Program-made: the position numbers and the translations under genes
Shown here: in pieces, positions 1 through 64,000 of the stretch
Layout: each line of letters starts with the position of its first letter
Position numbering within the stretch: position 1 is the first letter of the stretch
The notes under the pieces: generated by a model
Databases searched by the model: none
Seen by the model: the letters and a program-made list of their open reading frames with translations, nothing else
Told to the model about the DNA's origin: nothing
Assembly: GCF_964355755.1 (NCBI RefSeq)
Contig: NC_092674.1
Coordinates: 16,368,001-16,432,000, forward strand
From: Antedon mediterranea
Taxonomy: Eukaryota > Animalia > Echinodermata
Length of the DNA: 64,000 nt
Reading direction: 5' to 3'

Positions 1-560
1 TACTGTACATGCTTTTTGCAGGAACTTTTATTTTAGGAATGAAAATCGACAAATTCATCATCATATTACATGTACTGCTGTAGGGGTATACCTGATCTAA
101 ATAATATTCCTCTTAGTCTTAGTCTATAGCCTAGTCTTACTCTTAGTTAGGCCTAGGGTTGGTTGCTATTTGAAAACAGCAAATTATTAGCAGTAAAATG
201 TTACAGCATTTTTATTGACAAAATATATTAAAATTAAACGTGTATTTCAATAATAAATGCATTAAAAGAAGACGCATTTCACTGAGTTTTTAACCATCTA
301 TTGTTGTTGCTCTTTTGGCGCTCCATAGAAACGAAAATATTGAACTTCGAGTATGCTAAATTCGCGAACGGTATGCCAGCAGAATCATGTCTGTAAAATC
401 ATCAATTTAAGGATTTATTTGTTACTTTTTATGTGATTCTTCTTCATAAAAGTACTTATGAGGCCCAATTTTAAGGTGTGGTATTCACAATAAGTTGCTT
501 AACAATTTGGAGTCAAAAGGAAGTCGAAATAAAAACAGGTGCGAAACGGAACTAGCGCCG
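1..560. mobile_element. Right half of a ~0.9 kb foldback non-autonomous DNA element (second copy at 12805-13700)
   Basis: Near-identical to 13169-13700; ends in TIR CAGGTGCGAAACGGAACTAGCGCCG. Confidence 0.85.
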
Positions 561-1490
561 AAAATATAATGGTAATCAGTTGATAATAGTTTGTAGCCTT
601 TGTAACAGTTGTATTTGTAGTGTAGTTAGGCCTTATTTATTCTGGCCTTTTTGTTATTGAAATCCATCTTACACATTGACGATACAAGATGTCAGCCTAG
701 GTCAAACCTTTTTTCGCGTCATAACAGGAAACGTTCTGATTGGATACAACGTTGACTTACAGTAGCGTCGTACGCTAAAACGGTACTATCAACCGTTTTC
801 CACTACAACGCTACAACCGTTGTACGACGCGTTGTACGCTAATCCCCAACTGTTCAGACACACATTCTTTTAGCGTCGTACGCTAAAACGGTCTAACGCC
901 ATGGGTCTGAACAGGGCCACAGTGTCCCTTAGGAAGATGAAAAAAAAAATCAGATAGTAGGACTGGAGCTTAAGTTGGCCATTAGTCATAGCCATTTCAG
1001 TTTTTTGTTTATTTTAAAACATACTGCGCGTGTGTGAAGGTACAGTAGTTAAATAATAGAAATTATACTGCAAATTAATGAAGATCAAATTAAATATACG
1101 CCATAAAGAATCAGAATATATTGTGGGGAATAGTATTATAAAATTACATAGGGAGATTTGATGATAAGACATTTTTCGAGTAAAATCCCGATAGCTGAGT
1201 TTTATTGAGAGTAAGCTTGCAGGAATAACTGTAGGCTATCTTCCTGTGTCCCGTTAGGACCGAGATGTCTGCCCATGTTGCAAGCCGTAATGTCTTCTTT
1301 CTTGGGCCCACTCTGTCACGGCAGTTAATTTCAAAAGATGATTAAATTAAATAATGTATTAATAATTATTAGGATGGTATTCATTTGAATAAACGCCTCT
1401 CCAACAAAACATCACTTTGAATAATAACCCCCCCCCCCCCCCCACCCCCCACCCAACCCAACCCAACTATCTAATAAACGTCCATCCACA

Positions 1491-2748
1491 TCTCTATATA
1501 AATTTACGTAAGGGCAAAATTCGGTAAATCACGCGTTATTTCTAGAATGTTTACTCGATGGTATATAAAGTTGGTTCGTACTTTCGGTACTGATTTTAAC
1601 CGCCTGATGTAACCCTATTTACTAATTAAATTGAGTTCGATAATTAGTTATTGACGATTAAAACGAATTTAGGTTCAACGATTTGCCCCAAATAGGGGTG
1701 TTTTTCGATCGTGGTATACACTGTCTAATGGATGTCCGACTTGAAAAATACCCGCAGACGATAATACGAAGATGCTTCGCATTTTCCTATCTCCTCCTAC
1801 GATAATTGTTTTTAATGGCTGAAAACCGGCTGAACAGCTCGAGTACAGCATCATAATGTTGAAGACAGGCCAATTTTCTTTAAAAAATACTATTTTGATA
1901 GATTTAATATACTGTAACGTTTCCCTGCCTCGTTGTTAGCGGGTTCGGCGTCTGTGTTATTACGACGACGATAAGTAAGTAATATGACGTACAGAAGCAC
2001 AAACTACAATCTGTTACGAATTCAGGAGGTGTTTTATTCTTTTCACAACTGATACTACAGTACACAATAGAAATGATATTCGTATGCCCTGCCTAATAAT
2101 TGCGTGTAACTTCAGGTACAAAGTAATTCCTAGTATGGATTGGATCAGATAATTTTAAGCCTATGACTCTTCCTGTTCAAGGTTGGAGCTCCACTGCCTC
2201 ACATGTGGGTTTCTTCCTCCTTAAATTACAAATCCATCCATCAATCAGAAGCCTCCTAAGAGGACTACTCCATAACAATAAGAGGGGTATCAAAATCGTT
2301 ACAATACGTTTATACAAATGTATTGATTTGCGATGAATGGAACATTCCAATCTCTGTTCTACAAGTGTCTATTACCTCAGGCGTTGTAAAGGCAAGTACT
2401 GTATAAATCTTTATTATTGCAGTTAAACCACCCACATCATCACCCTTCCCTTACTGGCATGAATAGCGTTGTAAAACCAGTAGAGGATAGGCCTACGGTA
2501 GGCCTACAACAACTTTGGTGGGTAGGGTAGGAACCGACTTAAGTATGAATTGGCTCTAAGAAACAATTGAAAACCATTAGGCCTACTAATTAAGTTGAGT
2601 TAGATAATTTAATATTTATTGACAATTAAATCGAATTTATGATTTTCCCCGAATAGAGGTGGTTTTCACAAATTGTTTTACATTATATAAACATATACAC
2701 GTCGTAGTGATGTATCGTTACATGTACTGTACTATTTCAATCGACTAG
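1491..2748 (+). mobile_element. Interspersed repeat with Helitron-like 5' end (A|TC...TATATAAATTT); copy 1
   Basis: 1491-2350 matches 9066-9513 apart from an LTR insertion; 2700-2748 matches 11116-11164. The 3' hairpin is not clear, so the family is tentative. Confidence 0.6.
1913..2303. mobile_element. Solo LTR (391 bp) with 4-bp TSD ATAC
   Basis: Termini TGTAACG...CGTTACA; ATAC on both sides; the paralogous repeat at ~9467-9470 shows the empty site. Confidence 0.85.
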
Positions 2749-2826
2749 GACGGTGATAGTTTCAACAAAGTATTACATCGCAATGTTTTACTGTGTTTAG
2801 TGGTATATTATTTGTAAAACATGAAA

Positions 2827-3135
2827 ACAATAATAATAATAATAACTGGTACTTGATATAGCGCATTATGCTGAAAGCCTCAATGCGCTTTACAAGGACA
2901 GAACAATTTAGAAATTTACAAATTAAAAATTGGGTTTTGAGGAGAGATTTGAAGACACTGGTGGAAGTAGCCTGACGGATTTCAATAGGCAACGCATTCC
3001 ATAGAGAAACGGATGCCGAAGAAAATGAACGATTTCCATAAAACTTAGTGGAAGGATGAAATTGAAATATATGGGCAAGAAGAGACTCAGATCTAGATCT
3101 CAGAGACCGCTTAGGAAGATAAGGTTGAATAAGTT
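2827..3135 (-). mobile_element. 3' end of an L2/CR1-type LINE with (TTA)n tail
   Basis: ORF2 C-terminus RSLRS...YGNRSFSSASVSLWNALPIEIRQATSTSVFKSLLKTQF, then GTAAAGCGCATTGAG...GCGCTATAT tail and TTA repeats. Confidence 0.8.
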
Positions 3136-3515
3136 CAATTAATATTTCGTTACTAAATGGATAAAGAATATATTTAAAAATTGTTCCTCTTTGCACCCAT
3201 CCTCTTCCCCACCCCTCAACCCTAATGTTACATACAAAACACAAATTAAGTTTGTTTAAATTTGACTTAAACAATTGGTCTCATTTTGTGACAAGTTTCT
3301 CTTTCTGAAGTAATTCCCAGAGTGCTAATTTTAGTTGAGTACATAAATCACAGTGTCTATTTATTCATTCCTGTAAACGACATGTATTATTGTCCTGCGG
3401 TACGTACATTTGAAATCGCCAGTTTTTTTAACGCTGACATTATTATGTATTCGAGAACCATCTGTGGGCACGACCTAGATGGTTAATAATAATTTTTCAT
3501 TCCAGAGTACATTTA

Positions 3516-4212
3516 GGGCCTGTTTCTGCTGCAACTGCTAAAAATACGGTATAAAATACGAGATTTTTCATACCGTATTTTTTAGTACCCCGTTTCTGCT
3601 AACAATACTTTTTGGGTGGTCGTGTTAAATTTCATCCTTTTTACCCAAATTGCCATTCATTTATTTGGTCGATAATTAAAAGTCGCAATAAAGGAAGTTT
3701 TACGTCTCACTTTCAACAGCCTAGCCCTAGTGATAGAGATGTGAGCTTTGAATTTACTTGCTTTGGAGACTATTCCGTACTCCTGCTGCTTTATTTTTTT
3801 AGAAATGTCTTTATAAATGTGGTTGTCCCTTTTATTACCTTTTAGTTGGCCGGACATTTTAGCTTCCCCACCCCTTTCCCACACAGATTTATATAGTAAA
3901 TACTGTGACGTCTTCGCTCCACATTTTTGCCGAATATATCTATACACGTGTGTAAAACAGCTGACAGCGACAGAAAATAAAAACACGATGTTGACCTCAT
4001 GTCACAGGTAACAAAAAATATGGTATCTTTTATTGGCAGCAGAAAAGGGTATAACAAATACGGTATAAATTTTGTGGGGAAAATACGGTATACAAAATAC
4101 GGGATTTTTTTTATGAGTGCAGTTTCTGCTGCCAAACAAATACGGTATATATACGGTATTCAAAAAATAGCGTAAAAAATACAGTATTTTCTTGGCAGCA
4201 GAAACAGGGCCC
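3516..4212. mobile_element. PIF/Harbinger-like MITE; copy 1
   Basis: TIRs GGGCCTGTTTCTGCTGC / GCAGCAGAAACAGGGCCC, subterminal AATACGG repeats, TA-containing flanks; second copy at 56691-57433. Confidence 0.8.
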
Positions 4213-4239
4213 TAGTCTGTTCCAGCCAAGGTTATTTAA

Positions 4240-4793
4240 AGATGTATTGTCCCCTTTGACTAATTCCCAAAAAATTAAAAAAAAAAGATTTCGAAAAAAA
4301 GTGGGTCATTTTGAAGTATCATAATAGTTATTAACATTCACCAATAATTAGTCGGAAAAAAAATCATTTAACTGAAGTGAAATACAGACATTTTTTTGTT
4401 CAAAAAATAACTGTGACTTCCAGTCAAGGTTTTCCATCAAAACATATCTCATAATGCAACGCGCTTGTTTGGCTCATCTGTATGCATTAATCATAAAATT
4501 TCTTCGCAATCTGTGTGAAAACACCTTCTCAACCGGACAGTGACGTTGTAAACAATCCTAATTAGCATCATGCATACTCCTGGTTTAAAATCTTTGTTTA
4601 CTTTCGCTCGCGACGATTTTTTAGACGAAATGTAATCAAATTAATTTACCTGTTAATTATGTAAACTTGTTGTTTTTGGCTCGAATTTTTGACTTACAAA
4701 AGTGAATAACTTTACTATTACTTTGATATGGCCAATTTAAATTTAGAAAATTTTGACCTTCATTTTTTGTGTTTTTCAAGGAACAATACATCT
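4240..4793. mobile_element. Kolobok-like MITE with TTAA TSD
   Basis: TTAA|AGATGTATTGTCC ... GGAACAATACATCT|TTAA. Confidence 0.8.
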
Positions 4794-4849
4794 TTAAAAT
4801 AAAATCAATTGAGGTCTTAATATCAACAGAAAGCAAAATTCTATCTAAT

Positions 4850-7140
4850 CTATTCATGAGTACTTGTAAACAAGTATTTTGAACATTACAATTAGACCGT
4901 ACACAACAGTAATAGAGCGTTAGCTAACATTTTAAGCGTATATGACGGAAGACAACATTTTACACGCCGGATGACACCAATACGTTTTGAAACATTTGAG
5001 GATACCTTGCTTATGTGATCATTCCAATTTAATTGCGGATCAAATGTGACCCCAAGATATTTAAAAGAGTCAACTCGTTCAATATTATATCTACATTATA
5101 AGATATTGAAATATCTTAAAATTTAGGAAGAATGTGGTTTGTCTTTTTGATGTTCAATGTTAGTTTATTAGTTTTAAACCAATTAGCAATTGTATTTAAA
5201 TAGGCATTTAGCTCGTATTGAAGAGTGAGGAAGAATTACAAAGTATAGTGGTGTCATCTGCATACATAACACATTTGCATGGCATAATATCTGGTAGGGA
5301 GTTAACATGAATAATAAACAAAAGAGGACCTAAAATTGAGCCCTGTGGTATACCAATATTTATATTCATAAAATCTGATTGAGAAGTGTTAATATTGACA
5401 ACTTGTGATCTGTTTCTTAAATATGATATAAACCAATCTAGTTCATTATTACTGACTCTATAACATTTGAGTTTACCAGGATTCATGATCAACTGTATCA
5501 AAAGCTTTCTTAAGATCCAGGAATATTGCTGCTGTAGGCTTACCATCATTCAAATTATTTAGTATATATCAGACATGTCTATTAATGTAGTCAGTCAGTA
5601 GAATGGTTTTTTTCTAAACCCTGATTGAGATGCATTAATAATATTATTAGCAGTTAAAAAGTTATACAGTTGATCATGAACTGCTCGTTCAATTATTTTG
5701 GAAATAATTGGAGATTGGTCCATAATTGCTTGGGTCGTTTTTATCACCATCTTTGAAAACTGGAGTTACTTTTGCTTTCTTCCATTTAGATGGAAAGATT
5801 AAAGAAAATAAAGATAAATTACAGATATAAGCAATTGTATCACAAATCACTGGTGCAGCCAAGTTTACCAATTTACAATCTAAGCCATCTATACCAGTGG
5901 CTTTGTTACCAGAAAGTTTACAAAGTTCATCAAACACATACTGTGAGGATATAAAATCAAATTTAAATTGGTTTTCAATATTTACATTTACATTTATAGT
6001 GTTGTTAGTAGTAGTGTTTAAAGAATTGTTTGAAAATTTTGAGCCAAGGATATTTCCTATCGAAGTAAAGTGTTCATTTAATTTATTTGCTATATCTTTA
6101 TCACATGAAGAATTTGAGACTTTACCAACATTTACAATATTCTTTGGAATTAGTTTATGAATTGTACTCCAAAGTTTCTTGGGGTTTTTAACATTTTCAC
6201 TGATTGATTTTGTGCAGTATTTCCTTTTTAGCTCTATATTTAAATTGTTTACTTTATTTCTCAGTGATTTTGCTTGTTTCCAATCTTGGGCACTATTAGT
6301 CTTGTGGGCTTTGTTATAATGATAATCTCAATTTTTTTTGTTAGTCTTATGTAATCACTACTAATCCATTCAGGAAGTGAGCCTTTTATTCTCTTTGTTT
6401 TAAGGGGAGCATGGGTGTGGGATGTTCTCGAATAAACATTTCCAAACTGACCAAGCAGTGTTAACATCAAAAACACTTTAAATTTGATCCCAATTGGCAG
6501 ATTTAATATCATTAATAAAGGCATTTGCATTAAAGTTTTTATAAGATCGCGATTTTATAACTTTAGGAGGGGCCTTTATTTTTTTATTTTTACAAACTAA
6601 ATAAATTAAAGAATGGTCACTAAGACCTAGACTATTTTGATTTGTAACAAATATTAAATCTATTGTTGTTTTAGTAATTTCAGTTATCCTTGTAAAAGCC
6701 TTTACAATTTGGTGTAGGCTACTTTGTTTTGCTAAATTATTAATTTTTCTTAGGTTAGTTTGTTTATTAATATCAAAATTAAAGTCTCCTAAAATTACAA
6801 CATCCTCATATAGTGTGGTACATTGCTGGAACATCAAATCTAGTTTAGATAAATAGTCTGCATTTGCACTGGGTGGTCTATATACAGTTCCAACTAGCAT
6901 AGGTTTTGTACAGGGTAGATTAACTTCAACCCAGAGAGCCTCAATATCATCATGTCTAATAGTATTTACCTCTTTGTATACAATACCACATTTGACATAG
7001 CATAAGACCCCACCACCAGATTTCCCATTATTTCTATCAATTCTACAAATTTCATATCATTTATCATTATTTCAGAATTATCTATATTGTTATATACGTA
7101 ATAGAGAACACGGAAGGCTAATTGTATCATGCAACAATTG
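4850..7140 (-). mobile_element. Decayed CR1/L2-group LINE ORF2 (AP endonuclease + reverse transcriptase)
   Basis: Frameshifted fragments VGTVYRPPS, VILGDFN, LSDH (APE); KWKKAKVTPVFKDGDKNDPSNY, GIPQGSILGPLLF, MYADDT (RT). Confidence 0.9.
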
Positions 7141-7658
7141 ATATATTTTATTCTTCTGAAACTAACTTCCGCGACAGAGTGGGCCGTTCCTAAAATAAAC
7201 AAAAATAACGGCCAACTTAGTTGAAACCAGGTTGTTGCAAGGTGAACTCATCATGAACCTGGAAATTACTTCGACCCGCGTACAATTGAAATTGAGTTGA
7301 AAATCTACCGATGAAATCAGAAATTGTCTTCCTAAGATAGAAATATACAATATCGTAATAGTGAAAACTAATGTTATCAAATTTACATTTCACTGTACAT
7401 CTGAGATAGATCAGGTAGGTTTCCAAGGCAGAGATTTGTACCAAAGTTTTTCAATTGTGCTCGCCTATGTCAGAATTAACCGTAATTTATATATAGAAGC
7501 TCTCACACAAAAAAAACAAAAAAAATTTCAAATAATAAATATTAAGGCAGAAAAAACGGGTAACTGCTAGTGTTTATTATTATTTCACATTGTCTCAGGG
7601 AAGATTGGTCTTTTCTCACTGATTCTATAATAAACAAATCGTGTTTATTTTTTTGCAG

Positions 7659-7753
7659 CGGCTTTCTGACTTGTGTGCATTAATTTTGAAGCAACATGGG
7701 TTGGATAATGTCTATACAGAAGTTTCCAAGGACCTGGCAATTATTATCAACAG
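7659..7753 (+). CDS. LRRC63: LRRC63-like leucine-rich-repeat protein, penultimate coding exon
   Basis: ttttttgcag|RLSDLCALILKQHGLDNVYTEVSKDLAIIIN(S)|gtttgt; phase-2 end joins the next exon in frame. Confidence 0.7.
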
Positions 7754-8642
7754 GTTTGTATTGTATTGTTCTAATTTATTATCCTAAAAGGAGTCATGTT
7801 TTCTTTTCTGTTGGTACAATATCTTACCAGTTAAGGCAGAACAAACATTTCTCAGAATTACTCGATTTAACTGAAATTTTGTGTGTGGAGAAATCTATAG
7901 AAATTCATTCTACTGAAAGTTTTGTGAATTTTTCAAACTTTAAATCTCAAAATGATCTTTTATTGTACTTTATATGTACTAGACAGAGCCATACATTGTT
8001 GTTAATGTTACCATACCAGTCGAATTGCTGGAACAGTGTCCCATATTACATACTGTAGGTAATGCTATCTTTTATAAATGATTGAAACAGTCAATGGTTA
8101 AAGGAGTTTTATAGTCTGCCAAAGTAAATCTAGTTTTCATGTTGGTGGGGCGAATACTTTAATGCAACAAAGCCTGTGCATCTTAGTACCGGTATATGAT
8201 GTGCTTTAATTTTGAATGTTAAAAAATCCTGAATATACAAATAATGAATATTTTTTAGGTGAAATATTCTCTCCACAAATACGAAACATGTTATTTGTGG
8301 AAAAAGATCTCCTCTAGGCCTATCTTAGCCTAGGCCTACAGTAGTTGGTGTTTTTCCCTCTTTTTTCCCAATGATTCAACTTATTGTTATCATTCCCACT
8401 GATGCAAAATCAGATGATTTATAGCAAAGTATACCGCTTTTCAAAATTTAGTTCAGACTAATTATGCAAACAAAAGCCTCAATGACCCAAAACATTGTTA
8501 CAACCTCAGGCTTGATCAGTTATAAGTGGAAAGGAATTGCGCTGATTGTGTGTTCTTTTAAATGGCTTTGATATGACTCGTTTTCACAATGTAAGTGTCA
8601 GAGAAATATTTCATTAAATTTTCTTTTGCTTTTCATTTTTAG

Positions 8643-8829
8643 CTACACCATTTGTGATTGTTGCCAAGGACCTTTATATGGATCTGGTTTAAGACTCATC
8701 CGGCCATGTCGCAAAGCTTTTGGCATTCGGAGGTTGCCATTTTACTTTTTGTCATGTTCACCCCAATGTAAACATTTATTTATGTCAAATGTGGAGTCGC
8801 TTTCAGAGATATTGTACCTAGATAAATAA
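8643..8829 (+). CDS. LRRC63: LRRC63-like protein, last coding exon
   Basis: Polypyrimidine+ag acceptor; YTICDCCQGPLYGSGLRLIRPCRKAFGIRRLPFYFLSCSPQC* resembles the CxxCxGPxxGxGxRxIRxC..FG..LP..F..CSPxC C-terminus of LRRC63 as recalled; AATAAA at 8825 and 8932. Confidence 0.75.
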
Positions 8830-9065
8830 AGTTTCCTTCTAACACAGACCAAAGAATTTTTCTTTTTATGAAATCAATGCAACTTTATACTGTATAATTC
8901 TTTTTAGTAATTTCTGTTATTACTACTCAGTAATAAATTGACTATAGATAGAATTTGATTTTGTAAAAAAATTCATGATATATTGGTCTTTTATTGCAAT
9001 AGTCAACATATAATGTAAAATAGCCTGAAGGCTAAAACCACAATATTTACATAATTGATAAGGCA

Positions 9066-9513
9066 TCTATATATAAATTTACGTAAGGGGAAAATTTGGT
9101 ATTATGATCGCGCCTTTTTACTCGATGGTATATAAAGTTGGTTCATACTTTCGGTACTGATTTTAACCACTTGATGTAACCCTGTTTACTAATTAAATTT
9201 AGTTAGATAATTAGTTTTTGACAATTAAAACAAATTTAGGTTCAACGATTTGCCCCAAATAGGGTGTTTTCTGATCAGGGTATACACTGTCTAATGGATG
9301 TCCATCTTGAAAAATACCCGCACACAATAATACGAGGATGCTTCGCATTTTCCTATCTCCCCCTATGATAATTGTTATTAATAGCTGAAAACTGGTTGAA
9401 CAGCTTGAGTACAGCATCATAATGTTGAAGATTTTCTTTAAAAAATACTATTTTGATAGATTTAATATACGTTTATACAAATGTATTGATTTGCGATGAA
9501 TGGAACATTCCAA
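9066..9513 (+). mobile_element. Second copy of the Helitron-like repeat (its 3' part resumes at ~11116-11165)
   Basis: A|TCTATATATAAATTTACGTAAGGG start; colinear with 1491-2350. Confidence 0.6.
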
Positions 9514-9844
9514 ATTATTTGGTTTAACCATAGAGGTATAGGCCTACCTCCATACACAAGTAGATAAATTTATGGGCCCTTGGAGAATAAACATAAGTAG
9601 TTTTGCAATGCTGTACAATACTCTAAATAGGTATTAACCACATTTGAATCGAAAATTTCTTACTGTGAGTGTTGGTACTGTTAGATATAATATAAAAAAT
9701 ATACAACTAATTTATATTACTGTGACTGTGGGGGTAGGCCCTATTGTTAGATTACAGTATAAACATATAATATACAAATAAACTTTATTACTGACAGTTG
9801 CTTCTCAACGTTTGTATTAATTAATAATAAAAAAATATCTATAA

Positions 9845-11111
9845 GGCCAAATAAAAAAAAATACTTGTTAAGCGTCACACCCTCATAAATTTTCAGGGGC
9901 GGGGGGACGGTTTTTTTTTTTTTTTTTTTAACTTTTTATGGAGGTATAATTTTGCGCGATGGACGTTTTGGCCCACTTTTTTTTTAGGACGAAACGTCAA
10001 ACTTTTAAAATGCGAAACAGAACAAAATTGGCTATGTATGAAATATTATTGCTTATGACAAAATTGAGTTTTGTATTGTTTATCCAGACGTAATTAAAAC
10101 ATTAAATTTAATTGCCACCGAGCGAAATTGTAGGCCCTAGACTAATCCGTCCAAGCTGCCACCCCGCCTCACTCATCGGCGGCCATGGTCCGCCGTCTCT
10201 CGCTCGACTCATCTATCCAGGAAATTCCCTATCGCGAGAAGCATGATGTTGGTCTCAATATTAATACTAAATTATAGTGGGCTGATTTTGAAAACAGCTT
10301 ACGGCATTTCTTAAGTGAATTTTTATTCAACGTATTCATTCTTCTTTGATGAATCCGTTGCCAATTGCTGTGTAAATCAGTATTTAAAGTTGTGATGCGA
10401 AAAGTGTGTGTAATTATTCCACAGGTAAACCAGGCATAAGAAAACACATCGCCGGGCCCATCGCCCAACAGGACCTCGTGGTGTGCCGATCTCGAGCGCG
10501 AGATCATCATAAACAAAATTGGTAGAGTCCATTATGTATGGGGTGTTTCCTATTTACGAACCTATAAAAAACGCGTTTCGACCACTGTGTAGGCAAAATA
10601 TTTATTTCAGTAATCCCTAAATTGATAATCGTGTATTCTGTAATCACGTGACTGATGATGTAATCCTCAGCGACGTACTAAATGCACGTGATTTAATGTG
10701 TTGGGGAAAAAGCTTGCTGTTTACCACACATGATTCGCGGTGCTATTCGCGTTTCCTGACGTAAATCGGCGGCGTGTAAATGAAACAATTGTTTTCACCA
10801 AATTGCCGTTGTCGACATAGAGCGATCGGTGGCTAGCTAGCGTGGCTAAGCTAAGAAGTACGTATTTTTCAAAAATTACACCAGCCTAGCAAACATTTGC
10901 TAGTTTTGAAATTTTCAACTAGCAATTATGAAGAATCTACTAGCAAAATGCTAGTTTGCTAGCGCAAATTTTGAGCCCTGCTCTAGAGCTGGGCCGGGCC
11001 GCTAAACTTTCCGTTGTATATGGGTAAAAAAAAAATAAAAATAAAAAGAGAGGCGGCTGGATAATCAGGAGCGGGCGGTGACGCTTAACAAGTATGTTTT
11101 TTTATTTGGCC
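9845..11111. mobile_element. PIF/Harbinger-type non-autonomous element with TAA TSD, containing a fragment of the 49440-50777 element
   Basis: TAA|GGCCAAATAAAAAAAAATACTTGTTAAGCGTCAC ... GTGACGCTTAACAAGTATGTTTTTTTATTTGGCC|TAA. Confidence 0.85.
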
Positions 11112-12086
11112 TAAACGTTGTAGTGATGTATCGTTAAATGTACTTTACTATTTCAATCGACTATGACAGTTTTATTATTACCGTATTATAAACAATTGAT
11201 TAACTAGATTCGTTGTCCCGTAAAACCTTTAGTCTTGTACAGCGCCACCTACCGGTGGTTCCGGGGACATTGTGTCAAGAATAAAACTCAGAATTACTGT
11301 ATTTACGGCCATTGACTTTGTTATACACTATCCATTCACTTTGAAATATATATAGACTAAAAAATGAAAGCAATACTGCAGGACATGGAACAAATAGTAT
11401 ATACCTTAATTTTGACTGTTCATACTTTGCGAAAATAAAATGCCAAACTATTTATTTGATACATATAGATTAAATAAAAAAGTTTAACATAAATCGATTA
11501 AAAAATACATTGCTGAGGAAACATGAATTGTTAAGTTTTTATGTTCAACAATATATAAAACGTTTTGTTTTTGTGTGTTCAGTTGTATTCATTTACATTT
11601 TATTTTTATTTCAATGGTTTTGATATTTTTGAATTTTTTTTGTGTGGGAGATTTGTTAGCTATTTGCTACTTCTGTAATTAAATTGTGGTCCGTGCTCTG
11701 CATGGTCTTGTCTGCCAGATTAAAACATTTTAATGATAAAATATGAATATGAATTCAGTTATAGAATAATTCGTGTTATTTGTTTCATTTCATGTTTTTT
11801 TTATATTTTGCAAATTTTTTTTGCTAGTTTTGTAATTTCATTTTTAACCTTAAGCGATGATACTTAATAATTACACATGTCCCGGATTTGAACTCGAACG
11901 TATACTACGCATTGATATCAATGGCCACGGTGTTTTACTTACTCAGCCAAACCGTGATTTACGAAAATCATTCTGTTCAAAGAATAGGTGTAATTAATTA
12001 TTATTAATTAAAACCAATGACGCATTCATTCGATACGATTGACTGTTTTTTAGCGGACCGGCATGGTATTTGTAGATCCGGCTGCA

Positions 12087-12463
12087 TTTTTTTTTCCAGG
12101 ACGAACGTGGGCAGAAATAATGAATAATTCATTACCTTATTTATTTTCTATTATAAAGAATTGCAAGATAGCTGATCTACTTCCTAAATATACTAAACCT
12201 AACCCCCTAAATTAAATCTCTCTCAACTATTTAAAAAAACATGTTCTTGAAAGACCTCGAATCGAGGGCTCCAGTGTAATAGGTTAACGCCTATACCACT
12301 AGACCAAACATTTCGGTTGGCGAACGCTGTTTACATAAATGATGTAATCTCTCTGTGCATATTCTCTCTGCTGAATGTAGACAATAAGCGCATGCGCGAG
12401 AGTAGTTGGGGGTTAAGCCACGCCCATTTATGTAAATTACCCACGTTCGTCCTGGAAAAAAAA
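12087..12463. mobile_element. Small inverted-repeat element with a tRNA/SINE-like remnant inside
   Basis: TTTTTTTTCCAGGACGAACGTGGG ... CCCACGTTCGTCCTGGAAAAAAAA; the minus strand of 12250-12308 reads TGGTCTAGTGG...GATTCGA (box A/B-like). Confidence 0.5.
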
Positions 12464-12804
12464 ATTACGCGGTCCGGCCATGGCGGTACACAAGAGAGGA
12501 GGTTGCGTACTTTATACAGTGAGGTAACATAGTCAAATTACTACTATTTTTTGCCTTTTTTTAGTGTTTATCCTTAAAATTTAGGAAAGTGACTAACTTT
12601 ATTTTATAAACTCAAAAACACTCAATCCTTCCCCACTCCCGAGATCAACATGCATTATCTCCTTATTTTCAAAATATGGCTGCATCATAAGTTTTTGTGA
12701 CTCTAATTGTAACCCCCATGGGTTACTATTAGACTTTAATTGTAACCCCCATGGGTTACTATTAGAGTGGGTTATTATTATAGATTGACTTAAGGTGGTT
12801 ACTA

Positions 12805-13700
12805 TGGCGCTAGTTCCGTTTCGCACCTGTCGTTTATTTCAACTCAAAATTGGTTAAGTAACTTTATCGTGACTACCACACCTTAGAATTAGGCCTCAAA
12901 AATATTTTTACGAAGGAGATCACACAAAAAGTAAAAAATAAATCCTTTAAATTGATGAATTTACAGACGTGTTTCTCGCACATCGGTTCGTGAATTTCGC
13001 ATACTCCATGTTCAATGTTGTTGTTTCTATGGAGCGCCAAAAGAGCAATCATAATAGAGGGCTAAAAACTCAATAAATTGTGTATATTTAATGCATTTAT
13101 TGGTGAAAATTACGTTCAATTTTATCATATTTTGTCAATGTCAATTCAACAAAAATATTACTGTTGATACTGTACATGGTTTTTGCAGGAACTTTTAGGA
13201 ATGAAAATCGACAAATTCATCATCATATTACATGTACTGTAGGGGTATACCTAATCTAAATAATATTCCTCTTAGTCTTAGTCTTACTCTTAGGTCTAGG
13301 GTTGGTTGCTATTTGGAAACAGCAAATTATTAGCAGTAAAATGTTACAGCATTTTTATTGACAAAATATATTAAAATTAAACGTGTATTTCAATTATAAA
13401 TGCATTAAAAGAAGACGCATTCCACTGAGTTTTTAACCATCTATTGTTGTTGCTCTTTTGGCGCTCCATAGAAACAAAAATATTGAACTTCGAGTATGCT
13501 AAATTCGCGAACGGTATGCGAGAAACATGTCTGTAAAATCATCAATTTAAGGATTTATTAGTTACTTTTTATGTGATTCTTCTTCATAAAAGTACTTATG
13601 AGGCCCAATTTTAAGGTGTGGTATTCACAATAAGTTGCTTAACAATTTGGAGTCAAAAGGAAGTCGAAATAAAAACAGGTGCGAAACGGAACTAGTGCCG
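12805..13700. mobile_element. Foldback non-autonomous DNA element with long imperfect arms
   Basis: GGCGCTAGTTCCGTTTCGCACCTG ... CAGGTGCGAAACGGAACTAGTGCC; arms inverted over ~330 bp; TTACTA on both flanks. Confidence 0.85.
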
Positions 13701-14019
13701 TTACTATTAGAAGGGGCTTACTATTACTATTAGTGTGGGTTACTATTAGAAGATTTACGATATAGTCTAGGACCTGGGTCAGATTTGTATGCATTTAATT
13801 TAGAAGAGAATAATTTGACCCCAACGAACAACATGGAATGTGTGCCAAATTCGCTATCCGGGACGAACATGCCCAAAATCGGGGTCAAAGGTTAAAAATG
13901 TGTGGTTCTTATATCTCGACAACCACTTGTCGTACAGATTTGCTTTTGGTGTCAAATTGGTCAAAATATACATATTTATATTCGGTCTAACACGAAACAG
14001 CGAAAAAATGACCGGAAAT

Positions 14020-16240
14020 GCTTTTACTGACCTTTGACCCAAAAATGACCAAAAAACACATTTTCAGGTTAAATTATTCTTTAAAATGTCAATGGACAAA
14101 CTGTATGGTATCAAATGAAAGCATACACAATATGCTACCCATTGCTACCCAACTTGTATTGAAAATTTTTAATTATGAAGCTAATTGTATGGAAAATGTG
14201 CATATTTTGATTATTTTTATACAAAAAATGAATATTTGGTAGCGTAATTGATAATTATGTTTATTTATATAATATTTTTGATTATTTTTATACAAAAAAT
14301 GAATATTTGGTAGCGTAATTGTTATGTTTATTTATATAACATTAATAATTTAAGTGTTTGAAAAAAATATTTGGTATCAAATGAAAGCCCATAAAATATT
14401 CTATCCATTGCTACCCAACTTGTATTAAAAATCTGTAATTATGATGCTAATTTTGTTAAAAATGTGCATATTTTATTATTTTTTGACTAAAATGAGTATA
14501 TTAAATAGTGTAAAGTTATTTTGGTTTATTTATAATATTAAATAATTCAAGAGTTCTTTTGGTGTCAAATTGTTTAGAATATACATATTTATATTTGGTC
14601 TAACACAACTTTTATCGAAAAAATGACCGGAACTGCTTTTACTGACCTTTGACCCAAAAATGACCAAAAAACACATTTTCAGGTTAAATTATTCTTTAAA
14701 ATGCCAATGGACAAACTGTATGGTATCAAATGAAAGCATACACAATATGCTACCCATTGCTACCAAACTTGTATTGAACATTTTTAATTATGAAGCTAAT
14801 TGTATGGAAAATGTGCATATTTTGATTATTTTTATACAAAAAATGAATATTTGGTAGCGTAATTGTTATGTTTATTTATATAATATTTTTGATTATTTTT
14901 ATACAAAAAATGAATATTTGGTAGCGTAATTGATTTATGTTTATTTATATAATATTAATAATTTAAGTGTTTGAAAAAAATATTTGGTATCAAATGAAAG
15001 CCCATAAAATATTCTATCCATTGCTACCCAACTTGTATTAAAAATCTGTAATCATGATGCTAATTTTGTTAAAAATGTGCATATTTTATTATTTTTTGAC
15101 TAAAATGAGTATATTAAATAGTGTAAAGTTATTTTGGTTTATTTATAATATTAAATAATTCAAGAGTTCTTTTGGTGTCAAATTGTTTAGAATATACATA
15201 TTTATATTTTGTCTAACACAACTTTTATCGAAAAAATGACCGGAACTGCTTTTACTGACCTTTGACCCAAAAATGACCAAAAAACACATTTTCAGGTTAA
15301 ATTATTCTTTAAAATGCCAATGGACAAACTGTATGGTATCAAATGAAAGCATACACAATATGCTACCCATTGCTACCAAACTTGTATTGAACATTTTTAA
15401 TTATGAAGCTAATTGTATGGAAAATGTGCATATTTTGATTATTTTTATACAAAAAATGAATATTTGGTAGTGTAATTGTTATAGTAATAATAATAATACC
15501 ACATTTATATAGCACCCTTTTCATGAGTAATCATGCTCAAAGGCGCTTTACAAGCATTATTACCCCAGTATTTTTTGGGATCAAACACGTATGGAAACAT
15601 ACTCCCATAATGCAGCCAGTAACCAGCGCAAAGTTGTGTCTAGATCTAACTGGGTACCCATTTATACACCTGGGTTGAGAGAGGCAACGTAAGTAAAGTA
15701 TCTTGCCTACGGATACAAGCAATGCGGCGAGAGTTGGATTTGAACCTAGGTCTGACGATCGGTAGTCCAACGTCCAACACACTGCGCCAGATTCAACACA
15801 CTGCGCCAGTTATAATGTTTATTTATATAATATTAAATAATTAAAGTGTTTGAAAAAACTATTTGGTATCAAATGAAAGCCCATAAAATATTCTATCCAT
15901 TGCTACCCAACTTGTATTAAAAATCTGTAATTATGATGCTAATTTTGTTAAAAATGTGCATATTTTATTATTTTTTTACTAAAATGAGTACAGTATATTA
16001 AATAGTGTAATGTTATTTTGGTTTATTTATAATATTAAATAATTCAAGAGTTCTTTTGGTGTCAAATTGTTTAGAATATAAATATTTATATTTGGTAGCG
16101 TAATTGATAATTATGTTTATTTATATAATATTAAATAATTTAAGTGTTTGGAAAAACTATTTGGTATCAAATGAAAGCCCATAAAATATTCTATCCATTG
16201 ATACCCAATTTTAAATAATTTAAGTGTTTGGAAAATGTGC
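14020..16240. repeat. ~613-bp tandem repeat (about 3 units plus partials) inside the transposon arm
   Basis: Identical spurious ORFs at 14660 and 15273 (period 613) and a near-identical one at 14045. Confidence 0.9.
15484..15808 (-). mobile_element. tRNA-derived SINE with conserved central domain and L2-type tail
   Basis: Box A TGGCGCAGTGTG, box B GGTTCAAATCC, core GGCAAGATACTT...CTCTCAACCCAGGTGTATAAATGGGTACC, tail GTAAAGCGCCTTTGAG...GCTATATAAAT(TAT)n; GTTATA on both sides. Confidence 0.85.
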
Positions 16241-17965
16241 ATATTTTATTGATTTAAAATGTAACATATTGGACAAAGTAACATCCAATATGAATAATAT
16301 TTTTAGTTAAAATTAATGGCATATAGTCTAGGACCTGGGTCAGATTTGTTGGCATTTAATTTAGGAGAAAATATCTCAACTGTTATAGGATTATTTGCTC
16401 TTAACTACCCTCAGCCTAGATATAAAAAATACAACATAATTAATATCTAAAAGTGATAAAACAGTAAAAATTTGTTCAAAATGCTTGGTAAATTTACCAA
16501 GATCTTCCAAACACTTGAATTATTTAATATTATAAATAAACCAAAATAAATTTACACTATTTAATATACTCATTTTTGTAAAAAAATTAAAAAATATGTA
16601 CATTTTTAACAAAATTAGCATCATAATTACCGATTTTTAATACAAGTTGGGTAGCAATGGATAGAATATTATATGGGCTTTCATTTGATACCAAATAGTT
16701 TTTCCAAACACTTAAATTATTTAATATTATATAAATAAACATAACAATTACGCTACCAAATATTCATTTTTTGTATAAAAATAATCAAAATATGCACATT
16801 TTCCATACAATTAGCTTCATAATTAATTTTCAATACAAGTTGGGTAGCAATGGGTAGCATATTGTGTATGCTTTCATTTGATACTATACAGTTTGTCCAT
16901 TGGCATTTTAAAGAATAATTTAACCTGAAAATGTGTTTTTTTATCATTTTTGGGTCAAAGGTCAGTAAAAGCATTTGCGGTCATGTTTTCGCTAAAAGTT
17001 GTGTTAGACCGAATATAAATATTTATATTCTGAACAATTTGACACCAAAAGCAAATCTGTACGACAAGTGGTTGTCGAGATATAAGAACCACATATTTTT
17101 AACCTTTGACCCCGATTTTGGGCATGTTCGTCCCAGATAGCGAATTTGGCACACATTCCATGTTGTTCATTGGGGTCAAATTATCCTATAACAGTTGGGA
17201 TATTCTCTCCTAAATTAAATAGATACAAATCTGACCCAGGTCCTAGACTAATATACAAAAGGCCCACGTGAGTGAAGCCTGTTCACTCAAATGTAGGTCA
17301 AACAACTGTCAACTAAATGAGTAAAAACTATAACAAATTCAGAACTTACGCTCTGGCATCTTAAACAAACAAATGATTATTTGTTCTTTTTTAACTATTT
17401 TCGTCGACTCGCCTCAAACCTAAAACTGTGAGGCCGCACTAACAATTTCGCTCAATGACGAAACACAAGGGAAACAGGGACACGTTTGAATGTGCCAAAT
17501 AGTTGATTTTGTTTCCATTACAAAACAACAAGAAGGCCATATACATGGCTGCCCGTGCTCAAATTTGTTAGTGTTTACCGACCGACCGACCAATCAACCG
17601 ACCGACATAGTGAGCTGTAGAGTCGCGTTGCACGCGACTAAAAATACCAAATATTTATTCATTTGTTTGGGTACCGATGGTGTTCCTTTAATATGGGGTT
17701 CGACTGTAATATAACTTTAAAAAATGTACTGTTTTTCTATTTATTTATTTATACCGTATTTATTCGAAAACGCCCACACTTTGTTGAATAACGCCTCAAG
17801 ACATGCATAATATTGTATTACAACACATCAATTCGTACTAGAATTCATTGAATGATTGACATGATCTTTACCAAGCATTTTGATACAATTTTTACTGTAT
17901 TTTATCACTTCTTGATATTACTTGTGTTGTATTTTTTTTATATCTAATGGGTACTTATTTGATTA

Positions 17966-18904
17966 TATTACATAGCCTATGTAAATACGCGAACGTGATT
18001 GGTTGAAACTGCATCACATGACTTCCGCTGCGAGGATTGTAAATCCTATATATCCTCGAGAACGATGATATTGACGGAGTAATTTTCGCGTAATTATCGT
18101 GTCCCTGTCACTAATCATATAAATTCTCGAGTACGATGATATTGACTGTGTAATTTTCATGTGGCAACACTCGCGTTTGCCGATAAATAAACAAAAGTCA
18201 TCTACTGGGTCTTGAACTCGCGATGAAATTGTCACGCCATCACAAGACAACGCTTCATGCGCTGCGCCACGGAACTTGCTTGACGAAATTAATCATCTAA
18301 ACTATTTAAACTATGCATACATAGCGCCCTCATTTATTTTTAGTCCTCCCTAGATGTGATGAAACACCATTTGTGATTGGTTAATACTCACAGTTGTAAC
18401 CGGTACGCGTGCGACGCACTGAACATCTGGTGATTCGGCTCGAAAGAAGACGAATTATTATTTATTCGGCCTACCTGATAATATTATTATTATTAATGTA
18501 GGCTTATTGATGGAAATTCTTCTGTTATTATTTAAACGACCTAGGCTAGTGAATATTTTATTGTAAAGGAATCATTAATTAGTAATTATCTGTATATTAT
18601 TGTTCGAAAGGTAAGGTGTCTGGGCAGCTTGTTTACATACAATACAAAAAGGAGGCCTAGCCTAGCTACCCGACCCAGCAGATATTCTACTTGTTGTTGG
18701 CTATGTAATATAACAGATATCGCCTTTTATATCGGTAAAATATAAGATTAGACATCCCCTCGGGAATGATATTAAGTTCTTGGGAATTATATATTTCCCT
18801 CAGCTGGCGCTTCGGGAAATATATATTTCCTCGAACATAATATATCATTCCCTCGGGGATGTCTAATCTTATATTTAACCTCTAAGCAGTCAATATCTGT
18901 ATAA
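17966..18904. mobile_element. Crypton-like non-autonomous element with subterminal long hairpin
   Basis: ~140-bp imperfect palindrome 18738-18876 followed by ...CAATATCTGTATAAT; the same terminus occurs inverted at ~41069-41123. Confidence 0.5.
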
Positions 18905-18907
18905 TAT

Positions 18908-19157
18908 AGTATCACGGTGCGACGTCACAACGATAGAGAGCGCTGCATGGTTGCTAGCCAACCAAATGCGTTCAACGCTACTATGTTGATAAACTGAAAG
19001 ATCTGTAATTCTATCAAATTATGTATCTTAGCTTGATTTTATTAAAAACAACTATTTAGTGATCTTTTGAAATTTTAGTTGTTGTTTTAAAATGACTATT
19101 TCAATAAGCCTATTCCAAACCATTGGTGCACTGTCGTGACTTCAGCACCGTGATACT
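18908..19157. mobile_element. Small MITE
   Basis: AGTATCACGGTGC ... GCACCGTGATACT inverted termini. Confidence 0.6.
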
Positions 19158-19494
19158 CTATACATGTTACCATATATTACACCCCAAAAAAATCAACGCC
19201 TCCCCATAACTCCTCCCTAAAAACCCTCCTGAACAATGAAGGCGTTAATTTGAATAAATACGGTACTTAACTTTTTTATTTCCTGCAGTGAATTTCTGAT
19301 TTATATGAATTAGATCAATAAAAGATGAATGAATGTGGCCTAGTATATTTTAGTACAGTATATTTGAATAATAAAACAGGTAGGTCGTCGTCGTGAAAAT
19401 AATAGCGCTAAAATAAAGCAATTAATGCATCTTTGGCGCTTCATAAAGGTTCGCGCGAATAATCCAAATTCAATATTATTACGTACACGATAGG

Positions 19495-20070
19495 CGCACC
19501 ACCTAGCTAGGCTAGGCCTATCCTTCTTTGTATTATATTAGCCAGCTAGGCTAGGCTACCAAACAATACTCAAACGTACTCAACAACTGAAACGTACATG
19601 GTAAGATTTCATTATCTATATAGGCCTAGGCCTATTAACATTTTAATTTAGCCTGATTTATTCTGTCAACATTTAGGAAATGAAAACAGCCTACCACCTC
19701 TAGGTAGCCTAGTAGGCCTAGGCCTAGGCCTAGCCTTATTAGGTAGGATTCCTAGCTAGGCCTAGCCTGGTATATAGGGCCTGCCCTAGGCCTAGGCCTA
19801 CTAGCTACAGGGAAAATTTTCATTTAAAAATTTTGTTTAGCAATATTGCTAATCAAACTGATTTTTAAGTCGAGAAACATAGTTTTGTATTGTATTTTTT
19901 GCTACACAATTTTCAAAATGTGTAGCAATAAGGTTGTTTTGTATAGCTTTTTGCTACGCTACACTGGCGAAAATGTTCCCTGAGCTAGGCCTACTATACT
20001 AGGGCCTAGGCTAGCTAGCTAGCTAAGGTAGGCTTACCTACCTTATAGGCTTAGGTAATCTTATAGGCTA
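19495..20070. repeat. TAGGCCTA/CTAG-rich low-complexity tract
   Basis: Dense TAGGCCTAGG/GCTAGCTAG motifs; a similar composition resumes at 35771. Confidence 0.7.
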
Positions 20071-20086
20071 GTAGTACTCGGGATGG

Positions 20087-21993
20087 ATGCTAGTCAAGTC
20101 GCCCCATCGCAAAGTCGCCCCATACACAGTCGCCCCATCGCAAAGTCGCCCCAAAACAAAGTCGCCCTGACACGTACACAGTCGCCCCATTGCAAAGTCG
20201 CCCCATCGCAAAGTCGCCCCAACGCAAAGTCGCCCCAACGCAAAGTCGCCCCATCGCAAAGTCGCCACAACACAAAGTCGCCCCATCGCAAAGTCGCCCC
20301 AAAACGTTAAAAAATAGTTTAAAAGTGCGTAAAATGTCGCAATGATACACAAAATAACACGGAACGTGTAGGCATAAAAGGGGAAGCCCCGCCATGTAGT
20401 CTCAGGTCACACGATCGGCACGCTCCCCAATCATCAGAGAGGAAGCCCCCAACTAATCACTCCGCGGTCGCACTAACGTGCTAGCTCTCACCAGAGGGAA
20501 ACCCCCGTAATTACTCCGCCGTTGTCGCACTACAACGCACCATCTGAAGATGGGGAAACCCCGTCGGAGTTTTACGATAATATCAATCGCGTTCGAAATC
20601 GGTGGCGTTTAATTTTGGTCGCGATAAAATGATGTTATACGATCTAGATTATTTTTACTTTGGTCGATGAATATTTATTATTATTAGGCCTATATTAATA
20701 ATTGATTTTTGTTTTTATTTTACACTGAGGTCTATGATGAGAGAAAGATGTGTGCCTTAAAAATTACAATTTGTAAACATAGTTTAAGATTATAGTAAGC
20801 CTATTATTCAGCATAATGTCATTTAACAGTACATAAATTTAAATGTGAAATATTTTATAGGGAACGTAGGCTACGTCTGTGTCTTTTATTTTTTATATGC
20901 AACAAATTAGGTAAAACAATTTATTTATAAACATTCAGTTTACTATTATATACATAGTATTACAATGAACATTGATTATATGGGATCCAGTCAAGTCGCC
21001 CCATCGCAAAGTCGCCCCATACAAAGTCGCCCAATACAAAGTCGCCCCATCGCAAAGTCGCCCCAAAACAAAGTCGCCCCGGCACAGTCGCCCCATCTCA
21101 AAGTCGCCCTATTACAAAGTCGCCCCATCGCAAATTCGCCCCATCGCAAAGTCGCCCCAACGCAAAGTCGCCCCATCGCAAAGTCGCCCCAACGCAAAGT
21201 CGCCCCATCGCAAAGTCGCCCAAAAAGATTATCCCTGATTTATAGTTTCGAAAATGTTAATTTAATATGATTTTAAAATTAGTTACCAGAGCCACAATTA
21301 CAATTTCTTCAACCTACGCGATACCAGCTCATTTTTTAGGATAATATAAATTAATAAATGTATAAATGTGTAGAATAAAAACAAAAATCAATTATTAATA
21401 TAGGCCTAATAATAATAATAAATATTCATCGACCAAAGTAAAAATATAGATCGTATAACATCATTTTATCGCGACCGATTTCGAACGCGACTGATATCAT
21501 CGTAAAACTCCGGCGGGGTTTCCCCATCTTCAGATAGTGCGTTGTAGAGTGCGACAACGGCAACGGCGGAGTAATTACGGGGGTTTCCCTCTGGTAGCAC
21601 GTTCGTGCGACCGCGGAGTGCGACCGAGTGATTAGTCGGGGGCTTCCTCTCTGATATGGGGGTGCGTGCCGATCGTGTGACCCGAGACTACATGGCGGGG
21701 CTTCCCCTTTTATGCCTACACGTTCTGTGTTATTTTGTGTATCATTGCAACATTTTACGCACTTGTAAACTATTTTTTAACATTTTGGGGCGACTTTGCG
21801 ATAGGGCGACTTTGTGATGGGGCGACTTTGCGATGGAGCGACTTTGCGTTGGGTCGACTTTGCGATGGGGCGACTTTGCGATAGGGCGACTGTGTCGGGG
21901 CGACTTTGTTTTGGGGCGACTTTGCGATGGGGCGACTGTGTAAGGGGCGACTTTGTATGGGGCGACTTTGCGATGGGGCGACTTGACTAGCAT
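20087..21993. mobile_element. Foldback element with ~630-bp arms and 16-bp subterminal repeats (AAAGTCGCCCCATCGC)n
   Basis: ATGCTAGTCAAGTCGCCCCAT ... ATGGGGCGACTTGACTAGCAT; arrays at 20095-20300 (+) and 21787-21982 (-); related termini at 20981-21222 and 22519-22660. Confidence 0.85.
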
Positions 21994-22845
21994 AAGCCTG
22001 GAAATGCAATCCCATCATTATATCCATTATAAAATTGCATCATATCGCCACTATATGTCGTAAATGATGACGTGCATGTGTGTATTTGTCGTACGTCCGT
22101 GTACGTATTATTCCGTGCCTCTTCACTGTCTTGTTTATTAAAATTAAATAAACACCCGATATGAGGATATTTATTAGGCATGATAATTAGAATGTTCTAT
22201 AACCAAAAGGGTTGAAAAGAATTTCTTCAGTAAAATGATCATTCTGCTGTTGAATAAAAAGCGACTCGCAATCTGAAACATTCTCTGAAACCAATCGGAG
22301 CTGCTCCTTCTGGTATGTGTTTCCTTCTCACAGCTGCTACGTCTTTCTGCTGCCCGTCGGGGATTCCCCTTTTTAAAAAACACGCACACGATAATCATAC
22401 TGTACGATGGTTTTTCCATGGTCAAAATGTAGCGTTTTAATTTTACTAAAATACCTGCATGTGTAAAACGATCATATCGGCGAAGAAATCCCCCTTTTTT
22501 TATTTCTTCATTTTGAATGGGGATCCAGTCAAGTCACCCCATTGCAGAGTTGCCCAATACAAAGTCGCCCCATCGCAAAGCAAAGTCGCCCCAAAACAAA
22601 GTCACCGGCACAGTTGCCCCATCACACAGACAGTTGGCCCATCGCAAAGCCGCCCACAGTTTTATTTCGGTATGAAGCGCCGCCGCTAGTAGTATCGTTC
22701 TTGTTTGTTGACGTTGTCGTTGGTAGGTTAGTTCATGGGTTTTTCTTTGTTGACGCAGAGGTTTTTTCAAATAATTTTTCCAATCGTTGTCCACCAATGA
22801 GTGACTTATTTTAAACATCATGATTAACTGCGTGATAGTATGTCT

Positions 22846-23961
22846 CTGACCAAAAATCTTTCTGCAGTCCTCCTCTTTGTAGATTTCGCAAAAGCCTTCG
22901 ATTCTGTCCATCGTGAAAAGATGCGTGAAATTCTTCTCGTCTACAAAATTCCACTTGAGATTGTCAATGCCATAATGATGCTGTACAAAATCTCAAGTGC
23001 CCTGGTTCGTTCTCCAGATGGTGATACTGATCCGTTTCAGGTAAAAGCAGGCGTCCTTCAAGGAGATACTCTCGCTCCCTACATCTTCATCATATGTCTT
23101 GATTATGTTCTCCGCTCGGCTATTGATCCACTCAACAAACACGGCTTAACATTGAAGCCAAGAATCAGTAAGAGGTTCCCTGCGACATTGGTAACTGACG
23201 CTGATTATGCTGACGATATAGCCCTGTTGTCGAACACGATTGCTGGAGCAAAATCCCTCCTACACACCCTTGAAAATGCTGCATCCTCAATCGGCCTCCA
23301 CATAAATGCCAAAAAGACAGAAAGTATGAACGTAAACTGTCAAGGTCAAATTCAAACTAGCTCCGGATACGCTCTCAATCAAGTCGACCAGTTCACCTAT
23401 CTTGGCAGCAACATTGCCTCAACAAAAAAAGACGTAGATATACGTATCAGCAAAGCCTGGTCAGCTCTCAAACGCCTGACTGTCATATGGAAGTCCAACA
23501 TCTCAAACAACATGAAGAAAAATTTCTTTAAGACCACAGTCGAGTCTGTCCTTTTCTACGGGTCATCGACATAGACCCTAACTAAGAAACTTGAAAACAC
23601 TCTAAACGGAACATATACTAGGATGCTACGAGCCGTTCTTAACGTTTCGTGGCAAGAGCACCTCTCGAACGCTCAGCTATATGGGAATCTTCGCAAGATC
23701 ACCGATGTTATCAAAGAAAGAAGAGTCCGCTTTGTTGGACACTCTTTCCGCAACAAAAGTGAACTGATAAGCGAACTTATGCTCTGGATGCCATCACATG
23801 GGACAAGAAGACCAGGCAGGCCCCCAAAATCATTCATTGACCAACTAGTTGCGGACTCCGGCCATACAATTGAAGAGCTACCAGGAGCAATGATGAACAG
23901 AGACGGCTGGAAAGAAGTAGTCAAAAGGATCCGAGCAAGCTCGACGCAGTAGTAGTAATAG
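22846..23961 (+). mobile_element. 5'-truncated RTE-clade LINE with (TAG)n tail and 10-bp TSD TAGTATGTCT
   Basis: FVDFAKAFDSVHR, GVLQGDTLAPYIF, DYADDIAL, RVRFVGHSFR, RRPGRP; single in-frame stop at 23572; TSD at 22836-22845 and 23962-23971. Confidence 0.92.
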
Positions 23962-24218
23962 TAGTATGTCTTGGCTCAAGACTTTGCCATTCAAGTTCAT
24001 GTAGTATCTACATCTCTGATGTACATGAATTAAAGTTCCTTCGGATGACCCAGCTATTTGTGACATTTTGAATACGATTATTCCATTTGAGATTTGTGCT
24101 GAATGTACTGAATATAATTGCCACATAATTTGTATGTGGCTCTATTAGGATAATTGTTTCTTTGAAAAGTGCATTATGTGGCACTTATCAGTGTTTATTA
24201 AAAGCCATCTGCCATTAA

Positions 24219-25041
24219 GCCATTCACTACGTATACCCGGTACTACCGGGTATAAACAGACGTCGTTGAAATACGTATACACGGTAATACCAGGTATAGG
24301 CAAAACAATGATTTAATCGTATTTGCCTATAATATATAGCACCCTCTATTATATCTATCATTAAACATTTTTTCCAGCAAAAAAACTGTCCTCTATAGTT
24401 GTATTATCGTCTTGAAAATAATGCGCCCTCTATAGTTAATTAATTAATTATATAGTATAGCATATAATAGTATTTCTACTTTGAAAAGTTGTTTTGAGTA
24501 GCGTAATGGCGGCCATTTTGAAAGTAACAAAAATTTACCAGCCCCAATAGGGCAACATCGTGTTTATCACAACGCGCAAAAAAAAAATTCTGAAACAATA
24601 GTTAGTTTTTGTACTATAGTGAATTTTTGGAAACTCATTATTTTCACGATTTTGCCCCAAAACTTTGATTTGTGCATAATTTTTAAAAAACAATAAAATT
24701 AATTCAATTTTTTAAAATATTTTTATTTGTTATACGTATCTTCATCAATATCCATTTGGAAAAAATGTATTCCATAAGAATTTCTTATAGAAAATATAGT
24801 TTTTATCATTGATTCGATAAAAAACACGAAATCCACAATACCACATGACGTCATCAATATGCAAATTACTTTTTTTTTTATACCTAACTGGAGACTAACC
24901 CTTTGCCCATCACACACCACAAAAATAATTACACAATTATCTCAATTAGTATTTTTTTGCAATTTATTAAAATATCATGTTCTTCTTAAATATATATTAC
25001 GCACAGAGGTGAGAATAATGAAAATGAAATGAGTGAAAGGG
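24219..25041. mobile_element. piggyBac-like MITE with TTAA TSD
   Basis: TTAA|GCCATTCACT ... AGTGAAAGGG|TTAA; splits the CR1 RT between QNDL and WQMAFN. Confidence 0.7.
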
Positions 25042-26484
25042 TTAAGGTCATTTTGAAATTTTTGATTGTCCTCAATACTGTTGATTTCTCTATAAACAAG
25101 GGCATCGTCCACAAACAGACAGGATTTAGTTCCAGGTGAAACACAATTTGGCATATCATTAATGTACAGTAGACTAGAAAACAAAGAGGTCCCACGACCG
25201 TGCTTTGTGGTCAAGAACACCGCATTGCTTGCGTTGAGTGAGGAAAGATTTTAACCAATGAGTATGTGACCTGTAATAACGTCGTGTTCTAGTTTTAAAA
25301 GGAAACCGGTATCAGAAACTCTGTCGAAAAATAAAGAAGCACTGCATCGATTTTCTTGTTTTTGTCCATAATTGACCATTTGATCCATAATATGACTTGA
25401 TAATGTCATGTTCCATTAGCTAACAAATCGAGGTGAGTGAGATAGGATAGTTGCTTGGAGAGCTTTTACTACCTTTCTTATGGATGGGAGTTATAAGACA
25501 TGAGCCAATCTGATGGTAATGTAGCAGTATTCGGACTTTGAATAAAAATTTATTTGCACACTCTTATAAAATCCTGGCTGTATCTGGTCTGGTCCAGAAG
25601 CTTTGTTTGACTGAAGGTCAAGGAGTAATATCTTGACTCGGGCCCAACGAACAAGGTTTTAAGACGATCGGGACCAGAGACGATTGGGACCAGATGATCG
25701 GGCCCAACAAATAAGACGATCGGGGCCCAAATTGGTCACTTTTTATTTTGGTCAAAATAAAATAAAAACTTTTGGAATTTGTTATGGCGCGCGTGACTAG
25801 CTAAGCATTTTTTTTATCATATTGGTCGTATTTTTCAAAATTTATTGTGTCGCGCTATTTTGTATTTGCCGCACTAAATACATTTTCGTGATAATTATAC
25901 ATTTCGTGTAGATTATTCATTTACCATCTGGATATTTTTAGTTGATGAATAATTTATTATGCTAATTATATATTTCATTACTTTATTACAGGTGAGGAGC
26001 AGAGGATATGCTTTTCAAAATTACTTTAATTCAAGATTGTTTATAATTATAATTATACTTATTAACGTTTAAATGTAATCATTTTAATATAATGAACGTC
26101 AAATGTCAGATAATTTTACGTGGTGGTAGGAGATAAGACGAGTAAACCTTCCTGCGCGCCTGTAGTTCTTCAGCATGTGATTTTGAGAACCGTGACACAA
26201 TCCAGGGATTCCCCTTAAAATAAAATGTAGCGTGTTACAGTAAAAAAACATACAGCTCGAAAAAAAAAAATATATATATATATAAATGGCAACACAAATA
26301 TTAAAAAAATTTATACTAAAAAAGTCAGTTAAAAAACAAAATTTATATACAAATGCATAGGCCTATATATGTACTGTATATATTTAAATAACATACTGTA
26401 GCTATCTTCAGCGTGTGATCATTTTAAGTCCTGTTTAAATTAAGGATTCTGCTTATTTTATAGTAAGGGCAGACGAAGTCTTAA

Positions 26485-29194
26485 AGTTGTATTGTCCCCC
26501 AAAACATGAAAAATAAAGATGAAAAAAATCAAATTTTGAATAGACCATTTTGTAGTTATAATAAAGTTATTCACTTTCGCCGAAAAAAAATCCGGAAAAA
26601 ATATTGATTTCGCTTATAAAAAATCAAAATAAGTTTACCATTTCTTCGAACTCATAAGTTCAGAAATTCCAAAATAACGATGGTTAGCTAACAGCTCATA
26701 AATATGCATGATATGTTAATGAGTATCCAAACAGGGGAGATCCGATCTGTTCACCACGTAAACAAACATGTGCGAAGAACAGAAGAAAGTGCTGGGGTTT
26801 CCCTGATCGTATGATGTAAAAAGCTCTGCCGTTAATTTGCTGGTAAGTAGAATTCTATTTTAGATGAATGACACATCCTCCTATAATAGTTTTTGGCGTA
26901 TAGTTATAGGCTTAGCTATCTAGGCTAGGGCTATACTATAAGCCTACTTCTACTATCTAGTAGTAGGGTCTAGGCCTAGGCCTAGTTAGTACTGTAGTTT
27001 ACTACTGTGTAGTGTAGTGTAGCAGCAGCTGTAGGCACGCAGATAATCGGGTCAGAAAAGTAGACGGGAACCCACTTTGAGGCCTAGCTAGGTCCTATAT
27101 ATCGTACTCACCTGGCTAAGCCATCACTCCACAACTAGCTACAGGAAATAGGCCTACTATGTTGATGTACCACTGATATACATTTGGAGCTCGAATTAAT
27201 TTTAAAGTCTAAAAAAAGACTAACTGATGACAAAAAACGAACATTTGGAAAATGATCAGCATACAGTACCAAAGAAGTTGACGGTAGAATAGATTGTTGT
27301 TGATAGCAACCAAAACGAAAACACTAGTAATTAGACTAGGCCTTTTTTAGGGAGGAGATGCACTTTTCAGGGATTCCTTACTGTACATTAGTACCCCAAA
27401 TTGAAAACTTCAGATTCATGTACAGAAATAATAATTATATGTATGCAATAAATTGTGAAATATTTAACTTTTCTATTTGACTTTTGTATTTATACAACAT
27501 TGTTTTTCAATTTATAGACTTAAGCTAATGAAGACTGGAACAGAAGTTACACCCATACAGCATTTTAAAGGCAACTGGCAGTAGACTCGGTAGTGGAACA
27601 CAAGATAAATATTGGATGACTATCATAAAGCATTAGGCAAATGTGTTGGTTGTTTTCCAGCTTTTAAAATGTTGTATAGTTTTCATAATTCGAGCAATAA
27701 CATTTGTGTACAGCATTAAATAAATAAAAAATACTACTACAGTACATGAGATAAAATCACCATAATTTTAATGTGTGAAGATTTACAGTACAGTATAGTA
27801 AAAAATGAGTTAATTACTAGTATATTTCATTGAATTTCTGCATTGTTGACAATTTATTTTCAACTATTAATTGATGTGTTGATTGTGGCATTACAGCAAT
27901 AGCTTGTCTTCTGTGATTGTTCATCCATTTTAAAGTGTCATAGTAAGAAACATTCAAATAAATATTGTGAATGTTGCTACCACATTTTGTGTTGATTTCT
28001 TCACCATTTTCCACTACTTGCTCATATTGTTCATTCAAGTGTGTTAATACCTATTAAAAGAAAGACATTATTTATTAAAATATGTACATAAAAAGTTTAA
28101 TTGTGTGAATGTTGGTTTGAACGTTATTGCTTTAGAAGAATTTTCAACATAACGGTACTAAGTACTGTAAAGTACACATTCCAAAAAATATTTATTTGGT
28201 CATTTTCTCTAAAATAATTACATTATTGGATGTACAGTATAGGCCTAGTTACAATTTTCACAAATTTATATTAGCATTAAAATCTAATTAATCATGAAGG
28301 AAAAACCAAGCACCATAATCTCTCCTGGCCCTGGTGGTGACCTTATTTTCTATTTTTGGCAGCCATTCACAAGTTTTCGCTTTTTGAGTTTCGCTGCTCT
28401 TATGTATAATTTTTTTAAATCACAAACTCTACATAGAAAAGAAAATTAAATGTTTTAAAATGAATGAAAAGTGATATGAATAATGATAAATTAAAGACTA
28501 TTATTAATATTATAGTATTATACTAAAAATAAGACGAGTTGGTGGTGTCGAAATTCACACAAGTCACAATAAAACCATGGAGGTATAAAATATTTTATTT
28601 TTATACCTCCATGCTAAAACCTTATTCCTTACTCCATGCTCACAGATGAATGTTATAGGCCTATATAGGTTATAGTACTACTACTACTACTAGACTTAGC
28701 TACTACTCTAGGCCTAGCCAATAGATAGCCAGTACAGCTGTAATGGGCTAGCTAGGCTTCCTATACTAACTAACAAAGTTGCACCATAGAAACTACAGTT
28801 CTTACTTACCAATCTGCTAGGGCCTAGCCATAGTCTTTTCTTCAAGTAGGAGTTGTTTTTGTTGTTGTTAAACTACAGAACTTTCCCACATCGTCGTCTC
28901 GCCATATCACGTCGTATTTTTTTTCTGATGACCTAGAGGTCACATACACGCACAACAATCATACAATATGCATAATTCATAAGCTAATTCAGGTCAAGGG
29001 TTAAATTAAACCGGAAGCCAGCTGGCTGCCAGCCAACCGACTTCCGGTTGACTATTTTTTACTTTAAATTACGATTTTCTAAGGTAAATAATTTTTTTTT
29101 TGATCCAATTTTTTTTCAAAGTGAATAACTTTTATGTATCATTAAAATGGCCTTTAAAAAAAAAAAAAATTTTGTTCAGGGGGACAATACATCT
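26485..29194. mobile_element. 2.7-kb Kolobok-like element with TTAA TSD
   Basis: TTAA|AGTTGTATTGTCCCCC ... GGGGGACAATACATCT|TTAA; same TIR family as 4240-4793. Confidence 0.8.
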
Positions 29195-29209
29195 TTAAGA
29201 CGGTTAGTT

Positions 29210-30140
29210 CTATAAACAAGTATGTTAATTGGAGGTTTATCTACCGTGGTTGATCTAAGCTCTAGTAATAATGCGGTAGTCGGGCAAGATAGTTCTGTAC
29301 AACTCTGATTTCAAGAGCCTTTCTCCAAATTTTAAAATTAACGTCTCGTCTGGATGCGAGAGTGGTCAGATTTGTAAGCTTAAGAGCTGACTCATACGTA
29401 AGGAAAGCGGGACCCAGAATAACACGTAAAGCTCTCTTGCACTCTTTCGATGGTCGGTATTTGGGCCTTATTGATGCTTCCATGCAGGGCAGGCGTAGTT
29501 CTAAGATTGAGCGAATATAAAAAAAAAACTGATGTAATATCATGAACTGGTACATTGGCCCTTCTAAGAATATATAATGTATATAACCTTTTGGATGCTC
29601 TTTTGACCATGTCACTGACATTATTATCCCACTTCAAGTCATCCTGGATAATAAGTCCAAGGAGCTTCATACACGAAACAACATGTTGTATGCTAAGGTA
29701 ATAATTAGGAGGGGAAAAACGAAATATTTCTTTTCAAAAAAGTAACTACTGTATCTCATGATATGACACTTAGAGTGTTTAGGGATCATGTGATTTGTAT
29801 CACACCACTCAGTAAGGTCATCAAGACAAGATTGAAGTTTAGTGGGCATTACCATGTTTAACAGTGTCACCAAGAGTGAGATCATCATCAACGTACTTCC
29901 ACCATTTGCAGCCATCCATGGAAATATCATTGACTAATATGAGAAAAAAAATTGGTCCAAGCTTTGTACCCTGTGGAATCCCACAGGTGATGTTGGCATA
30001 AGGGGAGGATGAACTAAGTTTACTTAGTATTTATTTTACGATCCGTCAGAAAACTACAGATGGTGGGAATAATAGATGTTCTTACTCTGATGTCGACTAG
30101 CTTTTTAACAATGACCGTATGGTCAATTCGGTCGAAAGAC
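29210..30140 (-). mobile_element. Decayed LINE RT C-terminal half (GIPQGTKLGP type)
   Basis: FDRIDH, GIPQGTKLGP, LQSCLDDLTEWC, KLLGLIIQDDLKWDNNV..RASKRLY. Confidence 0.8.
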
Positions 30141-30183
30141 GGCACAAAAGAACCTATTTCAATGACACTAATTACAGACTGAA

Positions 30184-31740
30184 TCATGTCCACAAGACAA
30201 TGGCTAGTAGAATCACGTTATCTTTGTCATCAATAAAACAATTAGAGTCAAAACGAGTATAAAAAGTGTTCAAGTCATTTAAGTCCAAATTTGAGTCCAA
30301 CTTATTTACTTTCTTTCCAATTCCTGTTATAGATTTCAAGCCTTTCCATGTTGATTTAGCATTTTTCTGTTTAAAGCTTTCTTCTTTTTTCTTCCCATAC
30401 CTTTCTTTCACTTTCTTTATTTTTTCCCATATCAACGATTTAGTTTCAATAAGACGCTCCATCCAAGTCATTGTTTTTAAAGGTTTCCTGTTTACTAATT
30501 ATAAGTTCACGTAGTTCTTTTGTTATCCACGGCTTGTTGTTTGCATAAACTTTAAATTTCACATCCGGTATAATGCTGTTCTCACAGAACTTAATATATT
30601 CTGTTGCGTATTCTGTAGCATTATCTATTGAAGCCGCATTATCTAGAAAAATATCCCAACTAGTATTATGAAAGCAGTCCTTCAATTCTTCCTCATTTTC
30701 TTGGCTCCATTTCTTAATGGATTTAACCACAGGTTTTTCGTGCTTGACTTTCTGTATATATTTAGGTAAAAGATGCACCATATTGTGATCAGACAATCCA
30801 ATTCCCGGTTTCTTCTCAGCTTTGTACGCATCCTTAATCTTACTGTGTAACAGACGTCGATGGTTTTCACCTTCCTAGTTGGAATATTTACATGTTGATA
30901 TAAGTTAGGTAGGACATGATTCAACTTACACTTCTGTTAAAGTCACCAAGAATAATAGATACCGCTTCAGGAGATTTATTTTGAAGATGGTGATAAATCT
31001 CGGCAATCTTAGCACTTGCTATATTAACATCAGCTCCAGGGTGAACATATACCATGGTAATGAATATCTGACTAAATTCTCTTGGTAAATTGAAAGGACG
31101 AAGAGCTACACTTATAAGTTCTAGGTTTTCCAAGCAGAATTTCACTTTGACAGAGACATACTACACCATCGCTCATTCACGTATACACAGACTCCTCCAC
31201 CTTTCGATTTCCCTGTATTCATATCTCTATCAAGACGTTCACAGTGAAAACCGTCTATAGCCACATCCGATAGGGTATTCAATTCACTAAACCACGTTTC
31301 TGAGAAACCAAGCAAACAACTGTCTCTATACTCATGTACAGTAAGTGTTGAACAGATGATGTAAGTTCGTCAAGCTTATTGTTAAGAGATTGAGCATTCC
31401 CAAAAAGGATAGATGGCAAAGGTGGATTAAACTTATGTTTTCTTAGTCTTGAACGTACCCCACCTCTACTTCCACGCTTTTTAGTATTATTTTGCTGGAT
31501 TTCACGATCGATTCCTAAGAGCTTGGCTCTGTTCCGTGTCGCTTCATTCACTTGGCTTGGACGCGACCGGAACGCTAGTAACTCCACACGACCATTTGTT
31601 ACTACTGGAATAGATTGGCGGTACTCCAGGCTAGGTACAACCACATCAATTTCATCGAAAACGAAACAATATAACAGCAAAAAAACACAACCACGTATTT
31701 CTATAAATATCATAACGGTTGGATGACAACAATAAAAACA
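30184..31740 (-). mobile_element. Rex1/Babar-like LINE 5' half (AP endonuclease)
   Basis: RGSRGGVR..PPLPSILFGNAQSLNNKLDEL, LRPFNLPREFSQI, ILGDFN, SDHNMVHLLPKY, NNKPWIT. Confidence 0.85.
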
Positions 31741-31747
31741 TATAAAT

Positions 31748-32630
31748 ATGCTAGAATCCGTTCAGAGGAGAGCTACCTGCATGATCTTGAAGAAAGGTTA
31801 TTTAGATCAACATTATATAGATAGAAGAAAGGAGCTAGGTCTAATGTCAGTAGAGAATAGGCGTGATTTCTTAAACATGACATTCATTGCCAATATAATA
31901 ATTTCTCCACGATCTGATTTTATGAGTGAATATGTTGATTCTTTTTTAGTTAATAATCGACACCTAGATATACTCACCTTTCATCATGGTAGAGCTCGTA
32001 CTGATGCTTTTAAATACTCAGGGATAGTACGATTTCCTAAAATGTTTTCAGAACTTGGTGCTACGATCAGAAACAATCTTATTGAAGAGTCGTTTTTTAA
32101 GTTTAAACACAGTTTAAAGCAACATTTTATAGATTTTTAACTTTTCATATTTTTATTAACATGATTGTACCTACTTTGAATTTTTAACTTTTTAACTTTT
32201 ATACAATCAGAATTTTTAACTTTTTTACAATCAGAATTTTTAACTTTTATACAATCAGAATTTAACTTTTATACAATCAGAATTTTTAACTTTTATACAT
32301 TCATAATTTTTAACTTTTATTCAATCAGAATTTTTAACTTTTATACAATCAGAATTTTTAACTTTTACACAATCAGATTGTTCAGATAGCAATTGCATTT
32401 TTATAACACTTTTGTTAACATTTTATTATACCTTATTTTTCTATGTATTTTTCTAAATTTGTTAAATGTCGGTTTTATTGTATCGTTCAAGTTGACAGGG
32501 GCTGGTCAAGCACATCACAAGATGACAGTTTTATACTTTTGCTTTTCCGCTACTCCCCTGTTATACTTATATGTTTGTTTTTTTGCTATGTAGAAAGATT
32601 GAAAATAAAATAAAATAATAAATAATAAAT
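31748..32630 (+). mobile_element. 3' fragment of a CR1-type LINE with minisatellite-bearing 3' UTR and (AAAT)n tail
   Basis: LESVQRRAT...ELGLMSVENRR; ~22-bp TTTTAACTTTTATACAATCAGAA repeats at 32180-32378; AAAAT/AAT tail. Confidence 0.8.
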
Positions 32631-32746
32631 ACTAAAAAAAACTTCACTTCTGCTTGTAAAACAGTAAAAATTTCAAAAACTCAACGACAGAAAAAGCACC
32701 AAGGTAGTTGCTTGCAATGTAGCGCCCTCAATTCAAATATAGAACG

Positions 32747-33290
32747 TTAATAGAAATACGTGGGAAATACAATTATTTTTTTAAAGAAATGCTTTTTATA
32801 ATTAATTTTAAAACTATTTACAGACAAACTTTGTTGAATTTTTACAGGGATCTTATTCCAAGCTTTTGCTCCTGCAATCTTTAGTGATCTGTTCATTAAT
32901 AAGCAATTTGGCATAGGTGGTATAAAATTCAGAGATTGGGAATATTCTCGTAGAGTATCCATGTGGGTCGTAAACCATTTCAATATCGTTGCACAGACAG
33001 GGGGTGCAATACCATGTATACATTTGTACATATATAAGCTAGAGCGTAGTCTCTACGTTCATCTTGCAATTTCCATTTATTTTGTTTAATAAAATCAATC
33101 CAACAATAGTTTTTAAACTCAAAATTATTTTTTACAATTCGAGCGGCACGTTTTTGTAATCTTAAAAGAATATTTTTATTTTTTTGAGACGTAGTTTTCC
33201 ACACAGAGATAGCCTAGTCCATACAGGGCTGAATTACGCTGGTATATAGTATATTTAAAAGAGATTCAGTAAGCGTTTCAGACAACTTAT
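32747..33290 (-). mobile_element. CR1/L2-type LINE C-terminal fragment
   Basis: RLQKRAARIV, MYKCIHGIAP, GAKAWNKIP..SVNSFK. Confidence 0.75.
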
Positions 33291-33689
33291 TTAATTGCCG
33301 AATATGATCATTCCAATTCAGATTCTCATCAATTTGAAGTCCAAGATACCGGATATTTTTCACGACATCAAGGGTTTTACTACCAACATGAATATTCAGA
33401 GAAGACTGAGGGCGAACATTACGATTTCTAATTACCTTAAGTTTAGTTTTACCAGAATTTACTCGTTATTTTGTTATTTTGCAATCAAAATGAATTTAAT
33501 CTACTACAGAAGGTAGAAAACCGTTTTTCTACGCTTTTTACGAGCTGTGTGCACACGTGCGTGCGCAAAACACAGAACACAACATCTGATTGGCAAAATG
33601 TTCAATAGATTCTAGAAAATGTTCAATCATGACACTGTTGGAGTAAGACGTTCCTCTTGCAAGCTCCCTAGCCTACCAATATTTACTAA

Positions 33690-34290
33690 TTATAACCATG
33701 AAGAGAGTTACATGAGCCGGACGCTACCGCTGAACCAGCAGAGGATGAATTGGACTTTCGCCAATTTGTCAGGCTAACACTTTAATAATAAAGTACTACT
33801 GTATCTAGTATTAAAGAATTGGAAGAAAACTTCAGTAAAGCTATTAAAAACAACTCGATAAGAATACTAGACTTGGAAACAGCTAAAAAAGCCAACAAGA
33901 AAACCGTAGGCCTGTTAAACGCCAAAACTAAAGGTAAACATTAATAAAAACAAAAGATTTTCCAGACGCAACAATTTACGTATTGTTGGAATTAAATACA
34001 CTCAGTCAGAAAAGTGTGTTGAAATTGTACGTGATTTACTAAAGAAACATTTTAACTTTAATGAACCCCCACAAATTGAAAGGGCTCACCGTGACGGAAG
34101 GGACTATGATACCGACAAATTGCCCCATATTATAGTTAAAATGTACTACACAACAAAATTACATACATATACTGAAATCTAGACAAGCTGCACTCTGAGA
34201 TGAATCTTTTTACATAATTGATGATCTAACAAAAGCTAACTAATTGCAAAAGAAAAAATGGAAGGCTGAGGTGAGAAACCTCTACATACA
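33690..34290 (+). mobile_element. Decayed LINE ORF1 (RRM-type) remnant
   Basis: Manual translation ..NLRIVGI..EKCVEIVRDLLKKHF..PQIERAHRDG..PHIIVKM. Confidence 0.6.
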
Positions 34291-34899
34291 ACTAATTCTA
34301 ATATATTGTTTTGTGAGGGGTCTGATTGAGACAAGTGTACAGTATTACTTCTAAACCATATCCTAACCAAAAATAAGGGGGGAAAATATTATGTTAAAAT
34401 GTATTAGATAAAATATGTACTATTTTTTGTTTGAATTAATATATATAATAACCACAAAGAAACAAGATAGAATACAAGTGCTACAAAGCTAAACTAAAAA
34501 AAGAAACAGGACGATTACAAGGAGTAACTAGATAACTATAATACAGAAAAAAAAAATGATTTCCTGCAATAACAAGGAGTTCTCCGCCGAGTGCAGATAA
34601 CTAATTATCCGCCAAGTGTGGATAACTAATAATACAGAAAAAAAAAATTTTGATGATGATCTCGTACAATAAAAAAATCTACATATTATTTTATAATATA
34701 ATATGCCTACCCTAAAACACGTACTCTGGCATCCTTTGTATTGCATATAAAAAACGTCTCGTATGTAATAATTAGTATTACTAACTATAAATTATATTTT
34801 TTAACTATTAATTTTTCACGCTGCTGCTCTAGCCCGCTACGTCACACGAGATGACTCATTAATTATATGAAATCAAGCAGCAGTTATAGTACTACACTT

Positions 34900-35343
34900 T
34901 GACATTTTTGTTAAAATGGAAACTCCACTATAATTTATAGGTAGCAGCTGCATTTCTGGTATTTATGAGTCCCATGATAATACTGTATTTGGCTGTCAGA
35001 TAATCATTGAATTATTATCAAAAAAGTCCATGAAAGTTTTTGTTTGTAATATGATACTTCACACTTGAAGTATCTAAGGCATGATGAAGTGACCCCCAGA
35101 CTTGACCTTAGCAATAAAATAAACTAAATTGAGTCTGTTTCATATCAAAGTTATTCACTTCTGTAACAAAATTCACATTATAGAAAGAGAAAAGAAACGT
35201 TTAATTATAACTCAAAAACCACATTGTCTGACAAACAATTGAAGTATTTTTTGCTTTTAATTTCATTTTTTTCAGGTAAAATAACTATTATGTGACAATA
35301 AAATGACACATTCAAAAACAATTTTCAGAGGGACAATATATCT
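34900..35343. mobile_element. Truncated Kolobok-like end
   Basis: GGGACAATATATCT|TTAA; left end not found. Confidence 0.55.
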
Positions 35344-36407
35344 TTAAAACTGTTACGTCAATAAGCGAGCAGCGTTTTTTTGTAAGAAATATTTCTTGTT
35401 TACAATGATTTTCAAAGAGTACACATTCACAAACTTCTTGCAACCTGTAAAATAAAAACTGTTCAATAAATTATTTTTAAATTGGAAAATGTCGAAAATG
35501 TATCTAGGCAGCACATATAAACGCCCGACAGAAATAAAACGCGAACACAACCACAAAACCGTATCAGCAATGCTCCGTACCGAATACTGGATGTTGATTT
35601 CTATAATCAAAATAAAATGCGTTTGATTTTACCATATTAAATACAAGGCTATCAGGCCCAGCGAATGAGACGATCGGGACCAACATCATGGTTCCTAACG
35701 ATCGGGCCAAACGCTGAAGACCACATTTTCTAGACCTGATCGTCCGTGGTCCCGATCGTCTGACAACCGTACTAGGAGCTAGGCCTAGCCATTCTCTATC
35801 TAGGGCTAGTAGGCTATCTATGGTAAACAGGCGATTTTCTTAGTCATTGGTTCAGATAGTCTTAATCGTTGGGCCCGATAGCCAAGTGTATCATTTGTAA
35901 ATCTGTTCCATTATTATAGGCCTAGCTAGTTTATAATTTAGTTCTCGGCATACATACCAAGTGGATGAAATGAAATATTGTGTTGTTAATGTTACAGTAA
36001 CCAAATTATTGATTGTACGTGGGACCCACCCTTGGCCAGCACGTCCTTCAATTTATTATTAGCACGCTCCTATTTAAAAAATCCTGGATCTGGCCCCGTT
36101 CCAAATTCTGGCAGTCGGTAATTATTTCGATCATTAAAAATAATTAGCACCATTACAGTCTGTAGATATCACTTTTTATGTATAAATTGACCAATCAAAA
36201 ACCCGTAATATGAGACCTTTATTCAATTTTGTTGATGGCCTACCAGTATCCATTTTTAAAATTTTGTGAAATAATTTGTTGGGCTCGACTACAAAAACAC
36301 CATTTTTGTAAGCCAAGCATGTAAATAATGGTTTACAATTACAATTTAGAATTAATTAGTGGGTAATTTATTTTTATTTTCAAGTTTTTAATAAAAACGG
36401 AATTGAC

Positions 36408-36483
36408 ATGGCAATGAAGGGCCAAGAGGATCCGCATCAGTTGCTACACAGATTGGTAGTTAAAATACTTCAACGAAAAGAAG
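36408..36483 (+). CDS. TUBGCP3: Gamma-tubulin complex component 3, coding exon 1
   Basis: MAMKGQEDPHQLLHRLVVKILQRKE|gtatga; an upstream acceptor at 36384 implies a 5' non-coding exon. Confidence 0.85.
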
Positions 36484-37179
36484 GTATGACAGAACAATAA
36501 TGTACTATATTTACCCTAGATCATGAAGTAAAAATCTTTAACTAGCAAAATTAGATGACTATGAAATGCAGTATGGCTGTATCTCCTAATGGAAAATAAC
36601 TGACATGTTAATATTTATCAATAAAATAACAAATGTCTATTATTTTAATATATTTACAAACAAAACAAGAACAAAGATATGTTTAAAATTATTATATTAT
36701 TAAACAAGATTCTGGGTGTTTTTGGTGACTGCATATTTTTCAAACATTTATTTTTTTGATTTAAAATCATCATAAGATTGTGCCCGTCAATTGAACCTGG
36801 TAGTTATATTTAATTGCCACCAAGCGTAATTGTGACCCTAATTAATGTAGAATAGATTATTAATTCTGAAAGCTCATTTTATATGGTTTTTGCTGTACCT
36901 AACGTTAGAGTTTATACTTGAGTTTGAGAGTTTGTACATTTCAGTTGTTATACTATACAACCATCTTCCAGAAGATGGTTGTACTGTAGCTTAACAACCA
37001 AAACATCAAGACAAAATCGTTACATACTGAAAAAACAAGCATACTTTATATTCCTTGTTTGAAACACATGGTTTCCATGTAAACCTTAAACGATATTACA
37101 GTAGAAAAAAAATCAATGGAAAGATTTCTTCAATTATAACATTTGACAAACATTTGTATTTTGAACATTTATATTGCAG

Positions 37180-37225
37180 ATAAGGTTATAGCAGAATTTC
37201 AACATGTACTCAGAGTGATTAGTAG
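37180..37225 (+). CDS. TUBGCP3: TUBGCP3 coding exon 2
   Basis: cag|(D)KVIAEFQHVLRVIS(S)|gttag. Confidence 0.85.
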
Positions 37226-37747
37226 GTTAGAATTCATTTATTTATTTGTATCTGGCATTTCTGGCAGCTTGTTGGATTAGCTCATCTTCCACTACTGACC
37301 ATGTTCAGCTACTGAGTTTAGATCTAGACAAAAATTAGTGAAATCTAGTTACTATCTTTTCAATACAAAAACTCCAGCTATCACAACACAGTATCAAAAT
37401 TTCATATTTTTATATTATAATCTTTAATTGCATTGCATACATTTTTTATTTAAAAATAAAATCATTTTATGGTATCTTTACATCTTTATAGTAGTTTTTT
37501 ATAAGTGTATTTTATGAAATTGTTGAGCTGTATGTATTGTATTGTCGAGGGTCCCAATGATCAGTTTTCTGGATGGGCTACCCTCATGAAACATGGTTCA
37601 ATATTTAAAAAAATAATATAATATTATATAAAACCATGAAACCAGCTCTGAACATACCATAAGTAATATAAAAATATGTACTGTTGTTTCTAAAAATCAA
37701 ATTTAATTACTACATAAATTGCAATTTGTCGTTTTTTTTTTTTACAG

Positions 37748-37809
37748 TAATTTTTCATTAACAGTTGAGCCTGATGAATTTCAAGTCCTTGAAAAAATAA
37801 AAAAGAAGT
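37748..37809 (+). CDS. TUBGCP3: TUBGCP3 coding exon 3
   Basis: cag|NFSLTVEPDEFQVLEKIKKK|gtaagt. Confidence 0.9.
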
Positions 37810-38147
37810 GTAAGTTACAAAAACAATTTCCTTAAAATTTCTACTGTATTTTTTTAAACTAAAAGTAACTAGCATATCATTCAGATTTAATCCTCACTTG
37901 AATCAGATTATCATTCTCTTTCCCAGAGTTGTATATCCAAAAGTACTTTATTTTCAGTCTCCTTAAATTGTCATTATTTTGAAATTTTTGTTTTTTTCCA
38001 AAAATTAACACAACATATTTGTAATGGTGCCATCAAATTAAAACAGGCCCAACAATGTTCCAGTGGTCAATATTGATGTTACATTGAGTCTTCTTATCAA
38101 TGTGTTGATAATATTTCAATAATAACAGCTAATTTATTTTAATGTAG

Positions 38148-38215
38148 TGGCTTTGCAAGGACACGCCAATGATGCTGTAAGATTCATGCAGTTATATAGA
38201 CAACTACAAGAACAG
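38148..38215 (+). CDS. TUBGCP3: TUBGCP3 coding exon 4
   Basis: tag|(L)ALQGHANDAVRFMQLYRQLQEQ|gtaaa. Confidence 0.88.
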
Positions 38216-39491
38216 GTAAACATTTGTTTAATTTGTTGTTGTTATTACAATACTGGCATCTTGCATATGTTTTGCGTGGTGTATACACACCTGTAATGGA
38301 CTGCACCATTGATCACTCCACACAACACCATAGTTACCAACCAACTAGATTTGAACTCGTCACTATGGACGAGTTAGATTATCCACCGTGCAAACATTAC
38401 GTGCACGTCATACGTTCAAATATTGTGCACAGAAAAAATGATTATGCCATTGATTGTGACCCGAAGAAAATAAAATGTTGATGTGCCCTCTATTTTGTGT
38501 CTAAGTATATAACACTGTATACTGTATACATACTACATACAGTGTAGAATAGGTGGCAATAACGGGACCCGTCTTTTATTCCAATTCTTAACATGATGAT
38601 GTCATCATAATAAAAGGCGTAGATAGCAATTTTGGAAGGGAATTATCTGTGCAACAACATATTAATGTGCTGAAGAAATTTGGATACGTAGAATATGGAT
38701 CCGCGCTCTTTTAAATGTCATGAACTATTATACCCGCGTAAGTACGGTATATTAAATGTGATGAGCTATGATGAAATAGACAAAAATCCTATATTTTATA
38801 TTTGAGTCTGGTTAGCCATATTGATGCATGATCCAAATTTTTTAACTTTTTCATCAAAAACGTGCGCGAATAGTCCAATTCAAAGTGCTCGTATGACATG
38901 ATTTTAAGTTGAAATTGTTTAAAAGTTGGTAAAATTAATAGAAAAGAAAAAGATGTTTTCAGACATTTTTACATGCTTAAAATGACATGAAACGCTTAAA
39001 AAGTTTTTTGCCAAGTTTCAATTTAAATTATTATATGTTTTAACATTATATTTTAAATACGCGAAATTCATAAAATCGCACGTAACTTATGCTGCGCGAA
39101 TCTAAAGTCATAAAAGTTTCCTGCACATCTACAGTTAGAGGTCAATCTTCTGACAAAGTTATACGTGACACAACATTTGGTGAAAGAAAGAAGAATAAGA
39201 TAGAAAAAAAAAAAGATCCTGACAATAACAAGGGTTTATCCGCCAAGTGTGATTTTTAATGATATTGCAATATATTTTAATTTATTTTGATATAGTATTT
39301 ATAATATGCATTTTTAATGTTTATGCAAATTTTATTCTAAATGTTTTTTATACAATCAGTGCAATAGGAGACCTACTAGATAGGAATTAGGTTCGCTTTC
39401 TAGGAATCCTGTCTCTGCCTGGTTTTATGTGATGTTTTCTTGTTTAATTGTCCATGTTTTTTTATATCGTATTTTTATGGAAACAAAATAA

Positions 39492-40963
39492 ACTAGATTT
39501 AATTCGTCACTATGACGAATTATAGGTTATATGCATTGATTTAAATAAAGATAATTGATTTTTAAAAGATATATTGATTGATTGATTTTCTCAGAATCTT
39601 TAATTATTTATAATATATGATAGGACCTTGCTAACGCGAACACCATAGCCGGTATCACAATCCAATCAAACATCCATATGCGTATAATGTCATAAACCAC
39701 ATTTGTTGTTACATAATAATAAAGACATAAGTTAATTTTTATCTAGATTTCATTATAAATCATGTGTATAATCTATACACTAAGAAATAAATTTGAACAA
39801 ACAATACGGATAATAAAAAAAATCTAATTTCGTTTCCCAAGGTGAGACTCGATCTCGGTACCTTGAATGCCATAGACACGAGCACAGACCATCGAGTCAT
39901 ACACAACTGACTAAAAGTTGTAGAAAAATTCCTCAGTGTATTTACTATGCAGTAACCACTTTGGTGCAAATAGATTATTACATACCGCAATGAATTATAA
40001 TTTTTTACTATGATGACATCTTTAAAATGTAAACAAATGATGCACTGTCAAACTATATACGTTTAACTTTAATATATGAACTTTTGAAGGAAGAAAGTTA
40101 ATGTTAAGTTTGTTATTTTGGCCTAAGAAAATGTCATAATTTGTTTGATTGTCGAAATTATTTTTTTTAAATTTAATATGCAATTAATGATGACTTAATC
40201 AACTTTTGTTCTCTTAATTTGATAATAAATCATACATATGATACATACACTTCAAGAAAATGAAATAAAAAATAGGTGTTCCCCTGCCTTCTGACGATAT
40301 ATATTAATTTTAAAATTTAGCATATTTTCACCATTTTGTTAACTTATACGTGCGTAGCCAGTCACTTTTGACGTGCTCGTATAACGCAATTTCGAGTTGA
40401 AACATGAATCAAATATGATGATATTATTAAAGAAAGATTGTAAAACAGAAATCGGGCAAAAAGAGTGCGCTTTAACGTTTAACGCGCAGTACGCGTGCAA
40501 AAATCTGCGCACTCGTGGCAATTTTTTAAACGCTTAAAATTGCCTGAAACGTATTCTAATTTCATCGAAAATAAATTTTGAACATTTTAAGCGCGCATAC
40601 GCAAGCGTTATATGCGCTACGCACGTAATTGTATTGCCATATGATGAAATATGACCTGAAATTTATGAGTACCAAATTTTGTTTAATTGTGATTCATGCT
40701 TGTGAAGATATGATTACAAACGTGATTTCGTAAAATCGCGCGTAGACCGCGTAATTTTTGATTGCGCATCGTGAAAATATAACCACATCGATTCCTGGCC
40801 ATAAGGAATATACTCTGAAAACTTGACTTATCTAGATGAAACTGATGCCAAGATAATTCACGGACAAAATAGTGCTAAGGAAAGAATAAATAAATAAATA
40901 AATAAATAAATAAAGATTCTGACAGAATCAAGAGGTTATATGCATTAATGCATATAACCTAAT
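39492..40963 (-). mobile_element. Helentron-associated (HINE/DINE-1-like) element
   Basis: Terminal palindrome AGGTTATATGCATTAATGCATATAACCT, (AAAT)n microsatellite, and matching subTIR TAGGTTATATGCATT plus stem-loop AATTCGTCA-CTA-TGACGAATT and CTAG at the other end. Confidence 0.7.
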
Positions 40964-41496
40964 GAATAGAAAATGAAATGAAAACCAATAAATTTAAAAA
41001 TAAGCATGAAAATAATAACGTTGAATGATATTGATAATAACAGATTAACAAACAAAAGATTAAAAATATTATACAGATATTGACTGATTAGAGGTTAAAT
41101 ATAAGATTTGACATCCCCGAGGTTTTCATTTGTGTGAAAAGTTCTGCTTTATATCTGCTTTAAACATCAATTTAGCAAGTTGAAACATGACTTGTGTTTT
41201 TTTGTTGTTTGTGTAGTGTAGGCTAAATTTGATAGCTAGCTATTAGTTATTAACCTACTAGTATTGTATGCTTCTACTACATACCATAAAATTCTAAATA
41301 ATAAAACAATGGTAAAAACAATTTACATGAATATGAGAAGCTGAATAACACAGAGAAATTACACAGATTTTACTACATGCGTGACAACCGTTCATTGTGC
41401 ACGATCACCATAATGAATTACTGATGATTAAATGTTGTGGGGTACATAATTTGTTATTGCAGTGTGTCATGAATATTAGAGTTTAGATAACATGAA

Positions 41497-41735
41497 TCAA
41501 AGTGATTGCCATGAGCAAAGTGATATTGCCGTGGGCAAAGTGATATTGCCGTGAGCAAAGTTATAATGCCGTGAGCAAAGTTATAATGCCGAGAGCAAAA
41601 TTATATTGCCATGAGCAAAGTGATATTGCCGTGACCAAATTAATTTTGTCGTGGTCAAAGTGATATTGCCGTGAGCAAACGGATATTGCTGTGAGCAAAG
41701 TGATATTGCCGTGAGCAAAGTGATATTGCCGTGAA
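41497..41735. repeat. 20-bp minisatellite (AAAGTGATATTGCCGTGAGC), ~12 units
   Basis: Direct tandem repeats visible. Confidence 0.95.
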
Positions 41736-42233
41736 CTTATGGACTACCACATTTTTCAGATTAAATTTAAACTGTGCATCCCACATTCTATCCATTTATA
41801 CAAAACTACATAGAATATCTATAGTGTAACATTTTCATAAATTAGTATTGTCTACGTGTATTCATACAGATGTTTATAACTTTTTATATAATTAAATTTC
41901 TAATTGCAGATAACCAATTTTCTTTCTATTATATTTTTTTTAAATTATATTTTTGCTATTATAATTTCATTTGATTGCAATTACTTCAACTTTAATAATT
42001 CTTTGCTTCTTATAATTCTTGCTTTATCTTATTCACATATATTGGTTTTGCTCTCTTTTCTGTCTATTAAGGTGTTTGCTTCATTTTTGTATCTCGATAT
42101 TATTTAAATTATAAATTAATGCACTTGCACTGATGAATTACTAGTATTGCCTGAAAGCTCTGCAAATTTTTTCTGGCTGGATACTTTATCGTTTTTATTT
42201 AGCTTTTTGCTTATTTTATATAATAATATTAAT

Positions 42234-43804
42234 AACTAGAATTATAGGTGATCATTTTTATCATTTTAATCAAATTAACATTTTTTAAACATGCATGTAC
42301 GTTAACATACGATCGTTAAAAGTTGATGTACGCCATTCTATGACATGATGCATATACACTTATAGTGCTGAGTTCTACCTATTATGTGTCATGTACAGTA
42401 TATACTGTATATCTATATGCAGTGTAGCATAGGTGAAATTACGGGACTCATATCGTGTTCTAATTTTTTGGTATGATGGAATTTTCAAAATAAACTCGAA
42501 GATGACAATTTCGAAAGATAATGAATTGAGCAAATAAATATAAGGATTGGAAGAAAATTTGACACGTAGAAGCGCAATGCGCGGTCTTTGAAATTTGTAT
42601 AACTTTGACTAAAGAAATTTAAAAACTACTTTTTAACTTCAACTGGCCATATGATAACATCACAACATCCGATAGGCTTAATTTTAATATGAATTCATAT
42701 CTAAATTTCATCAGCTTTCATAATAAGTTATAATCTTCAAGGTCACCTTTAATTCTGAAGAGCTATAAGATATTCAAATGTATGGTGTAGCTGAAATTAC
42801 ACGACCTAGGTTATTCAAGTTTTTACGCGTGATGACGTCATCAAAATAAAAATGTTGACAACTCATTAAAAGAATAATTAATTGAGCAAACACATACTAA
42901 AAGTTGTGCGAAAATCGGGCTCAAATAACGGAGATGCGCTCTATTGAATGTGATAACCCACACAAAAAGAAAAAAATTCCTAATTTTTAAATTCAAGTGG
43001 CCATTTGATGACGTCATACCATTTTGTACGTCTAATGTGTATATACATTTGTATCTACAACTTATTGGCTTCCATAATAAGTTAAAACAATTGGGGGTCA
43101 TCTGCCATTCTGAAGAGTTATATTCATTTTAAAAAGTCCTTATTTTTTACCATTTTTAGCACTTTTGTACAATTAGTGTGCGCATTTTGTCATTTTTAAC
43201 GTGCTCGTATAGCGTTATTTTAAGTCGGAATGGACTCAAAATTGGTGAATGTACTAAGGATTGTGAGTAGAATGTGATTTATACATCAAATTTTATTTTT
43301 TACGCATTTTAAGAATCGTGCGCACAAAAACGCATTTTTGCGCAGTAATTTTTTGAAACGCGCAAATGGCCTAATTCATGCTCTAAATTGATCAAAACCT
43401 AATTTTGCGCGTTTTAAATTTTTAACGCGCGATTTCACGTGCATGACCTTGAAACGCGCAACTTTTTATTTGCTAATATTTTTACCCTTGACCTGAAGTT
43501 TACCTGTAGTGAATTTCATTAATATGTCATAATGAATTATGGAGATATGATTGATAATGTGATTTCACAAAATGGCGTATAAATGACGTCACGGATGAGT
43601 GATCACGCTGGAAAGCTCATTAGGATTTTAAGTTATATTATTTGAAAGATATTCTGAAATTTTTGTAATCATCGACATTAAACTTTTTGAGATAATTGTT
43701 ACACAAAATAGTGTACAGAAACAATAAAAAGAAAAAAAATAATAATAATAAAGATTTCATACAATAACAATAGGTTATCATTTTATTCTAAATGATCACC
43801 TAAT
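42234..43804 (-). mobile_element. Second Helentron-associated element
   Basis: AACTAGAATTATAGGTGATCATT ... (AAT)n..TAGGTTATCATT..AATGATCACCTAAT; related fragments at 38500-39250 and 57445-58670. Confidence 0.65.
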
Positions 43805-43809
43805 AATAA

Positions 43810-46105
43810 GCTTTATTTAATCACGGATACTTAACTCAACTGAAAGTTGTTTTTCAGTAAGACCGGGTTTAAAGGAAAACACCAACAAAAATGAATGTAA
43901 AAAGACCTTAATTACTATCAAAACAGATAATAAAACAATTACAATGAAATAAAATGAAACAAGGATACACTTACTAACTATAAAATTAAATAATACACTA
44001 CATTTAAATAAAGCTACATGAAATTAGCAGTTAACAGTTTCTTAAAAAGAGAGACAGTGTTCACATTTTTAATATCTTCATTTAGCTCATTCCAAACCTT
44101 GGCACCTCTATATGATAAGCTACGTTTTTTGTAGGTTGTTTTTGGTTTTGGTACTATTAGATTTGGCTTAGTCCTAATAATATAGTAATTGTTTTTGATA
44201 TTGAACTTATTTATTAAATATGGAGGTGCAAGGTTGTTCATAATCTTAAACATAACAATAGCTTCATTTATATATAATCTTTCATCTAAGTTCATCCAAT
44301 TTAGACTTTGTAGAGCTTGAGTACAAGAGTCGGTTTGAGATTTGTTTGTAATAATAACTTTTGCTGCGCGATTTTGAAGAATTTGTAGTGTTTTACTTTG
44401 AGTTATATTTGAACGTCTCCAAACAACATGGCAATACTCAAGATGAGGAGCCATAAGTGATTTGTATAGTTTGCATTGAATTTCTTTTGGAAATATATTA
44501 TTAGTCTTTTTTAAATAGTACAAGCTCTGCTTAGATTTTACATTATCGATTTTTGAGCACCAAGAAAGATTACTATCTAATATCACACCAAGGTGTTTAC
44601 ATTTATTTACACGAGAGATTTGTTCTCCATCCATGTTAATGTGGACTTGTAAGTCAGATAGCTTATTTAACCTCTGCCTCGTTCCAATTAACACAAATTC
44701 AGTTTTTTAAACATTTAGGCTAAGTTTGTTGCATATGACCCATCTTTTAAGACACAATAAGTCAGAATTTATTGTTTCAGTAAGGTTATTAATATTATTG
44801 GAAGTGTAGTATATGGCAGTGTCATCAGCATATATAGAAACCGAGCATTTATTTACAACATTAGGCAAGTCATTAACATAAAAGGAGAAACATTAATGGT
44901 CCTAGGATGGACCCCTGAGGAATTCCACATATACTGTGACTTTCATCAGAAAAATCACCATTTACATTGGTTATATGTACACGATTATGCAGGTAGTTTT
45001 CAAACCACTTAATAACATTTGAATGAAAATTGAAAGATCTTAGTTTATTGATGAGAATACTGTGATTTACTGTATCGAAAGCCTTTTTCAAGTCTATCAT
45101 TACTAGCCCAATATAATTTCCTGTGTCAATGGCTTCTAGCCAGGTCTCTGTGATATTAAGCAATGCAGGTGTAGTTGAGTAGCTTGGTCTAAACCCAGAC
45201 TGATTTTCATATAGAATTTTGTTTAGATTTAGGAAATCATAAACTTGTTCAAATACAACTTTTTCAAGAACTTTTGATAATATTGGGAGAATTGAAATTG
45301 GCCTATAGTTTATTACATTCGTTTTTATTTCCACCTTTATGAAGAGAGCAGATCTTGGCCCTTTTCCATTGTTTTGGAAAAGTTAAATTTTTTAAAGATA
45401 AATTAATTATATTGGGTAAAAAATTTCATCGATAGCGATTTTTAGAAGATTAGCTGGTATTTCATCAGTTCCAGTTTCTTTTTTTGATGAAAGTGATTTA
45501 AGAAGTTTATGTATGTCTTGTTTATTAACTTATTTAAAAGTTGTCGTTAGTATTATTTATATCATTAGTAAAGTTAGAGAGTTGATTAGTAGATTGAATA
45601 CTTTGAGCTAATGTTAACCCACATTGGCAAAATACTTATTTAATACATTTGCAATATCTTTAGAATTAATTACTTCATCATTTTCTTCATCATTTGTGGT
45701 TTTAATACTTGTTATATTCATGCTTTTAGTTTTGCCAGGAATAATTAATTTAATATTTTCCCATATCTTTTTCTGATCTTTTGTATTGAGTTGTTCAGAA
45801 AAATAGTTCTTCTTACTTTTTCGAAGTTCATAATTAACTTGATTTCTTAATTTTCTATATTCAGGCCAAAGCTGAGGCCTATTTTTCTTATTTATTCGTC
45901 TTTTTAATGCATCTCTTCTTCTGATGAGAAGTATTACATTTTTAGTTAGCCATTGACTGTTTTTTTGGCAAACTCTTTTACGTTTAATGGGTGCATTTTT
46001 ATTTGCAATATTAAGAAAGGTTTTTTGAAAGAAATCAACAGCATCATCAACTTCAGTATAATTTATAATTTCAGCCCAATTTGTATTAAGTAAGTCAGTT
46101 AAGTA
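43810..46105 (-). mobile_element. Decayed CR1/L2-group LINE ORF2 (RT and C-terminus)
   Basis: NYRPISILPILSKVLEK, QSGFRP, IDLKKAFDTVNH, GIPQGSILGP, IYADDT, KHLGVILDSNLSW, LQNRAAK. Confidence 0.92.
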
Positions 46106-46955
46106 TCTCCATTGAGATCCGGCCACTGATACCCACAGCATTGTCATTTTTCAGTAATTTGCCTTTGGATTCGTAATAAATGCTCTAACACATATTCCTC
46201 TAGAATGTTGCATTTTTCTTTTTGCTGAATCATCATTATTTATTTTTATTAACAAATGTTGATGGAATTACTGATCTTTATAATCTATTTTAATAGGATA
46301 ATAGTATTAAAATGTAACTTAAAATTTAACATTTCAAACGGTTTTTTTACCTGATATATAGAATGAAAATCTTGTTCACACACAACAATAAAAAATAAAA
46401 ACATAAATAATATATAAAAATTTTACCATGGGCCTATTTCTGCTTTGAGAAATTAATAACTGATTAAAGTATTATGTGAATGAATGGGTGATACTCATCT
46501 ATGCCCAGTAGGGCCCGGTAGGTCTTATGATATAAAATGTTACAATAAAATGTACATCCAATCATTATATTTAATGTTTTGTTTTTATACATTTTAAAAT
46601 CAAAATTAGTAATGTACTGTAAGTCAAAATACTGATTAGCTTTATTCGGTGACTGAAGACCGCCCTCTGTGACATGATATTATTTTATATCGTAAAACCC
46701 TTACAGGCCCTACCGGATGTAGATTGGTATGACCGGAATGAATTGCCTCCATTCTCTTGCCAGCAGTTAAGTCAGATAATGTCTTTAAACTGCATACAGG
46801 ACAACTGCATTTATATTGCTTGCTTATTGCATTATTACTATATCGCTGCTTGCTAATAAACAGTTAAAGTTAACATATTTGCTCAATAAAAAGTTTAGAA
46901 AATCTTTATTTGTAATTAATCTAAGTTAGGTTTATTATTTGTTTTTTCGTTACAG

Positions 46956-47033
46956 GCTGTGTTGGCTAATCGCTGGGCTGTGCTTTATCTTTTGTTTGAA
47001 CTTTATCAAGACCCACGGAAAAAGAGACCAAAG
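46956..47033 (+). CDS. TUBGCP3: TUBGCP3 coding exon 5
   Basis: cag|AVLANRWAVLYLLFELYQDPRKKRPK|gtattg. Confidence 0.92.
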
Positions 47034-47180
47034 GTATTGGTATAATTATGTGAAATTAATTTTAGCCAATTCCAAAAAATATTGACGTTTTCTTATTTTA
47101 TTTTATACCAAATACATTTCTACTAGCTCTTTTTCAAGCCACGGAACATGTTCAAATCATTACATTATGTTTGTTTCCAG

Positions 47181-47325
47181 GTCACAGAAAGTAGAGCTTT
47201 CTTTAGTCATGGACTTGCAAGTCATGCAACGTCAACACCTTATGTAGCAAGAAACACACATGCAGGACAGCAGCCATACAATACACCATCTTCAAAACAC
47301 TATAGTGTCTCAAGCAGTGGGATAG
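47181..47325 (+). CDS. TUBGCP3: TUBGCP3 coding exon 6
   Basis: cag|VTESRAFFSHGLASHATSTPY...VSSSGI|gtacac. Confidence 0.88.
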
Positions 47326-48335
47326 GTACACATGTGTTTTCTTTAACTTTATTTATACATTTTATTACTAGCATGGACAGGCACCTTGATTATTAATTAA
47401 TAATTAAAATTAGATATGTGTATATGGCCTGTCATTGTGCAACAATTACAGTATAATATCCTGGATTTATAAAGCGCTTTATGTTGTGAAACCTCTCTAA
47501 AGCGCTGATCATACAATAGAAACAGAGAGGAAAAAGATTAAACCCAAACCGAAGTATGGGGATATGCAAGGGTAACCAGGGTTCAGTCTAAATTAAACCC
47601 TGGTGATCACCAGTTGTGGCTCGGTTTTTCCTGGTAAATAAATTTTTTTCCAATCCAATTTTTGGTCAACGTGGATAACTATTATGTTATTAAAATAGCA
47701 TATCCAACAACAATTTTGTTAAGAATTATTTTTCAGGGCGAAAATCATAAAAAAAAACGGATAATAAATCATAATTTCTTAAATTATTAAATAGAATATC
47801 AATAAAAAAAAAGCACAATTTCTTTAATAAATAATAAGCACATGAATACTATACCGTCCATCCGGTCTCGTTTTATGTTCGAAATAATTCAGTACAGCAT
47901 GGTCACCAATTGCATGCTCGTTTGCTGCCCATGGCATTATTGTATTAAAGAAATTGGTCTTACAAATTTGCCATTCTAATATAGACTAATGGATAAAGGG
48001 GAATTAAAAGGTAGTATCGGACTTGCGGTACAACACAGAGTTGGCATTTAAAACATGTGGTTAAACCGTAGAGGGGACCTTACAAAATACATTCAATCAT
48101 AGAGGGTGCTGCTTTAAAAAAAATCTTATACAAGTGTGTCATTATGTCATGTCAAAAGGGCTACTAGTAGGCGGTAACAAGATGTTTTTTGTATCCAAAA
48201 CAATCAGGAAATATTGCACCTTTAGATCACTTGTATTTATCTGGACACTACCTCCATTAGGAGGTCTGATAAGTGTAAATTGTTTTTTGGCAGTCCCATG
48301 CTAATTTGGCTTGGCTTACATAGCAAAATGGGTAA

Positions 48336-48878
48336 CCCTTACAATTAATGCTGAAGTTCACTCATGCAGAATGTTTTTGTGCTGTTGAATTAAATCACAT
48401 AAAGATACACAAATATACATGACAATCTTCATTTTCTTTTTGATGATTTTTTGGCTCAAAATTAACAATATTCCTAATAAAAATTTCCTTTTAAATGGAT
48501 GTTATTAAATTTATTATATTGATGTAGTTGAAAGTATAGAATGTTTCCAAAACAAAACCATACGCCTCTAATTGTCACTCAAATGATTTTCCTTCTCTAG
48601 GCCTATGCCTAAATCCTTTTGTCCCCCTTTCACCATCATCACTTCAGTTCAAAAACATCTCACACCTTTCTTATAGCGCTGATTTTCAGGGATCGCTTGC
48701 GTAAAACCGCTCAATTAGTCAACTTTGGAGCATTTTTATGTAAAAAAAACCTATACATTTTTTTTTATTTCTAAAAGGTCAATACTTCAATGACCTAGAA
48801 ATCCAAAGAAATGGTATTCTGACTTACTATAGATGGGGTAAAAGCAATAAGCCTTATTCCCCTTGGCGTCTGTAAGGG
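48336..48878. mobile_element. piggyBac-like MITE
   Basis: GTAA|CCCTTACA ... TGTAAGGG|TTAA. Confidence 0.5.
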
Positions 48879-49201
48879 TTAATTTAGATATTGATATCAG
48901 GACAATTGATTGATTTAAACCATACCACTGCAATGTTCTCTGGGCTAATCTATGTAAGCTCTAAAGATGTTATTATTTTTTTAAAGAAATAGGACAAAGC
49001 AAATAAATGTTGAATACTGAGCTTCAAAACCAAACGGATTAAGTCTTTCAGATAAAAGTTTCAACCTTTATTTCCAAGGTATAAGCTCCAGCCTAGAATA
49101 TTTGGCCAGTGGGAGTGGCTCTGGACCATAAATGGGGTCTAAGTAAAGTTAAATTATTTATTTAAAAAAAACAATGAAGAAAAGCTATTTATTTTTTATA
49201 G

Positions 49202-49253
49202 GTACAGGCATAAGTAGCATTACAGCTGATTCCAGACCATCTTCTATTCCAAG
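49202..49253 (+). CDS. TUBGCP3: TUBGCP3 coding exon 7
   Basis: tag|(G)TGISSITADSRPSSIP(S)|gtatgt; supplies the phase 1-to-2 change needed between exons 6 and 8. Confidence 0.8.
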
Positions 49254-49439
49254 GTATGTATGCCTATAGTTACAATAGACCTGTAATAGAACAGAACATT
49301 GCTGTGATAAGAGAGGCACATACAGTACCAGCCATTGACACAAACCATGTAAAATAAAGTGGTTATTTTAAAAAGTTATTATTAGCTTTATAGCTTTAAC
49401 TCATCACTGGGACACAGTTGTAATATGCTCATCTACAAT

Positions 49440-50777
49440 CAGGGCTCGAAATTTACTTTTTTTTTGACTAGCAAACATTGCTAGTTTAAAAAAAATTAAC
49501 TAGCAAAATCAGCAGCATAACTAGCAATCACAATTTTTTTCGGTAAAATACTTAAATTCTACAAAAATCACAATTTTTTAGGTGTAGGCCTAGCTAGTTT
49601 TTAGTTGTAGGCCTAGCTAACTAGACCAAGCTAGTAGTAGTAGTACCTTTTTTACTAGACAGTCGAATGCTAACGCCTTTTTAGCCAAATTAAAAAAACT
49701 AAGATCATGCTTTCATGCTAGCCAAATGCAGGGCGTTTCGGCCTATGGACGATTCGTCTCGAGACGTTTCGGACCACTTTTTTTTTAGGTGGAAACGTCA
49801 AACTTTTAAAATTTGAAGCAGAACAAAATTGGCTATGTATAAAATATTAATGCCGATGACAAAAATGAGTTTTATATTGTTTATATCCAGACGTAATTAA
49901 AACATTAAATTTAATTGCCACCGAGCGAAATTGTAGGCTAGGTCTAGGCCCTAACTAATCCGTCCAAGCTACCCCCGCCTCACTCATCGGCCATGGTCCG
50001 CCGTCTCTCGCTCGCGACTCATCTATCCAGGAAATTCCCTATCGCGAGAAGCATGATGTTGGTCTCAATAATAGTGGTCTGATTAATAGTTTGAAAACAG
50101 CTTACGGCATTTCTTAAGTGAATTTTTATTCAACGTATTCTTCCGTGGTGAATCCTTTGCTCATTGCTGTGTAATCAGTAATTAGGGTTGTGATGGGAAA
50201 AGTGTAAACAATAGGCATAAGAAAACCTATCGCACAACAGGACCTCGTGGTGTGCCGAGGAGACGTTCTTTTCAAGCGCGAGACCATTGTAAACAAAATT
50301 GGTAGAGTCCATTAAGTATGGGGGTTTTACTATTTACGAACCTATTAAAAACGCGCTTCGACCACTGTGTAGTCAAAAAAATTATTTCGTTAAATCGCTA
50401 AATTGATAATCGCGTATTCTGTAATCACATGACTGATGATGTAATCCACAGCGATGTACTAAATGCACGTGATTTAATGTGTTGGGAAAAAGCTTGCTGT
50501 TTATAATGCACATCGTTAACAACTATGCTACCACATGATTCACGGTGCTATTCGTGTTTCCTTGACGTAAATCGGCGGCGTGTAAATGAAACAATTGCTT
50601 TCACCAAATTGGTTCCTATTAGCCGTTGTCGACATATCGATCGGCGGCTAGCTAAAAAGTACGTATTTTTTCAAAAATTACACTAGCAAACATTTGCTAG
50701 TTTTGAAATTTTCAACTAGCAATTATGCAGAATCTACTAGCAAAATGCTAGTTTGCTAGCGTGAATTTCGAGCCCTG
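49440..50777. mobile_element. hAT-like non-autonomous element with apparent 5-bp TSD ACAAT
   Basis: ACAAT|CAGGGCTCGAAATT ... AATTTCGAGCCCTG|ACAAT; subterminal CTAGCAA repeats. Confidence 0.85.
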
Positions 50778-51746
50778 ACAATAGAAGACGCGGTAATATG
50801 AAGACTGTATAAGCGGTTATTTTTGCAGAGGCTTTTTCATTAAGTTCATAATTGGAACCTTACCGTGACATGAAACTAATGAAACTGTCACAAGTGATTG
50901 TCATGTCTAATGGCAACCCAGAAAGGAAATTTACACATGCTTATTGTTTTATTCAGTACATTGGGGATTGATAATGCTTCTGTGTCGATATGTAGCCTAG
51001 ACCTTGTGCTCTTTAGACCATGGTAGCTAATAATTCAGGATCCGTTAATAATAGGGTGACTTGTCTAGGTCCAGACTTGCCAAGAAAAACATCCTTCAAA
51101 TTTGAATTAAAAGGCACACTTTATACTTAACCTTTGTAATTCAAACAATATTGTTTAGGTACATTATGCCTAGGCTAGAATTTAACTTTGACTGAAATGG
51201 CTTTGGAAAAATATAAGTGGTTAAAATACAGTAATATCTACAATACATACCCTTTCATAATACTGTATGTAGAAGTGTTTCATTATGCATTTAATGAAGG
51301 GAAACCAAGCCTACCTTTTTTGTGAATTTTTTGTCTTTTTAAAATTTAACTTTTAAGGAGGAAAGAAGGAAACACAAAAATAAGATTAAGAGTTAACCGG
51401 CAGTATGATTTTATGTCTAAATTATATTTTTATTCATTTTACAATTTTAATTTGTCGTTTTCTTTTGATTTTTTATGAAATCAATTTTTTGTTATTAATC
51501 TTTTTTTGTTGGGTCATATTGCTCTAAAACTCACGAACAGAAAATGACTTGGCCAGAGTGATGGATGTAGTTGCTTTTTGTTGTGATAATGACTAAGTGA
51601 AAGTAAATTACAAGCAATTTTAAGAACATTTTAATGATGATAGTTGTAATTTATAGGTCCATGCTCAGACCAACACATCTAAAGCAGCATCTTAACAACA
51701 AAATTAACTTTCATCTTATATTTCATTATTTATGATACATTTATAG

Positions 51747-51925
51747 CTTTGCTCCAACACCTGGTTACAATCTTGCTGAAAGAGATGTTCAATCTATGGG
51801 AACCAGACTTGCTAAAATAATGACAAGCAGTCAGCCTGCTGAGCATATCATGCATAGAAGTTTATTACCATCACAAGCTCAGGTAGTGGACAGATCGGTT
51901 TATACAATTGGAGAAGATGAAAACT
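51747..51925 (+). CDS. TUBGCP3: TUBGCP3 coding exon 8
   Basis: tag|FAPTPGYNLAERDVQSMGTRLAKIMTSSQPA...GEDEN|gtaagt. Confidence 0.85.
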
Positions 51926-52501
51926 GTAAGTATCGCAGTAATTTAAAAATAAATTTTTCTCACACTTTTCCAACAGGTCAAAAATTAAGGTTAAAAGATT
52001 GTGTTTAAATACTTTTCATGAAATAATATATATTAATATATAATATTAATATCTCATTTTAATTTACTCAATGTGAAGTGAAAAAAAAATATGTGTGACG
52101 GGCAAGTCACGCAATGTGATCTCTCTAGGTTGGCTATCGGCGGCAATGTTATGGTTTCGGAAAACTTTATTCGGAGCCAGGCCCAGATGGACATGTTTTT
52201 TTAAGGGAAATTCATTTTCGCCAGTTTTGCGAAGGATATATCAAATGGCAACTCCAATTGCTATTTTACGAAAAACGTGAATGGCTATTGTGAGCGTAGC
52301 TACGGGGTATTTTTTTAAATATTCATCCAAAATAATTAACGCTTCCAAATAAACGCCTCCCTAAAATAAAAGACTGAACAATCAACTTATTCAAATAAAT
52401 ACGGTAGGTAATTAATCAAATTACAAATTAAAAATTGTTTTCATATATTATTTAAAAAATTATAGAAGAGCTGACTATTAAAATTTTTCTTTTATGATTA
52501 G

Positions 52502-52620
52502 ATTTAAATGAAAGTTCTGAAGGAGCTATATTACGTGAATTGGTTTACATATTTCAAGGTATTGATGGAAAAATGATTAAATTTGACCAATCAGAGGAAG
52601 CGTATCGTATTGATAAACAG
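52502..52620 (+). CDS. TUBGCP3: TUBGCP3 coding exon 9 (start of GRIP1 region)
   Basis: tag|LNESSEGAILRELVYIFQGIDGKMIKFDQSEEAYRIDKQ|gtatga. Confidence 0.95.
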
Positions 52621-52855
52621 GTATGACTACCATTTAGGAATGACTTATAAAATACTCACGGTAGGTTAAAATTTTTTTTTTTTTTTACATTTTTTTTTAG
52701 CCAATCTGTTTCTTTTTACCCAAATAAATCAGCTATTTATATACTATGCCTGAAGTGATCTGACCATTACAGGAGATCTACATCTATCTATTATTTTAAA
52801 TGACAAGGCCATGTTTTATATTGTTTGCTTGAAGAATCATGGTCTCTCATTGTAG

Positions 52856-54745
52856 CAGCGGTGGCGCCAGGATCTTCCAGACGCGGGGGCTACATTCCCC
52901 GACGAGGGGGCTATGCGAGCTAAGCGATCACTAGGCTAGGGGCCAGGGGGCCGCCAAGGGCCCTCGGTGGGGGTCCAGTGGGCAAAGCGTTCTAGCGTCA
53001 TTTGAGGCTATTTTAATAAGATTTAGGGTAGCCACTTTTTCCATTTTTTATAATGCATAAATAAAATACTGCGTGCAAAAACACGATACGCGATGATGAC
53101 TGTTTCAATCCATATTTTTCAATTTAAAAAATAAAAGTTCAAAATATGCCTATATTTATCGGGTAAATTGTAGCTTAGAAAAATTAATATACGCGAACGT
53201 AAAACGTAGGCTACCCACAGGCGAAGAGGTGTGCCTATATTGTTTATCGCATAGGCGTATGCTGGTTGCTGTCTGGGGTGCAAAAATTGTAAATGCGTGC
53301 CTTGGGTTGATCTGTATGAACATTTTGAAAAATAGAGCTGCTAGGTCCCCGGAAGTTGCAATAAATTAAAATACTTATTAATGATACTATAAAACGAGAT
53401 TAGTCTACAAAAACAGACAACCGTGGTTGGGATGGAGCTAAGAAAATTTAGAAAAATAGAGTTGGAGGTCCCGGAATTTGGACTTATTATACTTCAAAAC
53501 AAGAAACAAAATATAGTCCCTATCATGGTTGTGACTGAGCTAAGACGTTTTTGAAAAATAGAGCCGTTAGGTCCCGGAAAATGCACTTATTGTTCTTCGA
53601 AATATGACCAGCTTTATGGTTGGGGCTGAGCTAAGAAAATGTTTAAAACTAGAGCTGCAGGTCTTCAAAAATTGCATCTTATACTATGGAAACATCGGGC
53701 CTAGAGGCTTATAAAAAGTGGGCCGTTTTGCCTTTATTTTAGAGGGTGAGGTGGGGTGCGTCCGCAAGCGTAGACCCTTTTCAGTCCGGGAAATCAGTTT
53801 ATACCTCCCAAGTGTGTGCGTGCGTACGTCCATCTGGACTTCCGAGTGGTGAGAAGTTCATTACATACAGGACATTGAAAATTTAATAACTTATAGCTAT
53901 AATAAGATGTTGGCTAAGCGAAAAAGCATGTTTTTTTGTTTAGTAATGTATGAAATGTATATTTTAAGTGCCCCACGGTACAGAGGGTTACTTGTAAATT
54001 AAAAAATTTGTGAACATATGAACAATTAACATAATTCGTTTTTGCTGTAGTGTAGCGTACGTCGACACACAGTACACGACGTAACTGTCGGTAGACTTTG
54101 CCTGGAAAGTAACTACAATACACATTTTGGTCCCTGGATGGAACATGATATCGCGCGACCCAACGTTGAACAATTCGTACAAAGGGATACCGCCAGACAA
54201 GTGCGTACCTACAGTAGCTACTGTTTAATAGCTAGATCGCTGGCAATAATGAATGCATAGTGCATAATAGCCCTCTGATGTGCTCACGGTCAATGGAACG
54301 TCGCGGTTTTCTAGGCGCTGAAGCTACAAAAGTGAACGCAAACGCTTTTTACTGTATATTATATTCCCCGACAAGAGGGGGAGGTGGGGTGCGTCCGCAA
54401 GCGTAGACCCTTTTCAGTCGGGGAAATCAGTTTATACCTCCCAAGTGTATGCGTGCGTACGTCCATCTGGACTTCCGAGTGGTGAGAAGTTCATTACATA
54501 CAGGACATTGAAAATGTAATAACTTAGCTATAATAAGATGTTGTCTAAGCAAAAAGGCAGGTTTTTTTGTTTTGTAATGTATGAAATATATATTTTAAGT
54601 GCCCCTCGGTACAGAGGGTTATTTGTAAATTAAAACATGTGTGAACATACGAACAATTAAACATAATTCGTTTTTGCTGTAGTGTATCGTACGTCGACAC
54701 ACAGTACACGGGCTAGGCTCCCCGACAAGGGGCTAGAGCCCCCTT
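52856..54745. mobile_element. hAT-like non-autonomous element with internal repeats and a ~330-bp duplication
   Basis: Starts CAGCGGTGGCGCCAGG with CCCCGACGAGGGGGCTA, echoed near 54720; 53748-54079 is duplicated at 54381-54709; right TIR unclear. Confidence 0.55.
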
Positions 54746-55708
54746 TAATAGAAGTGAGTTGCAAGGTTTGTTTGGTTCTTTGAAATATGAAAATTGGGAT
54801 AACCATAAATGAATTTTATTTCTATCCTTCTTAAATAATAATAATTATTAAGCGCACATATCCACCACCTGTAAAAAAAACAGGAAACTAATCCGTAAAC
54901 CTAAAAAAACAACAAAATCTAGACAAATCCCACATAATTGCACCTCGCTTACCAGCAATTTAAGGTGCACAAATCATCTAGGACATAAATCACAGGTGTT
55001 CTCAATTACAGTATCTAACTAAACAATAAAAACACAAAATAATATATTGCAAAACCAATGTCTTTAGTACACCTTTGAAAATGTTAGTAGCTTTGCTAGC
55101 ACTAATGGAATGTGAAGCAGTAATTTATTCCAATGACGACAAACTGCAACAGAAAAAACACTGCAGGAATGTGCAGGTCTTGGTATTACTTACTTTGAAC
55201 CCCTATTAAATGTTAAAAGCAAACATAGTTTGTCTCTGATAATTGGACATGGAATGTTGATTGCATGTTTACAAAGGCTAATTACAGACTTTATTTCCTA
55301 AAACAAATGTATAATAAATAAAGCTGGTTGTTAGTGTTTTTGCAGCATTGCCTAGCCTGTAGTTGAAAATGTTGCACAGTGAGCTACTTGTTTGACCCCA
55401 TACAAAAAGTAATTGAACAAAATAATTCAGTGGATTTTCAAAATTATTCTCCCGTGGTTTACACAGGATAAGGAACTTTAAAATTTATTACGACTGTAGG
55501 GAATATTTCAAAAAATTTAAAACCACTAATCATAATTATCCTCTACAATTTACTGGCCCAACGCAGAAATTGCATCTACCAGTGCAATGTACATAGATCA
55601 AAGAACCGGCATCTTTAATAGGTATTTCCTTGCACTAATAAATAAATAACTGTACTATCAATTGTGAGTACAAAATACACAATATCTTTTGTACTAACTT
55701 TTCTATAG

Positions 55709-55834
55709 ATTGGTGTTGCACGTGCAGTTCGGGATCAAGTGCACAAACAAGCTGAACTTGGCTGGTTACATGACAAAATTAAAAAGTATACAGAAAATAG
55801 AAACAAAGACAAAACATTTGGGCTTGTTGGCCAG
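55709..55834 (+). CDS. TUBGCP3: TUBGCP3 coding exon 10
   Basis: TACTAAC branch point at 55692; IGVARAVRDQVHKQAELGWLHDKIKKYTENRNKDKTFGLVGQ|gtaagt. Confidence 0.95.
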
Positions 55835-56163
55835 GTAAGTAAAGCAATGTATTACTTCCCAATCCTGTAGCCAGAAGGGTTTTAAAGGCCCCTTTTTAGC
55901 GACCAACCACCAAAACTAAAATCTAGATCTTGTACAGTATACAATCACAACAATGTGTACCACATTTGCCATATTCGGGGGAAATGGTTCAATTTGTTTT
56001 AATTGTCTATAACTATTTATATGTAGACAGGGTATAGACCATTTTGGTAAACATACACCTTTTTGACGGCATTTTAACAATTTAAAAAACATTTTTAAGG
56101 TAAATTTATTTGCTTTTTTTTTATTATCTATATGACAATTAACTGTTGAAAATTTTATGACAG

Positions 56164-56232
56164 AGTTTTATTGCTGCTTTACAAGAAGAACTTACAGAGT
56201 ACTATAGACTGTTATCAGTTTTGCAGGCACAG
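56164..56232 (+). CDS. TUBGCP3: TUBGCP3 coding exon 11
   Basis: cag|SFIAALQEELTEYYRLLSVLQAQ|gttaga. Confidence 0.95.
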
Positions 56233-56690
56233 GTTAGAGCATTCAATTTTATTAGGTGATTTATTGGTTTGGTATTTGGTAGTGGGGTGTTGTTTCCGAG
56301 CGTAATGCATTCTCAGGCGTATTATTCCACAAGACGTACACAGACTGTGCTAATTAATTCCACATTTTATTTCTTGTAACACAGTATTAATACAATACAA
56401 CTTTCTATCAGACTAAACCTTTCTTCTGTACTCTATACTTCTTTCTACTGTGATATTATTTTCTCTTCCTCCCAAATTCCCAATATCTATAACATTTTAC
56501 TATTTATACTCAACATGCAAATTAGGGGCTCCAGAGTAAGATAAAATGTTCCCTCCAAAAATGTCTTCCTACCAAATTGATAAAATGATTGGGTTATAAA
56601 TTAGCAGACCTAGTCTAAACCATCCTTTATCTAACCACAGGAAAGCACAAACATAATATTATAACAGTGATAATTTAGAATGATCACCTA

Positions 56691-57433
56691 GGGCCTGTTT
56701 CTGCTGCAACTGCTCAAAATACGGTATAAAATACGGTATTTTTCATACCGTATTTTTTAATACCCCGTTTCTGCTAAAAATACTTCTTGGGTGGTCGTGT
56801 TAAAATTCATCCTTTTTACCCAAATTGCCATTCATTTATTAAGTCGCAATAAAGGAAGTTTTACGCCTCACTTTCAACAGCCTAGCCCTAGTGATAGAGA
56901 TGTTGTGAGAGCACAGCTATGGCCCGATCTCCCAATATCCGGGCCAAAACATCGTAATGGGGACAAGTAATTTGTTCCCTCCACGAGTGATTGTCTTTTG
57001 CAATGTTGTACTGCTTTCACAGGCTTTTCAGCTTTGAGTTTACTTGCTTTATTTTTTTAGAAATGTCTTTATAAATATGGTAATTGTCCCTTTTATTACC
57101 TTTTAGTTGGCCTGACATTGTAGCTTTCCCTCACCCTCTCCCCACACAGATTTATATAGTAACCGTAACAACTTCGCCCTACATTTTCGCCAAATATATC
57201 TATACACGTGTTTAAAACAGCTGACGGCGACAGAAAATAAATACATGATGTTGACCTCATGTCGCTGGTCAAAAAAAATACAGTATTTTTTATTGGCAGC
57301 AGAAAAGGGTACAAAAAATACCATATTTTATCCACAAATTTTGTGGGGAAAATACGGTATACAAAATACGATAATTTTTTTATGAGCGCAGTTTCTGCTG
57401 TATACGGTATAAATACGGTATTAAAAAAATACA
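56691..57433. mobile_element. Second copy (right TIR lost) of the 3516-4212 MITE, with ~130 bp extra internal sequence
   Basis: Colinear with 3516-4190; extra segment ~56903-57030. Confidence 0.8.
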
Positions 57434-57736
57434 GATTTGTTTGTACCGATTATCTAAAAAATCTCAATGATTTTCAATTTTTACAATATTATCTGTATCA
57501 TAATCAAACTTAGCCATGATAAGCTTTTCAGTGTGATCACTCTACCGTCATCAGGCCGCCAATTTGTGAATTCACCATAATATCAATCATATTTTCACAA
57601 CTGATTTTCAGATATCAATTCAATTTACTACACATAAACTTCAGGTCAAGGGTCAACATATAAGCACAAAAAAACAAATGCATATGCAGAAACTTTGCAG
57701 GAAATTTTTGAAATGCTCAAAATCAATTTCTAATAA

Positions 57737-57966
57737 ATATTCTCATTCATCCAGGTAGTATTAATATTCTCATTCATCCAGGTAGTATTAATATTCTCAT
57801 TCATCCAGGTAGTATTAATATTCTCATTCATCCAGGTAGTATTAATATTCTCATTCATCCAGGTAGTATTAATATTCTCATTCATCCAGGTAGTATTAAT
57901 ATTAGAAATTCATCCAGGTAGTATTAATATTAGAAATTCATCCAGGTAGTATTAATATTAGAAATT
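57737..57966. repeat. 27/28-bp minisatellite (ATATTCTCATTCATCCAGGTAGTATTA), 8 units
   Basis: Six identical 27-mers, then two 28-bp variants. Confidence 0.95.
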
Positions 57967-59071
57967 TAAATGTATCTACATGATAAATTCCCATTAACAA
58001 CACACATCACATGAAAGTTAAATAATCGTACACCCTGCAATAGGAAATGTAATCCAAGTTTGTGTTAAAAAGATACCTATTTTGAATCTCTTATAGCTCA
58101 TCACAATCAACGGTGACCCCTAATTTTTTTAATTTATTATGGAAGCCAATGAGTTCTAGATATGATTTAATGTACACATTTGACGTACAAAATGTTATGA
58201 CGTCATCATATGGTCACATTTCTTTTGTCATAAATAATCACATTCAATAGAGCGCTCGCTTATAATGTGCCCGATTGTCTTTCAAATTTTAATATGTACT
58301 TGAAACCATTTGTCTTTATCATAACTTGCCACCATTTTCATTTTGATGACGTCATCCCACCTAAAAAATTAAATACCGTATATTTGAATATCTTACAGCT
58401 TGATGTTTAAAATATGAAATTTAGATATGAATTCATATATAAATTGCGCACATTTTAGTTGAAAAAGATACAAAATGTTGGCAAATTGCCTATTTTTAAT
58501 CTATTACAGTTCCTCAGGAACTAAGGTGACCCCCAATTTTTTAAACTTATTATGCCAGCGGATATGTTGTAGACATGAATTCATGAAAAATGATGTTTTG
58601 ACGTCGTCATATGGCCACGCGAATGGAAAAAATTGGATTTTTTTCTCTTTCTTTATAGCTTATCACTAATGACAAATGAATTGAATTAAATATATTGTAG
58701 AATTTACTATATTAAAGGACAACTTCATGGGTAACCATAGTTTTTTGCAAGATTTATAATTTTACCATGCTGTCACCTTGAATTGGCTGTCAGGTTGCCA
58801 ATGCATCGGAAATCTAACTGTGTTTACTGTTGTTAAGTATATAATTGCTAATTTGTCCTGTATGCAGGCTTAAATTAGCCAATTTTCAATCAATATTTGA
58901 AGGAACAGTTATAATAATCAAACAGACAAAAGAAAGGGAAAAATAATTTTAATTTTTATGATTTATTTTAAATTGTGTTACTAGAAATTCAAGCTTTTAA
59001 AAATTCCTTTAGTAATGTTTGGCATTGATATCTTCAGAGTAATTTAATATCTTGTGTTATGTTTTATGAAG

Positions 59072-59204
59072 CTTAAACAAGAAGATGATGAAGGGATGCA
59101 AAGTGACCCCAGATGCTCTTTGACTCTACTTAGACTTTCTGTATGGGTTCTTGATCCCAAGCAAAGACTGAAATGGCTAGCCCAACTAGTAGACTACTGT
59201 AAAG
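59072..59204 (+). CDS. TUBGCP3: TUBGCP3 coding exon 12
   Basis: aag|LKQEDDEGMQSDPRCSLTLLRLSVWVLDPKQRLKWLAQLVDYCK|gtaaag. Confidence 0.93.
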
Positions 59205-59673
59205 GTAAAGATTTTAATCCATGTTAAATTACTTCAGAAAGCTTCATATCATTCTTGTCTAAGATGGTTAACCCAAATGTCTGAGTGTATATTATTATAA
59301 CACACATTTGCAATTTGATTGATTAATTATGCATCCTGTGTCATTCGGCATTAGCCCTACCTAATAGAAAAGGTGATACTTAACATGCTTTAATGCATGT
59401 TCAGCTTTTAGTAAACATTTTGGGAATTTTTGCCATGCGATGTTGTTGACATTTTGAAATCAGCCTATAGTGCACGCTGTCTATTATAATTGTTCTACTT
59501 TGTGTCGAAAGTTTAAAAGAGCACTGCCTAGCTTCCAGGCCTATTATTTGTTAATAATTTACGATGGATAAATTGAATAGATGTGTTATAAAACATATAT
59601 TTTTAGACTTTTATCATTAAAACTAAATCTTGCACTGTATTTTTGACAGTCTCTTGCTTAATGTTTTATTTAG

Positions 59674-59840
59674 ATAAAAAAGGAGGAGCATTATCCTCAG
59701 CCATTCATTCATATGCAATGCATGGTGACCCAGATGTACATGGACTAATGCAACATGTATTGAAACTAGCTGCATACCCAATACAACATTTTATTGATAA
59801 ATGGATTTATGATGGACAATTAGAAGATCGATGTCATGAG
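59674..59840 (+). CDS. TUBGCP3: TUBGCP3 coding exon 13 (gene continues beyond window)
   Basis: tag|(D)KKGGALSSAIHSYAMHGDPDVHGLMQHVLKLAAYPIQHFIDKWIYDGQLEDRCHE|gttag. Confidence 0.95.
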
Positions 59841-61007
59841 GTTAGTTGTTTTTATCGTTAAAAGATATGTACAAACATACAAATGTGGTCTTTAAATAAT
59901 CAGGTTTTTTTTTATTTAAGAGATAATTGAGTCAAAGTTGTCAAATGGCAGCCATTTTTATTTTATGCAAATTAGGTCATTTATAATGACCAGATTGGGT
60001 AGATTTTGGATACAGTACAGCTAATAATTACTGCTTCGTTCCCACGTGTAACCTTTCGTAGCCCACGCGTGGGGCATTGTTGAACCTACGATGTATTGTC
60101 TTTTGATCGCGATCCTATGCGCTCCCACGGAGGCCATTGTTTTTTGATCGCGATTCTAGGAGAGGTATTGTTCTTTGATCGCATTCCCACGCGCTCCCAC
60201 GAGCTCCCACGAAAGGCATTATATTTTGCTTGTGATTCTACGAAACGAATTGTTTCTTGATTGCGTTTCCACGCGCTCCCACGAACGTGTTTTTGGGGTG
60301 AAGATTCTATTGTGTGTGTCATGGTGTAGATGGCTAGGCGAGGAGATCTGTATACAACATACTGTACGTACAGTATACCTTTATGTAGCCTACGGACGAT
60401 CAGGCATTAACCTCGCGTCGTATAGCCGTTTGTTTTTTAAATGAGCAAATGAGTATATTTTAACGTAGTTGCAATTAAAAATGACGGGAATTAGGCTACA
60501 AATACAGATAATACAGATGATAAATAATTATAGGCCTAGACCTATTCCCATGTAGACTTTGTAGTTGTGAACTTTGTCCTATTACTTCTTAGGAGGTTGA
60601 CACTGACATTTGTATCATGGCTGGTGTTTCTAAATGATTCGTTTCGTTTATTTATTTGACCAGAATAATATCAATATAATAACATACAAAACACCAAATG
60701 GGTAAAATTCGGGGAAATTTTTTAAACAAAAAATAAACTGAAAAATTAATGTAATGCATGTTTTAAAAAGTCAATCATGATTTTCCTCGATAAGCGTACA
60801 GTATAATTGTTACGTTTACGCCAAATATGTAAGGGTAAATCAATGTGTATTATTAGTCATTACAGTCATTCTTAATATGTATTGAAATTTAAATTATCTA
60901 TTGAAATGCGGGGTACAATCATGTTAGTTAACTCCCTAATAATGCACTGTAATTGCTGTCATTTATCATTTCTGGTCAGTAGTAAGCATACGTTCATTCC
61001 ATTTATA

Positions 61008-61345
61008 ATGTCAAAAACGCCATCTCATATCCGATCAAGGATCGTTCGTTACCATCATATGGGGTACAAACTAACAAAGATATTGTAAATCCTACACACT
61101 GAAGGTTATGACGTTCATAAATCGATAATATCAAGAATTATAAAGCGATTTAATAATTTTAAACAAATTAGTGACCGTCCACGATTCGATTTCATAAGCC
61201 ACGTACAAAAGATGAACTGATTTGTGGTATCAAAACGTTTTGGACAACTAACATGACTCCAGAATTATGTCAAACTTATATTAGCCACTTGAGAAAGGTT
61301 ATCCTGGCCGTTATTAGAAGAGAAGGCAAAGCAACCGGATATTGA
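61008..61345 (+). pseudogene. Internally deleted Tc1/IS630-type transposase
   Basis: HTH N-terminus MSKTPSHIRSRIVRYHHMGYKLTKIL*ILHTEGYDVHKSIISRIIKRFNNFKQISDRPR fused at ~61185-61195 to C-terminus KPRTKDELICGIKTFW..TPELCQTYISHLRKVILAVIRREGKATGY*; DDE core absent. Confidence 0.8.
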
Positions 61346-62065
61346 AGTGTATTCATCGCAAACCAAACAGCCCTTTTCAGGGCTACAAAAATACGAAAGA
61401 AATTTGATAGCATTTACTTGGTCTATTTTTTTTTATTACCACATTACTTATACCCTATATATGTTTTATTTTAAATCTCTTTATCGACACCTTTACGTAC
61501 TGTACATTGTAAGCACAAACCCCAGAAGAACAAATAACAATAGCGGTACTATTATGATAATAATACCTTTTCTTTTTGTAACAATACATAATACAAAGCG
61601 ACGTTTAAAACAATGATAGGCGCAACTGTAATGAAATGAGTCATACTGTTAAATGAAGCTCTTTTTTATCTTTATTATTATTTTCTGTTAGTTAGCAAAA
61701 AATCATTAAATTATAAATACTAAACACTGATGTAAAAGTAATAAACGTTTTGATTTATTAACATTAACGACATACAAAAATATAACATTAATTTATAAAT
61801 ACAGTAAAAGACTAAATTAAAGACAATTTGTAAACGTTTAAATACTAAATAAAATAATTAAACATTATTATACTTAACATTTTAAATGTACTTAATCTTT
61901 AGTTAAATTTTCTAGTGAAGAGAGAGTCTCTTTAAATCGCGTTTTAACATTAATTTATTAACTAAGTAAAAGAAAATATTTAACAATAAAATACTAAATA
62001 AAATTCGGACAATTTGTAAACATTTAAATACTAAATTAAAAAATTAAACATTATTACACTTAAAT

Positions 62066-62869
62066 TTACTTATCTAGTGAAGAGAGTCTCTTTAAATCGC
62101 GTTTTCTGTTTCGTCTAGCAGCATCGAATGAAATTTCACAGGATCTCCATACCTTCTGTTCTAATCCTTTCGCGACTGGAGAATACTTGAAAGTTTGTTG
62201 TCGTACGATATCCATTCGTTCCACGTCCAGTTGTTCTGCATCCCGAGTACCGCTTACGTTGCATCGTAGTCGTTCTTCTTCGGTGAAATAATATCCAAGC
62301 AAATGTTTCGATACTTTCTTCGTGTCTTCGTGGTCGCGTAGAAGTTTTAGAATCAGGTTACGTGGTAGGTCATCTTCTGAGTTTAGTCGTCTTGGTGGGT
62401 GTACGCTGGGTCTTGATGGAGTAGCGGTTGGTGGTGGTGGAGGAGTTTGAATGATTGGTTGTGCTGTCGTCGAAGGTAACCATGGTTGGTGTATCTGCCG
62501 TTGCTGTGGTTCAGGTCGTGATTCAATTGATGATAGTCTTTGGTGAATGGCAAGTAAGTCGGCTGATTGACGGTCAAGTTGGCGTTGTTGGGTAGCTACT
62601 GTGTTGGTCAGAGTTAGATTCGCTGCCTCCAGTTCATGAACCCGATCATTCAACGTGGCTATGGTGATGGCATCAGTGTTCGAGTCGTCGCTGTCCCTCC
62701 ATGCAGTGGCTGATAAAGTGATGTCTTTTCCTGTGTCCTGTTCATATCTGGCTATCATCGTACTCATTTGGTCATCAGCGGTGTTTAAAGGGCACGCGTC
62801 ATATTGCCAATCATCTCCAACGTCGTCAGTCCTTACAACGTCAGTAACAATTTCACGAACACATGCAGC
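62066..62869 (-). CDS. BEN-domain protein, exon 3 (coiled coil, Pro-rich linker, C-terminal BEN domain)
   Basis: ttctttacag acceptor; 268 open codons; LLGYYFTEEERLRCNVSG..QLDVERMDIVRQ..P..E..WRSCEISFDAARR fits the BEN pattern; heptads LNDRVHELEAANLTLTNTV. Confidence 0.8.
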   Translation of the reverse strand, partial: AACVREIVTDVVRTDDVGDDWQYDACPLNTADDQMSTMIARYEQDTGKDITLSATAWRDSDDSNTDAITIATLNDRVHELEAANLTLTNTVATQQRQLDRQSADLLAIHQRLSSIESRPEPQQRQIHQPWLPSTTAQPIIQTPPPPPTATPSRPSVHPPRRLNSEDDLPRNLILKLLRDHEDTKKVSKHLLGYYFTEEERLRCNVSGTRDAEQLDVERMDIVRQQTFKYSPVAKGLEQKVWRSCEISFDAARRNRKRDLKRLSSLDK

Positions 62870-63153
62870 CTGTAAAGAAAAGAAAATAATACATAGAACA
62901 TTATAAAACAAAAACCAATAATGTAAATTAGCGCGCAAGCGTAAGATGAATTTTACGATGAATTGTGGAAAACCACATGTGGATGCAATAAACAATGTGA
63001 TTAATTCTAGTAATTACTGTCAACAAATAGTGGTGGGTCTATGGAAGAAAGCTAAATCTGTATGTAATATAATATCAAATAAGGGAAATAAAACAACTTT
63101 TTAAATTATGGGAATAACATTTAAAAAATGAGTTTTAAAATGTTTAACTTAAC

Positions 63154-63339
63154 TGGTTTCTCAACATTAACAGTCTTCCTCTTCTTTGGTTTCGTTCCAT
63201 AATCATGTTGTTTCTTTCCATCATCTCTATCATCATTCACCACGGCATCATCAGTGTCATCATCATCATCGTTGTCGCTCTGAACCAATTCTCCAGCGAT
63301 GCTTTCGTATTTGACCGTCACGCCAATCGAAGTATTAAT
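63154..63339 (-). CDS. BEN-domain protein, exon 2 (acidic tract + basic NLS-like motif)
   Basis: ttctttttag|INTSIGVTVKYESI..DNDDDDDTDD..KPKKRKTVNVEKP|gttaag; 62 codons, phase 0-0. Confidence 0.7.
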
Positions 63340-63601
63340 CTAAAAAGAAGTAAAAACAACAAAATTTAACAAACATATCAAAATAGTGGAAATGTATACC
63401 ATAAAAAAAAATCATTGAAAACAACAGGAAATTATATTAATTTATTTATTGATGTGTCAGTCGCCACAAACTATGGAATATTACATGTAGTTTGTAAATG
63501 TTAAAATTAAAATGTAAGGACAAAATTAAAATGCTTGTCCGTTTCAAAAATGGATAATCAATTAAATAACAAGAAAGTAAATAACAAGAATAACATCTTA
63601 C

Positions 63602-63897
63602 CTCACAAAGAAACGGATTGTTGTTTTCGACAACTAATGGCGGTGATAATTCTCCACTTGGGATGGTTTTACTAAATTTATCTCCACGTTGCAGTGTTCT
63701 TAAAGTTACGTGCGCTGCAGATATGATTCGTCTGCGTAATGCGTAACAAAATCGCTCGCTACCCATGATGAGTTACTGTATCCAGCCCACTGTATCAGTA
63801 TTCGCCTTCTGTCTATTTTTTAAATTTTTCCCGTTAGCCAAATCCCGCATTCCTTATCGATGGCCTGGATGCTGCTCCCAATTTTAAACGTCGACAT
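63602..63897 (-). pseudogene. BEN-domain protein, exon 1 (Tudor/chromo-barrel-like), disrupted by a stop and a frameshift
   Basis: aaaATG; MSTFKIGSSIQAIDKECGIWLTGKI*KIDRRRILIQWAGYSNSSWVASD / ..LRTLQRGDKF..VVENNNPFLCE|gtaaga; 296 nt, one short of an intact frame. Confidence 0.65.
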
Positions 63898-64000
63898 TTT
63901 GTAAGTGATAGTAAATATTAAATGATGACAAACACCAGTTATCAGCGTGTTTTTATACTTGTTGAGCGGGAACATAAACAAAATCGAAGAACAATATAAT

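Follow-up and report, generated by a model that had tools for sequence, protein, structure and literature searches.

The locus and its left border

In the window, by which is meant the whole 64-kb stretch of DNA analysed here, an insertion with a TA dinucleotide at its left end lies in an intron of a host gene. It carries the remains of a Tc1-type transposase gene, a histone-type stem-loop behind it and, tail to tail with it on the opposite strand, a three-exon gene whose product is referred to below as the helper (Table 1). The host gene is that for gamma-tubulin complex component 3 (GCP3, TUBGCP3): its exon has a match to GCP3 chains with an E of 9e-17, where the next paralogue gives 4e-3, and Pfam GCP_N_terminal was matched there in the window search. 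An initial sequence-only reading had placed the insertion inside a TUBGCP3 intron, and the exon match bears this out.

Table 1. Features of the insertion and its surroundings, by position in the window.
Feature	Position	Strand	Evidence
Host GCP3 exon directly upstream of insertion (context only)	59676..59843 (approximate limits)	+	GCP3 match, Pfam GCP_N_terminal
High-depth repeat, TA apparently used for insertion	59915..60012	.	contig depth, loose ends
TA target dinucleotide, left copy of presumed duplication	60011..60012	+	sequence, contig junctions
Left terminus, begins CAGTACAG (TA|CAGTACAG)	60013..60070 (inner limit approximate)	+	contig junctions, single copy in window
Whole insertion within window	60013..64000, right end beyond 64000	.	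contig joints, terminus search
Subterminal array: 9 YCCACG sites and TTGATCGC repeats	60041..60283	+	motif count
N-terminal part of transposase: paired-like helix-turn-helix, DRPR at its end	61008..61185	+	reading frame, PAX E 0.15
Transposase deletion joint	61185..61187	+	680 letters here in X5 contig (net 679)
Last 52 codons of transposase, then TGA stop	61187..61345	+	reading frame
Histone 3' stem-loop (RF00032)	61364..61408; stem and loop 61369-61384	+	E 5.5e-6, 30.6 bits
Tandem duplication, local to BEN gene end, period 162-186 bp	61783..62091	.	repeats; joints 61796-61974, 62068-61928
Helper exon 3, frame open, with coiled coil, Pro/Gln linker and BEN domain	62066..62869	-	profile, folds
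Helper exon 2: second barrel end, acidic run, basic NLS-like motif	63154..63339	-	open frame
Helper exon 1: Tudor barrel, then first part of second small barrel	63602..63897	-	predicted folds

The repeat directly before the insertion has a contig depth of about 300 in X1, compared with 14-28 at the host exons, and loose contig ends occur ahead of 59915 as well as behind 60012. Past 60012, X1 continues with 30 nt that match nothing anywhere in the 64-kb window. The TA and the repeats of the terminus had been recognised earlier, but the end had been set at 60031, a position rejected here since contig junctions and sequence put it at 60013, 18 bp further out. In contigs of a related species, organism B (X6, X8), the TA and CAGTACAG are joined to another flank, and these differing flanks may stem from short copies that contain no genes. 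One organism B contig (X6 record 16) holds the GCP3 exon and intron corresponding to 59526-60014 followed by 838 nt, and after 60014 no other piece of it falls on 58500-64000 among those listed. The orthologous GCP3 intron of organism B thus departs from the window sequence at the TA end of the element. Searches of the window for an inverted copy of the left terminus gave one match each, the left end itself, and at the right edge the longest contig among those listed stops 56 nt past 64000.

The transposase gene and the stem-loop behind it

The transposase relic previously proposed at 61008-61345 on the plus strand was recovered in the reading frames of the window. This copy is damaged by a stop codon at 61086-61088 and by the absence of 679 nt of the core, so that the catalytic core is gone with an internal deletion. 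The core is present in other runs, and in the X5 contig the flanking parts stand in frame with each other for 338 aa, as calculated by frame arithmetic. At the deletion joint the letters read GRPNIVTNE after DRPR on one side and VWHQLKDYLR ahead of 61187 on the other; the reading on the core side covers 10 codons, which include W..LK, and the DDE residues lie within the deleted part. The position of W..LK is taken by us to be after the catalytic E. Judged by its sequence, the combination of GRP linker and W..LK motif is of Tc1/mariner type. The 338 aa, the GRP linker and the paired-like N-terminal helix-turn-helix, this last matching PAX only at E 0.15, correspond to what is expected of a transposase of about 340 aa, which is the typical size in a family with TA duplication (PMC5630946; here and below, statements attributed to papers by PMC number refer to the portions of them that were available).

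Variants of the transposase in X8 derive from several copies. The transposase fragments found no homologue in a word-indexed search, which by the nature of the method is weak evidence, nor among metagenome or viral contigs. Nothing significant was matched in the PDB or in NCBIfam, where the sole match was IS6 at E 0.027, and among plasmids the best match had an E of 4, at a locus without transposase annotation.

A hairpin with a 6-bp stem and a 4-nt loop lies 23 nt past the transposase stop, with a purine-rich stretch behind it. It resembles a histone 3' end signal in standing close behind the stop of an intronless ORF, and it scores 30.6 bits with the histone stem-loop model, below the gathering score of 34. 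No other such stem-loop occurs in the 64 kb, and shuffled windows contain 0.07 on average. Its 5' arm and loop recur in an organism B contig, at a loose end of X8 behind 61348. None was found at the helper gene in the window search. X5 was considered as a possible source of RNA and rejected as such: its contigs run through introns and are uninformative on expression.

The helper gene and its product

The exons of the minus-strand gene suggested at 63897-62066, tail to tail with the transposase, were upheld; its intactness in this copy was not, since exon 1 is interrupted at codon 26 by an in-frame TAA and shifts frame near 63738. Splicing at 63602/63339 and 63154/62869 yields an open frame, in agreement with XP_071956502.1, an annotated protein, and an intact, intron-containing version of 433 aa is annotated in Antedon mediterranea (RefSeq). 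Exon 2 differs from the helper protein P0001 at one of 62 aa. The tandem duplication around the end of the gene is arranged differently in organism B.

The order of a Tudor-like N-terminus, an acidic and basic linker, a coiled coil and a BEN domain, as first read from the letters, is confirmed by profiles and structure matches. The window's own letters match Pfam only weakly (BEN E 0.22, TTD E 0.13, PAX E 0.15). Among 77 homologues, 55 match the BEN profile PF10523 at E <=0.01, the window exon itself failing to reach the cut-off. A profile of the helper family matches the BEN domain of BANP (E 2.7e-8) above that of BEND3 (6e-6), and a single-sequence PDB search with P0001 had BEND3 BD4 as its best match (E 0.03). 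The best five structural matches of the full predicted model are all BEN domains (Z 9.4-7.6), with BANP matched at Z 9.4 and an rmsd of 3.6 over 100 residues. BEN clusters were also met at 0.84-0.85 in an Atlas comparison for P0001, which is a lead only.

Predicted models of the N-terminus have the five-stranded barrel of the Tudor/Royal family. The barrel of the homologue P0004 (pLDDT 85) matches the TDRD3 Tudor domain at Z 10.1 (rmsd 1.1, 53 residues). For P0001 itself the barrel match has Z 7.0 (rmsd 0.9, 54 residues), and the best Foldseek matches are to the tandem Tudor of UHRF1 at E 9e-4 and a TM of only 0.36. Across 22 aligned homologues D14 is invariant (22/22), W20 and W37 are each kept in 21, and all 22 have Y or F at position 40. 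At the helper position that we presume to be equivalent to F152 of UHRF1, Leu is found in 18 of the 22, W37, Y40 and D14 being conserved; because of this Leu the aromatic cage is possibly incomplete. UHRF1's tandem Tudor domain (TTD) binds H3K9me, with F152, Y188 and Y191 as its cage residues (PMC4615792).

Homologues of the helper are divergent paralogues across echinoderms. Anneissia has four, with 29-51% mutual identity in the N-terminal region, Holothuria has three loci, and Lytechinus has two, which lie on different contigs and form one 90% cluster. Invariant residues are retained in the family at about 30% identity. A transposase domain is present in none of the 77 homologues, and no locus for P0001 was found among viral or metagenome contigs.

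The subterminal YCCACG array

The first 288 bp of the element contain nine YCCACG sites, where 0.067 would be expected from the remaining window; 2000 shuffles of the array region gave a mean of 0.22 and a maximum of 3. Four sites are the full YCCACGC, and one palindromic pair lies at 60062-60073. The motif is that of human BEND3: YCCACG(C) is the sequence bound by BEND3-BD4, whose binding is blocked by CpG methylation (PMC8887127, PMC10602864), and a similar site is bound by EGR proteins (PMC8887127). Regarding the residues through which BEND3 contacts the bases, P0001 keeps R810 and R814 and has A for E807 and D for K815 when mapped in an ungapped register, which the gapped HMMER alignment shifts. 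The equivalent of R810, an arginine that in BEND3 reads a guanine of the site, is R in 43 of 48 homologues.

Linkage of the two genes

The proposal of a two-gene element of Tc1/mariner type gains support from the departure of organism B at the TA end, from contigs that bridge the two genes and from the absence of an internal terminus. X5 record 10 covers 60242-61620; X1 record 6 runs from the end of the transposase to the BEN stop (61204-62072); in organism B, X8 record 24 begins at 61478 and is joined onward to 61974. No second terminus was found in the window between the transposase and the BEN gene, and neither termini nor a second transposase relic were seen from 61420 to 62066. Depth in organism B, which is a hint only and does not equate to copy number, is alike along both genes in the listed element contigs (87-118 in X6, host 55-59; 332-531 in X8, host 125-190). 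The linkage of helper and transposase is thus seen in two close species, that of the window and organism B. Very probably the two genes move together, in a single TA-flanked unit of some 5 kb or more.

Comparison with known systems

The element resembles the Tc1 family of the IS630-Tc1-mariner elements in the TA at its end, its terminus starting with CAG and an intronless ORF of about 340 aa (PMC7325037, PMC5630946, PMC10379824), as well as in the paired-like N-terminus with GRP linker and the W..LK past the catalytic region. It differs in its size, at least 4.7 kb where the Tc1 family has 1.3-2.4 kb, and in adding a second, spliced gene tail to tail and a histone stem-loop. DD37E/TRT transposases have the same length of 338 aa, but the C-terminus in the TRT supplement, as far as available, reads differently. 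Membership in this group of 1.5-kb, single-ORF elements was rejected, as the window element is far longer, has a second gene and bears a C-terminal motif absent from that part of the supplement.

The premise of the sequence-only reading that Tc1/mariner elements carry a transposase alone was too strong, because the ciliate TBE and Tec elements have three ORFs (PMC7325037, PMC4724952); Tc1/mariner elements with more than the one gene are therefore already known. TBE and Tec are similar to the window element in that their Tc1/mariner transposase is accompanied by further ORFs, which are kept under selection in TBE and one of which lies on the opposite strand (PMC4724952, PMC7325037). They differ in being restricted to ciliates and in carrying, in place of Tudor-BEN, a zinc finger/kinase, a recombinase or a small ORF.

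The helper is similar to BEND3 BD4 and BANP in its BEN fold and basic C-terminal helix, with YCCACG being the BEND3 site, and to the UHRF1 tandem Tudor in its barrel. Unlike these proteins it joins both on a mobile element, and the base-contact and cage residues are only partly kept. With replication-dependent histone genes the transposase gene shares an intronless ORF that has a 6-bp stem with a 4-nt loop close behind it and purine-rich letters after that; the differences are that the ORF encodes a transposase, that the first stem pair is A-U and that the score is below the gathering threshold. In 2024 Puzakov and co-workers reportedly described L31 elements of bivalves and corals that carry an ORF2. 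Compared by description only, L31 is similar in being a marine-invertebrate element of the Tc1/mariner group with a reported second ORF. The family is attested with molluscs, a cnidarian and a nematode as hosts (PMC7325037), and a search of the available supplements of that paper for the transposase motifs gave no sequence matches.

Among other superfamilies, TnpA of En/Spm binds subterminal repeats and VANC of Mutator counters silencing. Together with the Myb/SANT protein of Harbinger, these represent second genes for a DNA or chromatin binder, as is seen here, and KolX of Kolobok is likewise such a gene (PMC9587614). All four differ from the window element in belonging to other transposase superfamilies and in having other domains.

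Among the results listed by full-text literature searches, no paper dealt with L31 ORF2, with Tc1/mariner elements that contain BEN or Tudor genes, or with a histone stem-loop behind a transposase gene; Repbase, the original BEN paper, the 2023 BEN phylogeny and the L31 papers fell outside their scope and may describe such cargo. Term look-ups in the available parts of PMC12062965, PMC9004415, PMC10294476, PMC8533490 and PMC6431247 gave nothing relevant.

Interpretation

We suggest, with a probability of about one half, that the locus holds a decayed two-gene transposon of Tc1/mariner type whose predicted Tudor-coiled coil-BEN helper binds the element's own terminal YCCACG array and regulates the element there. 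The mRNA of the intronless 338-aa transposase would rather probably receive its 3' end through the histone stem-loop pathway (SLBP/U7), and because of this the enzyme would be made mainly in S phase or in oocytes, when cut-and-paste moves could raise copy number. An early end of the transposase transcript might also reduce its overlap with the convergent helper transcript. More tentatively, and at slightly worse than even odds, the helper would dimerise through its coiled coil, its BEN domain would read unmethylated, CpG-containing YCCACG and its Tudor barrel would engage methylated histone tails, so that the end and the transposase promoter are kept unsilenced or are tuned, as TnpA does for En/Spm.

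The strongest alternative, which has an appreciable but lesser chance of being right, retains the same two-gene element and lets the helper act elsewhere, either by tethering the transpososome to target chromatin or by broadly countering host silencing, the array being a site of the transposase or of a host BEN- or EGR-type factor. Subterminal repeats in Tc1/mariner elements are normally transposase sites, of the four base contacts of BEND3 the helper retains only two, and the binding of EGR proteins to a similar site and of Tudor-type folds to histone marks, H3K9me in the case of UHRF1 TTD, would also be in keeping with it (PMC8887127, PMC4615792). Against this, an array of BEN motifs with a palindromic pair in an element that carries a BEN gene would be a coincidence, and the arginine that reads the guanine is widely kept in the homologues. 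It is improbable that the Tudor-BEN gene is a passenger, either captured once and carried without a role or belonging to another element, for instance of CACTA type, nested in or beside the Tc1 element. The right end beyond the window and a linkage seen in two close species only would allow for this, but the interval between the genes has neither termini nor a second transposase relic, organism B has the same junction, an intact intron-containing version exists and the invariant residues have persisted at low identity. That the BEN gene is a conserved host gene nested in the GCP3 intron, with the transposase relic a chance neighbour, is highly improbable and largely refuted in spite of the intact RefSeq model, on one contig, since the gene is broken in the window copy, the orthologous intron of organism B departs from the window before both genes, and the family is not single-copy, as the earlier reading had allowed it might be, but consists of dispersed, divergent paralogues.

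Implications

Genetic tools have been built on animal Tc1/mariner elements, which are the standard example of transposons with one gene. The transposon proposed here would encode a helper that unites the predicted fold of a histone-mark reader with a putative sequence-specific, possibly methylation-sensitive DNA binder, for which a candidate site lies on the element itself. Two questions thereby become testable: do DNA transposons of animals encode factors for anti-silencing or self-regulation, and do the many lineage-specific BEN proteins derive from mobile elements? With its histone-type 3' end the transposase gene suggests a simple route by which a cut-and-paste element might time its enzyme to replication, and such an end could explain the absence of such transposases from annotations based on poly(A) RNA. 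A broader view, and at present an unlikely one, is that of an echinoderm-wide Tc1/mariner lineage with its own Tudor-BEN factor reading an unmethylated BEND3-type array, and with a transposase made in S phase and in eggs by borrowing the pathway of histone mRNA. If true, the helper of such a lineage would be an animal counterpart of the plant anti-silencing helpers TnpA and VANC, and BEN transcription factors would have a mobile source.

The element and its insertion site

We consider it highly probable (about 0.85) that the insertion starting at 60013 is a two-gene Tc1/mariner element, with the linkage of a transposase gene and a tail-to-tail helper (BEN) gene seen in contigs of both organisms A and B. 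A sequence-only reading had proposed a two-gene Tc1-type transposon; the left TA end and the gene-bridging contigs speak for it. In the window copy neither gene is intact. The stretch, which has the base composition of AT-rich animal DNA, is contained in nine public runs under the organism labels A and B, and contigs were compared for six of these (X1, X2, X5, X6, X7 and X8, with X6 and X8 from organism B). The proposed TUBGCP3 setting holds, given a PDB match to GCP3 (E 9e-17); an X6 contig joins a GCP3 exon to the intron.

Coordinates of features in the window
Feature	Position	Strand	Remarks
Gamma-tubulin complex component exons	~59072-59206 and ~59676-59843		GCP3 by PDB match
Transposase gene	61008-61345	+	two frames in window copy
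Histone 3' stem-loop (RF00032)	61364-61408	+	E 5.5e-6; 30.6 bits, under the gathering score of 34
Helper gene exons	63897-63602, 63339-63154, 62869-62066	-	spliced product matches P0001
Tandem array	57733-57966		27-28-bp units
Repeat in two copies	58063-58585		74% identical; very deep in each of four runs
LINE-type reverse transcriptase and endonuclease frame fragments	5200-7050, 22800-23950, 29300-32100, 44000-46150		by eye

Positions 60011-60020 read TA followed by CAGTACAG, and the contigs set the left end after the TA of 60011-60012, 18 bp further out than the 60031 first proposed. Behind 60012 an X1 contig has a loose end whose 30 letters are absent from the whole window. In organism B a 1321-nt contig (X6 record 16) holds a GCP3 exon and intron 59526-60014 and then 838 nt more, with no second window piece among the pieces listed. 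As 60013-64000 contains no match to either continuation, both genes most likely, on this comparison of sequences, lie within the insertion, which would extend past 64000. For the X1 loose end, a possible origin is the ordinary continuation of the flanking repeat and not a second haplotype, and under either origin it marks an unoccupied site; organism B could have a different insertion at the GCP3 site. The 100 bp preceding the TA are a deep repeat in themselves, and it is the TA of this high-depth repeat (59915-60012) that holds the element. Contigs of X6 and X8 carry the TA and CAGTACAG with a different flank, and no second copy of the terminus occurs within the 64-kb window. In organism B, high depth is found for short relatives of the left end as well, which suggests gene-less derivatives.

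Several contigs join the parts of the element. X5 record 10 covers 60242-61620, X1 record 6 covers 61204-62072 (four letters changed, six gaps), and X8 record 24, from organism B, begins at 61478 with joints that extend to the BEN stop region. In organism B the element contigs listed have about equal depth along both genes and exceed the host contigs listed by a factor of 1.5-4, although contig depth is no copy number. Since the GCP3 site of organism B appears empty, we infer that its two-gene arrangement lies at another site. No loci for the transposase fragments or for P0001 (XP_071956502.1, an intact 433-aa version of the helper) were found in viral and metagenome contigs.

The transposase and a predicted histone-type 3' end

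The transposase relic recognised earlier is present, split over two frames and broken by a stop at 61086-61088 that is absent from X5, X6, X7 and X8 and present in the main X2 contig. At the joint 61185/61187 a 2094-nt X5 contig carries 680 letters; by frame arithmetic on this contig, in which the inserted letters are counted and not translated, 178 + 680 = 858 nt stay in frame and give 338 codons, and its interior may hold further breaks. Loose ends at the same joint in X2, X7 and X8 read, in the translated X2 versions, GRPNIVTNE after DRPR on the left and VWHQLKDYLR on the right. One sample, X2, contains the joint left by the deletion together with a version that has the core and a third, more divergent copy (window 60880-61352). 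The transposase fragments reached a significant score in none of the libraries searched, including NCBIfam and PDB. Judged by the sequence on both sides of the catalytic core, the transposase features (paired-like N-terminus, GRP linker, W..LK, ~340 aa and TA end) are those of Tc1/mariner, in which W..LK follows the catalytic region. The other four are given as Tc1/mariner features in PMC5630946 and PMC10379824, and TRT has a transposase of equal length with a different C-terminus (PMC5630946).

The hairpin, overlooked in the sequence-only reading, begins 23 nt past the transposase stop and is unique in the 64 kb, against 0.07 occurrences per shuffled window. Its 5' arm and loop are carried by an organism B contig, and a window scan found no histone-type hairpin for the helper gene. 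In general, the histone 3' stem-loop causes an mRNA to be processed by SLBP/U7 and to accumulate in S phase or in oocytes, and it is reasonably probable that the transposase mRNA would be made through this pathway. Contig depth spikes in the 61260-61443 bin, probably due to histone gene repeats.

The helper gene and its family

The three-exon minus-strand gene read earlier agrees in its splice set with P0001, from which the spliced window helper differs at 2/51, 3/45, 1/62 and 8/268 positions by segment. P0001, from Antedon mediterranea, was the only close protein found (98% identity over exon 3). In the window this gene is interrupted by a stop at codon 26, and near 63738 it has 4 nt fewer than in organism B. 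The Tudor-like N-terminus and BEN domain were likewise upheld. Besides a pair of small beta barrels, the AlphaFold models (pLDDT 79 and 85) contain a helix of 50 residues and a C-terminal domain made of helices. As modelled, the first of the barrels matches the Tudor fold (Z 10.1, rmsd 1.1, 53 residues), and Foldseek ranked the UHRF1 tandem Tudor first, at low TM-scores. Both the profile (BANP, E 2.7e-8) and the modelled fold (the top five structural rows) identify the C-terminal domain as BEN.

A full-library search gave 78 matches; with P0001 left out, Pfam BEN was found in 55 of 77 homologues and a transposase domain in none. Twenty matches checked for source gave 14 named clusters, every one echinoderm: Antedon, Anneissia (4), Holothuria (3), Apostichopus (3), Amphiura, Patiria and Lytechinus. 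The Anneissia paralogues share 29-51% identity in the N-terminal region, and Lytechinus has two loci on separate contigs in one 90% cluster. Seven homologues (P0007, from Amphiura, and P0011, P0013, P0019, P0021, P0028 and P0055) are multi-BEN proteins of the helper's BEN subtype; they are likely host genes, and possibly relatives of domesticated helpers.

A candidate target and possible roles of the helper

The first 288 bp of the element hold nine YCCACG sites, one pair palindromic, compared with 14 in the 60,012 bp preceding it; 0.067 would be expected, and 2000 region shuffles gave a mean of 0.22 and a maximum of 3. Over this array (60041-60283) CpG observed/expected is 1.43, against 0.86 elsewhere in the window. 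PMC8887127 and PMC10602864 give YCCACG(C) as the site of human BEND3 BD4, whose binding is blocked by methylation of its CpG. BD4 provides the best single-sequence PDB matches of P0001 (E 0.03). Of the BD4 base contacts E807, R810, R814 and K815, P0001 in an ungapped register retains the equivalents of R810 and R814 and loses those of E807 and K815; in the homologue alignment these columns hold E in 17/48, R in 43/48, R in 22/46 and K in 14/40. The array as predicted target of the helper BEN domain is a lead and no demonstration.

We tentatively propose that the helper would form a dimer that recognises unmethylated YCCACG at the ends and also engages methylated histone tails; in this way it would protect the end and the transposase promoter or adjust their activity. 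The array repeats could instead be transposase sites, and a helper acting on target or host chromatin while the array serves the transposase is a somewhat less likely arrangement. It is improbable that the BEN gene is a passenger or part of a nested element. That it is a host gene is very hard to credit, as the homologue pattern of divergent paralogues and dispersed loci is that of a mobile family, whereas a single-copy gene would not show it.

Transposons with accessory genes include En/Spm, Harbinger and Mutator, and an ORF2 is reported for the L31 elements found in bivalves and corals. Accessory genes are also described for Kolobok (PMC9587614), the ciliate TBE and Tec appear as multi-gene Tc1/mariner elements (PMC7325037, PMC4724952) and the L31 family is confirmed to exist (PMC7325037). 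Full-text literature searches, judged from result listings, yielded no paper that describes Tudor/BEN cargo in a Tc1/mariner element or a histone stem-loop behind a transposase gene. The feature noted here is real; the element may be a member of L31, and if so its two-gene plan would be less novel.
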